Below the pieces are notes generated by a model, which worked only from the letters and a program-made list of their open reading frames with translations, had not been told where the DNA came from and searched no databases. A stretch of 64,000 nt of DNA from Ginglymostoma cirratum (Eukaryota), in assembly GCA_024137785.1 (NCBI GenBank), contig JAHRHZ010000021.1:25531200-25595199 (forward strand). The letters run 5' to 3'. Numbering within the stretch: the first letter of the stretch is position 1; each line of letters opens with the position of its first letter. Made by a program: the position numbers and the translations under genes. Positions 1-64,000 of this stretch are shown here, piece by piece.

Positions 1-48
1 TTGTTTTTGTTCCTGATTTACAGCATCCGCAGTTCTTTTGGTTTTTAA
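1..48 (+). repeat. 3' terminal part of a Penelope-like element terminal repeat, cut by the window edge
   Basis: ttgtttttgttcctgatttacagcatccgcagttctttt closely matches the reverse complement of the arm at 14049-14084 (aaagaactgcaaatgctgtaaatcagaaacaaaaac). Confidence 0.7.
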
Positions 49-717
49 TTTCAAATAGTAACTATCCGGAAAATAGTTTGTGCCTTTTTTCCCTTGGTGT
101 GTAATCCTCAGTTGTTTTGTTAAAAGTACATTGGCAGCCTCTTGTACGTGAATATGTTTGTGATTAAGCACTTTGGTAATACTTTGCAAATGTAAAATTT
201 ATCCCCTACCTATCCAGGTGTCACTTTTGACCAGCAGTCTGCTGCTATCATAAACACACACACACTCAAACAAAAAAGAGGGATCTTGGCAGATGTTGAT
301 TCGGCTGGCTTCTTGGTTCAATGCCATAACAGTAAAAGTGTTGATGATTGATTTTTTTCATCATCTAGATTCAGCAGATACTAGGTTGATGCTGTTCTGC
401 CACAGCAAATGGATAGTTAAACTGCAGTCAGAGTACAAAACATGCAAGTTGGATTGTGTAAGAGTAAGGGCAAGACGTCTTGCTTCTTTGGCATCTCATT
501 TGTTTGCACAATGATCTGTACAGAAAATAGGTCCTTAAATACACACAAAAGATTAGCTGGCTTATCATGTGATCTTCTCTCTCTGTCTCCAACTGTCCAG
601 TGTCCTAAATATTGTCATGTCCATTGGATTCCAACTGCCTGGCTTACAGTATTAGGTTGCATCAGGGTATGTTCATTTCAAAGCCAGAATCTCATTGTCC
701 AAATAATTTTATCTCAT

Positions 718-910
718 ATAAAGGCAAAATACTGCAGGTGCTGGGAATCTGAAACAGACTTGGAGAATGCTGGAGAAATTCTGCCAGTCTTGGCAGCCTC
801 TGTGAGAACTGCAGAAGAGTCATGTGTACCAGACGTGTATCATTGATTCTGTTGCTCTCTCCACAGATGTTGCCAGACCAACTGAGTTTCTCAGCATTTT
901 CTGTGATTTT
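718..910. mobile_element. Older Penelope-derived fold-back (inverted) element
   Basis: Left arm actgcaggtgctgggaatctgaaacag...agaatgctggagaaattc...ggcagcctctgtg and right arm cacagatgttgccagaccaactgagtttctcagcattttctg are diverged reverse complements; same sequence family as 14041-14273. Confidence 0.65.
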
Positions 911-1179
911 GTCTCATGGCTGTCCTCATGTGGTTGAGTATCAAGGCAATTGCAATGTTTTTTTTTGCTGACAGAATAGGAGTTGGTCTCTATTTATACT
1001 CCTTCAAGATAACTGTTTCCGGTGACATTTAAAATAGGTTGTTTTCTATTTCAATAATTTTAGGTTGTAAAAGGTACTACGATGCAAATGTTTAGTTATC
1101 ATTGAGACTGCAATCTCTAGTCATTTGTATGGTGACATGGTCTCAGTTTCTCAAAAGAGTCAGTTAGTGGTTTGCAATT

Positions 1180-2000
1180 AATAAATTCAAGAATAATTTT
1201 TGATATAAACTATGGTCTCAGAACAATACTATTTGAATCAAGCTCTCCCTCAAGTAGAAGACATTGAAGAGGAAGGATCTGGGGTGTCTTGGGCTGGTCA
1301 GCATCTGAGTTCACTTGTGCTGATACATCCACTGGCTTTGTTTAACAGGAATCTAGTAAACCCTGGTATGATCAGTGTTAGACCCATGGGTTCGAATTGA
1401 GTTAAAGCTTTTGGACCCTAACCTTTGAACCCCTTGAACATATTTTTTGATAGCCCAGGAGTTGTGACTTACCTAATATGTAACTGTAGAAGGATGTCTT
1501 TCATCTTTCATATGGGATACTTAGTTGAGCAAATATGTTATGTTCTGCTATGCTTAGAAATTCACATAATAGGGAGTAATACAAGATATGAGTGCACTAT
1601 AAGGGTGATAATCCATAAGAAGTTTTCAAGAAATACCAACAACAAGTTTGAAGTTCGAACAACTTTTTGAATATGTCTAAGGACATGGTTGGACAGCTGC
1701 CTTTAATTCACTCTCTGTTGTAAAGGGCAATAATCAGGGGACATAGTCAGTCAGTGGCAAAAGAATCAGTGGTAAGATAAAGGAATCAAATCTTATGCAG
1801 CGAGTTATTCTGCTGCAGGATGAAAGGGCAGTGAAAGCAAGTTCAGTCGTAAGTTTCAAAAGGGAATTGGGTAAATGCTTGAAAGAGAAAAGATCACAGG
1901 TCTACAGGGAAAGGACGGGGGATGGACTGAATTGGTCAGCTGTTTCCAAAGAGACATTGGGGCACAATGATCCCAATGAACTTCCTGTGCTGTATGGTTC
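1180..2000 (+). mobile_element. Highly decayed CR1 LINE 3' fragments
   Basis: Remnants resembling EE.DLGV (gaggaaggatctggggtg), RGH (aggggacatag) and FKRELGKCLKEK (ORF 1795-2094), plus a CR1-type 3' UTR ending cttcctgtgctgtatggttc. Confidence 0.6.
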
Positions 2001-2009
2001 AACAGAGAA

Positions 2010-2210
2010 TTCTTCGTTGTTGGATGACGCCATAGGATTTTTATGCCCTCTTAAGCAGGCTGAAAGGGCTTTAAAATCTTATGCTGAGAAGTGACAATTG
2101 TGCATGTCAATGCCTATCCTGACCAGTTTGATGTCATGTGCAGGTCAGAAACCACAGACCAGATTCTTTGCCCTCATTGCAGAGGAGGTGGTTTGCACTA
2201 AAACTGACAC
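2010..2210 (-). mobile_element. Decayed Deu-domain SINE fragment
   Basis: gccataggatttttatgccctcttaagcaggctga is the reverse complement of the Deu-domain segment seen at 16860-16900 and 41390-41420. Confidence 0.4.
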
Positions 2211-4097
2211 TGCTGGCTGCTGTGCTGTGCCAGCTCCCAGCACTATCCCACCTCTGAGCCATTTTTGTAGTGTGGGGACCAGGGTATTCAAAAGGACTAT
2301 CCACCATCATGCAGGACATAGCTGCTTAGTATTGTCCAGGGCTAAGTAAGTTCAATTAAAGAAAGCTGATTCTGATTTTCCTTTCGACCTCCAAGTTTCT
2401 GCAGGATTTCAGCAAGACTTAGACGGTGACCCTGTCTGCCTGGGAAAGCAATAGCTGTGGCTGCTCTCTAAAGGGAGTCTACCACTTCCTCCATCCCTCA
2501 CTTTAAACAGCAGGGGTATCTTCATTTTGTAGCACACTCACTTACCTTCCATAAGAATTTATTGCTGCTTTCAAGCTGGAGGTCTACAGTTGGCCCTCCA
2601 GCTTTGAAAACTCACCCACTGTCATTAATTACATGGCAGGGAAAATCACAGAGGGTGACTCTTCTCCTCACTTACAGTCCTCTAACCAAATCAGAGTTCA
2701 GAACACTCATAGGCAAAGTCAGGCCTCTTATTTTAGATTTGAAAACAAGGAGTGATAGCAGTGGTGGGCACGGACTTTCCTTGCAATCACAAATTCTAGC
2801 ATTTTATCTATGAAAGAATGGATTTGTTCTTGAGGTAAGGTTTAAATTAGGTATGATTGTCTCTCGAGAACAGTTAGTTGGAAAGAGGTGGGGCAATATC
2901 AGATACTGAGATACATTATGGGTAAAAATAATTAAAGAACTGATGATGGAAAAGAGCTGAAGAAACAGGTGAAAGATTTGACAGACAAGAAAAGTTGGTT
3001 AGAGAAAGGGGTATGATGAATAAAAGTTGACAAAAGTACTTTGAAGAAGACAGCAAGCGACTGAAACTTATAAAGTGGGTGTGCAGAAGAAACAAATTTA
3101 CCAGTTCCTTGTTTTTAATCTTACCTTTTGTTAATAGTATTTAACATAAGACCTGTTGCAAGACATGGTATCCACCATATACCATATTTGCTTCACAACA
3201 AAGGACTTTCCATGTTCAGAGTGTGACGATAGAATCAAAGAGCAAGGGCGAAGGACGAAAAGGATACTTGATAGTAAGAGTAGCTAGAACTAAACGTGCA
3301 CTTGTGTTAAAAATATGATAACTCACATGACTTGCTCATAACAAGCATTCCTTTAATATAGCAACACACGATGTGAAGGAAGCATGTATAATGAGTGGAT
3401 GATCAGCTGCCACCAGTTCTCTTGTCGACATTGAAAATGACCCCTGTTTATTTAAAGTAGAACTCTACACAGTGTATGAGATTAGCTCTGTTTCACTGAC
3501 TGTATTTAAATATTGCCCCATAGGTAAAACATCATCCATTAGTAACAACTGCTTTATTGTCATTTAGGTTGATGAGGATTAAATCAGCAGATCCAGGAAC
3601 AATTTTGTGAATATGTTTTAAATGACTGTCTTTAAAGGAAAATAATTTAGAAAATATTCAGTTATAAATACTCCCTGCTGACCCTTCCTATTTCCCTGTC
3701 ACATGCAGCTAGCATAGACAAGCTTATCATCAATCATTTCTAGCTAACAGAAGCAAGGAAAGTGTTTTCAGCAACTGAGCTTCATTCAGTATCACACATA
3801 ATAAGGTTACTGAGGCTGCATTCTTCATATTCCATTTAGCTTTGATTAAATGGATTGCTTTTACTTCTTTACAGAATAATTATATACTTATGCAGATTCA
3901 TATTTATAGATCTAAATACATATTAATTGCATATTTAGAGTAACTGAAAGAGGCAGCAGAAAAGTGTCCTTAAAACCCTATTTATTCCACCATGTTATTT
4001 TGTCATTAAATGCAATCTTTTAAAGCTTCAAACCATGGAGTAATGCAATGCCTATTATCATTGACAATGCCGCATTTCATCTTATGATCTAACATAT

Positions 4098-4935
4098 TTA
4101 TAGAATAGAACTATAGAATGTTTACAGCAGTAAAGGAGGCCATTTGGCCTGTTGAAACCATGCCGGCTCTCTATATAAGCAACTCGCCTAGACCCACTTC
4201 TCTGTTTTTCCCTGAAAAGGATTTTATTGTGTTATTCTTCTTAGATTATTATCCAAGTCTCTTTTGAAGTGTTCAGTTGAATCTGCCTCGATCACACTCA
4301 CAGGCAGTGCATTTTAGATACTAACTGCTCACTGAATTAATAACGTTTCTTATGCTGTCATTTCTTTTGTCAATCATCTTAACTTGATGGCATTTAGTTC
4401 TTGATCTTGCTGCAAGAAGGGACAGTTTCTTTCTATCTACACTGTCCAGACCACTCATGACATATAAGATTTTTGCCAAGTCTCCTCTTAATATTTTCGT
4501 CGCCAATGTAAAAAGGCCCAACTTTTCCAATCCATCTTCGTAGTTGAGTTTCTTCATCACTGGAACCATTCTCATGAATGTTTTCTGTACTTTGTCATAC
4601 CTTCGCATTATTCCTAAAGTGAAGTTTTCAAAACTGGCCACAATTCTTCAGTTGAAGCCAAACCAGCAGTTTTAAACTGTTTATCAGAATGTACTTTTGT
4701 ACTCTATACAAACTACATATAAAGCCCAGAATCATGTAGGCTCTATTAACTCCTATCTCAACATGCCCTGCCAGCTTCAATGATTTGTGTTTCCCTGATT
4801 TTTTCTGTTTGTGAAAGCTTTTAGAATTGCACCTGCTGTTATTATATTGTCTCTCGCCTTTTTCCCCTACCAAAATTAATAAGTTCACAATGCTCCATAT
4901 TAAATTTCATCTGCAACATATCTGCCCACTCCATC
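4098..4935 (-). mobile_element. CR1 (HER1-like) LINE, 5'-truncated RT C-terminus and 3' UTR
   Basis: Minus-strand ORFs 4321-4641 (KVQKTFMRMVP..LNYEDGLEKLGLFTL..LRGDL) and 4628-4888 (AYMILGFI..LQLKNCGQF) are CR1 RT C-terminal motifs; (TTCTA)n-type tail at about 4100. Confidence 0.9.
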
Positions 4936-5894
4936 ATCCTTGCTATTTATCCTCTTGAAGTTTATCAAACTTGTAGCAGATTATGGAGCTTCCATGTTTT
5001 GTGGTTTTTATAGTAAGTGAGCTGATAATTGTCCTATTGTGTGATAAAATGACAATTCTGCTATTTTAACAAGGTTTTGCAAGTAACTGAATAATGTTAA
5101 CTTAAAATTAAATAAATTAATTGTTGAATCAGTAACAATATGAAAAACATTTCTTTTCATGTTCCAGTTAATTATAGTCAAGTTTTGCTAGTTCAAGTTA
5201 ACAATTATGAGCTCCCTGAGGAATTTCCCAAGGATACATTTTCTGTGTTAAGTCATGTGTTTCTGCGTGTGATTAAATACTGGTAAATCTCTACACCGAT
5301 TTTAAAATTGAGTGCATTCTGCCTGGAGGGAGTCCAGAATAGCAGGAAGATTTGCTTCAATTCTTAGGGCTAAATTCATGTGAATCTGAGTTGACAGTTA
5401 AACAATAAAGTCATACAGTATTTTTAACGAAGCCCTACAGTCTTAAATTCTTCTTTCCCTTTTGAACCTAGCAGTTACTAACAGCAAAGTTATAACAAAC
5501 CTTTAAGATATACCACAAATATTATCCAACTTGTCAGTTAAATGGTATCCTGCACGTAGACTAAGAAATATAATTATTTTCTTTCATTCTGCCTAGGACA
5601 GCTGTAGGATAACGTAACTAATGCACTGAATAGAGATGGAGACATGGTAGAAAATGTAGTGTAAAGGGTTATGTTAACATGTAATTAAGACAATCTACGT
5701 CATCAGTGAGATAAGATCACATGGCTAACAGGGAGATGGTTCCATTGGGAGGCCTTCTGTAAATTCTTGTTCTGCTCATAGATAGACACTATCATGTTCA
5801 ATAAAAGGGAATGCTTACTGACAGGTAGGCCTCTTGCAATCTGTATCAATGTCAATGTTTGACACAACCACACTGCAGTCCCAAATAGCAGTAA

Positions 5895-5990
5895 TGGAAC
5901 AGCAGTGATTACACTTCCGAAAGTACTTAATTGACTGAAAAGCAGTCAGGGATGCTTGAAAGGCACAATGTAAATGTAAGTATTTCATTT
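5895..5990 (+). mobile_element. 3' tail of a Deu-domain SINE/L2
   Basis: aacagcagtgattacacttccgaaagtacttaattgactgaaaagc...aaaggcacaatgtaaatgtaagt resembles the tail of the copy at 17015-17100. Confidence 0.5.
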
Positions 5991-6017
5991 CAGTTTCTTC
6001 AGTCATTTCAGTCATTT

Positions 6018-6440
6018 CAAGATGGTGCCGGCACAGAAAGTAATATTCGGGCTCTTCAGAGTCCATCCACTCCAGGCCGGAGGCATAGTTTTCTCTATGT
6101 AAGTTTCATCTTCTGTCTTTTCTTCTTCCTTTCTTCTTCATCTTTGAGGCTGGAGCAGTGTCAGCAAGGCAGTGGCTGTAGCATCAGTGGTGTGGACCAG
6201 GACTCCTGTAAGCAGTGTTAGTGCCTAGAGCCTGTACTCCTGGTGGCAGTAGGCCCGGAGCCTGGATTCTTGGCAGCGGTGGTGTCCTGTGCGAGGATTC
6301 CAGGCAGCGGTAGGCATTAAGTCATTTAATTCATTTTTTTTTCCTTGTTGTGCCTCAAAATGGCGCTAGATTGTGACGACAAAACAATTTTCATTGTATC
6401 TACAAGATGTATGTGACAGTAAAGTCATTCATCACTCATT
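6018..6440 (+). mobile_element. Non-autonomous retroelement with Rex1/Babar-like ends and internal ~30-bp tandem repeats
   Basis: Starts caagatggtgccgg and ends gtgacagtaaagtcattcatcactcatt (gacaataaa-like signal plus a short-repeat tail); about 4 imperfect ggagcctggactcctggcagcggtaggc units at 6195-6316. Confidence 0.45.
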
Positions 6441-7227
6441 TTATTGATGGTGTCCCTGAAGTACTATTGAAATCTTGGGAATGGTCCAATTTGTGAAAAA
6501 TAGCTAAATAAGCAAAATTAGAAACCTTATCTGGAAAAAGGACAGGTCAAGTTGAAAATTGTTCTTTTACCTTTGCTTTATTAATACATGTTTCATTGCT
6601 ACTACATACCAGGATCAATCTTATTTCCGGAACTGTTAATTATTCAGCCATCCACATTCACTCTTGACAAATGCCTTGTTTCCTTTCTGCAACCATTGTC
6701 ATTCCATGACATTTATTGCATGACATGTCTCTCATCTCTCTTGATCATGACATCTCTTTTGATCTGGACTGAACAGTGTATTCCAGCTGATGCAACCTCT
6801 GCTCAGATAGATGTCAATGTCCCTGACACTTGTACATTTTCTGCAGTCAGGCACATTTCAATTATCTTTGATCATCTCTGGTAATTTTGTTATTGCTTGC
6901 TCACCCATCATGCATTTTGGAGAGGAAACAAAATGGCGGTTGCAGCTGTTTCACATGTGACTGGAAGATCCAGGCACTATATTTTTAAATAATGTGCCTT
7001 GCCACCTACAATCAGTTACTTTGCAATCCTGATTTTCAGTGCTCTGAGGAACAATCTGCAGAAATACATCATGAAACCATAATGTGAATAAGCCAATGTA
7101 CACTGTCACATCCCATTGGAAAATCCTGCATTAGCACTGGGATGGCAGATTAGTAGTAACAAGACAAAAGAATCCAGTCTCGAATCTGTCCGATGAATCC
7201 CACTGCCAAGTTTGAGTGAACAGATAT

Positions 7228-7720
7228 CGTTTTTTTAATAAGTTATAATTTCATGGGATGTGACTCTTGCTGGCTAATCCAACATTTGCTGCTCATCCCT
7301 CATTGCCCTGGAGAAGCTGTTGCTAGTGGCGAGTCACTTTCTTGACCATTGTAGTTTATGTAGTGTAGGTAAACCAACAATACTGGAGGAAAATAGTTCC
7401 AGTATTTTTACCTAGCAACTGTGAAGGAATGGTGATATGGTTTCAAGTCAGGACGGTATATAGCTTGGCAGGAAATCTATAGGCAATGATGTTCCTTTGT
7501 TTCTGCCGCTCATGTCCGTCTCACTGGCAGTAATTGAGGGTTTGGAAGGTGGTGTCAAAGGGACTTTGATGAGGTGCTGGACCTTTTAAATGGTATGCAC
7601 TCCTGACACTGTGTCAATGGCGGAGATATGAATGTTTAAGGAGGTAGATAAGGCATCAAGTTGGCTATTCTGTCCTGAAAGATGTTGGGTTTCTTGAGAG
7701 TTGTTGGAGTTGCACTAATC
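7228..7720 (-). mobile_element. 3' end of an abundant shark CR1/L2-group LINE
   Basis: Diverged reverse complement of the copy at 60540-60930; same orientation and family as 56190-56690. Confidence 0.75.
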
Positions 7721-7721
7721 T

Positions 7722-8870
7722 AGTCATTGTCCCATGACCCAAAGTTGATTAATCTTGGTAATTTCATTGCCAGAATTGGGAGGGCCACAAATCTCTGGGA
7801 TATATGGTTGGCAAAAAGGCAAAAAAAATGGCAGGTAATTGTGAAGGAAGTTTTCTTCCTGTCAAAACGCTCATAGCATCAACTGGCCATACAAACACCC
7901 TAAGTTATCAGAGACAAGTACAAGACACAGCATGAGGTAATGGCCTAGTGATATTATCGCTGGCCTGATAATCCTGAGCCCTAGGTAATGTTCTGGGGAC
8001 CCATGCTTAAAACATGCCACAGCAGATGGTGGAATTTGAATTAAATAAACAATCTGGAATTAAGAGACCGATGATGAACAATTGTCAATTGCCAGAAAAA
8101 CCCATTTAGTTCACAAATGTCCTTTAGGGAAGGAAACTGCCATCCTCACCTGGTCTGGCCTACATGTGACTCCAGACCCACAGCAATGTGGTTGACTCTT
8201 CACCGCCCTCTGAACAATTAGGGATGGTGGCTAAGCCAGTGACATCCTCATCCTGTGAATGAATAAAAGAAAATCATGGCAACAATACTGCTCTGGATAA
8301 TGGCATCTACTTGACTATACCATCATCCAAATGACAGACCACAAGAGCATCACGAGTGGATCTAATGTCTATTGGAGCAACTATCAATACGTCCATCAGC
8401 CTGGTCCAAAAACCAGCAGAAATGTCAAAGGACCTATGAAGTAAGATCTACTCAGTCAGCTCCTCACAGCCAACCTGGTATTGCTGAATTAATATGAAGC
8501 ACAGAAGGTCCACAGCGTCTGATCTACCCTTAAATCTATCATGAATAGCATTTGCAAAGAATACACTAGGTTTCTCATAACAGGAGACAGAAAGACTAGT
8601 TTAAAAGAAATGAGCAGAAGATCTAGAATGTACTAAATTCTGAATGCAAGGCATTCCTGAACTGGAAGCACTATCAAAACCTAAACGAAAGAAAGCAGCT
8701 CTATAGACAAATGAAGGTCCAATACCAACAAAAAAAAAAACCCAGTGACCTAAAGAATAGATGGAGTGCAGGAAATCCAGGAACTCACCAACAGCCATGA
8801 TTTGTGTCAATCATTCAACACAGCCAAAACTACTTACAGCCTAGGAACCCAAGGGTTTTCTCAACTGAGG
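7722..8870 (+). mobile_element. Decayed RTE-clade LINE (endonuclease C-terminus and linker) interrupted by a SINE
   Basis: Motifs LGNFIARIG, TNTL..RDKYKT, W.....WHLLDY and DLKNRW..QEIQEL..SHD; homologous to 46180-47575. Confidence 0.75.
7934..8273 (+). mobile_element. tRNA-derived SINE sharing its 3' tail with the CR1/L2-group LINE
   Basis: A-box-like tggcctagtg head; tail caattagggatgg..gccagtgacatcctcatcctgtgaatgaataaaa matches the LINE end at 60868-60930; further copies at 32480-32755, 50790-51040 and 57060-57330. Confidence 0.8.
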
Positions 8871-9287
8871 CTCAGTCCTTGAAATGGATTCCTGTTCAAT
8901 CTCAGCTCCAAAAGCATTTTGATTCAACAATGCCATGGAGCGATGTGAGATATATCTTTATATATACTGCGAGCTACTGTGCAAAAATAAAACCATATTT
9001 TGAATTCAGTACAGAAAACTAGATTATTACACTGCAGGCACATGTACAATGATATTATATACGTGAAACTGTGACAGTTAATTTCATTCTTCAGAATCTA
9101 CTCAAGTATTATATGTAGAGTTAGGTATGTAGAAAATTATTGATGGGGACAAGAATGCCATTTTGTAGATTTATCATTCTAACCTTTATTGGTTGTAGGG
9201 AAGACAAGAAGAAAAGGGGTATACGAGATAACAAGCATGGGGCTGGATGAACACAGCAGGTCAAGCAGCATTATAGGAGCAGGAAAA

Positions 9288-9321
9288 CTTGACGTTTCGG
9301 GCCTAAACCCTTCATCAGAAG
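9288..9321 (-). ncRNA. Minimal type I hammerhead ribozyme motif (mirror copy)
   Basis: Exact reverse complement of 9748-9781. Confidence 0.7.
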
Positions 9322-9334
9322 GGTTTTTTTTTTT

Positions 9335-9734
9335 NNNNNNNNNNNNNNNNNNNNNNNNNNNNNNNNNNNNNNNNNNNNNNNNNNNNNNNNNNNNNNNNNN
9401 NNNNNNNNNNNNNNNNNNNNNNNNNNNNNNNNNNNNNNNNNNNNNNNNNNNNNNNNNNNNNNNNNNNNNNNNNNNNNNNNNNNNNNNNNNNNNNNNNNNN
9501 NNNNNNNNNNNNNNNNNNNNNNNNNNNNNNNNNNNNNNNNNNNNNNNNNNNNNNNNNNNNNNNNNNNNNNNNNNNNNNNNNNNNNNNNNNNNNNNNNNNN
9601 NNNNNNNNNNNNNNNNNNNNNNNNNNNNNNNNNNNNNNNNNNNNNNNNNNNNNNNNNNNNNNNNNNNNNNNNNNNNNNNNNNNNNNNNNNNNNNNNNNNN
9701 NNNNNNNNNNNNNNNNNNNNNNNNNNNNNNNNNN
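9335..9734. other. Assembly gap (400 N)
   Basis: Run of N. Confidence 1.
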
Positions 9735-9747
9735 AAAAAAAAAAACC

Positions 9748-9781
9748 CTTCTGATGAAGGGTTTAGGCCCGAAACGTCAAG
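9748..9781 (+). ncRNA. Minimal type I hammerhead ribozyme motif of a Penelope-like element
   Basis: CTT-CTGATGA-A-GGGT(TTAG)GCCC-GAAA-CGTC-AAG: intact CUGAUGA and GAAA core, helix II, palindromic ACGT helix III, GUC cleavage triplet (C9778) and helix I CTT/AAG. Confidence 0.75.
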
Positions 9782-11440
9782 TTTTCCTGCTCCTATAATG
9801 CTGCTTGACCTGCTGTGTTCATCCAGCCCCATGCTTGTTATCTCGGATTCTCCAGCATCTGCAGTACCTTTTATCTCTGATACAAGAAAAGGGGTATGTT
9901 AGTTATTTTTTTCGAAAAAGGACGATTCTGTAATAGTGCATACTTGCTCTAGTTAGTGGAGGATACTGATAAGATTACTGATAAATGATGTAAAAGGCCT
10001 GAATATACTGCAGTTACTGATTGCTGTATCTGTAATTGATCATGGATCTGTGAAATTGTACTGTGATTGTAGCTGGGCACAGAATGAAAAACAGCACAAG
10101 ACTCTTAATACTCCTCTTAGGAATGCTATACTTATCCCATTAAATCCTAGGTACTTTGCCTTGGGGATACCTTATAGACAGTCCATTATTACAATGCCCA
10201 TAGTCAGACTTCTCAAGAGAGCTGGAAGATACTTGGTTGACAGCTGATGATTTTTGCTGTGGCAGTACCTAACTGATCTGCAAGGCCAAAAAGGTCCAAT
10301 TCTTTCTTGATAGCTTTATATCTGTATTTGCATGGAACAGAAAACATTTATTTTCCAGTGCCTTCTTCTGTTCATCAGACAAGAATGCTTACAAAGACAT
10401 GTTAATATTGGACATTCTTAGAATGCTATTCAACCTTAGCTGGATTATATGACCTCTTAAAGCAGACTGCAAAGCCAGAATGATTTGTAATGCAAAACGG
10501 AATCGACGGCCCAGATACACTTAGGATTAGAGCTCAATATATGAAAACATCTAAAGACTCTGGGCAGAAAAAGCAGACTGTGATTACTGAAACAATCAAT
10601 TACACGATGCACTCTCTCCTTGTATCACATACTTTACTTTAATGAAGCAATAATGAACAAGAAGGTATAAATTAATTGCTAATTAATGCAAGTAATTTTA
10701 CTGCATGCCAGAATTAGTTTGGGCACAAGGTGAGGCCAGGTGGTCAAACAAATCCCAAAGTGTATTCACCAGCACGCTTTATTTGTTATTCCTAATTATG
10801 GAATGACAAACTACAGCAATCATGTCAATAATGCAACATTATTCTTTGATTGACGTAAAATGACAACTAACCTAACTGGTACAGATCCAAAAATGAATAT
10901 CCTCTTTTTATCTTTTGTTTAAAAATCTACAGTGTACAATCTAGCACAAATAGCATTAGGCAATCCACAATTTGATGGTAAAGTGCTATCACTGTGATTT
11001 TTGTAGTGGCATTATACTAAAGCATATTTCGCAGTAATAAAGTAAAATTGATATAATAGTGATGTAACTTCTTGAGAAATATTACATATTCCTGTTTGAT
11101 GATCCTTTTAGAATGTTATGCTGTTTTGTTTTCAATGTCATGATTTCCATGGTGTTACACAATTTGTCTGCATGCCTAAATTATTTTGCAATATTGCCAG
11201 TTATCTCTCATCCAATTCTTCCACCACTATAGTTGGTTTGACAAATTGTGGTTCATGAATTTCTAATCACAATGAGCAAACTGATGTCCGGCAATTACGC
11301 TGAAATATTGAGAAGTACAGGAACTTAGCAAAATATCAAAAATGCAATTTAACTCAAAATCCACAACTTGGTAAAAGATGCAATATTATAATTTAATTGA
11401 TATATGACAAACTAATAGTTACTGCACTCTACAATACGTT

Positions 11441-11592
11441 TGTTGAACCTGTGATAAAGCTCATCTATGGGAGAGTCATTCCTAACAATAAAATAATGAT
11501 TTGGATTTGAACTCATATTAGCACATCACCTGTCTACAAAGACTACCTGAAGACAGTCCCAGAGGTAGTCATTACAGACAGATTTCACTGCA
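11441..11592. mobile_element. Ancient MITE-like hairpin element (Tc1/mariner-pogo-like termini)
   Basis: Ends tgttgaacctgt ... acagatttcactg are imperfect TIRs; internal stem ctgtct-N5-gactacct...aggtagtc-N5-agacag (11530-11581). Confidence 0.4.
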
Positions 11593-12949
11593 CAACTGTT
11601 CAGAATTACGAGGTCAGGTGCATTTTAGTTAATGCAAATTTTTTTTATTATTTCATATTTGAACTTACTGTCAACTTTACACTGTAATGTCTTAGTATTT
11701 TTAGTGATTTTATAAATGTTTAACTTTGGGCAACATCCCACATCCTAATCTGTACTCTTGACATCTTTCAAGATGGACTATAATGGTGATGAACAACAAT
11801 GATGTTCTCAAACTGTTCCTGTGTATCTATTAAAGATTTATTTGTACTTCTTAACTCTATAACCACGTACAGATTAAGTGAAGAAATGAATTATCAGAAT
11901 TTAACTTACATTTCTGAAAGATTTTCAGATTGCCTTTATTGAAGTGCCAGAAGAATGTATGCTGTGGTCAAATTAGTCACTAATGTTTATCTTACAGAAA
12001 TAACTCATAATGGGTAGGAAGTACTTGTGGCAGTATATTTTTATTCAAAGAGTGGTATTCCCAACAGTCAGAGGCCAGGCATACTTTTTGAGTGGTGTTA
12101 CTGTAGTTAACTACAGAGAAGCCAAAGAAAAAGAATGGTAGACATGAATCACAGGGAGACAGAGATTGAAAATACTTCCCTGATCTATGTGAGGTTTCAT
12201 GAAGTCTACAACATCACCACAAGGCACATTCAGATCACACTGCTGCTGTCAACAGAACCTGAACTCAGTTCCCAACAGAAGCATTGTGCAAAGATATTTG
12301 ACATAATAAAGGGGTTGCCTAGCTGTGTGGAGCTTAAAGCAATTGCTTGGGAAATTTAGCAGTCTGGAAGTGTACCAGTGAGCTTGTGAATAAAGGAAAT
12401 GTTATTGTTAGTGATATAGGGTTGGATGTTCAGGAAGTCAGAAAGGCTCAATGAAGCAGTCAAAACTCAATGCTCGGATTCCTATGCCCAGTCCTAGTGT
12501 CCCCAATTTTAGCAGCAGTGAATAAGGGTGTGGGCTGGTCTGCGTCATAAGCCCACACCTTGTACTCCCAATTTAGCCACTTCCATTGCAGAGAAAGGCA
12601 TGTCCTAGCCTCTTATCATTTTTGTGCAGTTGGGTCAGCTTTTCAAGGAATTGTAATTAACAGCCCATTAGAATCATCAAAAGGTATATTTTTGGATGAG
12701 GAAACATATTGAAGATTTGTTCAAAAGATTTTGGCAATGCCTCTAATGTCCCTCTATCCACCCCTGTGACCCTATATTCTCCATACTAGTTTATGCCTTT
12801 CCAAATATTTCCATGGTCCTTCCTACCCTTTTTGCCCACCTATCACACTTCAATACTAATTCACTCAGTATACATTTGGAACAACACCAAGGAGCCAAAT
12901 GGCATATTTGAAAACATTGTAAAACTAGTCATTTATTCATAACTTATTT

Positions 12950-12997
12950 TTTATAATTATTATTAAAATAAATTAATTATTAAAATAATTATTAAAA
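12950..12997. repeat. AT-rich short tandem repeat (aattattaaaat-like units)
   Basis: tattattaaaataaattaattattaaaataattattaaaa. Confidence 0.6.
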
Positions 12998-14040
12998 CAC
13001 TGCTTTCATGACACCCTTTCAATGCGGCAAGAAATAGAATTTTAAAGTATCAAAGAGAGAAACTGCAAACACTTGACACCTTTTTAGCTTGTGTAAATAC
13101 ACAACGTACAGTTCTGAAATAGATCTAAGAGAAAAAGCTATCAATCAAGCAATATCACTCAGTGCTTCAACAAACTATTGGATGTATGGGCTCTAAGAAA
13201 AGAATGCAAATGGGGCTCGGCTGAAAGCTGAGGGGTGTGTGGAGGGACATGAGTTTGCTTGGCAGGGCATGGGAAACATGTGGAGGACAGTTGGTGCCCA
13301 ACTTTGGAACAAAAATTCTGCTCTTACTGATACATTCTCTTAAGGGAACCAAATATACCTGGGCATGATGAGCCAGGAAGTTCAATTACTCCTGCCACCA
13401 GCCTCTAAGATGAAAATACAATCCATAATTGTTTTAATATTATGAATTAACCAACTGCATAACTCCGGTGAGCACTGGTGTGCTGAACTTGCCAAGATAA
13501 AAATTAATCTAATTTTTTTTTATTTTGGCAAAATATATTGGCTGAGCAAACAGAATGATATGCAGTAACATCTGTTTATCTGGAAAGCTGTAAACATTGT
13601 CCAGTTGTGGCATTTATGATGTACAAATTGGTTTACATGATAGTAGGCTGCAACTTAATGATCTACAATGAATTAATCTAGTGAGAATTCAGATAGGTTG
13701 TAATGCAATGTGCAATCTGGAGTCAGGATAAGTTGATCTTGGCTAGCACTGGAAACAAGGTAATGGAGAGTTACTTTTACAGGGTTATGTCCATGTGTCA
13801 TTAATGCTAAAGAGAACATACAGGGAGGGATAGGATCTGAAGAGAGGAAGATATTGTGATTCAGTGAAGTAAAAATGCAGCTTGGAAAATGTGCTGCTTG
13901 ATACCTGCAAAGGAAGCCATAGACTTATGAAGATTATGTTTCTGAGACATGAATTTTAATACAGAATTGAGTTACCTAGATACTGTTTTACATTTGTTAA
14001 TACATTCAAACATTTTAACTAATGATGAAAAAAATGTGTA

Positions 14041-14273
14041 ATAACTGAAAGAACTGCAAATGCTGTAAATCAGAAACAAAAACAGAAATTGCTGGAAAAG
14101 CTGAGCAGGTCTGACAGCATCTGTGAAGAGAAATCAGACGTAATGTTTCGGGTCTGGTGACCCTCCCTCAGAACAGTTCTGAGGAAGAGTCACTGCACCG
14201 GAAACATTACGTCTGATTTCTCTTCACAGATGCTGCCAGACCTGTTCAGCTTTTCCAGCAATTTCTGTTTTTG
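14041..14273. mobile_element. Penelope-derived fold-back element, 98-bp arms with a 1-nt spacer and degenerate hammerhead motifs at the tip
   Basis: 14077-14174 and 14176-14273 are reverse complements centred on gaac-a-gttc; right arm gtt-CTGAGGA-agagtcactgcaccg-GAAA-catt. Confidence 0.85.
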
Positions 14274-15771
14274 ATAAAAATATATGTCCTTTTCTAAAGT
14301 TAATTGGATGTTCAACATCAGAGAACTTACTTTCTAGCATCTAGTCCTGTCACTTAGCCTGGCATTTTAAAAAAAAATATCCTTGTATTTTGTAATTTAT
14401 GAAGGCCATGATATATTGTTAAAGTATAATCCATTATTTAAGGATCCGTACAAGAAAACTAGATGACAGCTCCCTGTTGGTAGATAGTCCACTCCCATTC
14501 ATCTGAATGGTGAATACCACAAATATCATCATCTATTGCAGCAGTAAATATTGAAACTTCTGTCCTCACAGGAAATGTAAGACCTTTAAAACTGATAGAG
14601 TGATAAAGTTAAAGCATTTCCGCCAGAGAAAAGGGCAGCACTTTGTTTATATTCATTGCCGCACAAAAGTAATCTACAAATTTACATTGCAACATAATGA
14701 AAATTCAAAAAAAAACTTCATTATTGCTCTAAAGGCTATAGAAAATTCAAATGGTTTTGTTTATTCATAGTTGTTCAATACCATATCAGTCCTATACTGT
14801 AAGCCATTTCCAATCCCACTAAGATACAGGCTCTTGCTTTTAAACAAAACTTCTAATGGGTATAAATGGCAGATATGTATTGAAAAGAATCAGAAGAGCC
14901 TCCCTGAAGATGTGTCTCGGGCACCATAGTAACCAGACCTTAATCTATTCAGCATCTATGAATCACCTAAAAGAAGGAAAGGCAAAGTCAAAATTCTATA
15001 TAACAAGATTGGTTTTCCAGCCTTCTATGGATATATAAGTTTACGAAAATAATGCTCATAAAAGTAATTTGAGCATGATAAGCAAAGCAAAGTGAACAGA
15101 AGTCTTTTTGGAAACAGCAAAAAAAGGTTAAAGCTGTAACAAAATAATTTGAAAATTAAATTTCACACAAATAATTCAGGAAAAGTTAATCACCTAAAAT
15201 GTATGACTTATACTAAAATCATTTTAATCAGTTAATACTTGATTTTTAGATATTGCGATACACTTTCTATCATTGCATGAGACAGGAAAGAATGTTTTGG
15301 ATATTGGCTACCAATATGCAAAGCAAGAAGAGCATTATGGATAGAAACAGTGTTTTGGAGACACTTACGGATGCATAGCTACTTAACTTGCCTCAAGAAA
15401 TTCCATTGATTATTCAGTTTGAACTTTTTACAGTATCATAGAATTTTATAGTATTGAAGGAACCCATACAGTCCAGTCCACTTGTTTCAGCTATCCACTT
15501 AATCACATTTCTATGCCCTTTCACGGTCTTTCATATTTTCCCTTTTCAAATAATTATCTTTTTTTTATAGAAAATCTCACTTGCTCAGTAACCTTCAATC
15601 ATAGTATTTGTGGAACTGTTTCATGGTTGCTAATTCGCAAGCAAAAATAATAACATTTCACAATATTTTTATGGACCATTATATCTCACTAGTCACTTTT
15701 AAGTGTCACTGAAAATCGCAAGTTTAAATTTACAAAATAACCTGGCTCAATAATAAATGAAGTAATCTTAT

Positions 15772-15785
15772 GTTGCCATGGAAAC
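15772..15785. promoter_or_regulatory. RFX X-box motif
   Basis: GTTGCCATGGAAAC matches the X-box consensus GTTNCC-AT-GGNAAC and lies in repeat-free, CpG-retaining sequence; motif match only, binding not shown. Confidence 0.5.
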
Positions 15786-16699
15786 TGTAATTTCATGCTT
15801 TTTTGAAAACATGACACGAGCTTAAATGAGAAAACTATCATAGCAGTTCTTTACCCAGTTAGTTTTAATACTGACATTCGTCATTTTCATTACAGCAATG
15901 AATGCAAAACTAATGATTTATCCTTTGTTGTGTTGCACGAAATTTACAATGCCTTTCTTACACTCCCTACATACATAATTTAAAGCCAGTGAAAATTATG
16001 CTGTCCCAAGACGTTGTAACTTGAATTACAAAAGACTACTCACGCTTTAAGATTGCAGTGATCTGCCCAGTTAACAACCTAAATGAGAAAAAAAAACGTC
16101 ATTCTGAAGCTGCAATGACCAGAATGAAAATGTACAAACAATAAATAATTTAAAGTGTTGCAACACAAACACATTAATCCCTTAGGGCCACTACCACATT
16201 TGTAATGAATGTCAATTTTGACACGTTAACTTCCCAATTGAGAATCCCAGATACAGTTCAATGGACTCTCAGTAAACGGTGCAATTTTCTTATACTCTGC
16301 AACCAGCAGCAGTACGATTCATTCACCACTAGGCGCCTCTCTTGTTACATGCATTTTGTTTGCTTGAATTTTTTTTTGCTTATTGTCGTACTAAGAAACA
16401 TGAAACACTGCTGGTGCTTTCGTTTGCAATTGTTCTGTATTAACGTAAGTTGAATATTCCTTGATATTTACACAAAGCTTTCATGTTTTATTCTCACTTC
16501 TCACTATTACAACAAAGAGGAGGATTTAAGCTCAACTTGAAAATGACTAATGTTACCTACTCCATATCTCAATGCTATTTTTCTCCCCCACTTCGATGTA
16601 TCCTTAGTTTGAGAGATCAAGATGGCTGGATTATGGACTCCTCACATGAACAAGTGGCTAGTCTCTACATCGTCCAAGGTGCTGCATAGTTATTGAATC

Positions 16700-17100
16700 A
16701 CAATGGTTTCACTCTGGTCTCTGAGTCCCAGGTTTGTCGATTTGAATGCTCTTCCTCAACTTTGATTGTTAAAAAAAGCAAATCTGGCACCCTCAGTGCA
16801 AAACTGAAGAAGCTCTACGCTTTTGGAGGTGCTAACTTTAGATAGGGTGAATTATGCTGAGGGTCCATCTGCCTTTCTGGATATATAAAATATTATTGTT
16901 GCAATCATTTTTGTGAAGTAACAGATGGCCAATATTTATCCCTCAAAAATTAGATTATCAGATCATTATCACATTGCAGTCTGTGGGACCTTGCTGTGTA
17001 CAAATTGGCTCATACACTACAACAGGGACTATACTTCACAAATATTTAATTGGTTGCTAAATGTTTCAGGATGTTGTGTGGCATGTGTTGCATAAATACA
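16700..17100 (+). mobile_element. Deu-domain tRNA-SINE (SacSINE1-like)
   Basis: Head actctggtctctgagtcc, Deu-like core ctcagtgca..ggaggtgc..ggccaatatttatccctcaa..agattatc..tcattatcacattgc..tgtgggaccttgctgtg.caaattggct, L2-like tail; second copy at 41240-41520. Confidence 0.7.
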
Positions 17101-17149
17101 TATATTGTTATCCTTCATGAGGGTCATAAAATCAAGATTTAGATTGGTT

Positions 17150-17390
17150 TGGATTTTAGATCCTGATTTGATTGGTGAGATATTCTGATTCTTTTTTCTT
17201 AGCTGTCTCATTACCATCTCCTTATGTCTTTTACCATCATCCCTTTACAAATATAATTTCAACTGTCTTTCACCCTATCACAGATCTCTTTGTTATTTCT
17301 ACCTCGGCGTTTCCCCCCACCAATGCCCTTTTCCCAGCCTCTGTACTTGCCAAATATCTTTTTTCCACTTATGCTGAGACTTCATCAATA
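17150..17390 (+). mobile_element. Penelope-like element pyrimidine-rich 3' UTR fragment
   Basis: ctcattaccatctcc..accatcatcccttt..caccctatcacagatct..cagcctctgtacttgc, recognised as the region upstream of the hammerhead in shark PLEs. Confidence 0.45.
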
Positions 17391-17399
17391 GGAGCCAAT

Positions 17400-18050
17400 A
17401 TGCAGATAATACATTGTATTCAGAAGTCATGACCATTTCCTGGTCCCAACTTCACACATGTCTACTGAGCAGTCTCTAATGCGATCTTTTGTTAATTACT
17501 TCCATAGCTCAGATCCAATTACGGGTTCCTGAGCTGGCAGGCTCAATCAGATGGTCAGCAGGCCCCAAGGAGGAAAGTGCTATTGAAACTGGCAGGAGGA
17601 ACATGTACATGTCAAGGCGTTCTTGGGAGTGAGGTGAAAATATTGAAAGCGAAAGAGCTCAAAGCTGGGAAGCTCTTCAGAATGGAGAGAATATCCCTCT
17701 GGAAGATTTATTTCAGCCATGAGTGCAGCCTTTCATCCCAACAGCCCATTATTTGGATGTAAGGCCTTCAATGTGATGGCCCCTCAGCCCCTTGACGGGA
17801 GACCGCCTCCAAAGAGTTGCTAGGCTTCGAACCGATTGTGGTGCACGGTCAAACCAACAAGGTTCCAGTGGCATTGTCATCATCGCCCATTAATTATCTC
17901 ATTGGCTTTACCCAGCCCTGCCAGGCAGTAAGCCCTTGTCATTCAACTACCTCCAGCAAAGTCACTGGGAGCTGGGAACATGGGACAGTGACCAGATACA
18001 CCAATTCCAATTTTGTTCCCCCATCTCACTTCAAACTTAACACACAATAT
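17400..18050. repeat. GC-richer non-autonomous DNA-transposon-like repeat (probably PIF/Harbinger-derived)
   Basis: Shares a degenerate palindromic core (gagctggcaggctcaatcagatggtcagcag) with 44170-44225 (ctgctggccaatctgattactagcag) and 47745-47775; similar blocks at 2200-2740, 25245-25620 and 61950-62420. Confidence 0.35.
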
Positions 18051-19232
18051 CTTTCAAAATGAAGGATGTGTTTGATTCTGAATTCTGACCGTGTCTAATT
18101 TCTAGAGAGGTTTTCATGTTGGTCAGTGAACTCACATCAAGGAGATCACACTAGCACCTTCTAAAACACTCCCAGTAGAATTTTACAACTTGAAAGGACT
18201 TTAAAAACAGACTTGAAAAACATTAAACACTTGTAAAATTATCACAACCAAAAAAGTCAACAAGCAATTCATTAGAACTTTTGTACAGTCCCTTTAATGA
18301 TGTTGGTTGGAGGTTCTTTCCTGCTCTTTAGCTTGTATTCAGCTTTGTGGGGTTAACAAAAAACATTAGCTGTAGCAGTGAGCTTTAAAATGCTAGCATA
18401 GACATTAAAACAGCATTGCATTTTGATTGGCATCATTATATGTATACCTTGCATTGTTCTGCTGGGCATTAGTTGTGTAAGAGCAAGTGCCCTTACCAAG
18501 ATGGAGTCTGATGTGATTTGCAGCAGAACTGTACATGTATATATTGGATGCTATTTTGGTCCTTAATAGCACCCAAGAAACAGCTACTAAGTCCAATTCT
18601 GTGCCCGTTGGCTCCTTAAAGCCATCACGTTACTACTTGACCAGGTCAGGCTGTGATTACTGAAACAAATGAGGCTATTTTCATTTCCTAAGTCAAATCT
18701 GTCAAATAAACTGCTGCTATCTTTTAAAAATTACAATCATACCAATGTAAGCAACGTAAGATTTATTTAATTATGCTGTTTCTGATTAATGAAAACAAAT
18801 CTATTTAAAATTTTTGTGATTAACATTTTAATATTTGTGATTTTTTTCATCACAGAACCACCAAGGCATTTTTGCTTTTCTGACATGCAAGAGACACAGC
18901 TTCAACCAAATATGATTGCATGAGGCGCAGGAAAATATTTTTTTAATAACTGTCCTTAAAAATGTCGTCCTAAAAATAATATGTGACTGCCATGAAGTTA
19001 ATTGCAAAAATCGTAGTTTTATAATGTGCATACAATTACTTGGTCTGATATCTTCTGACTTGCTTTCCACCAGCCTTCTTCGTCCAACTTGAAGTCTGAT
19101 CAAAAAGGCTTTCCTTGGTTGCCTTGATCTAATTCATCCATGACCATTTCCGACTCTACAATGGCTTCAACTGACCATTCCATGACCACCAAGAACTTTC
19201 AATTGCTATCCCTAACTGTCAGTTAACAAATT

Positions 19233-19537
19233 ACGGTGGCTCAGTGGTTACCGTTGCGGCCTCACAGCTCCAGGGACCCGGGTTCGATTCCACCCTTGGG
19301 CGACTGTCTGTGTGGAGTTTGCACATTCTCCCTGTGTCTGTGTGGGTTTTCTCTGGGTGCTGCGGTTTACTCCCACAGTCCAAAGATGTGCAGGCTAGAT
19401 GGATTGGCCATACTAAATTGCCTATAGTGTTCAGGGATGTGTAGATTAGGCGGATGGATCTGGGTGGGATGCAGTGAGGGTTAGTATGGACTTGTTGGGC
19501 TGAAGAGCCTGTTTCCATACTGTAGGGATTCTGTGAT
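19233..19537 (+). mobile_element. HE1-type V-SINE
   Basis: tRNA head with A box (tggctcagtgg) and B box (ggttcgattcc), V-domain tgtggagtttgcacattctccc...tcccacagtccaaaga, CR1-derived tail gggctgaagagcctgtttccatactgtagggattct. Confidence 0.92.
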
Positions 19538-19599
19538 GACTTCGCTAAATCGGACAAAGTAAAAGCTTTATCAATTTCAATCTTACAAATGGACGAGTT

Positions 19600-20452
19600 T
19601 GAAAAAGTAAAGCAAACAGAGAAAATTCACATTTTACTGTCTTTCAGTTGAAAAGAAATGACTTGCGCCTTGATTTCAGGAAAAAGCATGGTTAAAATTC
19701 TGTCAACAGATCTTGCTCCCTCTCAGAGTCAGTCAGATGGATTTGGGCAGGAAGATGGAAAACAGGAACTGCTATGCCAAGCAGAAAAGAAAAATACTAA
19801 TTTTAGTTGACCACCAAGTGGGATGTTGGGGGGGACAGATTCCTTTTTTGAAGAGACGAACTTTGTGAAGACATAAGTACCAAGGAAGTACCAGAGATAC
19901 CATGTGACTGAAAGTTCATTAGTTTATTCTCAACTGATTGAGTGAAAGGACTTTCTTTTAACAGGACACAGGAATATTCTCAATGGGGCAGGGCGAAAAG
20001 ATTCTGTTAAAACCAGTAGGAGTTTGGGACTTTAAACGTAATGCTGAGAGGTGCCAGTGTAATGTCTAAATGTGGCGTGACGTTTTCAGTTTTGTTAAAA
20101 AATTCAAGGGGAGTAACTTTTCTGTAATTTAGAGTGTGCCTGTTGCCTACTAAGTAATGCTTTATTGATCTAACAGTCAAAGTTTAAAACATGAAATCTT
20201 TTCTTGCGATTCTCTTCATCACTGGGAAGCTCATACATAGAGTCATACAGCACGGAAACAGACCTTTTGGTATAACCAGTCCATGCTGAACATAAACCCA
20301 AGCTAAATTAGTTCCACCTGCATGCTCCTGGCCCATATCCCTCCAAAACTTTCCTATTCATGTATCTATCCAGATTTCTTTTAAAAGATGTAATTGTCCC
20401 TGCACCCACCACTTCACTTTTGAAGTTATCATTTTCTATGGGGATCATATCA
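19600..20452 (+). mobile_element. Solo LTR (5' boundary approximate) interrupted by a CR1 fragment
   Basis: 3' end ttaaaacatgaaatctt..tcactgggaa[CR1]..gaagttatc..gatcatatca aligns with 29540-29632 (ttaaaagtttcaaatcct..tcactgggaattc..aaagttatc..gattataaca). Confidence 0.5.
20233..20415 (-). mobile_element. CR1 3' end fragment
   Basis: catagagtcatacagcacggaaacagacc...; same subfamily as 24566-25235. Confidence 0.85.
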
Positions 20453-20504
20453 CAGAATAGATGTTTTCAGAATTGATGGTGCATTTGTGTTTCACTGGTT
20501 GCCT

Positions 20505-20600
20505 CATAGAATCATAGAATCCCTATAGTACAGATAAAGGCTATTCAGCCCATTGGGTCTGCACGGACCCTCCGAAGAGCATCCCGCCCCTGCCTTCTGC
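20505..20600 (-). mobile_element. HE1/CR1 3' tail fragment
   Basis: catagaatcatagaatccctatagtacagataaaggctattcagccc resembles the reverse complement of the HE1 tail. Confidence 0.7.
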
Positions 20601-23600
20601 CATTGCTTTATTGCTATAGTAACATAGAAATCACCTTTGTGATCTACGAGAAACCTTAGTCCCGTGAGAATATGTACATCACCATTACCAGAAGGTTCAC
20701 ATCTCTTCTGTCCATCAGTCCCTTAGCTGTCCACAACTTACTGACCTCTCCCTCAAAGTTTAGCTTAGTATCAATAACCATTTGGCCTGAGGCCTGGAAG
20801 TAAACGACTCCCAATCAACCCGTGAACCTACCTCCTGCCCCTCTGCTTGGTGCCAGAAGTCGTACAGATCTTTCCTTCAGTTTTAGGCAGAATGCAGGTG
20901 TTCGTTTGTCCTGGGAGTATAATCTCCCAGGGCTTATATTGCAGACAACCAAGCAGTATCCCATTTACTTTGGTGTCACACTGATTATACAGCTCCTTAG
21001 TTTCACTGCACTGTCCCTTTACTTTCAACACTTCATCACATCAAATATCCAGAAGCTGTTAAATGAAAATGTTGCAAATACTGATGAGCAGAGGAATTCT
21101 ACCATCTCCCAAGGGCTTATTTACAATGAGCATGTGAATTTGACTTGCATTTTTTTCGCTGCTAGCTTTTTGGAAGCCAGTCATGTTACTTAACCTATTG
21201 GAAAATTAAATGCAACTCTTTATGACATTTACAATCAGTATTAACTTTGTTTCCTAAGCTTTGAGCAATTATCAAGCTTCCTGTTTAAGTGTTTTGTGCT
21301 TTGTATTTTTGCATTTACACAGTTAGGTTATCATATCTGAATAAAGTGATTTTCTCTTAGAAGAAAAGCAACATCCAATTAGAATAAAGAACACTATCAC
21401 TCAACATGACATGACACTCAGAAAATGCTAGGAGCAGCAGAAGCAGCAGAATTGAACTGTTCCATTCTGCAGAGGAGTACAAAGCAAAGAAACAGTGAAT
21501 AATCACTAGATACCATAAAGGGAATTTAAACCTATGGATTGCATCAGGAACAAATCCACTGAGCAGTTTACTAACTTAATATGCTGTGGCTTTCTGCACT
21601 TAATTAATAATTATGTCAAATAGAATTTCCTTTCAGGAAAGGTTTGTAAATTTCCATACCTTCCTAGTTCATTCAAAGTCCTAAAAGTAAATTCAGTTAT
21701 AACTGAACACTGCTACTGGCTGTGATCTCATAGGTAATTTTCCAAAAATAAACTGTAATTGATTTTGTGACACTATATTGTATTATGAATTGTATTATCT
21801 TTCAAACAAAACCTCTAAAGAATCTATCAAAAACTTATCCACAGGAAAGTTAAGCATGTTAAGAAAATAACTTGCTGTTTTGAATTATCAGTTACTTCTG
21901 TTAGTTTTTCTAGTTTTAGATCTTACAGATATAATGGTGAAGAAAGTATCATTTAATATTAATCATTTTAAGATAGAAGACATAGACTTAAAAATTGTCA
22001 TGCTGTCCCTAGAAATATAAAATTTGTATTTTTTGGCAACTGAACCAGAATGAAGTACTGATACACAAAGTTATGATTTATAAAGCCATTAGGCCTTCCT
22101 CGATTTTCAGATTTCATCATCAGTTGTTTGCTTTATTTACTTCCTGCTTACTTCCCTCTCTTTAACATTTCTCAGGCCATGAGGTCAAAACTGAAATCCA
22201 GCAAATTGATTCTAAAATCTATAAATGCATGGAAATCAGTTGCTAATTTCTTGTGAGGAAATCTCAACCACTGAGATAACCATAGGACATCTTATCTACA
22301 TTTGATGTAATGAGAAATAATCAGGAAAAATGTCAAAACTTGTTAAAATTATCCAAGCTTTATTACTATGAGTAAAATGTGGCTACAATATTCAGGATGT
22401 TAAAAAAATACGTAAAGCACAGAACTGCATAGTAATTAACTTAGATGTTGGGGTAAAGCTTCAAGAATGCAAACAATGTTTATTTAAGTGGTAGGTATAG
22501 GCTTCAGGGAAAATGCATCAGTGATCTAGAATCTGAAAGAAAATTCATACAGTTAATAACTAAATGCAGGTTACATCTAGTAACAAGTGGTTTACATATG
22601 GTCATATCTTCAGAAGGTAATTGGTAAGATTCTGTATCTCAAAGTTTTGCAAAAGATAAAGGCAAATGGAATTAATCCCCAGTTGATTCACTTTAAATTT
22701 AACTTCATAATAGAAACCAAAAAATGGTGATGATAAACGGGACAAGACTGATGGAGTCCTGCAGGGATATGTTCCCTGTCTTCTATGTTCATAAATGAAA
22801 TAGTACTAAGTTTCCTAGTTCTGTACTTTGTTATGGTCTATGAAGGAGGTTTACTCAGTGACAGACATCAAATGTTTGTACATGCAGTTATAGAAGAAGT
22901 GTTCTGTACAAATTGGATTTGTTTCAATACTGTTGAGAAGCATGGTTAAATACTACCTTTGGTGATAGAACTGTGTTTCTCTTTCTCTCTCCCCTTCTCT
23001 GTCTCTCTCTGTCCCCGCCCCTCCCTCTTTCTATCTGTTTTGCAGCCAATAAGCAGAAATGAAAAGAGAATGCAAGAAACCACAATACTGGGTAAGCAGG
23101 TAGGGAAGGAACAAAAGGATAACAGAAATCAACTGGGGGAAAAAAAGGAAAAACAGTGAGGAAATAGAATATTAACATAATTGTTAAAATCCATTTGAAT
23201 CAAAATGTTCTCTTAACAGCCTAAACTTCTTCTGTCCAAACAGATCTACAGCTTGTAACCGGTCAGATGTGTGATTTGTTTTCCATAATGAATTATACCA
23301 ATTGGAGAAAAAAAATCCAGAACCATCCTTAAAAAATCAGAATATAATTTCTTATATAAATCCCAGATGAAATCATCAGGTCAATTCTCTTATTGACACC
23401 AACACAAAACAGTATGTTAGTGTGTGAGTTGGGTAGAGGACTGTATTATGGGATCCCTACCTCTCCAAGTTTGAGTGTACCTTTTGGAATTAAAGCTTGA
23501 TTTTAATGTGCAAATTCAAAACAAAACAAAGCATTCAATTCCTCTGTATAAAACAAAAGGGCAGTTAAGGTTCAGCTCTGAAGAAATGGGCTGTATAAGA

Positions 23601-23967
23601 TAAAATTGTAGGGTTCTGGATACGTGCACCTTTTTTTTGCAATGTTATTTTGAATTTTACTTGTTGCAATGTTCTATTCTTTGTTTTTGTAAATCTGCTT
23701 CGGATCTGTGTAGGAAAGCCCAAGGACAAACATGTTGATCAGTTATGCCTAACTAGGTGTTTAGAGATGGAGTCATGCTGGAATTTCACCTGCTCCAAGC
23801 CATAACTACTCAAAGTCTTCTCCTAAACTAAAGATCACTGTTCATTTTGTTCTGTTATCTGTAATGGCTGTCCCTTCAGGGAAATCAGTTTTCTCAAAAG
23901 TGGCACGTATGACATGGATATGCTGTTTCGTCAATCCACCTGTATCATCAGTAAGGAGTTAAACAGT

Positions 23968-24552
23968 TATAGAGTCATAGAGTTATACAGCACAGAAACA
24001 GACTCTTCAGTCCAGCTCGTCCAGATATCCTAAGCTGATCTAGTCCCATTTGCCAGCATTTCGCCCATATTCCCGTAAACCCTTTACATTCATGTACCCA
24101 TTCAGGTGCCTTTAAACGTTGTAATTGTACCCACCTCCACCACTTCGTCTGGCAGCTCACTCCATACACAGGCCACCCTCAGTGTGAAAAGATTACCCCT
24201 CAGATCCTTTTCAAATCTTTCCCCTTTCACCTTAAACCTGTGCCCTCTAGTTTTGGACTCCCATATCCTAGGAAAAAGACCTTGGTATTCACTCTACCCA
24301 AGCCCTTCTTGATTTTATAAACCAGTATAAGATTACTTCTCAGCCTCCGATAGTCTAGGGAAAATAGCCCCAGCCTATTCAGTCTCTCCCTCTAGCTCAA
24401 ACCCTCCAACCCTGGCAACATCCTTGTAAATCTTTTCTGAACCCTTTCAGGTTTAACAACATATTTCCTATAGTAGAGAGATTAGAACTGAACAGTATTC
24501 TAAAAGTGGCCTAATCGATGTCCTGTACAGCCATGACGTGACATCCTAACGC
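23968..24552 (-). mobile_element. CR1 LINE 3' fragment
   Basis: (TCTATGAC)-type tail at about 23970; reverse strand encodes QKRFTRMLPGLEGLS.RERLNRLGLFSL and RGHRFKVKGERFE. Confidence 0.9.
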
Positions 24553-24565
24553 TGTTTAGCAGTTT

Positions 24566-25235
24566 ATAGAGTCAAAAAGTCATAGTCATAGAGCTATACA
24601 GCACAGAAACAGACCCTTCAGTCTAAATAGTCCATGCTGAATGTAATCTTAAACTAGTTCCACCTGCCTGCTCCTGGCCCATATTCTTCCTAGCCTTTCG
24701 TATTCATGTACTTATCCAAATGTCTTTTAAATATTGTAATTGTACCCACATCCACCAATTCCTCAGGAAGTTCATTCCATACACAAACCACCCGCTGTGT
24801 AAGTACTTGGCTCGTCATGTCTTTTTAAAATCTCTCTCCTTTCACCTTAAAAATGTGCCCCCCTTGTCTTGAAATCCCCCATCCTAGGGCAAAAACAACT
24901 ACCATAAACTCTATATCTATACCCTTCATTATTTTATAAACTTCTATAACATCACCTGTCAACCTTCTATGCTCCAGTGAAAAAAAGTCCCAACCTATCC
25001 AGCCCTTCTTTATAACTCAAACCTTCCATAGCCGCCAACATCCTAGTAAATCTCTTCTGAACCCTCTCCAGCTTAGTAATATCTGCCCTATAACTGGGTG
25101 ACCAGAACTGGACACAGTATTTCAAAAGTGATCTAACCAATGTCCTGTACAGTCGTAACATGATGTCCCAACTCCTACTCTCAAAGCACTGACCAGTAAA
25201 GGCAAGTGTACCAAACTCCTTCTTCACTACCCTAA
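24566..25235 (-). mobile_element. CR1 LINE 3' fragment
   Basis: ORF 24967-25227: LYRTLVRSLLKYCVQFWSPSYRADITKLERVQKRFTRML. Confidence 0.92.
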
Positions 25236-27412
25236 GCCAGGCTAAAGGACGGGGGCAGGTTTTCTGCAGTGTTGGATGCAGGATAGTTGGATGTAAGGGC
25301 AGAGGGTGAGTTTGACTTTGATGAAGTCAGATCCCCCAGGAAGCTCCTGCCAAACTCCACAAGCTGTACATCCATGTTACAGGGCAGCCTTAAAGATGCA
25401 CAGTAGACCTGTGCATGTCCTATTAACCCCCTTAAATCCTAATGGAGTTAGGGCTAAAAGGCTTTTGGTGGTTCATTGACAGGCCTAATTGCATGTCACT
25501 GCCAACAAGTATGATTCCCGTTTTGGGCAACTTGCTGCCGCCAGTTAAATTAGGGACAGTATTTGAGATGCTGGAAATCAGATATGACTCTCCCAGTTTA
25601 CCTGCCATCATGCTCTAAAAGTTACCATTATAACCTCATGAGTGAATGTAAATAGAAAAGATATATTAACTTTTATATATTGATACATTTTTATATTTGC
25701 AGATCATCTTCAGTGCTTCATCACTGGCAATTTACTTTAATCAAACATAGCCATTTTCTTTCTTTCGTAGGTAAAGGTTTGCCTCGAGTTTGGATTGAAC
25801 ACACAACTTTCAGTTCTGAGGTAAACACAATACCATAATTAGTAGTAAAGATGAATGAAATTAAAACAGTTACCAAAAGAATGTGAGAGCGATTAGAGAA
25901 CTCATTTTTAAACTTCCCAGTAACTGTGCTGGAAACAAAATCCAAAACAGCTTTAAAAGTGCTTGAAAAAGAAGCAATGTAGTCTGGAGAAAGGGAGAAG
26001 TAGCATTCATATGTTTACTTCATTACGGTTCATCAACTGCATTAGATGGTAGTATAAATCTGAGGGACAATGCAAGTTTAACAAACTACAAAACCTGGTA
26101 ATAGAAGTTCAAATACATTCATCAAGAGATTAGCTGTTTGAATATTTACTTTTCTATCTCTTACACATTAAAGTTTATTGAATCGTGCTGCAGACAAAGA
26201 GAAACTTTTCTCCTTTATTCTCACCTCTTTATTTTTTTCAAGAAATTATGAGGTGAATTTTGCCAGCTTCTGAACAATGTGAGCATGGATGAGTCTAAAG
26301 AAAAAATATGGAGAGATCAGAAAACTGAGATTGAGAACATTGAGAAGAAAAGGTCCAATTTTGCACCCAGTGTTTGATTGTTGAGACAAGATTTTCACTA
26401 GTGAGCAGTGAAAATCTTAGTTATATGTATTAAAATCTAATTTTACCTATTCACTTTTCAGTTACATGTAGTTTGCTATCCCCCACGTAGCAGAGAGGAA
26501 CAACATAGCAACAACTCCCAACATGAAAGTCAGAATGGATTGTTGGCAGCTCCAGCTCTACACTGACCCTCCATCTTTGCCAGCATTTCCCAGAATTGCA
26601 GGACAGGCTCTACTGGTAGCAACTGCCTGAATTTTTTGTTTATGGAGTTTGGCAGTGGACAAGCCTTGTTGCTTTATCGTAGCACTGCTGCAATTCACTT
26701 AGAATACTGTTCAATACTTCAATACAGCACTTTAGAGCACCTACATATTGCACTGTAATACTGCTGCCAGGTCACTTGAAAACACTGAAAGGCACGTTCA
26801 CAGATTAGAGCAAGGTGTATTGCACCACTTTTTGGTTGCTCTCTTAGCAGTCATTCACTTTGCACCTACTTAATTTGTTAGTACCTATACCTTGCCTTGC
26901 CTTTATGTGCCTTGCCCTCTCATTTAGAACTTGCAGCCTCACCGATCTACTGTCTTGACTTACTAATTAGTGTGGACACAAAGTGGGACAGCTTGCCATG
27001 GTTGCCACAGTGATCAGGGAAGGGATGAACATGTTGCTGTATGGCACCAGCTTATGTTAATGTCACACCTACAGCATGTATCTGCAACTTCTGTCGCAAA
27101 CATAAAGGATATGATTCAAACAAATGGCCATGTCTCAAAGCCTAAAGGAAGTAGTCCTCATTCAAGTCAAGGGGACTGGCCTCGGTATGGGGATACCAGC
27201 ACGGTAGGTCGAGGTCATCGTCTGATGTCAGTCCAGGGGCTTGGGCACAGTTAGTTGGCTGCTTGGTGTGTTCAGGGTCCTGGGTTCTGTATCCATTCCG
27301 TCAAGGCAGTAGCCCTGAGTCAGCCCTGAAGAATGACAAGGTCTCAGAAACAAAGACAGAAATTGCTTGAAAAACTCAGCGGGTTTGGGAGCATCTGTGC
27401 AGAGAAAGCAGA

Positions 27413-27448
27413 GTTAACATTTTGAGCCCAGTGACCCTTCTACAGAAC
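27413..27448 (-). ncRNA. Decayed hammerhead ribozyme motif in PLE 3' repeat
   Basis: Minus strand GTT-CTGTAGA-A-GGGTC-ACT-GGGCTC-AAAA-TGTT-AAC; core mutated, probably inactive. Confidence 0.5.
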
Positions 27449-27706
27449 TGATGGTAGTCAGGAAAAGGTTGGTATTTACGCAGAAGGTGGGGTGAGGGAG
27501 GTGGGATGGGAGAGGAGTAAACAATAAAGCGGAAATAGATCCCAAAGAGAGAGAAACACAGGCAGACAAATGCGTGGGTAAAGGTTAGCCTGGGGGAATG
27601 AATTGCCTCTAATGTGGACAATTAGTGGCTGACAGTGGGTTGTGTGTTGTAGCAGACCATGTGATGACAAGGCCTGGTGTGTGGGTAAGGACACGGGAGA
27701 AGGTGT

Positions 27707-27966
27707 TCAAGCCCTAAAATTGTTGAACTGGGTATTTAGTCCAGAAGACTGCAGAGATCCCAAGCAGAAAATTAGGTGCTGTTCTTCCAGCTTGTATTGA
27801 GCCTCACTGGAGCACTGCAGCAAGCCCAAAACAGAGATGTTGGCCAGGTAACACGATGGTGTGTTGACGTAGCAGGCAACCAGAACTCAGTGTCATTTTT
27901 GTGGGCAGAATGTAGCAGTTCTGCAAAGTGGTTGACTGATCTGCAATTCATCTCCCCAGTGTAGAG
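27707..27966 (-). pseudogene. GIY-YIG endonuclease C-terminal remnant of a Penelope-like element
   Basis: LYTGEMNCRSVNHFAELLHSAHKND / (frameshift) VACYVNTPSCYLANISVLGLLQCSSEAQYKLEEQHLIFCLGSLQSSGLNTQFNNFRA*; matches the PLE pattern YIGET.R....RF.EH ... E...I..LGT..P.GLN. Confidence 0.88.
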
Positions 27967-28699
27967 GGGAAAGATACTATGCCATACTGAGGATTAGGAA
28001 GTGAGTAGCCCTCCCTTATGCACGGTTCTAACATGGTATGCTTATAAGGATGGGTAGCCAGTGTAGCTTGATTCTTGTAGCTACAGTTATAATGATGATG
28101 GTTGAGCAGATAGATGTTGATGTAAAATAGCAACACATCTACAAATGTGAGATTCTATTCGCAATGAAATGTCACCTGTGCCACCTGTCATGTTCTCAGG
28201 AACGTTTGTTTTCTCATAGGCCTTCCAAGGGTTATTTGTGGCTGGCAGAGATTGACCTGCTGCACAGCTGGTCTTGGTAGTGTGAAACCCACAAGGTGCC
28301 AGTTGTGATGAGTACTTCCACTGCTGCTTGCCACGTGATAGAATGAGTGCAGTCCCCCACTGGCCACACATAATTAAGCCCCCCCCACCACGTCTCACTG
28401 TTTGGGATGACTAGTTGTTCAGGCAGTTCTTCTTGCTGGGGGATGGTCCATCTAGTCCTGTTGGTTTTTATGCTGAAGGGTCTCCCCCTGGTTCTGGAAG
28501 TAAAAGAAGTTGTGATCTGTAGTCTACCTAGTCAGTAGAGAATGTAAATTCACAACTGGTTTCACTTTGTCACAGAAGGTCACCTGACCCTTTTCAGCCA
28601 TTTTTGGTCAAGGTAAATTCTCTACATTCCCTGTTGTTCTGTTATATTTTTACAATGAAAACTGTCCATCAACTTACTATGCTTGTGGGCAAGTGATGT

Positions 28700-29632
28700 G
28701 AACATGACAATTGCTATTTTTCTTGGTATAGTCTCTTTAATTTAGAATAAAATGGAACTATAAGGGTCATATGACCTGCTGTGAATTCTCAGGGTCAGGT
28801 GACTTGCTTGTTAAAGAACGAATGGGTGCCCAGATTGTTTTATTGGGAAAAGGATGCAAGATGTGGACAATGGTAGGGATATCTGTATTGACAGTGGGTA
28901 GATTATAATCTCCAAGTTTTACAGCAAGGTTTAAGAATGACAAGTTTTCTAAAGAGTCATACTTCAGTCTTTCTTTGAACTGAATAAATAGTTTAGAATT
29001 AGAATCTGGAGGATAGATAATCACAGAATACAAGACCCCTGTGATTCACATTGTCCTAGCGATAGACTTTGCGAGAGGGAAAGAGTTCACAGCAAGGCAT
29101 TGAGGAATCATCTTACAAGGCTTTCCAAAGACATCCTTGAACCACACACAATTATTCTGCAATAATTTGACAAAGTGAGAGACAGACTGCAATGAGATAG
29201 AAGCAGCTAGTCATTATCATTCACTAAGCCTCACCCTCAAACTGACGAGACCAATTTTGTTTGTTTCACTAGCTTTGTGTAAAAGGAAAAGTCTCCAGGG
29301 TAACTGTTACCAATAACGTTTGTTTTGGGGTTACAAATTTGATGGCTGGAAAAGAATAATTGAAGCAAATGACAGCTTTGTACTGATTCCCGGAGAATGT
29401 AATGTCCATTAAAGTGTATGCATGAAGGTGGATTTCTGGTCCTTTAAATGGGAAAACGTTTCTGTAGTGTACAGTATATGTTGCCAATTGAACAATGTTT
29501 AAATAATGTTCCTTTCAGTAGTTTGTTGCACTAATTATCTTAAAAGTTTCAAATCCTGTCATGTGATCTTCCAGTCAGTCACTGGGAATTCATTTTTTTA
29601 AAAAAGTTATCAAACTTGTGTAGATTATAACA
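28700..29632 (+). mobile_element. Solo LTR (5' boundary approximate)
   Basis: Ends ...gattataACA; 3' ~90 bp homologous to 20184-20452. Confidence 0.5.
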
Positions 29633-30532
29633 ACTCATACTTTTATAGAAAAAGCCACATTATTTAATACATTAATATTTCCTCTCTAGTTTTGTAGTGT
29701 TTCTGCAATTTTATAACATTCCTCTTCGTGTTTATTTTAACTTATAGAATAACATTTCATCATTATCTATTTCCCTTAATTCTTCCTTAAATCACTATTC
29801 CAAAAGAAAGTGAATTTTGTGCTCATCATGTTTTGTCATATTGCTACAGGAAATGGAACACCCTTCATCATTATCAAATCCAAAGTAATTCTTCTTCTGG
29901 TCTAAGCAGCAATTTGCTTCACTGATAGAATATACAATAGTCAATGCCAGATTCTGGTGCATTGTGTCTGTTGCATTCACATTCATTAGAAACTGGGCTA
30001 AGGCTCAAATTGATTAATTGATTAAGTGTGGCTGGTTTGAACCATTCTGTCAGTTTAAGAGCTTAAGCCACTTCAAGAATGTGATAAGAAGCAGAAAGTC
30101 TGACATCACATGCAAACAGTCTGAATCGGACTCATCTTCTTGCCATTGCATCAAAGAACATTTTTTAATCCATAGTTCTAACTACTACCTCTTATCTTTC
30201 ATTTTTAAAACAAGACTATGCAAATAAAATTGGCGGTTCATTTTAAGTGAAATAATATGGGAGGGAGATTTCTTCTGTATTTAGATATATCAAGATCATA
30301 TGAGCAATGTTTACAATTTTACCACACGAGACATTTTTTTTAATTTAGCGGATCTAACTGAACCGATAAAGAATTGATAGAACTATTCAAGAAATAGTCA
30401 TTCACCTTCCTAAAGTTAGCCATGATAGATGTTTAAACTGAACAAAATCAAAAGGAAATTGTTAACACAATAATGTTTAATGATATACAGTAAAGCGAAA
30501 TGTTCATTTAGGTTAATCAATAAAAACATTAG

Positions 30533-30822
30533 GACATAACATAAGAACATAAGAAATAAGAGCAGAAGTAGGCTATCTGGCCCATCGAACCTGCTCCGCC
30601 ATTCACTAAGATCATGGCTGATCTTTTCGTGGAATCAGCTCCACTTACCCCCCCAACTCCAAGACCCCAGGTCACCATAATCCTGAATTTCTTCACTGAT
30701 CAAAAATCTATCTGTGCCTTAAAAACATTCAATGAGGTGGCCTGAACTGCTTTCACTTGGCAGGGAATTTCACAGATTCACAACCCTTTGGGTGAAGAAA
30801 TTCATCCTCAACTCAGTCCTAA
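30533..30822 (-). mobile_element. CR1 3' end (AAGAACAT-tail subfamily)
   Basis: acataagaacataagaaataagagcagaagtaggc..cccatcgaacctgctccgccattc..agatcatggctgatc; related plus-strand tails at 45820-45925 and 58865-58950. Confidence 0.85.
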
Positions 30823-32039
30823 AAAACATAGAATAAAGGTGAATACTATTTAACAGTGCAAAATAGAGACGAGTTATATCCTCATAAGGGTGGTATTCAA
30901 TGAATGTAATTTACAACTCTGAAGCAAATTGCAAATTAAATATAGGTATTATTGTAAATTAGTGAAGTTTTCTGTGCAATCAAAGAGCATAGAATGGGAT
31001 TGTGTTCTGAGGCAGCATTCATGGCTCATGTACATTATGGCACCTGTTAAATTTTGCTCTTTCAAGAATTTTATTCAAGTATCTGTGCCTTATTTTATGC
31101 CTAGGCAGATTGTAACATCACCAGCTATAAAACCAGTCAAATGCAAATATGTGTTTACTCGTTCAGCAATTGGTTTAGTGTTTGATTTGGAAGCAGTGCT
31201 GTATCTTAGGAATTTTATTCTTTAAGATGTTCTATTTGGCCCATCTCTGGAGTTAAATCTTCCTGGAAGTATTATTTCTGCTATGATTGCTTCCTAATGC
31301 AATACTGTTCCATTCTTGTTATTTTAACAGCTTTTAGTCCTGTAGTATATGAATGCTGTTTTATTCCTTTTGCCAATTTGCTTTAATTTCTGCTTTATAG
31401 CATGCTGTTTTATTTTCCTTGTCTTAAAAGGACTTTTACTGTGCAGTGTCCAATGCTGCTTCCTTGTACTGCTTCCCGGAAACTTTTCCCGAGCTTTTGT
31501 AGCCAAACCTCTATGACTGAAATGAAAGTTTTCCCACAGTTTAAAACTAAAATGGAACTTTTCCACCTTTTTACAAGCAGGTTTTGTGGACTTTACAAGC
31601 AGGAATTAGATGTTTGGACCAAAAAACTGGAGTGGCGCAGCAATGCGACTGTAGTTGTTCCTCTTCAAATGATTAAGCTCCTGATACAGAAGTTGATTAA
31701 GAGTTAAGGAGAGTGAGTGATATGACATTGCATGAAATTTAGATTGCAGTTAAATATAATTCTGCTGCTGGTGCTGACCCGCAGTACCTCATGAGCACCA
31801 AGTTCTGAACTACTAGATCTGTCTTTACTCAGTCATATTTAGCATGAATTGGAGAGCCACACAACAGGATGAATGGTATCCTCATTGCAAAGAGCTGACT
31901 TTGTTTCTCCAAGGACTGAACTGTAATCACTCCTGCCAATTGTGTCGTGACCAGTTGTGACAGGTTTGTGGGGAAGATGAAGTTAAGTAGCTTGTTCCTT
32001 CTGTTGGCTCTCTCATTACGTTGCATTGCTGAGTCTGGC

Positions 32040-32460
32040 AATTCTATCTCCCGTGACATGTCTGGTCCAACCAGTAATCAAGCTACTGACCTAGAGCGCA
32101 TAGTGGACATTGAAATCTCTCCCCCAGTGTATACTTTCTGCCCTTGCTACACTCAACCCTTTTCCTAAGAGGTATTCTACGTGATTCATCAGCTGAGGGA
32201 GGTGGGTGGTTATGAGCAGAAGATTTTGCTGAACATGTTTGAGTCATCATGGGTCAGGGTTAATGTTAAAGACTCCTAGATACACTCCCGGCTGCCTGTA
32301 TATCACAGTGTCACCACTGTCGGCGGATTTTCCAGAGGGATTGGGCATACCCAAAAACAATGACAGAAAGGTCCTGGACTTTGTCTCTAACATATGATTC
32401 TGTGTGCTTGACAGACAGTTGCTTGGCTAGATTGGGATATTTCTCCCAACTTTGGTGTAA
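32040..32460 (-). mobile_element. APE endonuclease-domain fragment of a CR1/L2-group LINE
   Basis: Minus strand gives ESYVRDKV..GY.., SGDTVIYRQPGVYLGVFNI and RDFNVH (GDFN motif). Confidence 0.7.
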
Positions 32461-32479
32461 GGCATATGAGAGAGCAGAA

Positions 32480-32755
32480 AAGAGTTGACCACATTACTAT
32501 GGGTCTCCTGTCAAATGTAGACCAGACTGGTCAAGAACAGCAGATTTCAATCCTCAACATAATTGAACAAGATGGGTGTTAATGACAATCCAGTGATTTT
32601 GTGGCCATCAATGCTGATACAAGCTTTTTATTCCAGATTTTATTAAAGTGAATTTAATTCCGTTGCTGTCATGGTGAGATTTAAGCTCTTGGCACTAAAT
32701 CATTAGTCCAGGATTCTGGCTTACTAGTCCAATAACATAACCATTATGCCACTGT
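32480..32755 (-). mobile_element. tRNA-derived SINE (family of 7934-8273)
   Basis: Reverse complement has the head cagtggcataatggttatgttattggactagtaa, matching 57060 onward, and the tacatttgac..gaccc..atgtggtcaactct segment. Confidence 0.7.
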
Positions 32756-35728
32756 TGTAGCATTAAGTTTAACTCTTTTACATACAGTTAATAGAAATAC
32801 GTTAAGAACATTTGATTCACTCGCTGTCACATATACAAAGTCCGCTAATATTTCTGCTTCTCAAATAGATGGAATAACAGGGCAGGAGATTCTTTACAAT
32901 AGACTCCATCAAAGTTTGCAGTGAGATCTTATAGTTGACCATGAATAAATAGCATCTGTTTCAATAGAAATGAAAGGCTGTTGGTATATTTGGTGTTGTT
33001 GTCATCCTTTGAGAAGGTAATAGCTACATAATTGCTAATATTTTAGAGTAACTCATCTCCTATAATGTAGTCATTGGTACTAATCCTTAACCCAAAGCAA
33101 ATTAGCTGAATGTAGATAATCATTGTAAATTAGATATATTAACAACAGACAGAAAATAACAATGCACTTGGAAGAAATCCATTATAGTTTAGGATTAGTG
33201 GGAATTATTTTTTGAAAGTGAACATACATTCATGATGTATTGCCGGGAAACTTCCCTTCAATTTCCTTGGCTTCTTCACATTTAGCTTTGGTCTTATTAG
33301 GACTCTGCAATTAAAATAATCTCTTTTTATATTTTACTGGCAGATTAATGTCCTCAAAGACCTTGCTTTTTCTGTTAATCTGATGATCCTCTTAGGTAAT
33401 GAGTCTTTCATGTTCACCTATGCATGATGCTTTGTCACATACAGCACAAACCCATCAAAATGAAAGTTTCAAGGCAAAATTTGAATACGGTTCCAGAGAT
33501 CTGCTAGAAATTATGTTCAGAATGTGGGTGGGGCCTCTGTTCTTGTGTGATAGCTTTGGAATTAAAAAAAAAACAAATTTTCATGAGGGCCAAAGTAAAA
33601 TATTGCAAGCCTGAAATGTGTATGATTCTGGGTGCATTTAAGTCTTCCGTACCTGCATGCTTGGAACCCATTCTGCGTTAAAATCCATCCCCAGGTTTGA
33701 AGCAGACCTGCAAACTTCACAATCTGCGGTGCTAAGTTGGTCTACTGCCAGACTGATCAGAAGCCATTTTTTTGCTTTCTTTTTAAATCAACCCCTGCCT
33801 GGTTTTGATGTGATCTTTGCTAACCAACAGAAAATCTCAGCAGGAATTGATTATTTTAAATGGCTCCCTTGCAATCGCTAAACAGATCAACCTTGCAGCA
33901 ATCAATTGTGACCAGCAGGTGTGTTCCATAATGATTGTGTGACGTATGTAGAGCTTGTCTCCTTCACTTGCACTTAGTTGGAATGCAAGCTGCTGATCTT
34001 CTTGAAGGAGCTCTCAACTACCAATTACTGTTGAATGGCTCTGTTAAACATGAAACACCATGGGACACATAGGAGCTGAGTTAATTTCCCAATCGTCCAG
34101 CTTGTTTTTAAATTTAGGATCACTGAGAATCAAAATTCTGGTATCTTCACCCGAAAGAAAAATATAGACTAGCTTGGACATTTCTATGCTTTTTCCTTGT
34201 ACATAGACTTGGCAGTATATTGCCTGTTAACTATTTGATCTCTTGTGATTGCAAATATGTAGGTCATATTTTGATATGAAGAGTTACCATTACGTCATCT
34301 GCATCAAATTCACCTTCATCCTTACAGAAATTCTTTAATCATTCCCCATCTAGAGATTGCCCACTATATATTCCCTAGCTCAGATATCATAGCATATGTC
34401 CAGAAAATAAGCAAATAATATATCCTAAAAATTTCATGTTAAACATTATTAACAAATCTGCTTGTGTAAAATTATGAAATGCCACAAGATGCTCTTGCTT
34501 CCTCATCTCTATGGGAGGGAGGTGTGGAGAAGGGTTCAGACAGCACCACAGAATAACCATTTTCATCCATACTGAATGAGATGAATAAAATAGTAACATC
34601 TACAACTTTCTGTCATCTTTCATCACTGATTTATCATTAGTCACATGGGTAATCATATTATTTACTGTTGTCCACTTCTTCCTGAAAACATGTTCAGATT
34701 TTTGTTATATTCAGTGATAAACATTGTCGTGAATCTACCTATGCAAGGTTTAGAACAATACCTAAAAAAATCCTCATAAAATATTGTGGGGCTCAAATGG
34801 ACCAAGAATGTTATTGCAGGGGGATACAATGGAAAACCTTTACACGTTGACATTTTATTAAAAGCAGTACTATTAGTAACATATGAGGTTTATAAGCTCA
34901 CTTAAATATAAACAAATGAACTATATTCTGGAGTAGATGATGAATTGCAGCACTATGTTTTCACCAATGATTCTTTATTGCTGAAGTTTAATACAAACTA
35001 CTTCAATTTTTCAAAGCGTTTACATGCAGGTCATATAGACCCATCTTGTTTTGCCAGGTGGAATGTCTGGGTTCTACAAAGCCTTGATAAAATCCAGCTG
35101 CAACTGCCTGATACCCGTTTAGTCTGAAAAATCAGACTGTGCAAACAAATATGTCTTGGCCATAGATATTGCCACATCTGCCAACAATTAGTTATGTATC
35201 AAGTAAAAATAGGGACAGCAGAATAAAATAATATCATATTTCAGTACAATCAAATAAACAAGGGTTCAGCAATAATTATTCATGAAATGTGTATGACTTG
35301 AGTTCATGTAGATGCAGGTCATTTTTGGTTCATTTTTAAAATAATCTAGTATTTTAGGTAGAAAGAATCTTCCAGGGAACAATACCCAATAATCTGTCGG
35401 GTGGGCACTTAACAAAACCGGGAATTGAGTTTAATAAAAATGTTGCCTCTGTGCCATCCATTCTCTCCGCCTGCAGAGAAGACACTAAAACAATCTTTCA
35501 GTTGGCGGGAAGGATACTGAAGTGACTAGCTGTTCACTAAAATCTCCCAAATGGAAAACTCAGTTTTTAAGTTGGGAGGAAAAGTGTTTAATTTCTTTTA
35601 GGAATGGAGCTTTGAGCCTCGCAGCTCAGCTGCTGTACCCCTCACAACTCCATGTTCACCCATCTTGCCTTAGTTGTGTGACACAATTGGAGAGTGCGGT
35701 TTCACATCAAATGTTGTTTGTATTTTCA

Positions 35729-36579
35729 TGATGATGGTAAAATATAATTTTAACACATGAGACTTTCATGGACTAAAATGGCTTTAAAGAAAGGAGAAGC
35801 ACTGATATAAGGAGGTTGCAATAGTCACCTGACTAGGATGAGCTAAACTCATGAGTCCAGCATGAGATAAAAAAAGACAACTTGAGCCAAAATTAACAAT
35901 TTATCAAAAGATATTTAAATGCAGTCAAGTGTGAAGAAACTTTCCTCTCCTACTTTTACATATTTTTGGAAGTTTCACATATTGACATGAAACTTGTCAA
36001 CTTGAAAGGAACTATGATGACAAATATGTGAGTGAACTACATTGCAACAATAGAAATTTTGAACAGAACAGGGGAGGAAGATGGATTTGAAAGACAGAAT
36101 TAGATTACTCACTCTCTCTCCTTGCCTGCTACCCTCAAATCATCAAAAAATAGCACCTGGTGATAAAGCAAACTGAAGAAAATATAGTTACCAAGAAGAC
36201 ATTTACCGATTTTGTCTTTGCTGAAATCCAAAAGACCTATGAAACAACTGTGGCCTCAGTTTAAAATCTGACAACTTAATGACTCTAGGACCATTATATT
36301 TAAAATTTCACATTCTTGACTTCCCTTTTATATTAGACACTCTTTCCTTTTTAAATTTGTGTTGATATTGTGTTTATTATTTTTCTTGCAGATGATAAGT
36401 AGTAAAATTATTTTTTCTTTCACTGAAGAAAACCTTATAATTGGTTCCCTAATGTTGACTAATATAACATTTAAATTAAAGTGTGGTGTTGCTGCTTGCA
36501 AAACAGAAATAAATTCTTTTAGTCATTGAACAAGAGGGTAGTGGGGAGCTAATTCACCTGTCCTCATTTTGTCACAACA
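35729..36579 (+). mobile_element. Probable solo LTR
   Basis: TG...CA ends (tgatgatg ... gtcacaaca), AATAAA about 70 bp before the end, non-coding; recognised from shark LTR-like terminus ggggagctaattcacctgtcctca. Confidence 0.4.
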
Positions 36580-37499
36580 GTATACATAGCTTTAAAACTA
36601 AGTATTGATTTTGCAGGACACTAGGAAATATGGGAAATACAAAGTTACCCTACTCAATGTTTTGTTACCTTTATGTTTGTATTCAGCTATTATTCAATTC
36701 CTTCTATAATGCTGCAATAACTGGTCTGTTCAATCCTGAAATTTGGCAGCAGCTGACCTTCATCACCAATCCTCATTTCCCATATGACATCCTATGACTG
36801 AATCAGAAAAGAATTCCTCTGTCAAATTATATATACGCTAGGAATTCTAGCAATCAAGATAAAATACCTAATTATTTTCTAATCTTACTCTCAGAAAATA
36901 CGTTTTTCTTGTCACTCTTTCGCCCATATGATCCCTATTTCAACCCTGACTAACTGACCTTCATTGACAGTGACCCTTAATTTCCTGAGGCGTTCCACTT
37001 CCTCAGTGAATCCTGCACAATGCCCCTGTTTGTATTTGAATGTTATTATTACCACTTGGATTTATTCCAATTTGGAAACCCTACCTTGAATCTGGTTTGT
37101 AATTAATCAGACTTCATCTTACATTCCAGATCATATCACAGTACCTTTGTCCTCTGAAGTCAAGACAACATCTTGTGTCTCATGCCCATCAACAGACATC
37201 ATATCAACTCTGTACCTGCGTGTTGAACATGACAAAGGTACTCTTTATTTTCTATAGGAGGCTGTCTTCTGCATTCCTATTTTCAACCATACATAAATAA
37301 ATCATCTCTATCATCTGTTTTTTTAAACAGTTGACTAAGTTCTTCAAGGTTTCAGTGCATTAGTCACATTCAAAATGTAGAAAGTGATTTATGACATGAA
37401 TATTGAGCAGAAACCATCTTTCCTGGGTTGGCTTGTGCTTTTTGAAACTTCTCACAGTCTAACTACTCTGTCCTAATTGATGTCAATTACGGTGTGTTA

Positions 37500-37772
37500 A
37501 ATGAGAGTCATTCGCAATCCAGATTCAAAATTGCACTTTCCTGATTTCCGTTGCTCAACCATTGTCAGCTGTGCCTTAGCTGCCTTTAGCCTGAGCTTTG
37601 AAAATTCCTCCCCAAATTTTTGCAGTCTCTACTTAAAGATACACTGTAAAAAAAAGTACCTCTGTCCTAATATCTTCTTACATGATTCAATGTCAAATTT
37701 TGTCCTACAACATTCTGTGAAGCACTCAGGGTTATTTAACTATGTTAACCATACTTTAAGATTTATGATGTT
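37500..37772 (+). mobile_element. L2 LINE 3' end, decayed
   Basis: accattgtcagctgtgcctt.agctgc..ctgagctttgaaaattcctccc (GGRAFS..P.LWNSLP-like) and tail ctgtgaagcactcaggg..tatgttaa. Confidence 0.65.
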
Positions 37773-38039
37773 AATATTTGTACATTATTTATATTGCTGG
37801 TGTATCCTAGATGACTTAGACTGAGCATTCTGAGGTGCAGCAAACATCAAACAGATGTCAGGAGCATGAATAGTGACTTTTGTGGAAAGGATTTTTGTTA
37901 TAATCCCCTCTGCAGACACCTTCTGACAGGGTCAGGCCACAGGCAGCTCGTTGGGCCCCATCACCTACTACCTTATACCATAGTCACAGCTTCTTAGAAG
38001 AAGCATAGACTTCCTTGTGGGTGTTATCTTTTATGTTAT

Positions 38040-40053
38040 TGTCACAGAGAAGAAAACCAGCAGAGGGTGGTTCAGAGGAGACTTAGGAAGCATTACTGCT
38101 AGATTACTCACAGCAAGTTTCAGTTAGCTATATTTCCTCTTGGTGTTTCCCTTTGGCAACCTTCTATTCCCCTCTCATTCAGGAAAAGAAACATTTCCTC
38201 ATTTCATATCCTGACAATAGGAGGCAGGTACAACAGATTTCAAAACCATCTAAGTATTGAACCATGAAGATTGAAAGCTCACACAGAAGCTGTAAAAGCA
38301 AAGTGGATGTGCTATGGTCGACTATGCTGTAAACAGCAGGAGAAAATCAATCAACCACAATGAATAAAAACTTACAGAAGTTGATGGTACTTACAAGGAT
38401 GGGGAAGAAATGAGCACTCAGAAAATCTAATGCATAATCCAATTTAACCAACAGAATCTGAGATATTTAGGATTATGGTATTAGCAAGGTATCCTCAATC
38501 ACAAGAAGGAGATCTCAAATCCTAAAGCAAATTCAAGAACACTGAAGCTTCAGACATGGTAGGTGGTGTCTCATTCATGCTGCAGAAACCAATTGTGTGT
38601 AATCATCCACAACATCAGCATGAGCTAGACATGTTTACAAACTTCAAGCCATAGAAATGGACAATGATATCTCAGATTCCATGGTCACACTATTACTGTA
38701 GAGATAGTGAAGCTTCTTCTGTCTTCATTAGTGAATGAGGTAGTAGAAGTTAGTTTTCTTGTTTCCCAGTAGTGGTCAGGCTTTTTAGACCGAAAGGAAT
38801 TTCTTCATTTGTGACCACACTTGCTTTTATTGCATCATTGTAAGTAGTTAATAAAAAGCTATTCTGAGAAAAAAGACATACTTAAGTCCTAACTGAGTAA
38901 GGTCAAAATTCAATGAGCAGAACTTGTTGATCTGCGTAAATGGTAGCGGGAGACTACAAAGGAAACTTCAGCAAGACATAGAAATACTAGGTAGTTTATT
39001 AGCCAAAGCCTATATGACCAAACTGCTGAGCTTCTAGATATGTAAAAGGCCTCGGCAAAGCTTAAAGTTGAACATCAGACGTGGATGAACATATCAAAAC
39101 TCAATAGGAATTGACACAATGTATCTGCTTCAATGAAACAACTGAACTCAAATGCAGTAATTCTCTGCAGGCCAAAAACAAAAAAGCTTGCAGAAAAGTT
39201 ACATAACTCATATACAGACAACTAGGATTCTTCATTCTTCTTTTCATCTATTAGATTCTCACACACTTGGTGCAATAGACAGATACATTTATGGGGGAAA
39301 AGAATGAGCTCTGTTGCAGAAATGTTCAGAACTCCAAGATCAAAGTGAACAATTTACTGAAGGAAACCTTTTGCTACTGTTAATGGCAATGATCTTGTTT
39401 TTTAAAGGAAATCCCTCTGTTAATGCCAGAGATCATTTGAAAAAAAATTAGAGAACGATTCTACAGAGCATAGTATGACCTAGGAATTTCCTACAGAACC
39501 TGGTTCATCACCTTATTACATTGTTGATGGTAGTGCAGTCCTACTTTCTCACGAGATGCCTGAGATATTGTTGTCTCTGTCTCAGCAACTTCAGCCCTAT
39601 GCTGCAGTAAGTGTCAAAGAGATACCACTAGCAAGAAAGAATGATTCTACTGTAGAGATAATGGAGAAATCTTCATTTCCTTGCCTCTAGGATTGCTATC
39701 AGGATGCTCTCCATTCTTCTTATCATCTGTTAGATTCAGCCTTTCATCAGAGAACAAGCAGAGGAAAAGGAGAGTAAGAAGTTCAGTTAACTCTCTTCCC
39801 TTTCAACAGATAATGATCACTTGAGTCTTAGAATGTTCTCCTTTGAATCAGTTTATCCTTGATTGGACTTCACTGCTGCTACTTTCAAGTCTTCATGAGT
39901 GTCACAGCGTGAGAACTGCCCATATTAGAAACTTACCATTTCACTTCGTCAGAATGTTTCCTTTCAAAGAAATGGCACAAAAGCACATATATCCTATTTG
40001 CTCTCTAAGAGAGCTGAGAACACATTTAGAAATTAATGCCTTAAAGAAAAAGA
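38040..40053 (+). mobile_element. Heavily decayed Gypsy-type LTR retrotransposon internal region (gag and integrase remnants)
   Basis: Fragments resembling gag (YPDN.RQ..NRFQN; QVDVLWSTM; QFNQQ) and the integrase zinc finger (CSKCQRDTTSKKE at about 39603); purine tract ttaaagaaaaaga directly before the TG of an LTR. Confidence 0.5.
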
Positions 40054-40401
40054 TGTGTGTTGGAATGAATTTGATTAGAGTTGAATGTTTGAGGTTAAAT
40101 GTTAATGGTAAAAAGGGTACCAGAAGAGAACTTGCAGCATGATGTAGATTAAAGGAAATCATACCCTTTAAGGATAGCTACTGAGCATGTGCAAAAGGAG
40201 ATATGCCTTTGTGCTGCTAGATCGCATGGAACTGGTGTCTTAAATCTGTGGGGTTCCAGTCTTTTTTTTTACAATCTTCTGCAAATGGTTATATTCAATA
40301 AAGCCTTTTGCAGTTTTTTTTTAACCATCTTCTGCAAATAGTTATATTCAATAAAGCCTTTTGCAGTTCACACACCAGAGTGTAGATCTCACAATATGAC
40401 A
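40054..40401 (+). mobile_element. 3' LTR of the decayed Gypsy element
   Basis: TGT start immediately after the PPT-like tract, AATAAA signals, ends ...atatgACA. Confidence 0.5.
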
Positions 40402-41239
40402 GTCATGCTGTTTTCTTAGTTCAATATCTATGGCATAAAAATTATTTTTGTTAAGCATGCTGGAAAAATTAATGAGAGCTTTTACATAGGAGAAATGCCA
40501 ATTGTGGCTACTTTGGAGATGAAATAAACTAACTAAATCATCTAGCAAAGCTTTTCAGTGGGCAGAATGATAGTGTATGGAACTTTAGTCCATATGGAAA
40601 TTGTCCCTCAACATATTTTTATTCAGATAGTGGTTTCTTTAGATAAAAAAAAATGTTTCTTTTGTGGTTTTAGCTTTGAATCCTTATCAATTGATTTATA
40701 AGAAGAAAACTTTATTCATTTGTCTCCTCATGACCGTCAAATTTGGTATTCCATCAAAATATGGAAGCTTTATTTTATACACATGAACTCCATAATGAAC
40801 TTGGCACTCAGTATTTAGGAAACACATGCTTACTAAAATAAACTTGCCAGTTTAACTATGATTACTCACTCATTCCAGTTGTTAGCAGCAACTAGTTTTG
40901 CTGTGGTCTTGGGCACTGTGCCAGTGGAAAAAACACTCAAAAATCAATTTTTCCCCTCAGTGGAAGTGTTCAAAGTCTAAATATGCAAATGTTCACCAAG
41001 CAGTGCAAATTTTCCACAACTTCCTCAGGGAGAACAGAGGGAGCAGTGGCTGCTAATTCTCTTCATCTGTTAAATCGAAAACATATTTTATCCACTTCAT
41101 GCATAGTTGGAACATTGTCCTACTGATAAAAGGACTGTAGTCCATAGTAATTCAATCTGGTCCCCAAGAGATAGATTTAGTCAATTGTGATAGACGCAGG
41201 ACCAACATCTATTTAGTTCATTTTCCACTGAAGTTTGTC

Positions 41240-41520
41240 AGCCATGGTTCGGTGATGGTACTCTTGGCTCTGAGTCAGAAGATTCTAAGGTACCATTCCA
41301 GAGATTTGAGCCCAAATCTGGGCTGACACTTCAATATCAATATCAAGGAAGGGCCACACTATTGAAGATACCATATTTAAAATGAGACATATATGGTGCC
41401 CATGAAAGATTCAATAGCAAAATGTTAAAAACACAGGGAGAAAATCTCCATGGAACTCCAATCAAAGTTTATCCATAAAAACAATATTATTTAAAACAAT
41501 TATCTAGTTATTGTTTCATG
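41240..41520 (+). mobile_element. Deu-domain tRNA-SINE
   Basis: gccatggttcggtgatggtactcttggctctgagtcagaag..aaatctgggctgacacttcaa..atgagac..aaagattcaatagca..aaagtttatccataaaaac..attatctagttatt. Confidence 0.65.
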
Positions 41521-43614
41521 GTAAATTAAGTTAACAACCAGCAATAATAGCATTCCAATTACTGTCAACACAATAAAAACACACTCTTATTCTGACAGTC
41601 TTTTATTTTCCTTTTCTTTCCCCTCTAATATAGCAATTCTTGTGGATGGAGCAACAAAAGTATTTACCCAACATTTCTAAAAGGCTTTATTTTCAAAGTC
41701 TTATGTCAGAATTTTATTGCAGAGCTTAGTTTCCACTGAGTGTGACATTGACCCAATGAGGGTTATTTGCTTTTAGTTACCAAGAAATAGTGTTCCTCCT
41801 TGGGGTTACAGGTTACTGCTTTTGTTCATATTAATATATTCTTTAGTAACCTTTCTTCATAAAGGGTTTGGGATGTATTCATATCTAAAGTGAGGTAAAT
41901 CATTATCATCCTCAGTTTAAGGAATGCACAGAGGCCACAGAACTGGAGGTTTTGATTCTGTGCTCAATATAACAAAGAACTGTTTGGAAAACCCCTTGAG
42001 GACTCATTTGTTGTTAGGTCCATTCCCATAATTCTGGTAGTGTGCCTTTCAAGTATCTGAGCGATTCAACTCAATGGTAATGCATCGAACAGCTACATGG
42101 AAAGCTAAGAGAAATCTACACGCTGGCCGGAACTCCAACCAGTGTAATTGTAAAATTATTTGTTCCTGCCATTTTGCTTCCAAAGGTTGAATGCACCCTC
42201 CTTTGCTCTGCCTCTCCCAAAAGAACCAAGGAGGCAGCAAATCTTGATAGTCTAATAATTACTACTCCCGCAGTCTTGGTGATCTTCCAGCTTCGAGAAA
42301 AGTGCTGGAAACCACATTTAAACATTGTAATAAGTTGACATATCACGTTTTGCAAGGTCATCTCATTTGTGGAAAGGCAACCTCTGAAGGAGGGAACCTT
42401 TCCAATGCAAGAATATTATTAGCCTTTATGTTTATTTTCTGACTACCCTTGAAAAAAATTGAGCCATTCTGTTGAGACCTCTGTAACCCATAATCCATAT
42501 TCTCAATTGATATTAATCCAGTTTTCTTTTAATGATGGCACCTACCCGCCAAATCAATTTGGAATTTATTTCCTAATTTTAGCTCAGATGGCTTTACCAT
42601 AAGACCGAAACTGCAAAGGGTTGTCTAGAAATAGAGAGTACTAAAGCTACAGTTGGGATACCTGCAGTGGAACTTGACATTTAGTTTTTCTTCAGAGTGT
42701 AATCAATACCAATTGACATCTGCAAAATAACATGAGGTAACAGTGATCTAAAGTTGACAAATTCAACTAGCCTTGGAAGAGATCCATTCTGGCTTGATCT
42801 TAAGCACCTCAGATTTAATTTTACTTTGAAAAGTGCCCCTTGATTTTTTTTAAAAAATCAGTTTCATTATTACATATCTAGAATTAAAATGAACAGAAAT
42901 AACATATGTTAAGGTGATATAGCATTGCACTGGTGTTATTTTATGAAAACGTGAAAGGAATCATGAAATGTTTTCCAGTAAAACTGATGTTGGTTACAGT
43001 TTGTATTTACTCACACAAAGGCTTACACATCCAGTATTTAAAATGGGTTGGACAGTGAACAACAGAACATGAGCAAGACTAAGTTAATTTTATAAATGAA
43101 TTGATGCTTTCGAGAGAGTTATCAGATTCAAATTGAATGAAGAGGGTTGTGGTCATACTCCAAATATGAAAATGTACTTTGTGCTGCCCACACACAAAAA
43201 TACACCCCAACATTGAATTACAGCCTTAAACTCCTGTCACTGTCTCCATTGTTTTTCATAATATCCTCTAACTATGATTCTGAATTGAAAAATATTAAAT
43301 CAATAACTCATTCCATTACAACTACTCTGCTAAGGAGACTACACAGGCTGAGAGAAGAAGGGTAATAACATTTGAAAATAGTGCCACAAAGATATTTGTG
43401 AAAGGGTATGGTAACTGACACTGACAACTGTGAAGTTGCTTAATAATGTTTTATTCCCAGAATGCTGCACTAAGATTAACGTCATTCTAAATTACTCAGA
43501 AATATGTTGTGAGTGTACAGAATATTATTTGTATATTAAAAATGGCCCACCAATTATTTGTTTTCCAGGCCAATTGAATCTTAGCAAAATTGTATCTCTA
43601 CTGTTAATGCTGAA

Positions 43615-43712
43615 TTAAAAGCAATCTATTGCAAACGCTGGAAATTTGAAATAAACACAGAAAGTGCTGGAGAAACTCAGCAGGTGCGGCAGTGTCTGCA
43701 GGGAGAGAATCT
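43615..43712 (-). mobile_element. Single Penelope terminal-repeat arm
   Basis: aaaagcaatctattgcaaacgctggaaatttgaaataaacacagaaagtgctggagaaactcagcaggtgcggcagtgtctg. Confidence 0.65.
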
Positions 43713-45949
43713 TCTTCCAAACACTGAACATTAAACCGCTGAATTCGTAGGTTATTCTCATGACTCAGAGGTCAGGATACACATTCTATGTTTTTAGAAA
43801 CATTCTAATTAAATAAGTGTGCTTACACTTTCTCAAAACTTTCATGAAGTGGTTTTGGAATCTATGTCATATTTTTACACAGATACAAATCACTTTTCTC
43901 TTTCAAACACATGCGCATGCACAAAATTAATTGTATTTTCTGTCTGTCTATTTGTTTTTTTTCAACAGCTCTTAACTATTTTTAAAATTCAAATCTGATC
44001 AAAATAGTAAGTACATTGACTTATGTACGGGCCATTTTCAAATATCCTTCAAAAATTAGGATGAATGAACCCCCACCAGGCCCACTGCAGTTTGCAATCA
44101 ACTCTAAATATGGCTCCCCAGCTTTAATGAGGTAAGGGTGGGACTTTCAAACTGCAGGGACAGGAATTCCTGCCCTCCAGAACTGCTGGCCAATCTGATT
44201 ACTAGCAGCGCTGTGGTTCCAGCAGTGACAAAACACGACAGTAGCTGCTGTTCGGACAATAAACTCTTCCACCTGCTATCATCCTCACTCAATATGTTAT
44301 ATCTGACACAGGGGTGATAGATTGAATGGCATTTTCTGTGTTGCATCATCTATTATTCTGTGCCTTACTTGAACTCCTTGGGCAAGAATGACATAACATA
44401 CCTCACAACTAATGCACAATTACATAGTTAAAATTACTTCACAATCCAAACAAGCTGCCTGTCATTTCAGAGTTGTATTTTCTAAAATTAGGTATGATCC
44501 TGACTTGACTTATGTCCACATAAAGTTGGAAGGTGAGGCAAACATGCCTTGACTTGTCATATGGTATTAATGATCTCCTTGTACACTATTGGTATTAAAC
44601 CAAAACTTCATACTTTCCAATTCTGAAATGCATTTAAAATTAAACAAAAGGAGTTGGGTAAACAAATCATTTTCTGATGTAGATGGACCACATTTTAAAT
44701 CAAATGTTGTGTAGGAACAATAAAATCCCTTTTTATGGTGAATAATTTAATTGTTCCTGTCCAATTAAGGTGACCATTAAAATCTGTTTATCAAAGATTG
44801 CATTTTAGTCTCAATGGTTTATTATGTTACTGGAGTTGGATCTCAGAAATGGAACATATTCTTGTTAACAGAACTGTGTATATGTCAAAGATTAATAGAT
44901 CTGAATTTTCAAAAACTTTCAAAACACGTCACTCCATTGCGATAATAAATTCAGTTAACAGAAATGCTATTAACAAAAGAAATCTATTACTTTCTCATAT
45001 TGGAGACATAATCAGCCTAATAAATAAAAGTCATGTGACAATTAAATAAAATGTTTGTCATTTTCCTTTGCAGATGTTATCAATGAAAAGACCTTGACTG
45101 AAACTCTGTTTTGATTAGTCATTATCCGACTTTTCTTAACCCATTCCCATCCAAAGGAGTTACAATTATATGTTCAGAAACAATGTACATCATGAATATT
45201 TCTAGAAATATTGATTTGTAATAGCAGTCAGGTGTGCTAAACTATTTGATTGGCTACGTTCTATATTCAAAAGTGAAATGTTTTTCTTTTGCATGTGTAT
45301 CACACCTCACACTTCAGCAGATAAGTCATCACACCTCCATGGCTTCCATGCAAAGTACTCCAGCTTCAGATCTTTGTTGATTTTAGAAATATATCTATTC
45401 TCTGGATATCAGCATTGCAGGGAAAGCCAGCATTGATTTTTCATTGCTAGTTGCCTTTCAGATCATGATGACAGGCCTCTATCCTCCATTGCTTCAATCC
45501 ATGTGATGAAAGCACACCCAGAATAATTGGCACATGTTGCATTTAAATAGTACTGAGATGATGTCTTGTACCGCAGTCCATCTTATTCGATGACTTCATC
45601 ATAGCACGGTCCAAAAAGTCCTCAACAACAGAACACGCAGGAAGAAAACTAGCTGTGAAGTCAGAAGAGGACTGCAGTGGCAAGATGGTTCTGGTCATTG
45701 TGATTTGACACTTCCCCAAAATCTGGCCTTCAAACCATCAGGATTGTGTGAACAGCGATGGTGGCCAAGGGTCTCTACATAAACACAATCACATGCAGGC
45801 TTCTACCAGGTTTATTTTTCAAGTCATGTGGCAGCGGAGGATTGAAGATAGGGATAGGGCTGATCAAATTATGGAGCAGGTACGAGGGGCCAAATTGCCT
45901 ACTCTGACTCCTAATTCATATATTTGTAACCAGAGAGTCTCTAGCCAAG

Positions 45950-47575
45950 AACCTTCATACAGATGACAGATCCATTAAAACCATTGGACACCAGTATCAG
46001 GATACAGCTGTCTTTGTGAAGCAGCAGCAGAAACTGAGCACTTCTCTTCAGCACCCTCTGCTCACCTCAAATGGGAAAGGTGCTAGAAAAGATGTCTAAC
46101 CATAAGCTGGCTCGCTTTTTCCTGGTGGGGAAGCCATACCCTCCATATATATCACCTTCAAGATCAAAGAAAGAAAACATTGAATTTTTCGACTTGGAAT
46201 GTTTGAACTCTCATGGATAACCTAAAAATTACCATACAGAAATAAAAACCATTATCACTGCTAATCCCTGACCATGATTCAGATGGAGATGTTAAGCAGA
46301 AGTGCTACTCTGAACTTTTTGAACTCATCGCTGCTATGTCACCAAAAGTAAAGGTTATTCTTCCAGGGACTTGAATGCCAGGGTTGGCCATGATAAAGAA
46401 ATCTGGAAGAATAATCTTTTGGAAAAATGTGGTAGGAAAAGCTGGTACAAATGGTGTCATTCTGCTTATAATGTTTGCTCAGCATGACCTTATTGTACTT
46501 AAGTATGAGCAGTACAAATACAAAACCATATGGAGGCATCCCTGATCAAAGCATTGGCACCTCTTGGATTATGTCACTATTTGAGTCAAGATCTAAGTGC
46601 ACGTAGGAGATTGACTGATCAGTGATAACATGCACTTGGCACCAAGACGCCAATACACACAAACATGCGAGAGGAAGCAGAGTAATGTCACAGTCCAATT
46701 GAAGAAAACAATTCTAAATACAGCTCACAATCAATCTAGAAAATCTTCACACATCCAACTTAATTCCAGAACTGTAATAGATTCCTATGCCCAGACCATT
46801 GATTTTAAACATTGTTGCCACCTGTTGTCACCGGGATGGTCAAAAAAAAATGATGATCTGGAACAAAAATTGAGCAGCAGAACCACCCAAAGTCACAAAA
46901 CAAGAAGTCGGCATTCCGATAGCTCAACACTGATGCTCAAAGAAAAATCCAGAAGATAAATAACATGGATGGGAAGAAAATGCCTGAGAGATCCAACAAC
47001 GTGCTGACCATCATGACTTACAAAGGCATTCTGAAGCTGTCAGGGACATCTATAGCTCATGTAAAATAGGCAACATCTCCTTTGCTCACAGAACAATATT
47101 TCTTAAGAATGATATTGCCATCTAACAATGATGAAAAGCACATTTTCATCAACACCTCAGCCATGAACCCACAGGGATGGCAGATAATGTCCAAGTTATC
47201 TTCTATTATCCTATATCCATGTGTGAACTTCCATCTGTGAAAGATCTACAACAAGATGTCAAATCAATGACAGCAATTAAGTCTACAAAGCTTGAATGTA
47301 TTTCAACTAAGATATTCAAAGCTGGTGGGCTTTGCTTATCAAGGCTCTTACAGATTTGGCAGGAACAAGAACTCGCCCAGATTTCAAGGAATTCAACAAT
47401 TGTAAATATTTTGAAGAATGCAGATAAATCATACTGTGGAAACTCTCAAGGTATTTCTCTGTTGTCCAGAACAAAGAAAATCCTGACATGCATTCTCCTG
47501 AATCACTGCTTCCTGTGGTGTAGGAAATGCTTGAAGAGACATAGTATGGCATTAAACCTTTCAGAGGAATGTCTG
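45950..47575 (+). mobile_element. Decayed RTE-clade LINE (5' region, endonuclease, start of RT)
   Basis: LNFSTWNV*TLMDN at about 46180; DLNARVG; YKYKTIWRHP*SKHWHLLDYV; ORF 47177-47680 contains CGNSQGISLLSRTKKILTCILLN (RT motif NYRGISLLS..GKILARILLN). Confidence 0.85.
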
Positions 47576-47859
47576 ACATTGGACAGAATTTACTGGGGTG
47601 CTGGGGAGGAATGGAAGGAAAGTGGGGAGCTAGCTAGCAGGTTCGGAAGAAGCCCTCCCCAAAAACATTTAGTGCTATGACTAGGATAAATTCATTCAAA
47701 GTGGGGCTTCTACCCTTCAGCGAGAGGAAATTTCATCGTATGTCGCTGTCAGACAAACTGATTGGCTAGCAGTTCCAGCCGTCCTGGCAGTGTTAGAGCT
47801 AGGTAATGGGCAATTGTCAGATCTTCTGTATGATGGTTTTTACAACCCGTCTTCCCTGG

Positions 47860-48675
47860 CGATGGTGATTATTTTAAGCTCTTCCTTCCCTTTTGCCAAT
47901 GATTTTAAAATTTTTTTTGGGAAGTTTCCTCCAATGGAGACAAATGCAACATTCCTATTTAATGCTTCTAACATTTTCCTGTTTTATGTTATTAATTTTC
48001 CAGACTCAAGAGGACAACTGCTCATTGTAGTTATTCTTTTCCTTTTCAATATTGTAGATGCTCTTATTATGTATTTTTATATTTCTAGCCAGTTTTCACT
48101 CAGACTCTTTTTTTTGTCTTTTTCAGCTGCTTCATAAAACCTGATCAATTTTCTGACCTACCAGTAGCAATTGTAGAATTGTATAGTGTTTCTTTTAATT
48201 TTATATACTTAACTTCCTCAGTTAGCCATGTTTGATGCATCTTTCTGGAAAGGTCTCTTTCTAATTGAGTTAAATCTTTGCTGAGAGTTATTAAATATAT
48301 CCTTAAAAGCTTGCCACTACATCTTTACTGTCCTACATTTCAATTTAGTTTCTGAGCTCACTTTAGCCAACTTTGCTTTCAAATACCTACAGCTCCCTTT
48401 ATTAATATTTGACCCACACTTAAGCTACACTTCTGCCCTTCAAACTAAATGTGAATTTCTATTATATTATGATCACTGCCACCTAGACGTTGCTTTATTA
48501 AGAGATTATTTATTAATTCTCACTTCACATTATCAAGTTTAGAATAGTCCTGCCCCCTGACCTCTTCTAAAATGTATTGCTTTAAGAAATTGTCCTAAAT
48601 ATATTTTATGAACTCAATTTCCAGGCTATCTTTGCTAATTTGATTTGTGCAATCTCCATAAAGACTAAAGTTGTA
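47860..48675 (-). mobile_element. Decayed CR1 ORF2 fragment (endonuclease end and linker)
   Basis: Minus strand reads DNFLKQYI ... ILNL ... LGGSDHNIIE. Confidence 0.65.
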
Positions 48676-48729
48676 TTTGATCTCTTGATTATGCAAACTG
48701 TAATAGAATATAGAGGTCAGTTTCTTGTT

Positions 48730-48935
48730 AAGGTTAGTTGGCTCAATTGGCTCGATGACTAGATTGGCTTGAGTTCGATGCCCATATTAGCTGTGGTAGC
48801 CAATGGAGACGAGGTGCCTTACCTTGTTCCATGGTTGACATGGAGTGAGGCCCATCAAGCTATGTAACTAATTGTCTCTTTCTTTAGTGGAGAGATGCTA
48901 ATGGTCCTTAGTTGGCCATGGCTAATTACAATTTC
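48730..48935 (+). mobile_element. tRNA-derived SINE with an RTE-like tail
   Basis: Head ttagttggctcaattggct with B-box-like gagttcgatgccc; tail atggtccttagttggccatggctaattaca. Confidence 0.5.
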
Positions 48936-48936
48936 T

Positions 48937-49057
48937 TAGTAGAGCAGTGCACACCAGCGCAGTGCATTTATTACAGAGCCTGCCCAAATTTATGTCCGTT
49001 AAAATTAATGGGCATAAAATTGGACAGACTGTGAAATGGGTGCACTAACCTCTACTA
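48937..49057. repeat. MITE-like imperfect palindrome
   Basis: Outer arms tagtagag..agtgca and tgcact..ctctacta; inner arms gcctgcccaaatttatgtccgttaa and ttaatgggcataaaattggacagac. Confidence 0.7.
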
Positions 49058-51294
49058 TCACTATTCTTTTATTTGTTGTTAACATGCACAGTTCTTTGCC
49101 AGGATTGCAGAAGTGAAAAATTACTCCTAATGTCCCTTAATAAAAAGTATGACTTTGGAATGTGTCAACCTGAACAGTATTTTATGTTTTTACAATGCAC
49201 ATATATCATTTTTATCGTGCTTCCATTTTAAGAGCTTTACTGTCCATTTGTGCCAGTTGTCTTCTTTTGACACAATTGAAGTAATAATAGAATGAAAGTC
49301 CATTACAGACAGGTGATCTCTCTTTGCAGATGATCTGCAAAAACAATAACAGTGCTACTAATGTTTCAATAATTAAGCATATTTTTCTGAGTACTCCCAC
49401 TTGCATGCTGGAGTACAGCAACAAATGTAAAATGATTTAGTAAAAGAAAAAATGGCATGGAGCACAATTTTGTGCCTCTTTATTTTAATTGTTTAACCCC
49501 ACCATGAATTGTATTCTTAGTGCTATCCTACAAAGAAAAAAAGATTTTAAAAATTATGAACATTATACCCATAAATTAAACGTATAACACAGAAACAACT
49601 ATAAAAATTCTAGATTTTGGAAGATAATTATATTTCTACCTTATTAATTCATTTTCAAAATCTACGCCCAAGAATTAGAAGTATAAATGACAGCTACTGC
49701 AAGCCAGTATTCGGGAATATTATTTATTACGCTCAGTAGCTGTTCTTTTCAGATCAGAATAAAATAATTTTGATTTCTTTCCCTCAACTTCCCTATTACT
49801 TCTTTTAGACAATGAATTAGGGAAGTGTGAAGTGTTTATTATGGCTGGTGAGGATAAAGAAACATCCGAATTTGCAAAGGATTGCTTTGATAAATTACAT
49901 CTCTTTGCTGTGATCTTTGATTGATACACTGAGCAATAAATAAACAATGATGATATTGGATTTTACAGTATTTTGTTGCTTAAAATTAATTTCAAAACCT
50001 AGAGTTTTTGAAGCACTTTCTTTGTGGCATCCCTTGCAGAATATAATTTATTAAACTTTTTGTAATGTTTTTAAGCATTTTACTTCTGATGGTATATTTG
50101 GTGTCTTTGGTGACCTTGTCTTTGAAACCAGAAAAAGTCTTTTCTTTTTGCTATATTTGTTTCATGCCCTCATGTGCTATGAGCCTTGAGCTGCCACCCT
50201 ACAAGTTGGCAGGCACTCCGCTGGCACAGTTCTGTCAAGAGCACATTTCATCCAGCCACTGGAACGTTTGGATGTATAGCCATGGGTTGTCTGTCATCCA
50301 GTTTTCTTTTGTCCCTGAGGGCACAAGTTGAGTATCTTGTTTGTGCAGCTGTCTCATGGCGTGGCCATGATCAGAAGTTCATGCAGTGGGAAATCATGGG
50401 CATTAATGCATGACATACTACTTTGTGGCACACTTCATTGCCCCTAATAAATAAACTGATTTTCTGCATCAATGAATTTTTTGAATGTTAAAAGTATTTA
50501 AGCAATGGTATTTTCTTATTTTTTTTCACAAATATTTGTGTTTATATTTGTTTTATATTTAAACTAGTGACTTATTTGTAAATTTTCGCTGTATTGCAGC
50601 ATGTGCTGCAACAATGTATCAGTGCTGCATTCACGGCCGTTATTCGATCAAACACTATTCCCTTAGGCAATTCAATAGCTTGATCACGAGAGCAGGGTAT
50701 CTCAATTGCAGGCATGAGTTTGAGATATTTGCCGCCAGAATTCCCAGGCAGAATAAAACTTTATCGAATGCAGACACTTTAAGGTGCACAGTATGATTAT
50801 GTCATTAAACTATTAATTACAGAGCCTGGACTAATTATCAAGTGAACAAGCTCAAATACTTGCGAGTTTGAATTCAACTTGAAGAACTATGGAAATAAAA
50901 CCTGAAATGTTAATGACTCCAATCTTAGAGAGTTGAGTCTTAGCTTGTTCTTAAAAACAATTTGATTCATTTGTCAGTACAGCTAAGAATGGGGCAATAA
51001 GTACGGCCTTTCAAAAGACACCTACATCCGAAGAATTAATGTTAAAACCTTATATTTGGAGGATTAGTTTATAGCTGTTCATCCAACATTACATTTATGT
51101 CTGCTTCTTAGTGGACCTGCTAAGGGTATACACTCTGCCAGTGTTTCAGGCTGAATCACGTTGCTTGCCACCTCAGTGTCTTATTTGATCCTAAACTGTG
51201 CATTAACATCCATACTTTCTTTATCTCAAAGACTGATCATCTCTGCCTCCATAATATTGTCCTCTTGAACCCAATCTAAAGTAAGTGCACATAG

Positions 51295-51450
51295 TGGTAA
51301 TTTGAAACAGAACCAAAAATGCTGCAAAGGTTCAGCAGTTCTACCAATGTCTGCAAAGAGAAAAAAGATAAATGAACAGCTTTCTTTTGAATAATGAACT
51401 GAAAGATCAGTGGTCAATGTTTCCTCTATTTTCTGCTTCAGTTTCTATTT
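51295..51450. mobile_element. Old Penelope terminal-repeat remnant
   Basis: ggtaatttgaaacagaaccaaaaatgctgcaaaggttcagcagttctaccaatgtctgcaaagagaaa resembles the other arms. Confidence 0.45.
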
Positions 51451-51910
51451 TTTTTCACTGTCTTTTATTCTTTTAACATCTTCGAACTTCCCTTTCTCCC
51501 CTTGTCCCAGCATTTCAAAAATTCTGCTTCTAGAAAATTGTGCTATGAATAGGACAGGAGGCAGGACAGAATGATTGAGTTTTGGAAGAGTTGATGGATT
51601 GGGTTTCCTCTTCCTGTGATTTTCTCTCTGCTTCTGACATGTACTCACTTTTGAAGGACACTGCAATCTTTTCCATCGTAAAAGGTCACATTTTTTTTTT
51701 CCCTTTTGGGAATATAAACTGAAATGGGAGTTGTACTGCTATATAGCTGAAATACCTGGTGAGTTTTGTAACTTCGAAACATCAAGTGCTTCACGTTTTT
51801 AGCTGTGCAGGTCAATGTTTCCTTTTGAAGCAGTGAGATCATTATTTTGAGATTGAGTAGCGCCAAGTGTCTTTGAGTTAAGGAAATTCAGCCTGGCAAC
51901 ACCTCTTTAG

Positions 51911-53136
51911 GTGACAAAGATATTTGATGAGTGAAGAGCTGTGGATGTAGTTTATATGGACATTAGTAAGACATTTGATAAAGTCCCACAGGGCAGATTG
52001 GTACAAAAACTAAAATCACATGGGATTCGGGCTGGCTAAATGAATACAAAACTGGCTTGGTCATGGAAGACAGAGGGTAGCGGTGGAAGGGTGTTTTTCA
52101 GAATGGAGACCAATAACTAGTGATGTTCCACAGGGATCAGTCTTAGGTCCTCTGTTGTTTGTAGTATATATAAATGATCTGGAGGAAAATATGGGTGGTC
52201 TGATTAGTAAGTTTGCAGATGACATGAAGATTGGTGGAGTTGCTGACAATGCCGATGATTGTGAAAGGATAAAACAGGATATAGATAGATTGCTGACTTG
52301 GGCACAGAAATGACAGACCGAGTTTAATCCAGACAAATGCGAGGTGATGCATTTTGGAGGATCAAATTTAGGTGTGAATTTTACTGTAAATGGCAGAACC
52401 CTTAGGAACATTAACATAAAGACAGATCTGGGTGTGCAGGTCCACAGTTCCCTAAAATTGGCAACACAGGTGGCCAAAGTGATTAAGAAAGCATATGGCA
52501 TGCTTGCCTTCATTGGCCAGGGCATGGAGTACAAGAGTTGGCAAACCATTTTGCAGCTGTATAAAGCCCTTGTTAGGCCGCATTGGGAGTATTGTGTGCA
52601 GTTTTGGTCGCCACACTACCAAAAGGATATGGAAGCTTTGGAGAGAGTGCAGAGAAGGTTTACCAGGATGTTGCCTGGTCTCGAGGGCATTGGCTATGAG
52701 GAAAGGTTAAAAAGCCTAGGATTGTTTTCACTGGAAAGACGGCAGCTGAGAGGAGACCTGACAGAAGTCTACAAAATTATGAGAGGCATAGATAGGGTGG
52801 ATAGTCAGAGGCTTTTTCCCAGGGTTGGAGTTTCAATGACAAGGGGGCACAGGTTCAAGGTGAGAGGGCAAAAGTTTAAGGGAGATATGTGTGGAAAGTT
52901 TTTCACACAGAGAGTGGTAGGAGCCTGGAATGTACTGCCAGAGGAGATAGTAGAAGCAGGCACATCGGCAATATTTAAGAGGCATCTAGATGGTTACACA
53001 AAAAGGGACAGAATAGAGGGATACGGGCAGAATAAGGGCAGAAGTTTTTTTTAGTTTAGTCAGAGCATGATGATCAGCACAGGCTTGGAGGGCCAAAGGG
53101 TCTGTTTCTGCATTATACTGCTCTTTTGTTCTCTTT
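51911..53136 (+). mobile_element. CR1 (HER1-like) LINE, 5'-truncated
   Basis: RT motifs from AVDVVYMDISKTFDKVP to the 3' UTR ending ctgtttctgcattatactgctcttttgttctcttt; possible 7-bp TSD ctcttta. Confidence 0.95.
52083..53054 (+). pseudogene. CR1 ORF2 reverse transcriptase C-terminal half, interrupted by one in-frame stop (52311-52313)
   Basis: SDVPQGSVLGPLLFVVYINDL, KFADD, YKALVRPHWEYCVQFWSP, ERVQRRFTRML and TRGHRFKV; ORFs 52083-52313 and 52344-53054 share a frame. Confidence 0.93.
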
Positions 53137-56100
53137 AATTGGTTTATCTGCAGTTAGTTACAAAGCTTTAAGTTCACAGGCAGCAGAGACATCCAGTGTA
53201 AACTGAAAACATCTGTATCTCCCACTCCCTCCCCAGAAGTGAAGAAGTGAAATTTCAATTCAAGCATTAAAACAAAACAAGAAAGCTCAAAAGATAGAAT
53301 TCTAGCAAGAAAAGATCAAGATCCTCCAAATTGTTAATAAAGTGAGGAGCAATCAGTGTTTTACAGACACTAGCATATCATCATGCTAAAACTCAAAGGA
53401 ATTGTGTGAGGCAATCTAAAAGATAATCTTAAAATCTGGACACTTGATCTTCAGAATTGTACTTACCCCATCTATATCCATTTACTACCATAATATGTGT
53501 CAAACTCTCTGTCCTGCTTCTCATAATTGTTAATGATTATTTCTGAATTTGGGTTTTCAAAGGTTTAAGTTACATAGCAGTAGATTAAAAGTATTTCAAT
53601 GTCTCTGCTATTTTTTAAAGTTAAGCATGTTACAACATGAGAGTGATTTTCTGTTAATAATGAAACCTGGTGTGAATTTTTTGCATCCTGAATAACTGTC
53701 AGTCAGGCAGATTGATCATCCTAACAGCCTAATTGGGATTTTGTGATAGCTTGTGGAACAGTGGGGCATGATTTTTGGCACACTCTTCCCAGATACATCA
53801 TAATAGTATTTAGTTCCACAAAGTGCAGTGATCCTTGTCAAGTTTTTCTGAAGATTCAGGGTCAGCTAAAAATACATAATTTAAGTCTTCAGTGTGTCCT
53901 TGTGCACTTAATTTGGCTGCCATTACAAGACCAGCCAAACTCAGTTGTGATTTTCTCAAAATGGTATGGATATGCAATGCTCAGAGTTGACTTCAATTTT
54001 AATTGTGGACTGGAGAAAATTACAATGATAGACTGAATTGAGAATCTAACCTAAAGGCTTATTAGTCTTGATTAGTTATCAGACCATTTCAAGCACGTGT
54101 ATGTTTTCATGTGCTTATTAGTTTTTAAAAGTTTACCATCCTAATTACAAAAGAACGATACTCAATGAATGCAGTAGATCATAGTCAATTCATTGTGCGA
54201 CACAGCTCGAGATTTCTGGCTGACTGATACATGTCTCTTATTCTGTTTTGTTGACTGAAGTTGTTTTTCTGTCTTCTCTTCTTTTATGTATACTGAACTA
54301 ATGTAGGTTATTGTTTATTCACTCTTGCTAGCCATTGTCCCGGTGCTTGACCAGCAGCATCCTGAATTTTAACTGGCCTCCTAATGCATGAAGAGTATAT
54401 AAAATCAATTTCAAATTGGCTGAGTAGTGAACCGAATTCCTGATTGATTTCATTAAACGTGATGGTCATCTTACTAATATCACTTCCTACTATCTCCTGT
54501 TTTGTTTCTTAAAAAATGAATCACTTGGATCATTGCTTTTAAAGCAGCTTATTCTTCTTAACTTATTAAATTTACTGATTTCCAAAAGATAATGAGGCCC
54601 AATAAGAGTAATTTGTTTGTCTGCTAGACAGTAATTATTAGCATCCAAAATGTCTGAACGAATTGATTGAAATTTTCTGGCAAATGTGAAAGTTATCACT
54701 AATTCTAACTTAAAAGAAACATCAGTGACTATAATAACTGTTGATGCCTTAAAAAAGTTAACTGAAGTCACTTTAAAAGACTACAATGACTGATTTTGTT
54801 CTTCAGAGAGAAATAGTATGCAGATGTATATTAAAATTAAGGTTATAAAGTACAATAGCAAGATACAAAAAATATAAATCTCAAAATTACTGTACAAAAC
54901 TTATATTAAAGGTTTGTTATATTCTTTAAGTTGCAGAACTAATCCATTTTAAAAATTAGCCATGCCCTTGAGTAAAACCTTCTTTTAACCTCAAAGCTTT
55001 TTTACATTTGTAAGCTTGAGTTTGTATTAGCCTTGTCAATAATAACAGTTATTAAATGATCAATGACATCACTTCTGACCATGGTCATCTAGCCTATTCT
55101 TCCTGACAGAAAGTGTTTTATATCCTGCTAGAATTAAACAACCGCATACTTTAATTCCTCATTTGTTTGCTTGTTTCAAAATTATTTGCAAATAGCTGAA
55201 TCCTATAGATGTCTGGCATGTCCGCTTGGGTGAACAGTTTAATATGTGACATTTTGTCCCGCTATCTTATTTTCAGAAACTTCCAAAGGCAGCCCAAGTG
55301 AACATGGTTGAGCTTCTTGAGGTGACCCTGGGACCTCACACGTGTACAGTAATGTGAGCATGACTATTACTCTATAGACTTTCTACTTATTAGACACATT
55401 TACTCTTCATTCTCAAACACCTTTTTGAAATCAAGACGACATTTACTTTGACTATTCTCATATGTGTTTCATGTGCCTTACACATGAACTTCAGGGCTCC
55501 TATGCTGAGTGATTTAGCAGTGTTATCTGCATCTAAATTGGGAGGTTTGCAGTGTAGTCTGACATTTTCCGCAATCTGAAATCTTTACGATTTAAAATAA
55601 AATCTAAAAATTAAACAAAGAAAATCTATAAACTCCAAGTGTCCCTGAATATTTTATTTCAAAGATATTTAAATCTAAATGTCAAGTTTGATATGCCCTG
55701 GAATTTAATTTCAATGTTCTTGCGATGAAAGAATTGGGGCAGTATTTTGTGCAGTCATAATCTGTGGAGGCAATAGGTGATGACTCTCTCATTCCTCCAC
55801 TTTCAATTACAGAATCATCCCTGATGGTCTCCTAAACTTTTCTATGTGATTATACCTTTGGTACCTAGTCTCAATTTCTGACAATACTCAAGTTAATTTT
55901 TACTAAGTGTCCTCGTTCTATTGTAGCTGACACTTATGCAATTAAATGACATATACAACATATACTCATAGGACCATGAACTCCACTGAAATTAAATATA
56001 GCTTCCAGCACCTCATACTGCCATGGTAGTCTTTGCATATTATCTGCCAAATATTTCAAATGTTAAAGGATTATCACCTTCATACAAAGTGCTTTGAAAA

Positions 56101-56189
56101 TCTTTCTTTCACTTACAAATAAACATCAATCTAACCAATTGCATAAATCATGATTATTGAAAATATTTTTAAAAACTCCCAAAGTTTTT

Positions 56190-56690
56190 TTTTTAGTATA
56201 TTTATGGGATGTGGGCATTGCTGGCTAGACCATCATTTCTTGCCCATTCCCAGTTTCCCTTGAAGGTGGTGGTGAGCTGCCTTCTTGAACTGCTGCAGTC
56301 TATGTGTTGTAGGTAGACCCACAATGCTGCTAGAGAGGGATTCCCAAGATTTTCACCCAGTAATAGTGATGGATCAGCAATATATTTCTATGCCAGGATG
56401 GTACGTGGCTTGGAGGGGAACTTGGAGGTGGTGGTGTCCCCATGTTGAGCTGTCCTTGTCCTTCTAGTTGGCAGTAGCTGTAGGTTTGATAGGTGCTGTC
56501 GCAGGATTTTTGATAAATTTCTGCAGTGCCTTTTGTAAATGGTATAAAGTACTGTTGCTGAATGTTGGTGGTGGAAAGAGTCGATGCTCGCAACTGGGAA
56601 TGGGCAATCAAGCAGGTTGTTTTGATGTAGATGGTGTCAAGTTTGTTGACTGTTGTTGGAACTGCGCTTATTCAGTAAAGAGGGGAATTA
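56190..56690 (-). mobile_element. 3' end of the CR1/L2-group LINE
   Basis: atgggatgtgggcattgctggctag..cccttgaaggtggtggtgagctgccttcttgaac is the reverse complement of the family end at 60830-60930. Confidence 0.8.
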
Positions 56691-57059
56691 CTAGTTGGTG
56701 TTTCATGGCAAACATTGACCCTAAACGGCTCGGAAGTATGAAGGATTTATCACTTTCAAGAAACAGAGTCTCCAAATCTCACAATGAAGGTGGTTGATCC
56801 TGAAAAGGATTTGATGTTTTATTAATTTTTCTATGCTTTTGAAAAAACTCAATGCCTATCTTAATGTCCTGCATTTATGTTCACTTTCTGCAAACATTAC
56901 TCATGCCTCCTATCAAATTTAAGTTGGTACCCTTTCGTTCAAAGAAAAGAAAATCATAACAAACCAGCATTTGAAGGTAGTGACTGTAACAAACAAAAGT
57001 GGGGAAAGTTACATGAATGATCAACACTCTGGGCGTACTGTGATTGCAGAAAACAAAAC

Positions 57060-57330
57060 AGTAGCATAGTGGTTATGTTACCAGACCAGTAACCAGCGGC
57101 CCTGAGACACAAGTTCAAATCCCAATGGTGATCATTAAATTACTGGATTGTTGTAAAAATCCATCTGTTTCACTAATGCTGTTTAAAGAATAAAATCTGC
57201 AGTACTTACCTGGTCTGGGAACTCAGCTTTACAGAACATAATTGACTCTAATTGTATTCAAGAAGGTGGCTCACTACTACCCTGACAAGGGTAATGAGGG
57301 ATGAGCAATAAACACACGCCTCAAATGTTT
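57060..57330 (+). mobile_element. tRNA-derived SINE (family of 7934-8273)
   Basis: gtagcatagtggttatgtta..aagttcaaatccc head; tail ttcaagaaggtggctcactactacc..aagggtaatgagggatgagcaataaa. Confidence 0.75.
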
Positions 57331-59345
57331 AGACCACATGAATGAACAGAAAAAAGTCAGTAATGAAGAGGAATGGAACACATAACACAAGATTAGGAAA
57401 GTAACTAGAATAATCAGTGCTCTGTGCATTACATGGCATATTATAAAATAGTGGATCGTCCAACAACAATGGGATATGGGTTATTAATAACTTAAAAGCC
57501 ACACACTTCATGTACGTACCAAATTCACCTGCTGCAACGTGATTTGATTATCATCCAAAATGTATTGATTTGCTCAAAATCTAAAGCAGAACTGAAGAAA
57601 TAGGGAATGTTTAAATCAAAAACAAGTAAAGTGCTTTAAAAGTTTTGCACCTGAATATAATGCTTACTGTCACACTTAACCTTCACAGAACTGTCATGTT
57701 TTTTCTTCCGCTTCCATACGCACACATCTGTCATTACCTGTGTTTAATTATTGTCAAACCATCTATGCCTTCCATAATCCAGCAACCATAGGCGGCACTG
57801 TTACTTTTGCAAATGAGCCTATCTACTAATTCTGAGCATCCTTTGTCACTGCGTAAAGCAGAGGGCTTTTTTTTCAAATATAGTTTAACACCATTATTAA
57901 AGATATAATTTAGATTTTTTTCTCAGTTTATAAAACAGAAGCAGGGAAGAATAACTTTAAAAATTAGATACATATATCTTTTATTTTACTGTCTATGTGC
58001 CATTCTGCCGAAGGCCATTTTCTCCTCTGCAAATACATTCAGTTATAATTCTCTCCGCTGGATCTGGAAAAAAAAATATTAATGCTATCTACATCCTAGC
58101 AACCTAATGCATTTCATAGAAAAATTAAAATTTTATCTGAGTGTAGTGCTACTAAATATTTAGGGAACTTTTAATCAATTTAATTAATCTCCAACATTGG
58201 CCTTTAGCTTATGTGTGGATTTCTTGCATCTATGCCCAAGATGCACATCTGTACAATCATCGGCAATAGTTGCTGAGATCAAAGAAAAAAATAAGAATTG
58301 TGCATCAATTGGATAACCTTTTTAAAAATACTTTCTACATATGCTCAAGTCCTATACATCAGCAGATTGCCAGTACTGTTCTGGACATTGGCTATAAAGG
58401 AATATTTTATATTATTTGGTGTCCACTCAAATTTTTAATTTTCCACTCATCTGCAGGTGTTGGTGACAACATCATGGCAGCTGCAAAATAATATATTTCT
58501 ATTTCACGTTTTCAGCCTGTGTGGGGTTTTAAGGCATGACTGTACTCATGCCACTGGATGCAATGGGATAGATTTTTTTGACTGAGCCGTAGTTTTGTTG
58601 GAATATATATTTCACATTAGCATGATTAAAGTTGTGTGTGAAATTATCTTCTGTATTTTTAAGCAATTTTGTTAACATTTTAATGCGTAAATCCAAGCCT
58701 ACCTGAAAATACATAGCTTTGAGCCTGGCAGGTGAAACAACTTAATGACTGCAACTTTCACGAGCATCGCTAGGTACAGTTTTCAGTGCAGTGCAGCAAC
58801 TAAGTGTGCTATAGAACAACAAATAATATTTAGCAAAATGGAGATCGGGAAAAATTGAGATAAAATAAAACAGCAATGATCTTTTTGAATGACTCAAGAG
58901 CAGGCTCAAGGGGCATAATGACCTACTCCTGCTCCTATTTCTTATGTTTGCATGCTAATAACTCCCAAAATTCATTTATAAGAGTTTTGTCAATTAAACT
59001 GTATTGGAGAAAAATCCTGAATTTGGCCAGTTTTATCTAAACATATAAAGTATAAACACTGTAATTCTTTTAAGATATTTTGAGTTTTTTTTAACATCAT
59101 ACATATTGTCTCAGTGCAGAAGCAAACCAAATGTAATGGTAGAGAGAAAGACAGCCAGCCAAAGAATGAAGCAGGGAGAGGGAGATTCACTCGTAAAAGG
59201 TGGTACTAAAATTTTTAATTTTAACTACCAAGGGGAGGCTGGCTTAAGTGCAGGCAAGGGTTAAATCTCCAAAAAGTGTTATCAGATTGGGAACCTGTCA
59301 TGATCACCTTTTATTTATAAAGTAGTTACCTTTATTTTTCTTTTA

Positions 59346-59668
59346 GGGTGGCAGGGTAGCTCAGTGGTTAGCACGCTGCCTCACAGCACCAGGGACCTGG
59401 GTTCAATTCTACCCTTAGGCAACTGTCTGTGGAGTTTGCATGTTCTCCCCGTGTCTGCGTGGGTTTCCTCCAGGTACTCCAGTTTCCTCCCACAGTCCAA
59501 AGACATGCAGGTTAGGTGGATTGGCCATGTTAAATTGCCCGTAGTGTTCAGGGATGTATAGCTTAGGTGGGTTTAAAGGGGATGGATCTGGGTGGGACAT
59601 TCCAAGGGTTGCTGTGGACTTGTTGGGCCGAAGGGCCTGTTTCCACACTGTAGGGGTTCTATTCTATC
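59346..59668 (+). mobile_element. HE1-type V-SINE
   Basis: A/B boxes (tagctcagtgg, ggttcaattc), V-domain, CR1 tail gggccgaagggcctgtttccacactgtaggggttctattct. Confidence 0.93.
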
Positions 59669-59696
59669 ATGCCCATTTCCTGTCTTAAACTAAGCT

Positions 59697-59795
59697 GTTC
59701 GGAGAAAGGGTCACTCGACCCAAAATGTTAACTCTGATTTCTCTTCACAGATGCTGCCAGATCTGCTGAGCCTATCCAGCAATTTCTATTTTTGT
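59697..59795 (+). mobile_element. Single-arm Penelope terminal-repeat insertion starting at the hammerhead, with 18-bp TSD
   Basis: Perfect direct repeat tgtcttaaactaagctgt at 59681-59698 and 59793-59810; insert gttcggagaaagggtcactcgacccaaaatgttaac... Confidence 0.85.
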
Positions 59796-60282
59796 CTTAA
59801 ACTAAGCTGTATCTGTTGAGTAAGTTACAATAACATAAATTCAAGAAATTAATTTGAAATATATCACATTTTGGTTTCACCAGTCTGTGCACAGGTTTCT
59901 GCAAGCTGTCTGCAATATGCCACAATGTGTAGTGATTGCTCAATGAAACTGACATGTTGCAAAGCCTGAAAGAATGTGGCCAGTCACAGTGAAACGTTTG
60001 AGTTTGCAGGATTAGTTTGAAAAGCCTATAATCACAGCTTTGAGCATCAATTTCAATGTTTTGAAAGTGCCTCCAAGTGCCTTTGAGCATGCATTCCTTG
60101 CTGTCAGCCTACAGTACAGCATTTTATTTATTAGCAATCTAGATCTCTGTAGCATCAACGCAAACAGCAACCACCTTCCATGATGCCATGTGTACACCAC
60201 ATGACAGAGAAAATTGACAGAAAGTTGCAACTTGAAGGAGTGAATGGCCCCAGCGCAGGGTGTACCAGACAGAGTACTTATG

Positions 60283-60456
60283 CTTGTATCAGAGATAAAA
60301 GGTACTGCAGATGCTGGAGAATCCGAGATAACAAGCATGGAGCTGGATGAACACAGCAGGTCAAGCAGCAGGGTTTAGGCCCGAAACGTCAAGTTTTCCT
60401 GCTCCTATGATGCTGCTTGACCTGCTGTGTTCATCCAGCCCCATGCTTGTTATCTC
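60283..60456. mobile_element. Penelope fold-back element with the hairpin tip deleted, TSD-flanked
   Basis: Near-identical to 9224-9886 in the opposite orientation; TSD agagtacttatgct (60271-60284) and agcgtatttatgct (60457-60470). Confidence 0.85.
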
Positions 60457-60539
60457 AGCGTATTTATGCTACTGTGTGATGTTGGTGGAGGAATTGAAGT
60501 ACCTGAAACATCATTTCTTCATTCGTTTTCTCCCTCCAT

Positions 60540-60932
60540 CCATTAACTCCCTCCGCCACTGACACACATGAGCTGCAGTGCGCACCATCAGTGAGGTACA
60601 TTGCAGAAGTTCACTGAGGCTTCTTAGACAGCACCTTCTACACTCACAATGACTACCATCTGGAAGGTCAAGGGCAGGAGGTAAATGAGAATATCATCAT
60701 CTGCAAATTCTCTCCCAAGCCATTCATCACCCAGATTTGAAAATGTATCATTTCTGTGTTTCTGGGTCAAAATCCTGGAAACCCCTCCCTAACATCATTG
60801 TGGATGTTCTTACACATTATGGATAACAATAGTTCAAGAAGGCAGCTCAGTACCACTTTGTCAAAAGCAAATAGGAATGGGCCGTAAGTGCTGGCCCAGC
60901 TAGCAAAGCCCTCCAACCCCTGAATGAATTAT
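60540..60932 (+). mobile_element. 3' end of the CR1/L2-group LINE
   Basis: attaactccctccgccac..ctgggtcaaaatcctggaaacccctccctaac (GSKSW..LP) ..ttcaagaaggcagctca..tgaatgaatt. Confidence 0.8.
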
Positions 60933-61674
60933 TAAAACATCTCTATTCCTGGTCAAGTTCAAACTAAAAGTTACCAACTTACCTTTGGTTGTAGTCTTGG
61001 GTAAAATGCCAAGCCAGAAGCCTATCCCAGTTGAAGTAAAGTAGATGGCTCCAAGAATCCTCACAGCCAGCAATGGAGAGGATTAGTGCTGAACCATGCC
61101 CTGCTTTTCAGCAGTAAGTGCCATATCTGTATTTTAAATGCCCTTCATCTACTTTGATGGCTAATAAGAGAAGATAAAGGTTATGCGAGAGGGTTGGGTA
61201 GCAAGCGGGTGTGCGATAGAGAGAGAAGATGATGCCAGCAGTAATGAATGGGTTTCATGTTTGTGAAGCATCGGGGTCTGTTGAGTCCAGGGGAATTGGT
61301 GGGAGTTGAAGGAAGGAGTCAGGTCTCTTGGGTTCAGTGGTGGCAAGGGAAGGGGTCATGGGTCAGATCAGTTGGTATCCGGTCTGGGAGGTTTGCTGAT
61401 GGGATTGGGAGTGGGATATCTGCAGGGTCAATGGGGAATCAGGGTCAATTGGGAAATGGTGTCTGATCTAGGTGAGTCGGGGGAGCGTCAAGGGAAGGGT
61501 TTCAGTCTGGGACGAATGAGTGGGTGTTCATTGAAGCTTGGGGATATCAGTTTTACCATTACCTAGGAGTTAAAGCAGATTTTAATCCCTCTAAGCTTTC
61601 CTCGCTAATTATTCAAGTAAGTGAGTCAGAAGCCTTCAAAATCCCTGGCACTAAATCAGAGTTGGCGACGTTTT

Positions 61675-62482
61675 TGAAATTGACCGGACATTTGTGACCA
61701 TTAAAGTCCTGTTGCTGGAGCATTCACTAACTCCTGATGCTGGATAATTGTCCATCAGATGTTTTATCTTCCTGCACAATTCCCATGAAGTCCGCTGAAC
61801 TGGGATTTCTCTGTGGCTCCAATAAGCAAATTCTGTCCTCGATGTTGCAACAATTATCTTCCTATTGGAAAATCTGATCCGAATTTTCTGCATGGCGCAA
61901 GGGAATCTGGCACCTGAGGTTCTAATGTCTGGCACTGTCACTAAGAATTGGGGCTACCAAATCATAAATGGGTAGGAGCAGTGGCCACATCAACTAAGGC
62001 AGCTTCCTGATAAGTATGGATGCTAAGCGGCTGGTTAGAAAACGGGAGGTGTCAGAAGGAGATACCTACAGAACTGAAGGCACCATCAGAGGATCAGCTT
62101 CCTGCAAAATATCGGAGCAGCCGTGCCACTGAATATTTTGCTCATGGAGGCAGCTGGTGGCTGAAGGATGACCTTACGCCACAAGGTTTGGGGAGACATC
62201 CAATGCCAGTACCTGGCAGTGATCCTGAACTATCCAACATCAGGCTGGGGCTGACCAGCTGACCTATGTTGTTGTTCAGAATCAGTGAAGCCGCATCTGC
62301 TTATCTCGATTTGGTAACTGACTTCATTTCCCCCAGCACAGGAGCGGCCTGTCAGGCTCAGAGGGTCATTGGTTTTGTCTCAAGGCAGGTTTCCCACAGA
62401 TGAAAATGGGGGCAGGGGGTGAAATTGACTGGACAGCTGTGACTATCAAAGTCCTGTGGCTGGAGCATTCACTAACTCCTGA
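61675..62482 (+). repeat. 63-bp direct repeat pair (61675-61737 and 62420-62482), 57/63 identical
   Basis: TGAAATTGAC(C/T)GGACA..TGTGAC.AT.AAAGTCCTGT.GCTGGAGCATTCACTAACTCCTGA at both sites. Confidence 0.9.
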
Positions 62483-62622
62483 AATGTTCAGCTGGTGACT
62501 GACCATTCACATTGTTGGATTTGCTTTTAGCTGCTTTCAAGGTTTTCCCAGAAGCTGTCATCTTGGGCATTCACAGGCAATTGCAACTGTTCATTCCACC
62601 ACACGACCTCCATCTGTCACAG

Positions 62623-63015
62623 CAGCTGGATAAAGGTTACCCAGTAAATTCATAGCTGCTGACCCCAGTGAAAAACCTCACCACGGAGGCACAGGAGCAG
62701 TACCATCGCAACACACCTGCCATCATTGAACAGGGTATCAGTCTCCTGATACGGTTTCAGTGCCTAGACCCCAGCATGCTCTGTCAAGAGTTTCCAATAC
62801 TGCTGTGATCTGTTGCACTCCACAGAACATGGATGTGTTGAGAGGGGTGAACCTGGAGGTTGTCCTTGGAGAGGTGCATGTCCCCTTTTCAGAGGATGTC
62901 AATTTCAATAAGAACCAACAGGAGATATGACAAGGCAATTCAAAGCTTACATCAAATGGTGACACATTGACCAGGAAGACAGGGAATGCCCTGATCCAAG
63001 ACATTGATTCCAGAT
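62623..63015 (+). pseudogene. PIF/Harbinger DDE transposase C-terminal remnant
   Basis: LDKGYPVNS*LLTPVKNLTTEAQEQYHRNTPAIIEQGISLLIRFQCLD / (frameshift) SRVSNTAVICCTPQNM; matches the HARBI1-family pattern GD.GYP..WL.TP..Q..YN....IE..IG.LK.RFRCL..CC.LHN. Confidence 0.85.
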
Positions 63016-64000
63016 AATGACAGATTCTCCAATGGAAACATCTAATCTGGATAGTTTGTAGATAGTGGTTGCTCTCTGGAGTTCAAGAGCAGGTCCATTC
63101 ATCTTGTACCTTCACTTTTTTGATGGAGTCTTCTGTGAGAGACTATTTTATTTTCAGATCTTACCCACAACCCAATACCAAGTGATAAGATCTCAATTCC
63201 AACAACAAAAGTGAGTTTTTGCTCACAGCCCTTTTACCCACAGTGGTGTGAGCAAAAACTTTAGAACACGCCTCCAGGTGAAACACAGCGTGATGTTAGC
63301 GCTGCTTCTCTGCCCTTCTGTATGAACTTCCACATGTGACTTTCCCTGTGGTTGGAGGGTAGGGTGTCCCAGTGGCTGAGCTACACATAGTGCCCCGCTC
63401 TAATGTCAGTGTGTGTGTGAGACAAGCACCACAACAGGCTGCACCAGCCGCATTTGTGCTGGGTCAGTGTCAGTCACGGCTAAGTGAGGTCGATGGAATG
63501 TCAGAGGGGTGAAGGGGGCAGCATAAGAGCATGGGCTCCCTTCGGTGATATCACTATCTGCATCATTTCTTCCTGCCTTGGTCATTTCAGCTACATTTAG
63601 CAAGGCTGCTAGTATACCTGACTGGACATGAGTGCAACCATCACTATGACAGACCAGTCAATGTTGCAGAATACATCACACTATCAGCACGCATCACACT
63701 ATCTGTTCTCGTCAGTTTGCTGCTTCCGACACTTAAGCTGGACCACACTTTCACTGGAGAACCTAATGTACTTTAGTGCTTGGAACACCAGTGCTCATGT
63801 CATAAATGGACTCCTCCACTTTCATTGCAATGGTCTGCAATGCTTCAGGAAACTCTTGACAGATTCTCACATATCTCACACTGATGCCCCCCTAGCACTT
63901 CCTCTGTGCATACCCTGACCCCACGGCTCAACATCTCCAACTGGGTAAGCACAGCCGGAGATGCCCTCATCCTCTGGTAGGCCTGCCCACATCGACCACT

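Follow-up and report, generated by a model that had tools for sequence, protein, structure and literature searches.

Does the minimal hammerhead ribozyme motif at positions 9748-9781 of a 64,000-nucleotide stretch of Ginglymostoma cirratum DNA (the window, counted from its first letter) give rise to self-cleaving RNA, and what does its presence there say about the element that left it behind? An earlier description made from the letters alone (the sequence-only reading) had called it an intact minimal hammerhead, of type I, left by a young Penelope-like element (PLE), with a three-base-pair helix I, a palindrome that could serve a dimer, a mirror copy nearby and a possible cut after 9778. Its parts, numbered so that +1 is the C of CTGATGA (window 9751) and the predicted cut falls at +28|+29 (9778|9779), are as follows.

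9748-9750, plus strand: CTT, from the sequence.
9751-9758, plus strand: hammerhead core box CUGAUGA (C3-A9) with an extra A at 9758, from the sequence and PMC4209133.
9759-9770, plus strand: helix II, GGGU (9759-9762) paired with GCCC (9767-9770), with a UUAG loop, from sequence, folding and family matches.
9771-9778, plus strand: GAAA (9771-9774), the ACGU palindrome (9774-9777; forming helix III only in a dimer), U16.1 and C17 (9778), from the sequence.
9779-9781, plus strand: AAG, 3' of the predicted cut 9778|9779, from the sequence.
9288-9321, minus strand: mirror minimal hammerhead, from the sequence, the two cores lying at 9295-9318 (minus) and 9751-9774 (plus).

The letters are as the sequence-only reading gave them: the window copy carries CUGANGA, GAAA and UH with an extra residue before G10.1, three G-C pairs and one U-G pair in helix II, and the ACGU palindrome; the residue between A9 and G10.1 is called conserved in PMC4209133, the mirror copy is present on the minus strand, and a cut after 9778 agrees with what the motif layout predicts. 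The motif goes beyond chance, because its exact 31-nt form has 30,602 matches in the genome (G000) against 0 for a reversed control, and a relaxed core pattern has 135,146 against 858; the extra A is present in 219 of 221 matches of the first family. A search with Rfam models gave eight matches at E ≤ 10, none of them to a hammerhead family.

The motif is part of the pLTR, the terminal repeat, of a young, high-copy Penelope-like retrotransposon. Its full layout, recovered in two of 20 stretches fetched around the ORF start (L301 and L305), comprises a hammerhead, a tail, an ATG 166 nt after the core, an ORF with reverse transcriptase (RT), Cys linker and GIY-YIG parts, and a second hammerhead, the two motifs being spaced by ~3.55 kb (3570 nt in L301, 3546 nt in L305). 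The ORF has ~1,060 codons and is broken by a stop or frameshift in both near-full copies; the RT domain is matched by Pfam RVT_1 (E 2e-5 and 1.7e-7), the linker is C-x4-C-x2-C (CNRRKCYTC in L021 and L305), in keeping with the CX2-5CxxC pattern common to Neptune and Nematis (PMC8557442), and a GIY-YIG motif of VYCIRCTRCGFLYIG type was read by eye near the C-terminus, where Pfam gave no match; a PDB sequence search with the ORF returned 0 matches. The family also displays the pLTRs, inverted copies, one-sided 30-40 nt tail and target-site duplications (TSDs) by which EN+ PLEs are recognized, and it is an EN+ Penelope-like element whose Cys linker would mark it as Neptune or Nematis. Its youth, as claimed earlier, is borne out by 157 copies not selected by their core: they depart from the majority at ~2-3% of non-CpG positions, and 98 of them retain core, helix II and ACGU all intact. 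The dominant product of the family is a non-coding stub of 100-280 nt. Two other features of the element are recorded here: an Ala/Thr/Pro-rich low-complexity segment at approximately residues 170-300, ahead of the RT (L301:914-4111 and L305), and, between tail and ATG (L301:880-915 and further copies), a stretch TTTTAAC ... CCTCTTCTAAG|G that resembles a branch point and 3' splice site. The candidate intron end, CTTCTAAG, lies directly before the ATG, at a point that is also a frequent junction in tandem copies; no spliced joint appeared among the 15 read joints listed on L301.

At the window locus, the two motifs are the antisense arms of a single inverted insertion flanked by a TSD, not a dimer. 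The insertion is built as follows.

9209-9222, plus strand: left target-site duplication, 14 nt, identical to 9884-9897.
9224-9320, minus strand: short arm of the inverted PLE insertion, pLTR -2 to +95, without tail (blast 9320-9225, 97.9% to L301).
9321-9748, no strand: arm-arm junction, a 400-N gap bordered on either side by A11CCC, which is non-family sequence in exact mirror.
9749-9883, plus strand: long arm, pLTR -2 to +133, including the ~34-nt tail (9846-9883), by family comparison.
9884-9897, plus strand: right target-site duplication, 14 nt, identical to 9209-9222.

The short arm stops at the first TTATCTC of the pLTR and the long arm just past the second. Both arms have in common a substitution at 9797 (+47) that is rare in the family (this position is G in 9662 of 9782 first-mate-plus reads of run X23), and the letters at the edges of the junction are mirrored at 40 of 40 places; therefore, the assembler probably duplicated one arm end across the gap, unless the centre is a perfect palindrome. 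Four read runs mapped to 9735-10500 neither settled the junction nor revealed an empty site, and none of the X23 reads fell on the unique flank. Two other readings of the locus were discarded. An origin of the arms from different template RNAs (ATAATG in the plus arm, ATGATG in the minus arm) arose from a query that had picked the rare substitution, ATGATG being the family state, and a non-LTR retrozyme would consist of head-to-tail tandem units with complete hammerheads, whereas the locus holds a head-to-head pair with a TSD.

The same architecture recurs across the family. The 3' ends of 154 distinct copies are bimodal, at +88 to +99 and +125 to +133, and both classes come after a TTATCTC heptamer, the two heptamers (9838-9844 and 9872-9878 in the window) lying 34 nt apart; this repeat is a candidate signal for RT initiation. 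Among 68 head-to-head pairs, 45 join a short to a long arm, nine are long/long, none is short/short and 14 have one end outside these classes, with TSDs of at least 8 nt, mostly 12-16, in 37 of the 68. An inverted pLTR, a one-sided 30-40 bp tail and a TSD are typical of PLE insertions (PMC8557442, PMC3846280). N gaps interrupt 17 of the pairs and measure 400 N in 16 of these; at L046, L048, L148, L195, L239 and L258 the edges of the 400-N gap already hold the arm-arm junction, and the gap length at those loci probably does not represent real sequence.

Elsewhere in the window, a second fold-back insertion of the same family occupies 60284-60457, gap-free and without an intact hammerhead, its long arm (minus) starting at +49 and its short arm (plus) at +8. 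Older copies of a second hammerhead-bearing family, with 83-89% identity to L066, lie at 14074-14273 (itself a fold-back), 27348-27451 and 59697-59798. A frame fragment of a LINE-type RT at 52044-53054 (plus; Pfam RVT_1, E 3.3e-7 at 52044-52310), which we take to be CR1-like, was the one match when Pfam was run on 67 of the 94 window frames of at least 75 amino acids, and no host gene was found among these; a purine-rich stretch at 2940-2992 resembles a short coding exon of a host gene.

Whether the window copy could cleave depends on its helix I and its fold. In every copy that has upstream pLTR, ...CCCCCATTT or a close variant precedes the core, and the family helix I is AUUU/AAGU, of 4 bp with one wobble; it is shorter in sister subfamilies (AAGC, AGCC), with an overall range of 2-4 bp. 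The CUU/AAG helix proposed earlier is not the family one, for C9748 and the A11CCC preceding it are junction sequence, and the distrust that had been voiced of bases next to the gap proved well placed. At the window copy, helix I is reduced to the family UU plus the non-family C, 3 bp that are outcompeted in folding by a structure specific to this copy.

9743-9764, plus strand: 9-bp hairpin AAACCCUUC/GAAGGGUUU, specific to the window copy, from folding.

This hairpin is predicted to bury the core along with the 5' strand of helix II, although, given the junction at this copy, it may occur on one arm only. ViennaRNA, whose energies leave out tertiary contacts and proteins, gives -16.9 kcal/mol for the hairpin fold against -5.0 for a hammerhead-like fold, a pair probability of 0.0 for helices I and II, and, for two copies together, -8.3 kcal/mol for a double hammerhead against -37.9 for the best dimer fold. 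On these models the window copy is most likely catalytically dead.

Among the fetched loci are three families in which the boxes and the extra A are constant but the helices differ: helix I is, by family, AUUU/AAGU, AGUU/AACU or UCAC/GUGA, with pairing kept; helix II is GGGU/GCCC, GGGUC/GACCC or GGAGC/GCUCC, with G10.1-C11.1 kept; and the palindrome is ACGU in two families and AGCU in the third. An AGCU-or-AGGU pattern has 10,857 matches against 1,673 in the control, with AGCU in 78 and AGGU in 22 of the 100 matches listed (hand count), and in old copies of the third family the helix I pairs are often lost, with 0-2 bp left in six of 16 AGCU rows. Because the families change helices and palindrome while keeping the pairing, the fold was selected in the master elements, though not among the genomic copies. 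Among the latter, mismatches affect 50 of 1570 core and 78 of 3297 flanking positions (3.2% and 2.4%; p = 0.10), so that CUGAUGA and GAAA are no more conserved than their surroundings, an outcome that the sequence-only reading would have held against itself; equal decay of core and flank is, however, the expectation for neutral decay of dead copies.

The 5' ends of the copies bear on which RNA was inserted. Samples were drawn from the first places on contigs C1-C4 and through searches that used chosen anchors. Copies with a non-family base at -11 number 42,995, and 95 distinct 5'-truncated copies (90 of 100 places listed, plus neighbours in the same loci) were analysed. Nearly half (46) begin at -6 to -1, with 24 at +1 to +11, nine at +12 to +27, six at +32 to +36, three at -10 to -7 and five further upstream; only two of the 95 fall at +28 to +31, and there is no peak at the cut site. 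Of 30 copies picked only by their core, 15 start at -6 to -1, one starts at -13 and the other 14 extend to -80 or further. Genome-wide, 4340 copies that begin at ATTT have a G in front of it and 4884 have an A or T (47% G, against 25% in the background), and G stands there in eight of 12 sampled copies (p 0.003). Both units of six tandems at the ORF start (L302-304, 309, 313, 317) begin at -6 to -2, and in eight of the 19 rows listed for the AGCU family, whose upstream letters are different, family sequence likewise gives out immediately ahead of helix I (read by eye). We take the CCATTTC at this 5' boundary to fit the initiator (Inr) consensus. These 5' ends, the excess of G and the tandem unit starts suggest an RNA that starts at helix I and was copied capped and uncleaved. 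Such a start differs from the known layout, because the start site of D. virilis Penelope lies 46 nt ahead of an intron that ends directly at the hammerhead (PMC2377424, PMC4209133). Slippage on the element's own TGAT is another possible source of the extra G, and junctions such as ATTTCTGATTTCTGATGA do occur. PolyA run X23 placed 37,617 reads on L301:560-1460, equally on both strands and without pile-up of molecule ends, and X24 placed 11 there; in such fragmented libraries, swamped by embedded copies, a start or a cut would be hidden.

We accordingly favour, with a probability of roughly 0.7, the reading that the window motif is a pLTR hammerhead in an arm predicted to be dead, pasted from a capped, uncleaved RNA that would have started ~4 nt before the core. 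From the end statistics and the biochemistry of the Anolis element PAc, we infer a route of the following kind. The element protein would cut both target strands with a stagger of 12-16 nt, and each target end would serve as primer for reverse transcription from either of two start sites in the 5' pLTR, which are marked by TTATCTC, are separated by 34 nt and correspond to the 'tail' sites of Frangieh 2024. The RT would proceed as far as the 5' end of the RNA, near -4, where it would often add an extra G by copying the cap and would stutter or jump, after which the two cDNAs would be joined head to head. In the master RNA, the hammerhead would be active only as a dimer (ACGU:ACGU, or the two motifs of one full-length RNA), probably needing protein help, and cleavage would be dispensable for insertion and rare among inserted RNAs. 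The ribozyme is a selected feature of the master RNA, where it probably depends on dimer and protein, and a passenger in the window copy. A more far-reaching version, which we hold tentatively and at somewhat under even odds, makes the hammerhead the very first part of the capped mRNA, the 5' strand of helix I being its first 4 nt within the Inr-like CCATTTC; the 100-140 nt stubs, of which there are tens of thousands, would be run-off cDNAs of 'strong-stop' kind primed in the 5' pLTR, template jumps from that stop would give rise to the partial tandems and the inverted arms, and the ribozyme would act as a protein-gated decapping switch that sets RNA destined for translation or disposal apart from the uncleaved form used for insertion.

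The strongest form of the sequence-only reading, in which the window copy itself is active and cuts host transcripts at 9778, is very improbable. Core nucleotides, helix II and palindrome are indeed intact and a 3-bp CUU/AAG helix can be drawn, but the predicted hairpin buries the core and leaves helices I and II unpaired, the only neighbouring motif is antisense and would close a read-through RNA into an arm-arm duplex of -220 kcal/mol (ViennaRNA), and minimal PLE hammerheads showed no activity as monomers and little as dimers (PMC4209133). That reading is to be kept apart from one compatible with a dead window copy, namely that the ribozyme of the family acts in vivo on full-length or tandem transcripts, as a dimer assisted by protein, removing the capped first 32 nt or making unit-length or circular RNA, with genomic copies under-representing the cleaved form. 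The structure-preserving changes across three families, the two motifs of each full-length element and the protein-assisted cleavage shown for Anolis PAc (PMC11167929) all favour it, as do six of ~52 tandem junctions seen (hand count) that start exactly at +29, five of them after the same upstream point. Those six (e.g., L182, L190) are possibly copies of cleaved RNA or the product of microhomology with a nearby GAAGAAGTT; in a larger sample, junctions after the TAAGG point are mostly ORF read-through, and two of 100 listed join at +29. Against it, truncations at +12 to +36 (6,016 matches) show no peak at the cut, with 11 of 100 listed at +28/+29 where eight are expected (p 0.18, hand tally) and with +12, +15 and +18 equalling or exceeding those counts; helix I has just 2-4 bp, with pairs lost in the sister subfamilies; and in family-type copies the monomer fold pairs the core with CGUCA, while a double hammerhead lies ~23 kcal/mol above the best dimer fold (ViennaRNA). 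We regard this as possible, at odds nearer one in three than one in two. The family, then, may make self-cleaving RNA, its fold being selected across families, yet the 5' ends of its copies do not peak at the cut.

The -4 boundary could instead have been made at the DNA level, with no bearing on where the RNA starts, if the GIY-YIG endonuclease nicked or resolved cDNA at ATT or if A/T microhomology ended the copy at the C-rich tract. The boundary does fall on an ATT, at the A/T-rich border of an extended C-rich tract, and the PAc endonuclease prefers ATT (PMC11167929). A second A/T-rich stretch at about -22 to -35 is, however, hardly used, none of the 30 core-chosen copies ending there; the excess of G is not expected from A/T microhomology; and copies of the AGCU family, where the letters are others, break off at the corresponding structural position. 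As a full account we consider this rather unlikely, though microhomology or endonuclease resolution may contribute to the boundary.

Minimal hammerheads in PLEs, including pairs on opposite strands, are already published (Cervera 2014; PMC4209133; reviews PMC6155905, PMC6765202), for Xena, Poseidon and Neptune of fishes, and with ~4,000 copies in coelacanth and ~9,000 in Xenopus. The shark motif resembles them in its CUGANGA, extra residue before G10.1, G10.1-C11.1 pair and GAAA, in its palindromic 15.2-16.2 and short helix I, in its pLTR location, and in occurring mostly as solo truncated copies and also as dual copies 100-700 bp apart on opposite strands; it differs in a far higher copy number (135,146 core-pattern matches) and in a helix II of 4 bp and helix I of 2-4 bp. 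The main text of those reports gives no shark example, though the supplements may list some. The closest comparison in mechanism is Poseidon PAc of Anolis carolinensis (Frangieh et al. 2024; PMC11167929), whose RT start sites, 30-40 nt apart, define the tail as the distance between them, whose protein cuts and extends both strands, and whose hammerhead cleaves only with protein, is dispensable for insertion in vitro and leaves no RNA-seq ends at the cut. Unlike PAc, where the ORF begins inside stem II, the shark element has its ORF 166 nt after the core, its start sites come after a repeated TTATCTC within the untranslated portion, and its protein has a Cys linker of Neptune/Nematis type; a fixed 5' boundary before the core is not known to have been described for PAc. 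With Neptune-clade EN+ PLEs it shares the RT, CX2-5CxxC linker, C-terminal GIY-YIG, partial tandems, inverted 5'-truncated copy, one-sided 30-40 bp tail and trouble in assembling short-read genomes (PMC8557442, PMC3846280), but here the 100-280 nt stub is the dominant product, and the element is a putative member of that clade. Non-LTR retrozymes of animals are likewise non-coding, related to PLEs and endowed with type I hammerheads (PMC7229834; bioRxiv 10.64898/2026.07.22.740005), and a chondrichthyan with hammerhead retrozymes has been reported (bioRxiv 10.64898/2026.07.22.740005), but retrozymes are head-to-tail tandems capable of forming dimers and circles, in contrast to the head-to-head window insertion with its TSD and tail. 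A literature search that lay outside most subscription papers, Repbase and Dfam gave no account of this family or of a fixed 5' boundary before the core; the supplements of PMC4209133 and PMC11167929 may list such sequences.

The window copy is ordinary transposon debris, and its family matters modestly. How PLEs regenerate their pLTRs and what their hammerheads do have been called unclear (PMC2377424, PMC8557442). With more than 100,000 young copies, this genome is a natural record of the points at which an RT starts and stops. Should a capped RNA begin at the -4 boundary, the RNA that is inserted would almost always be uncleaved, and tandem and inverted pLTRs would have a simple route of formation.
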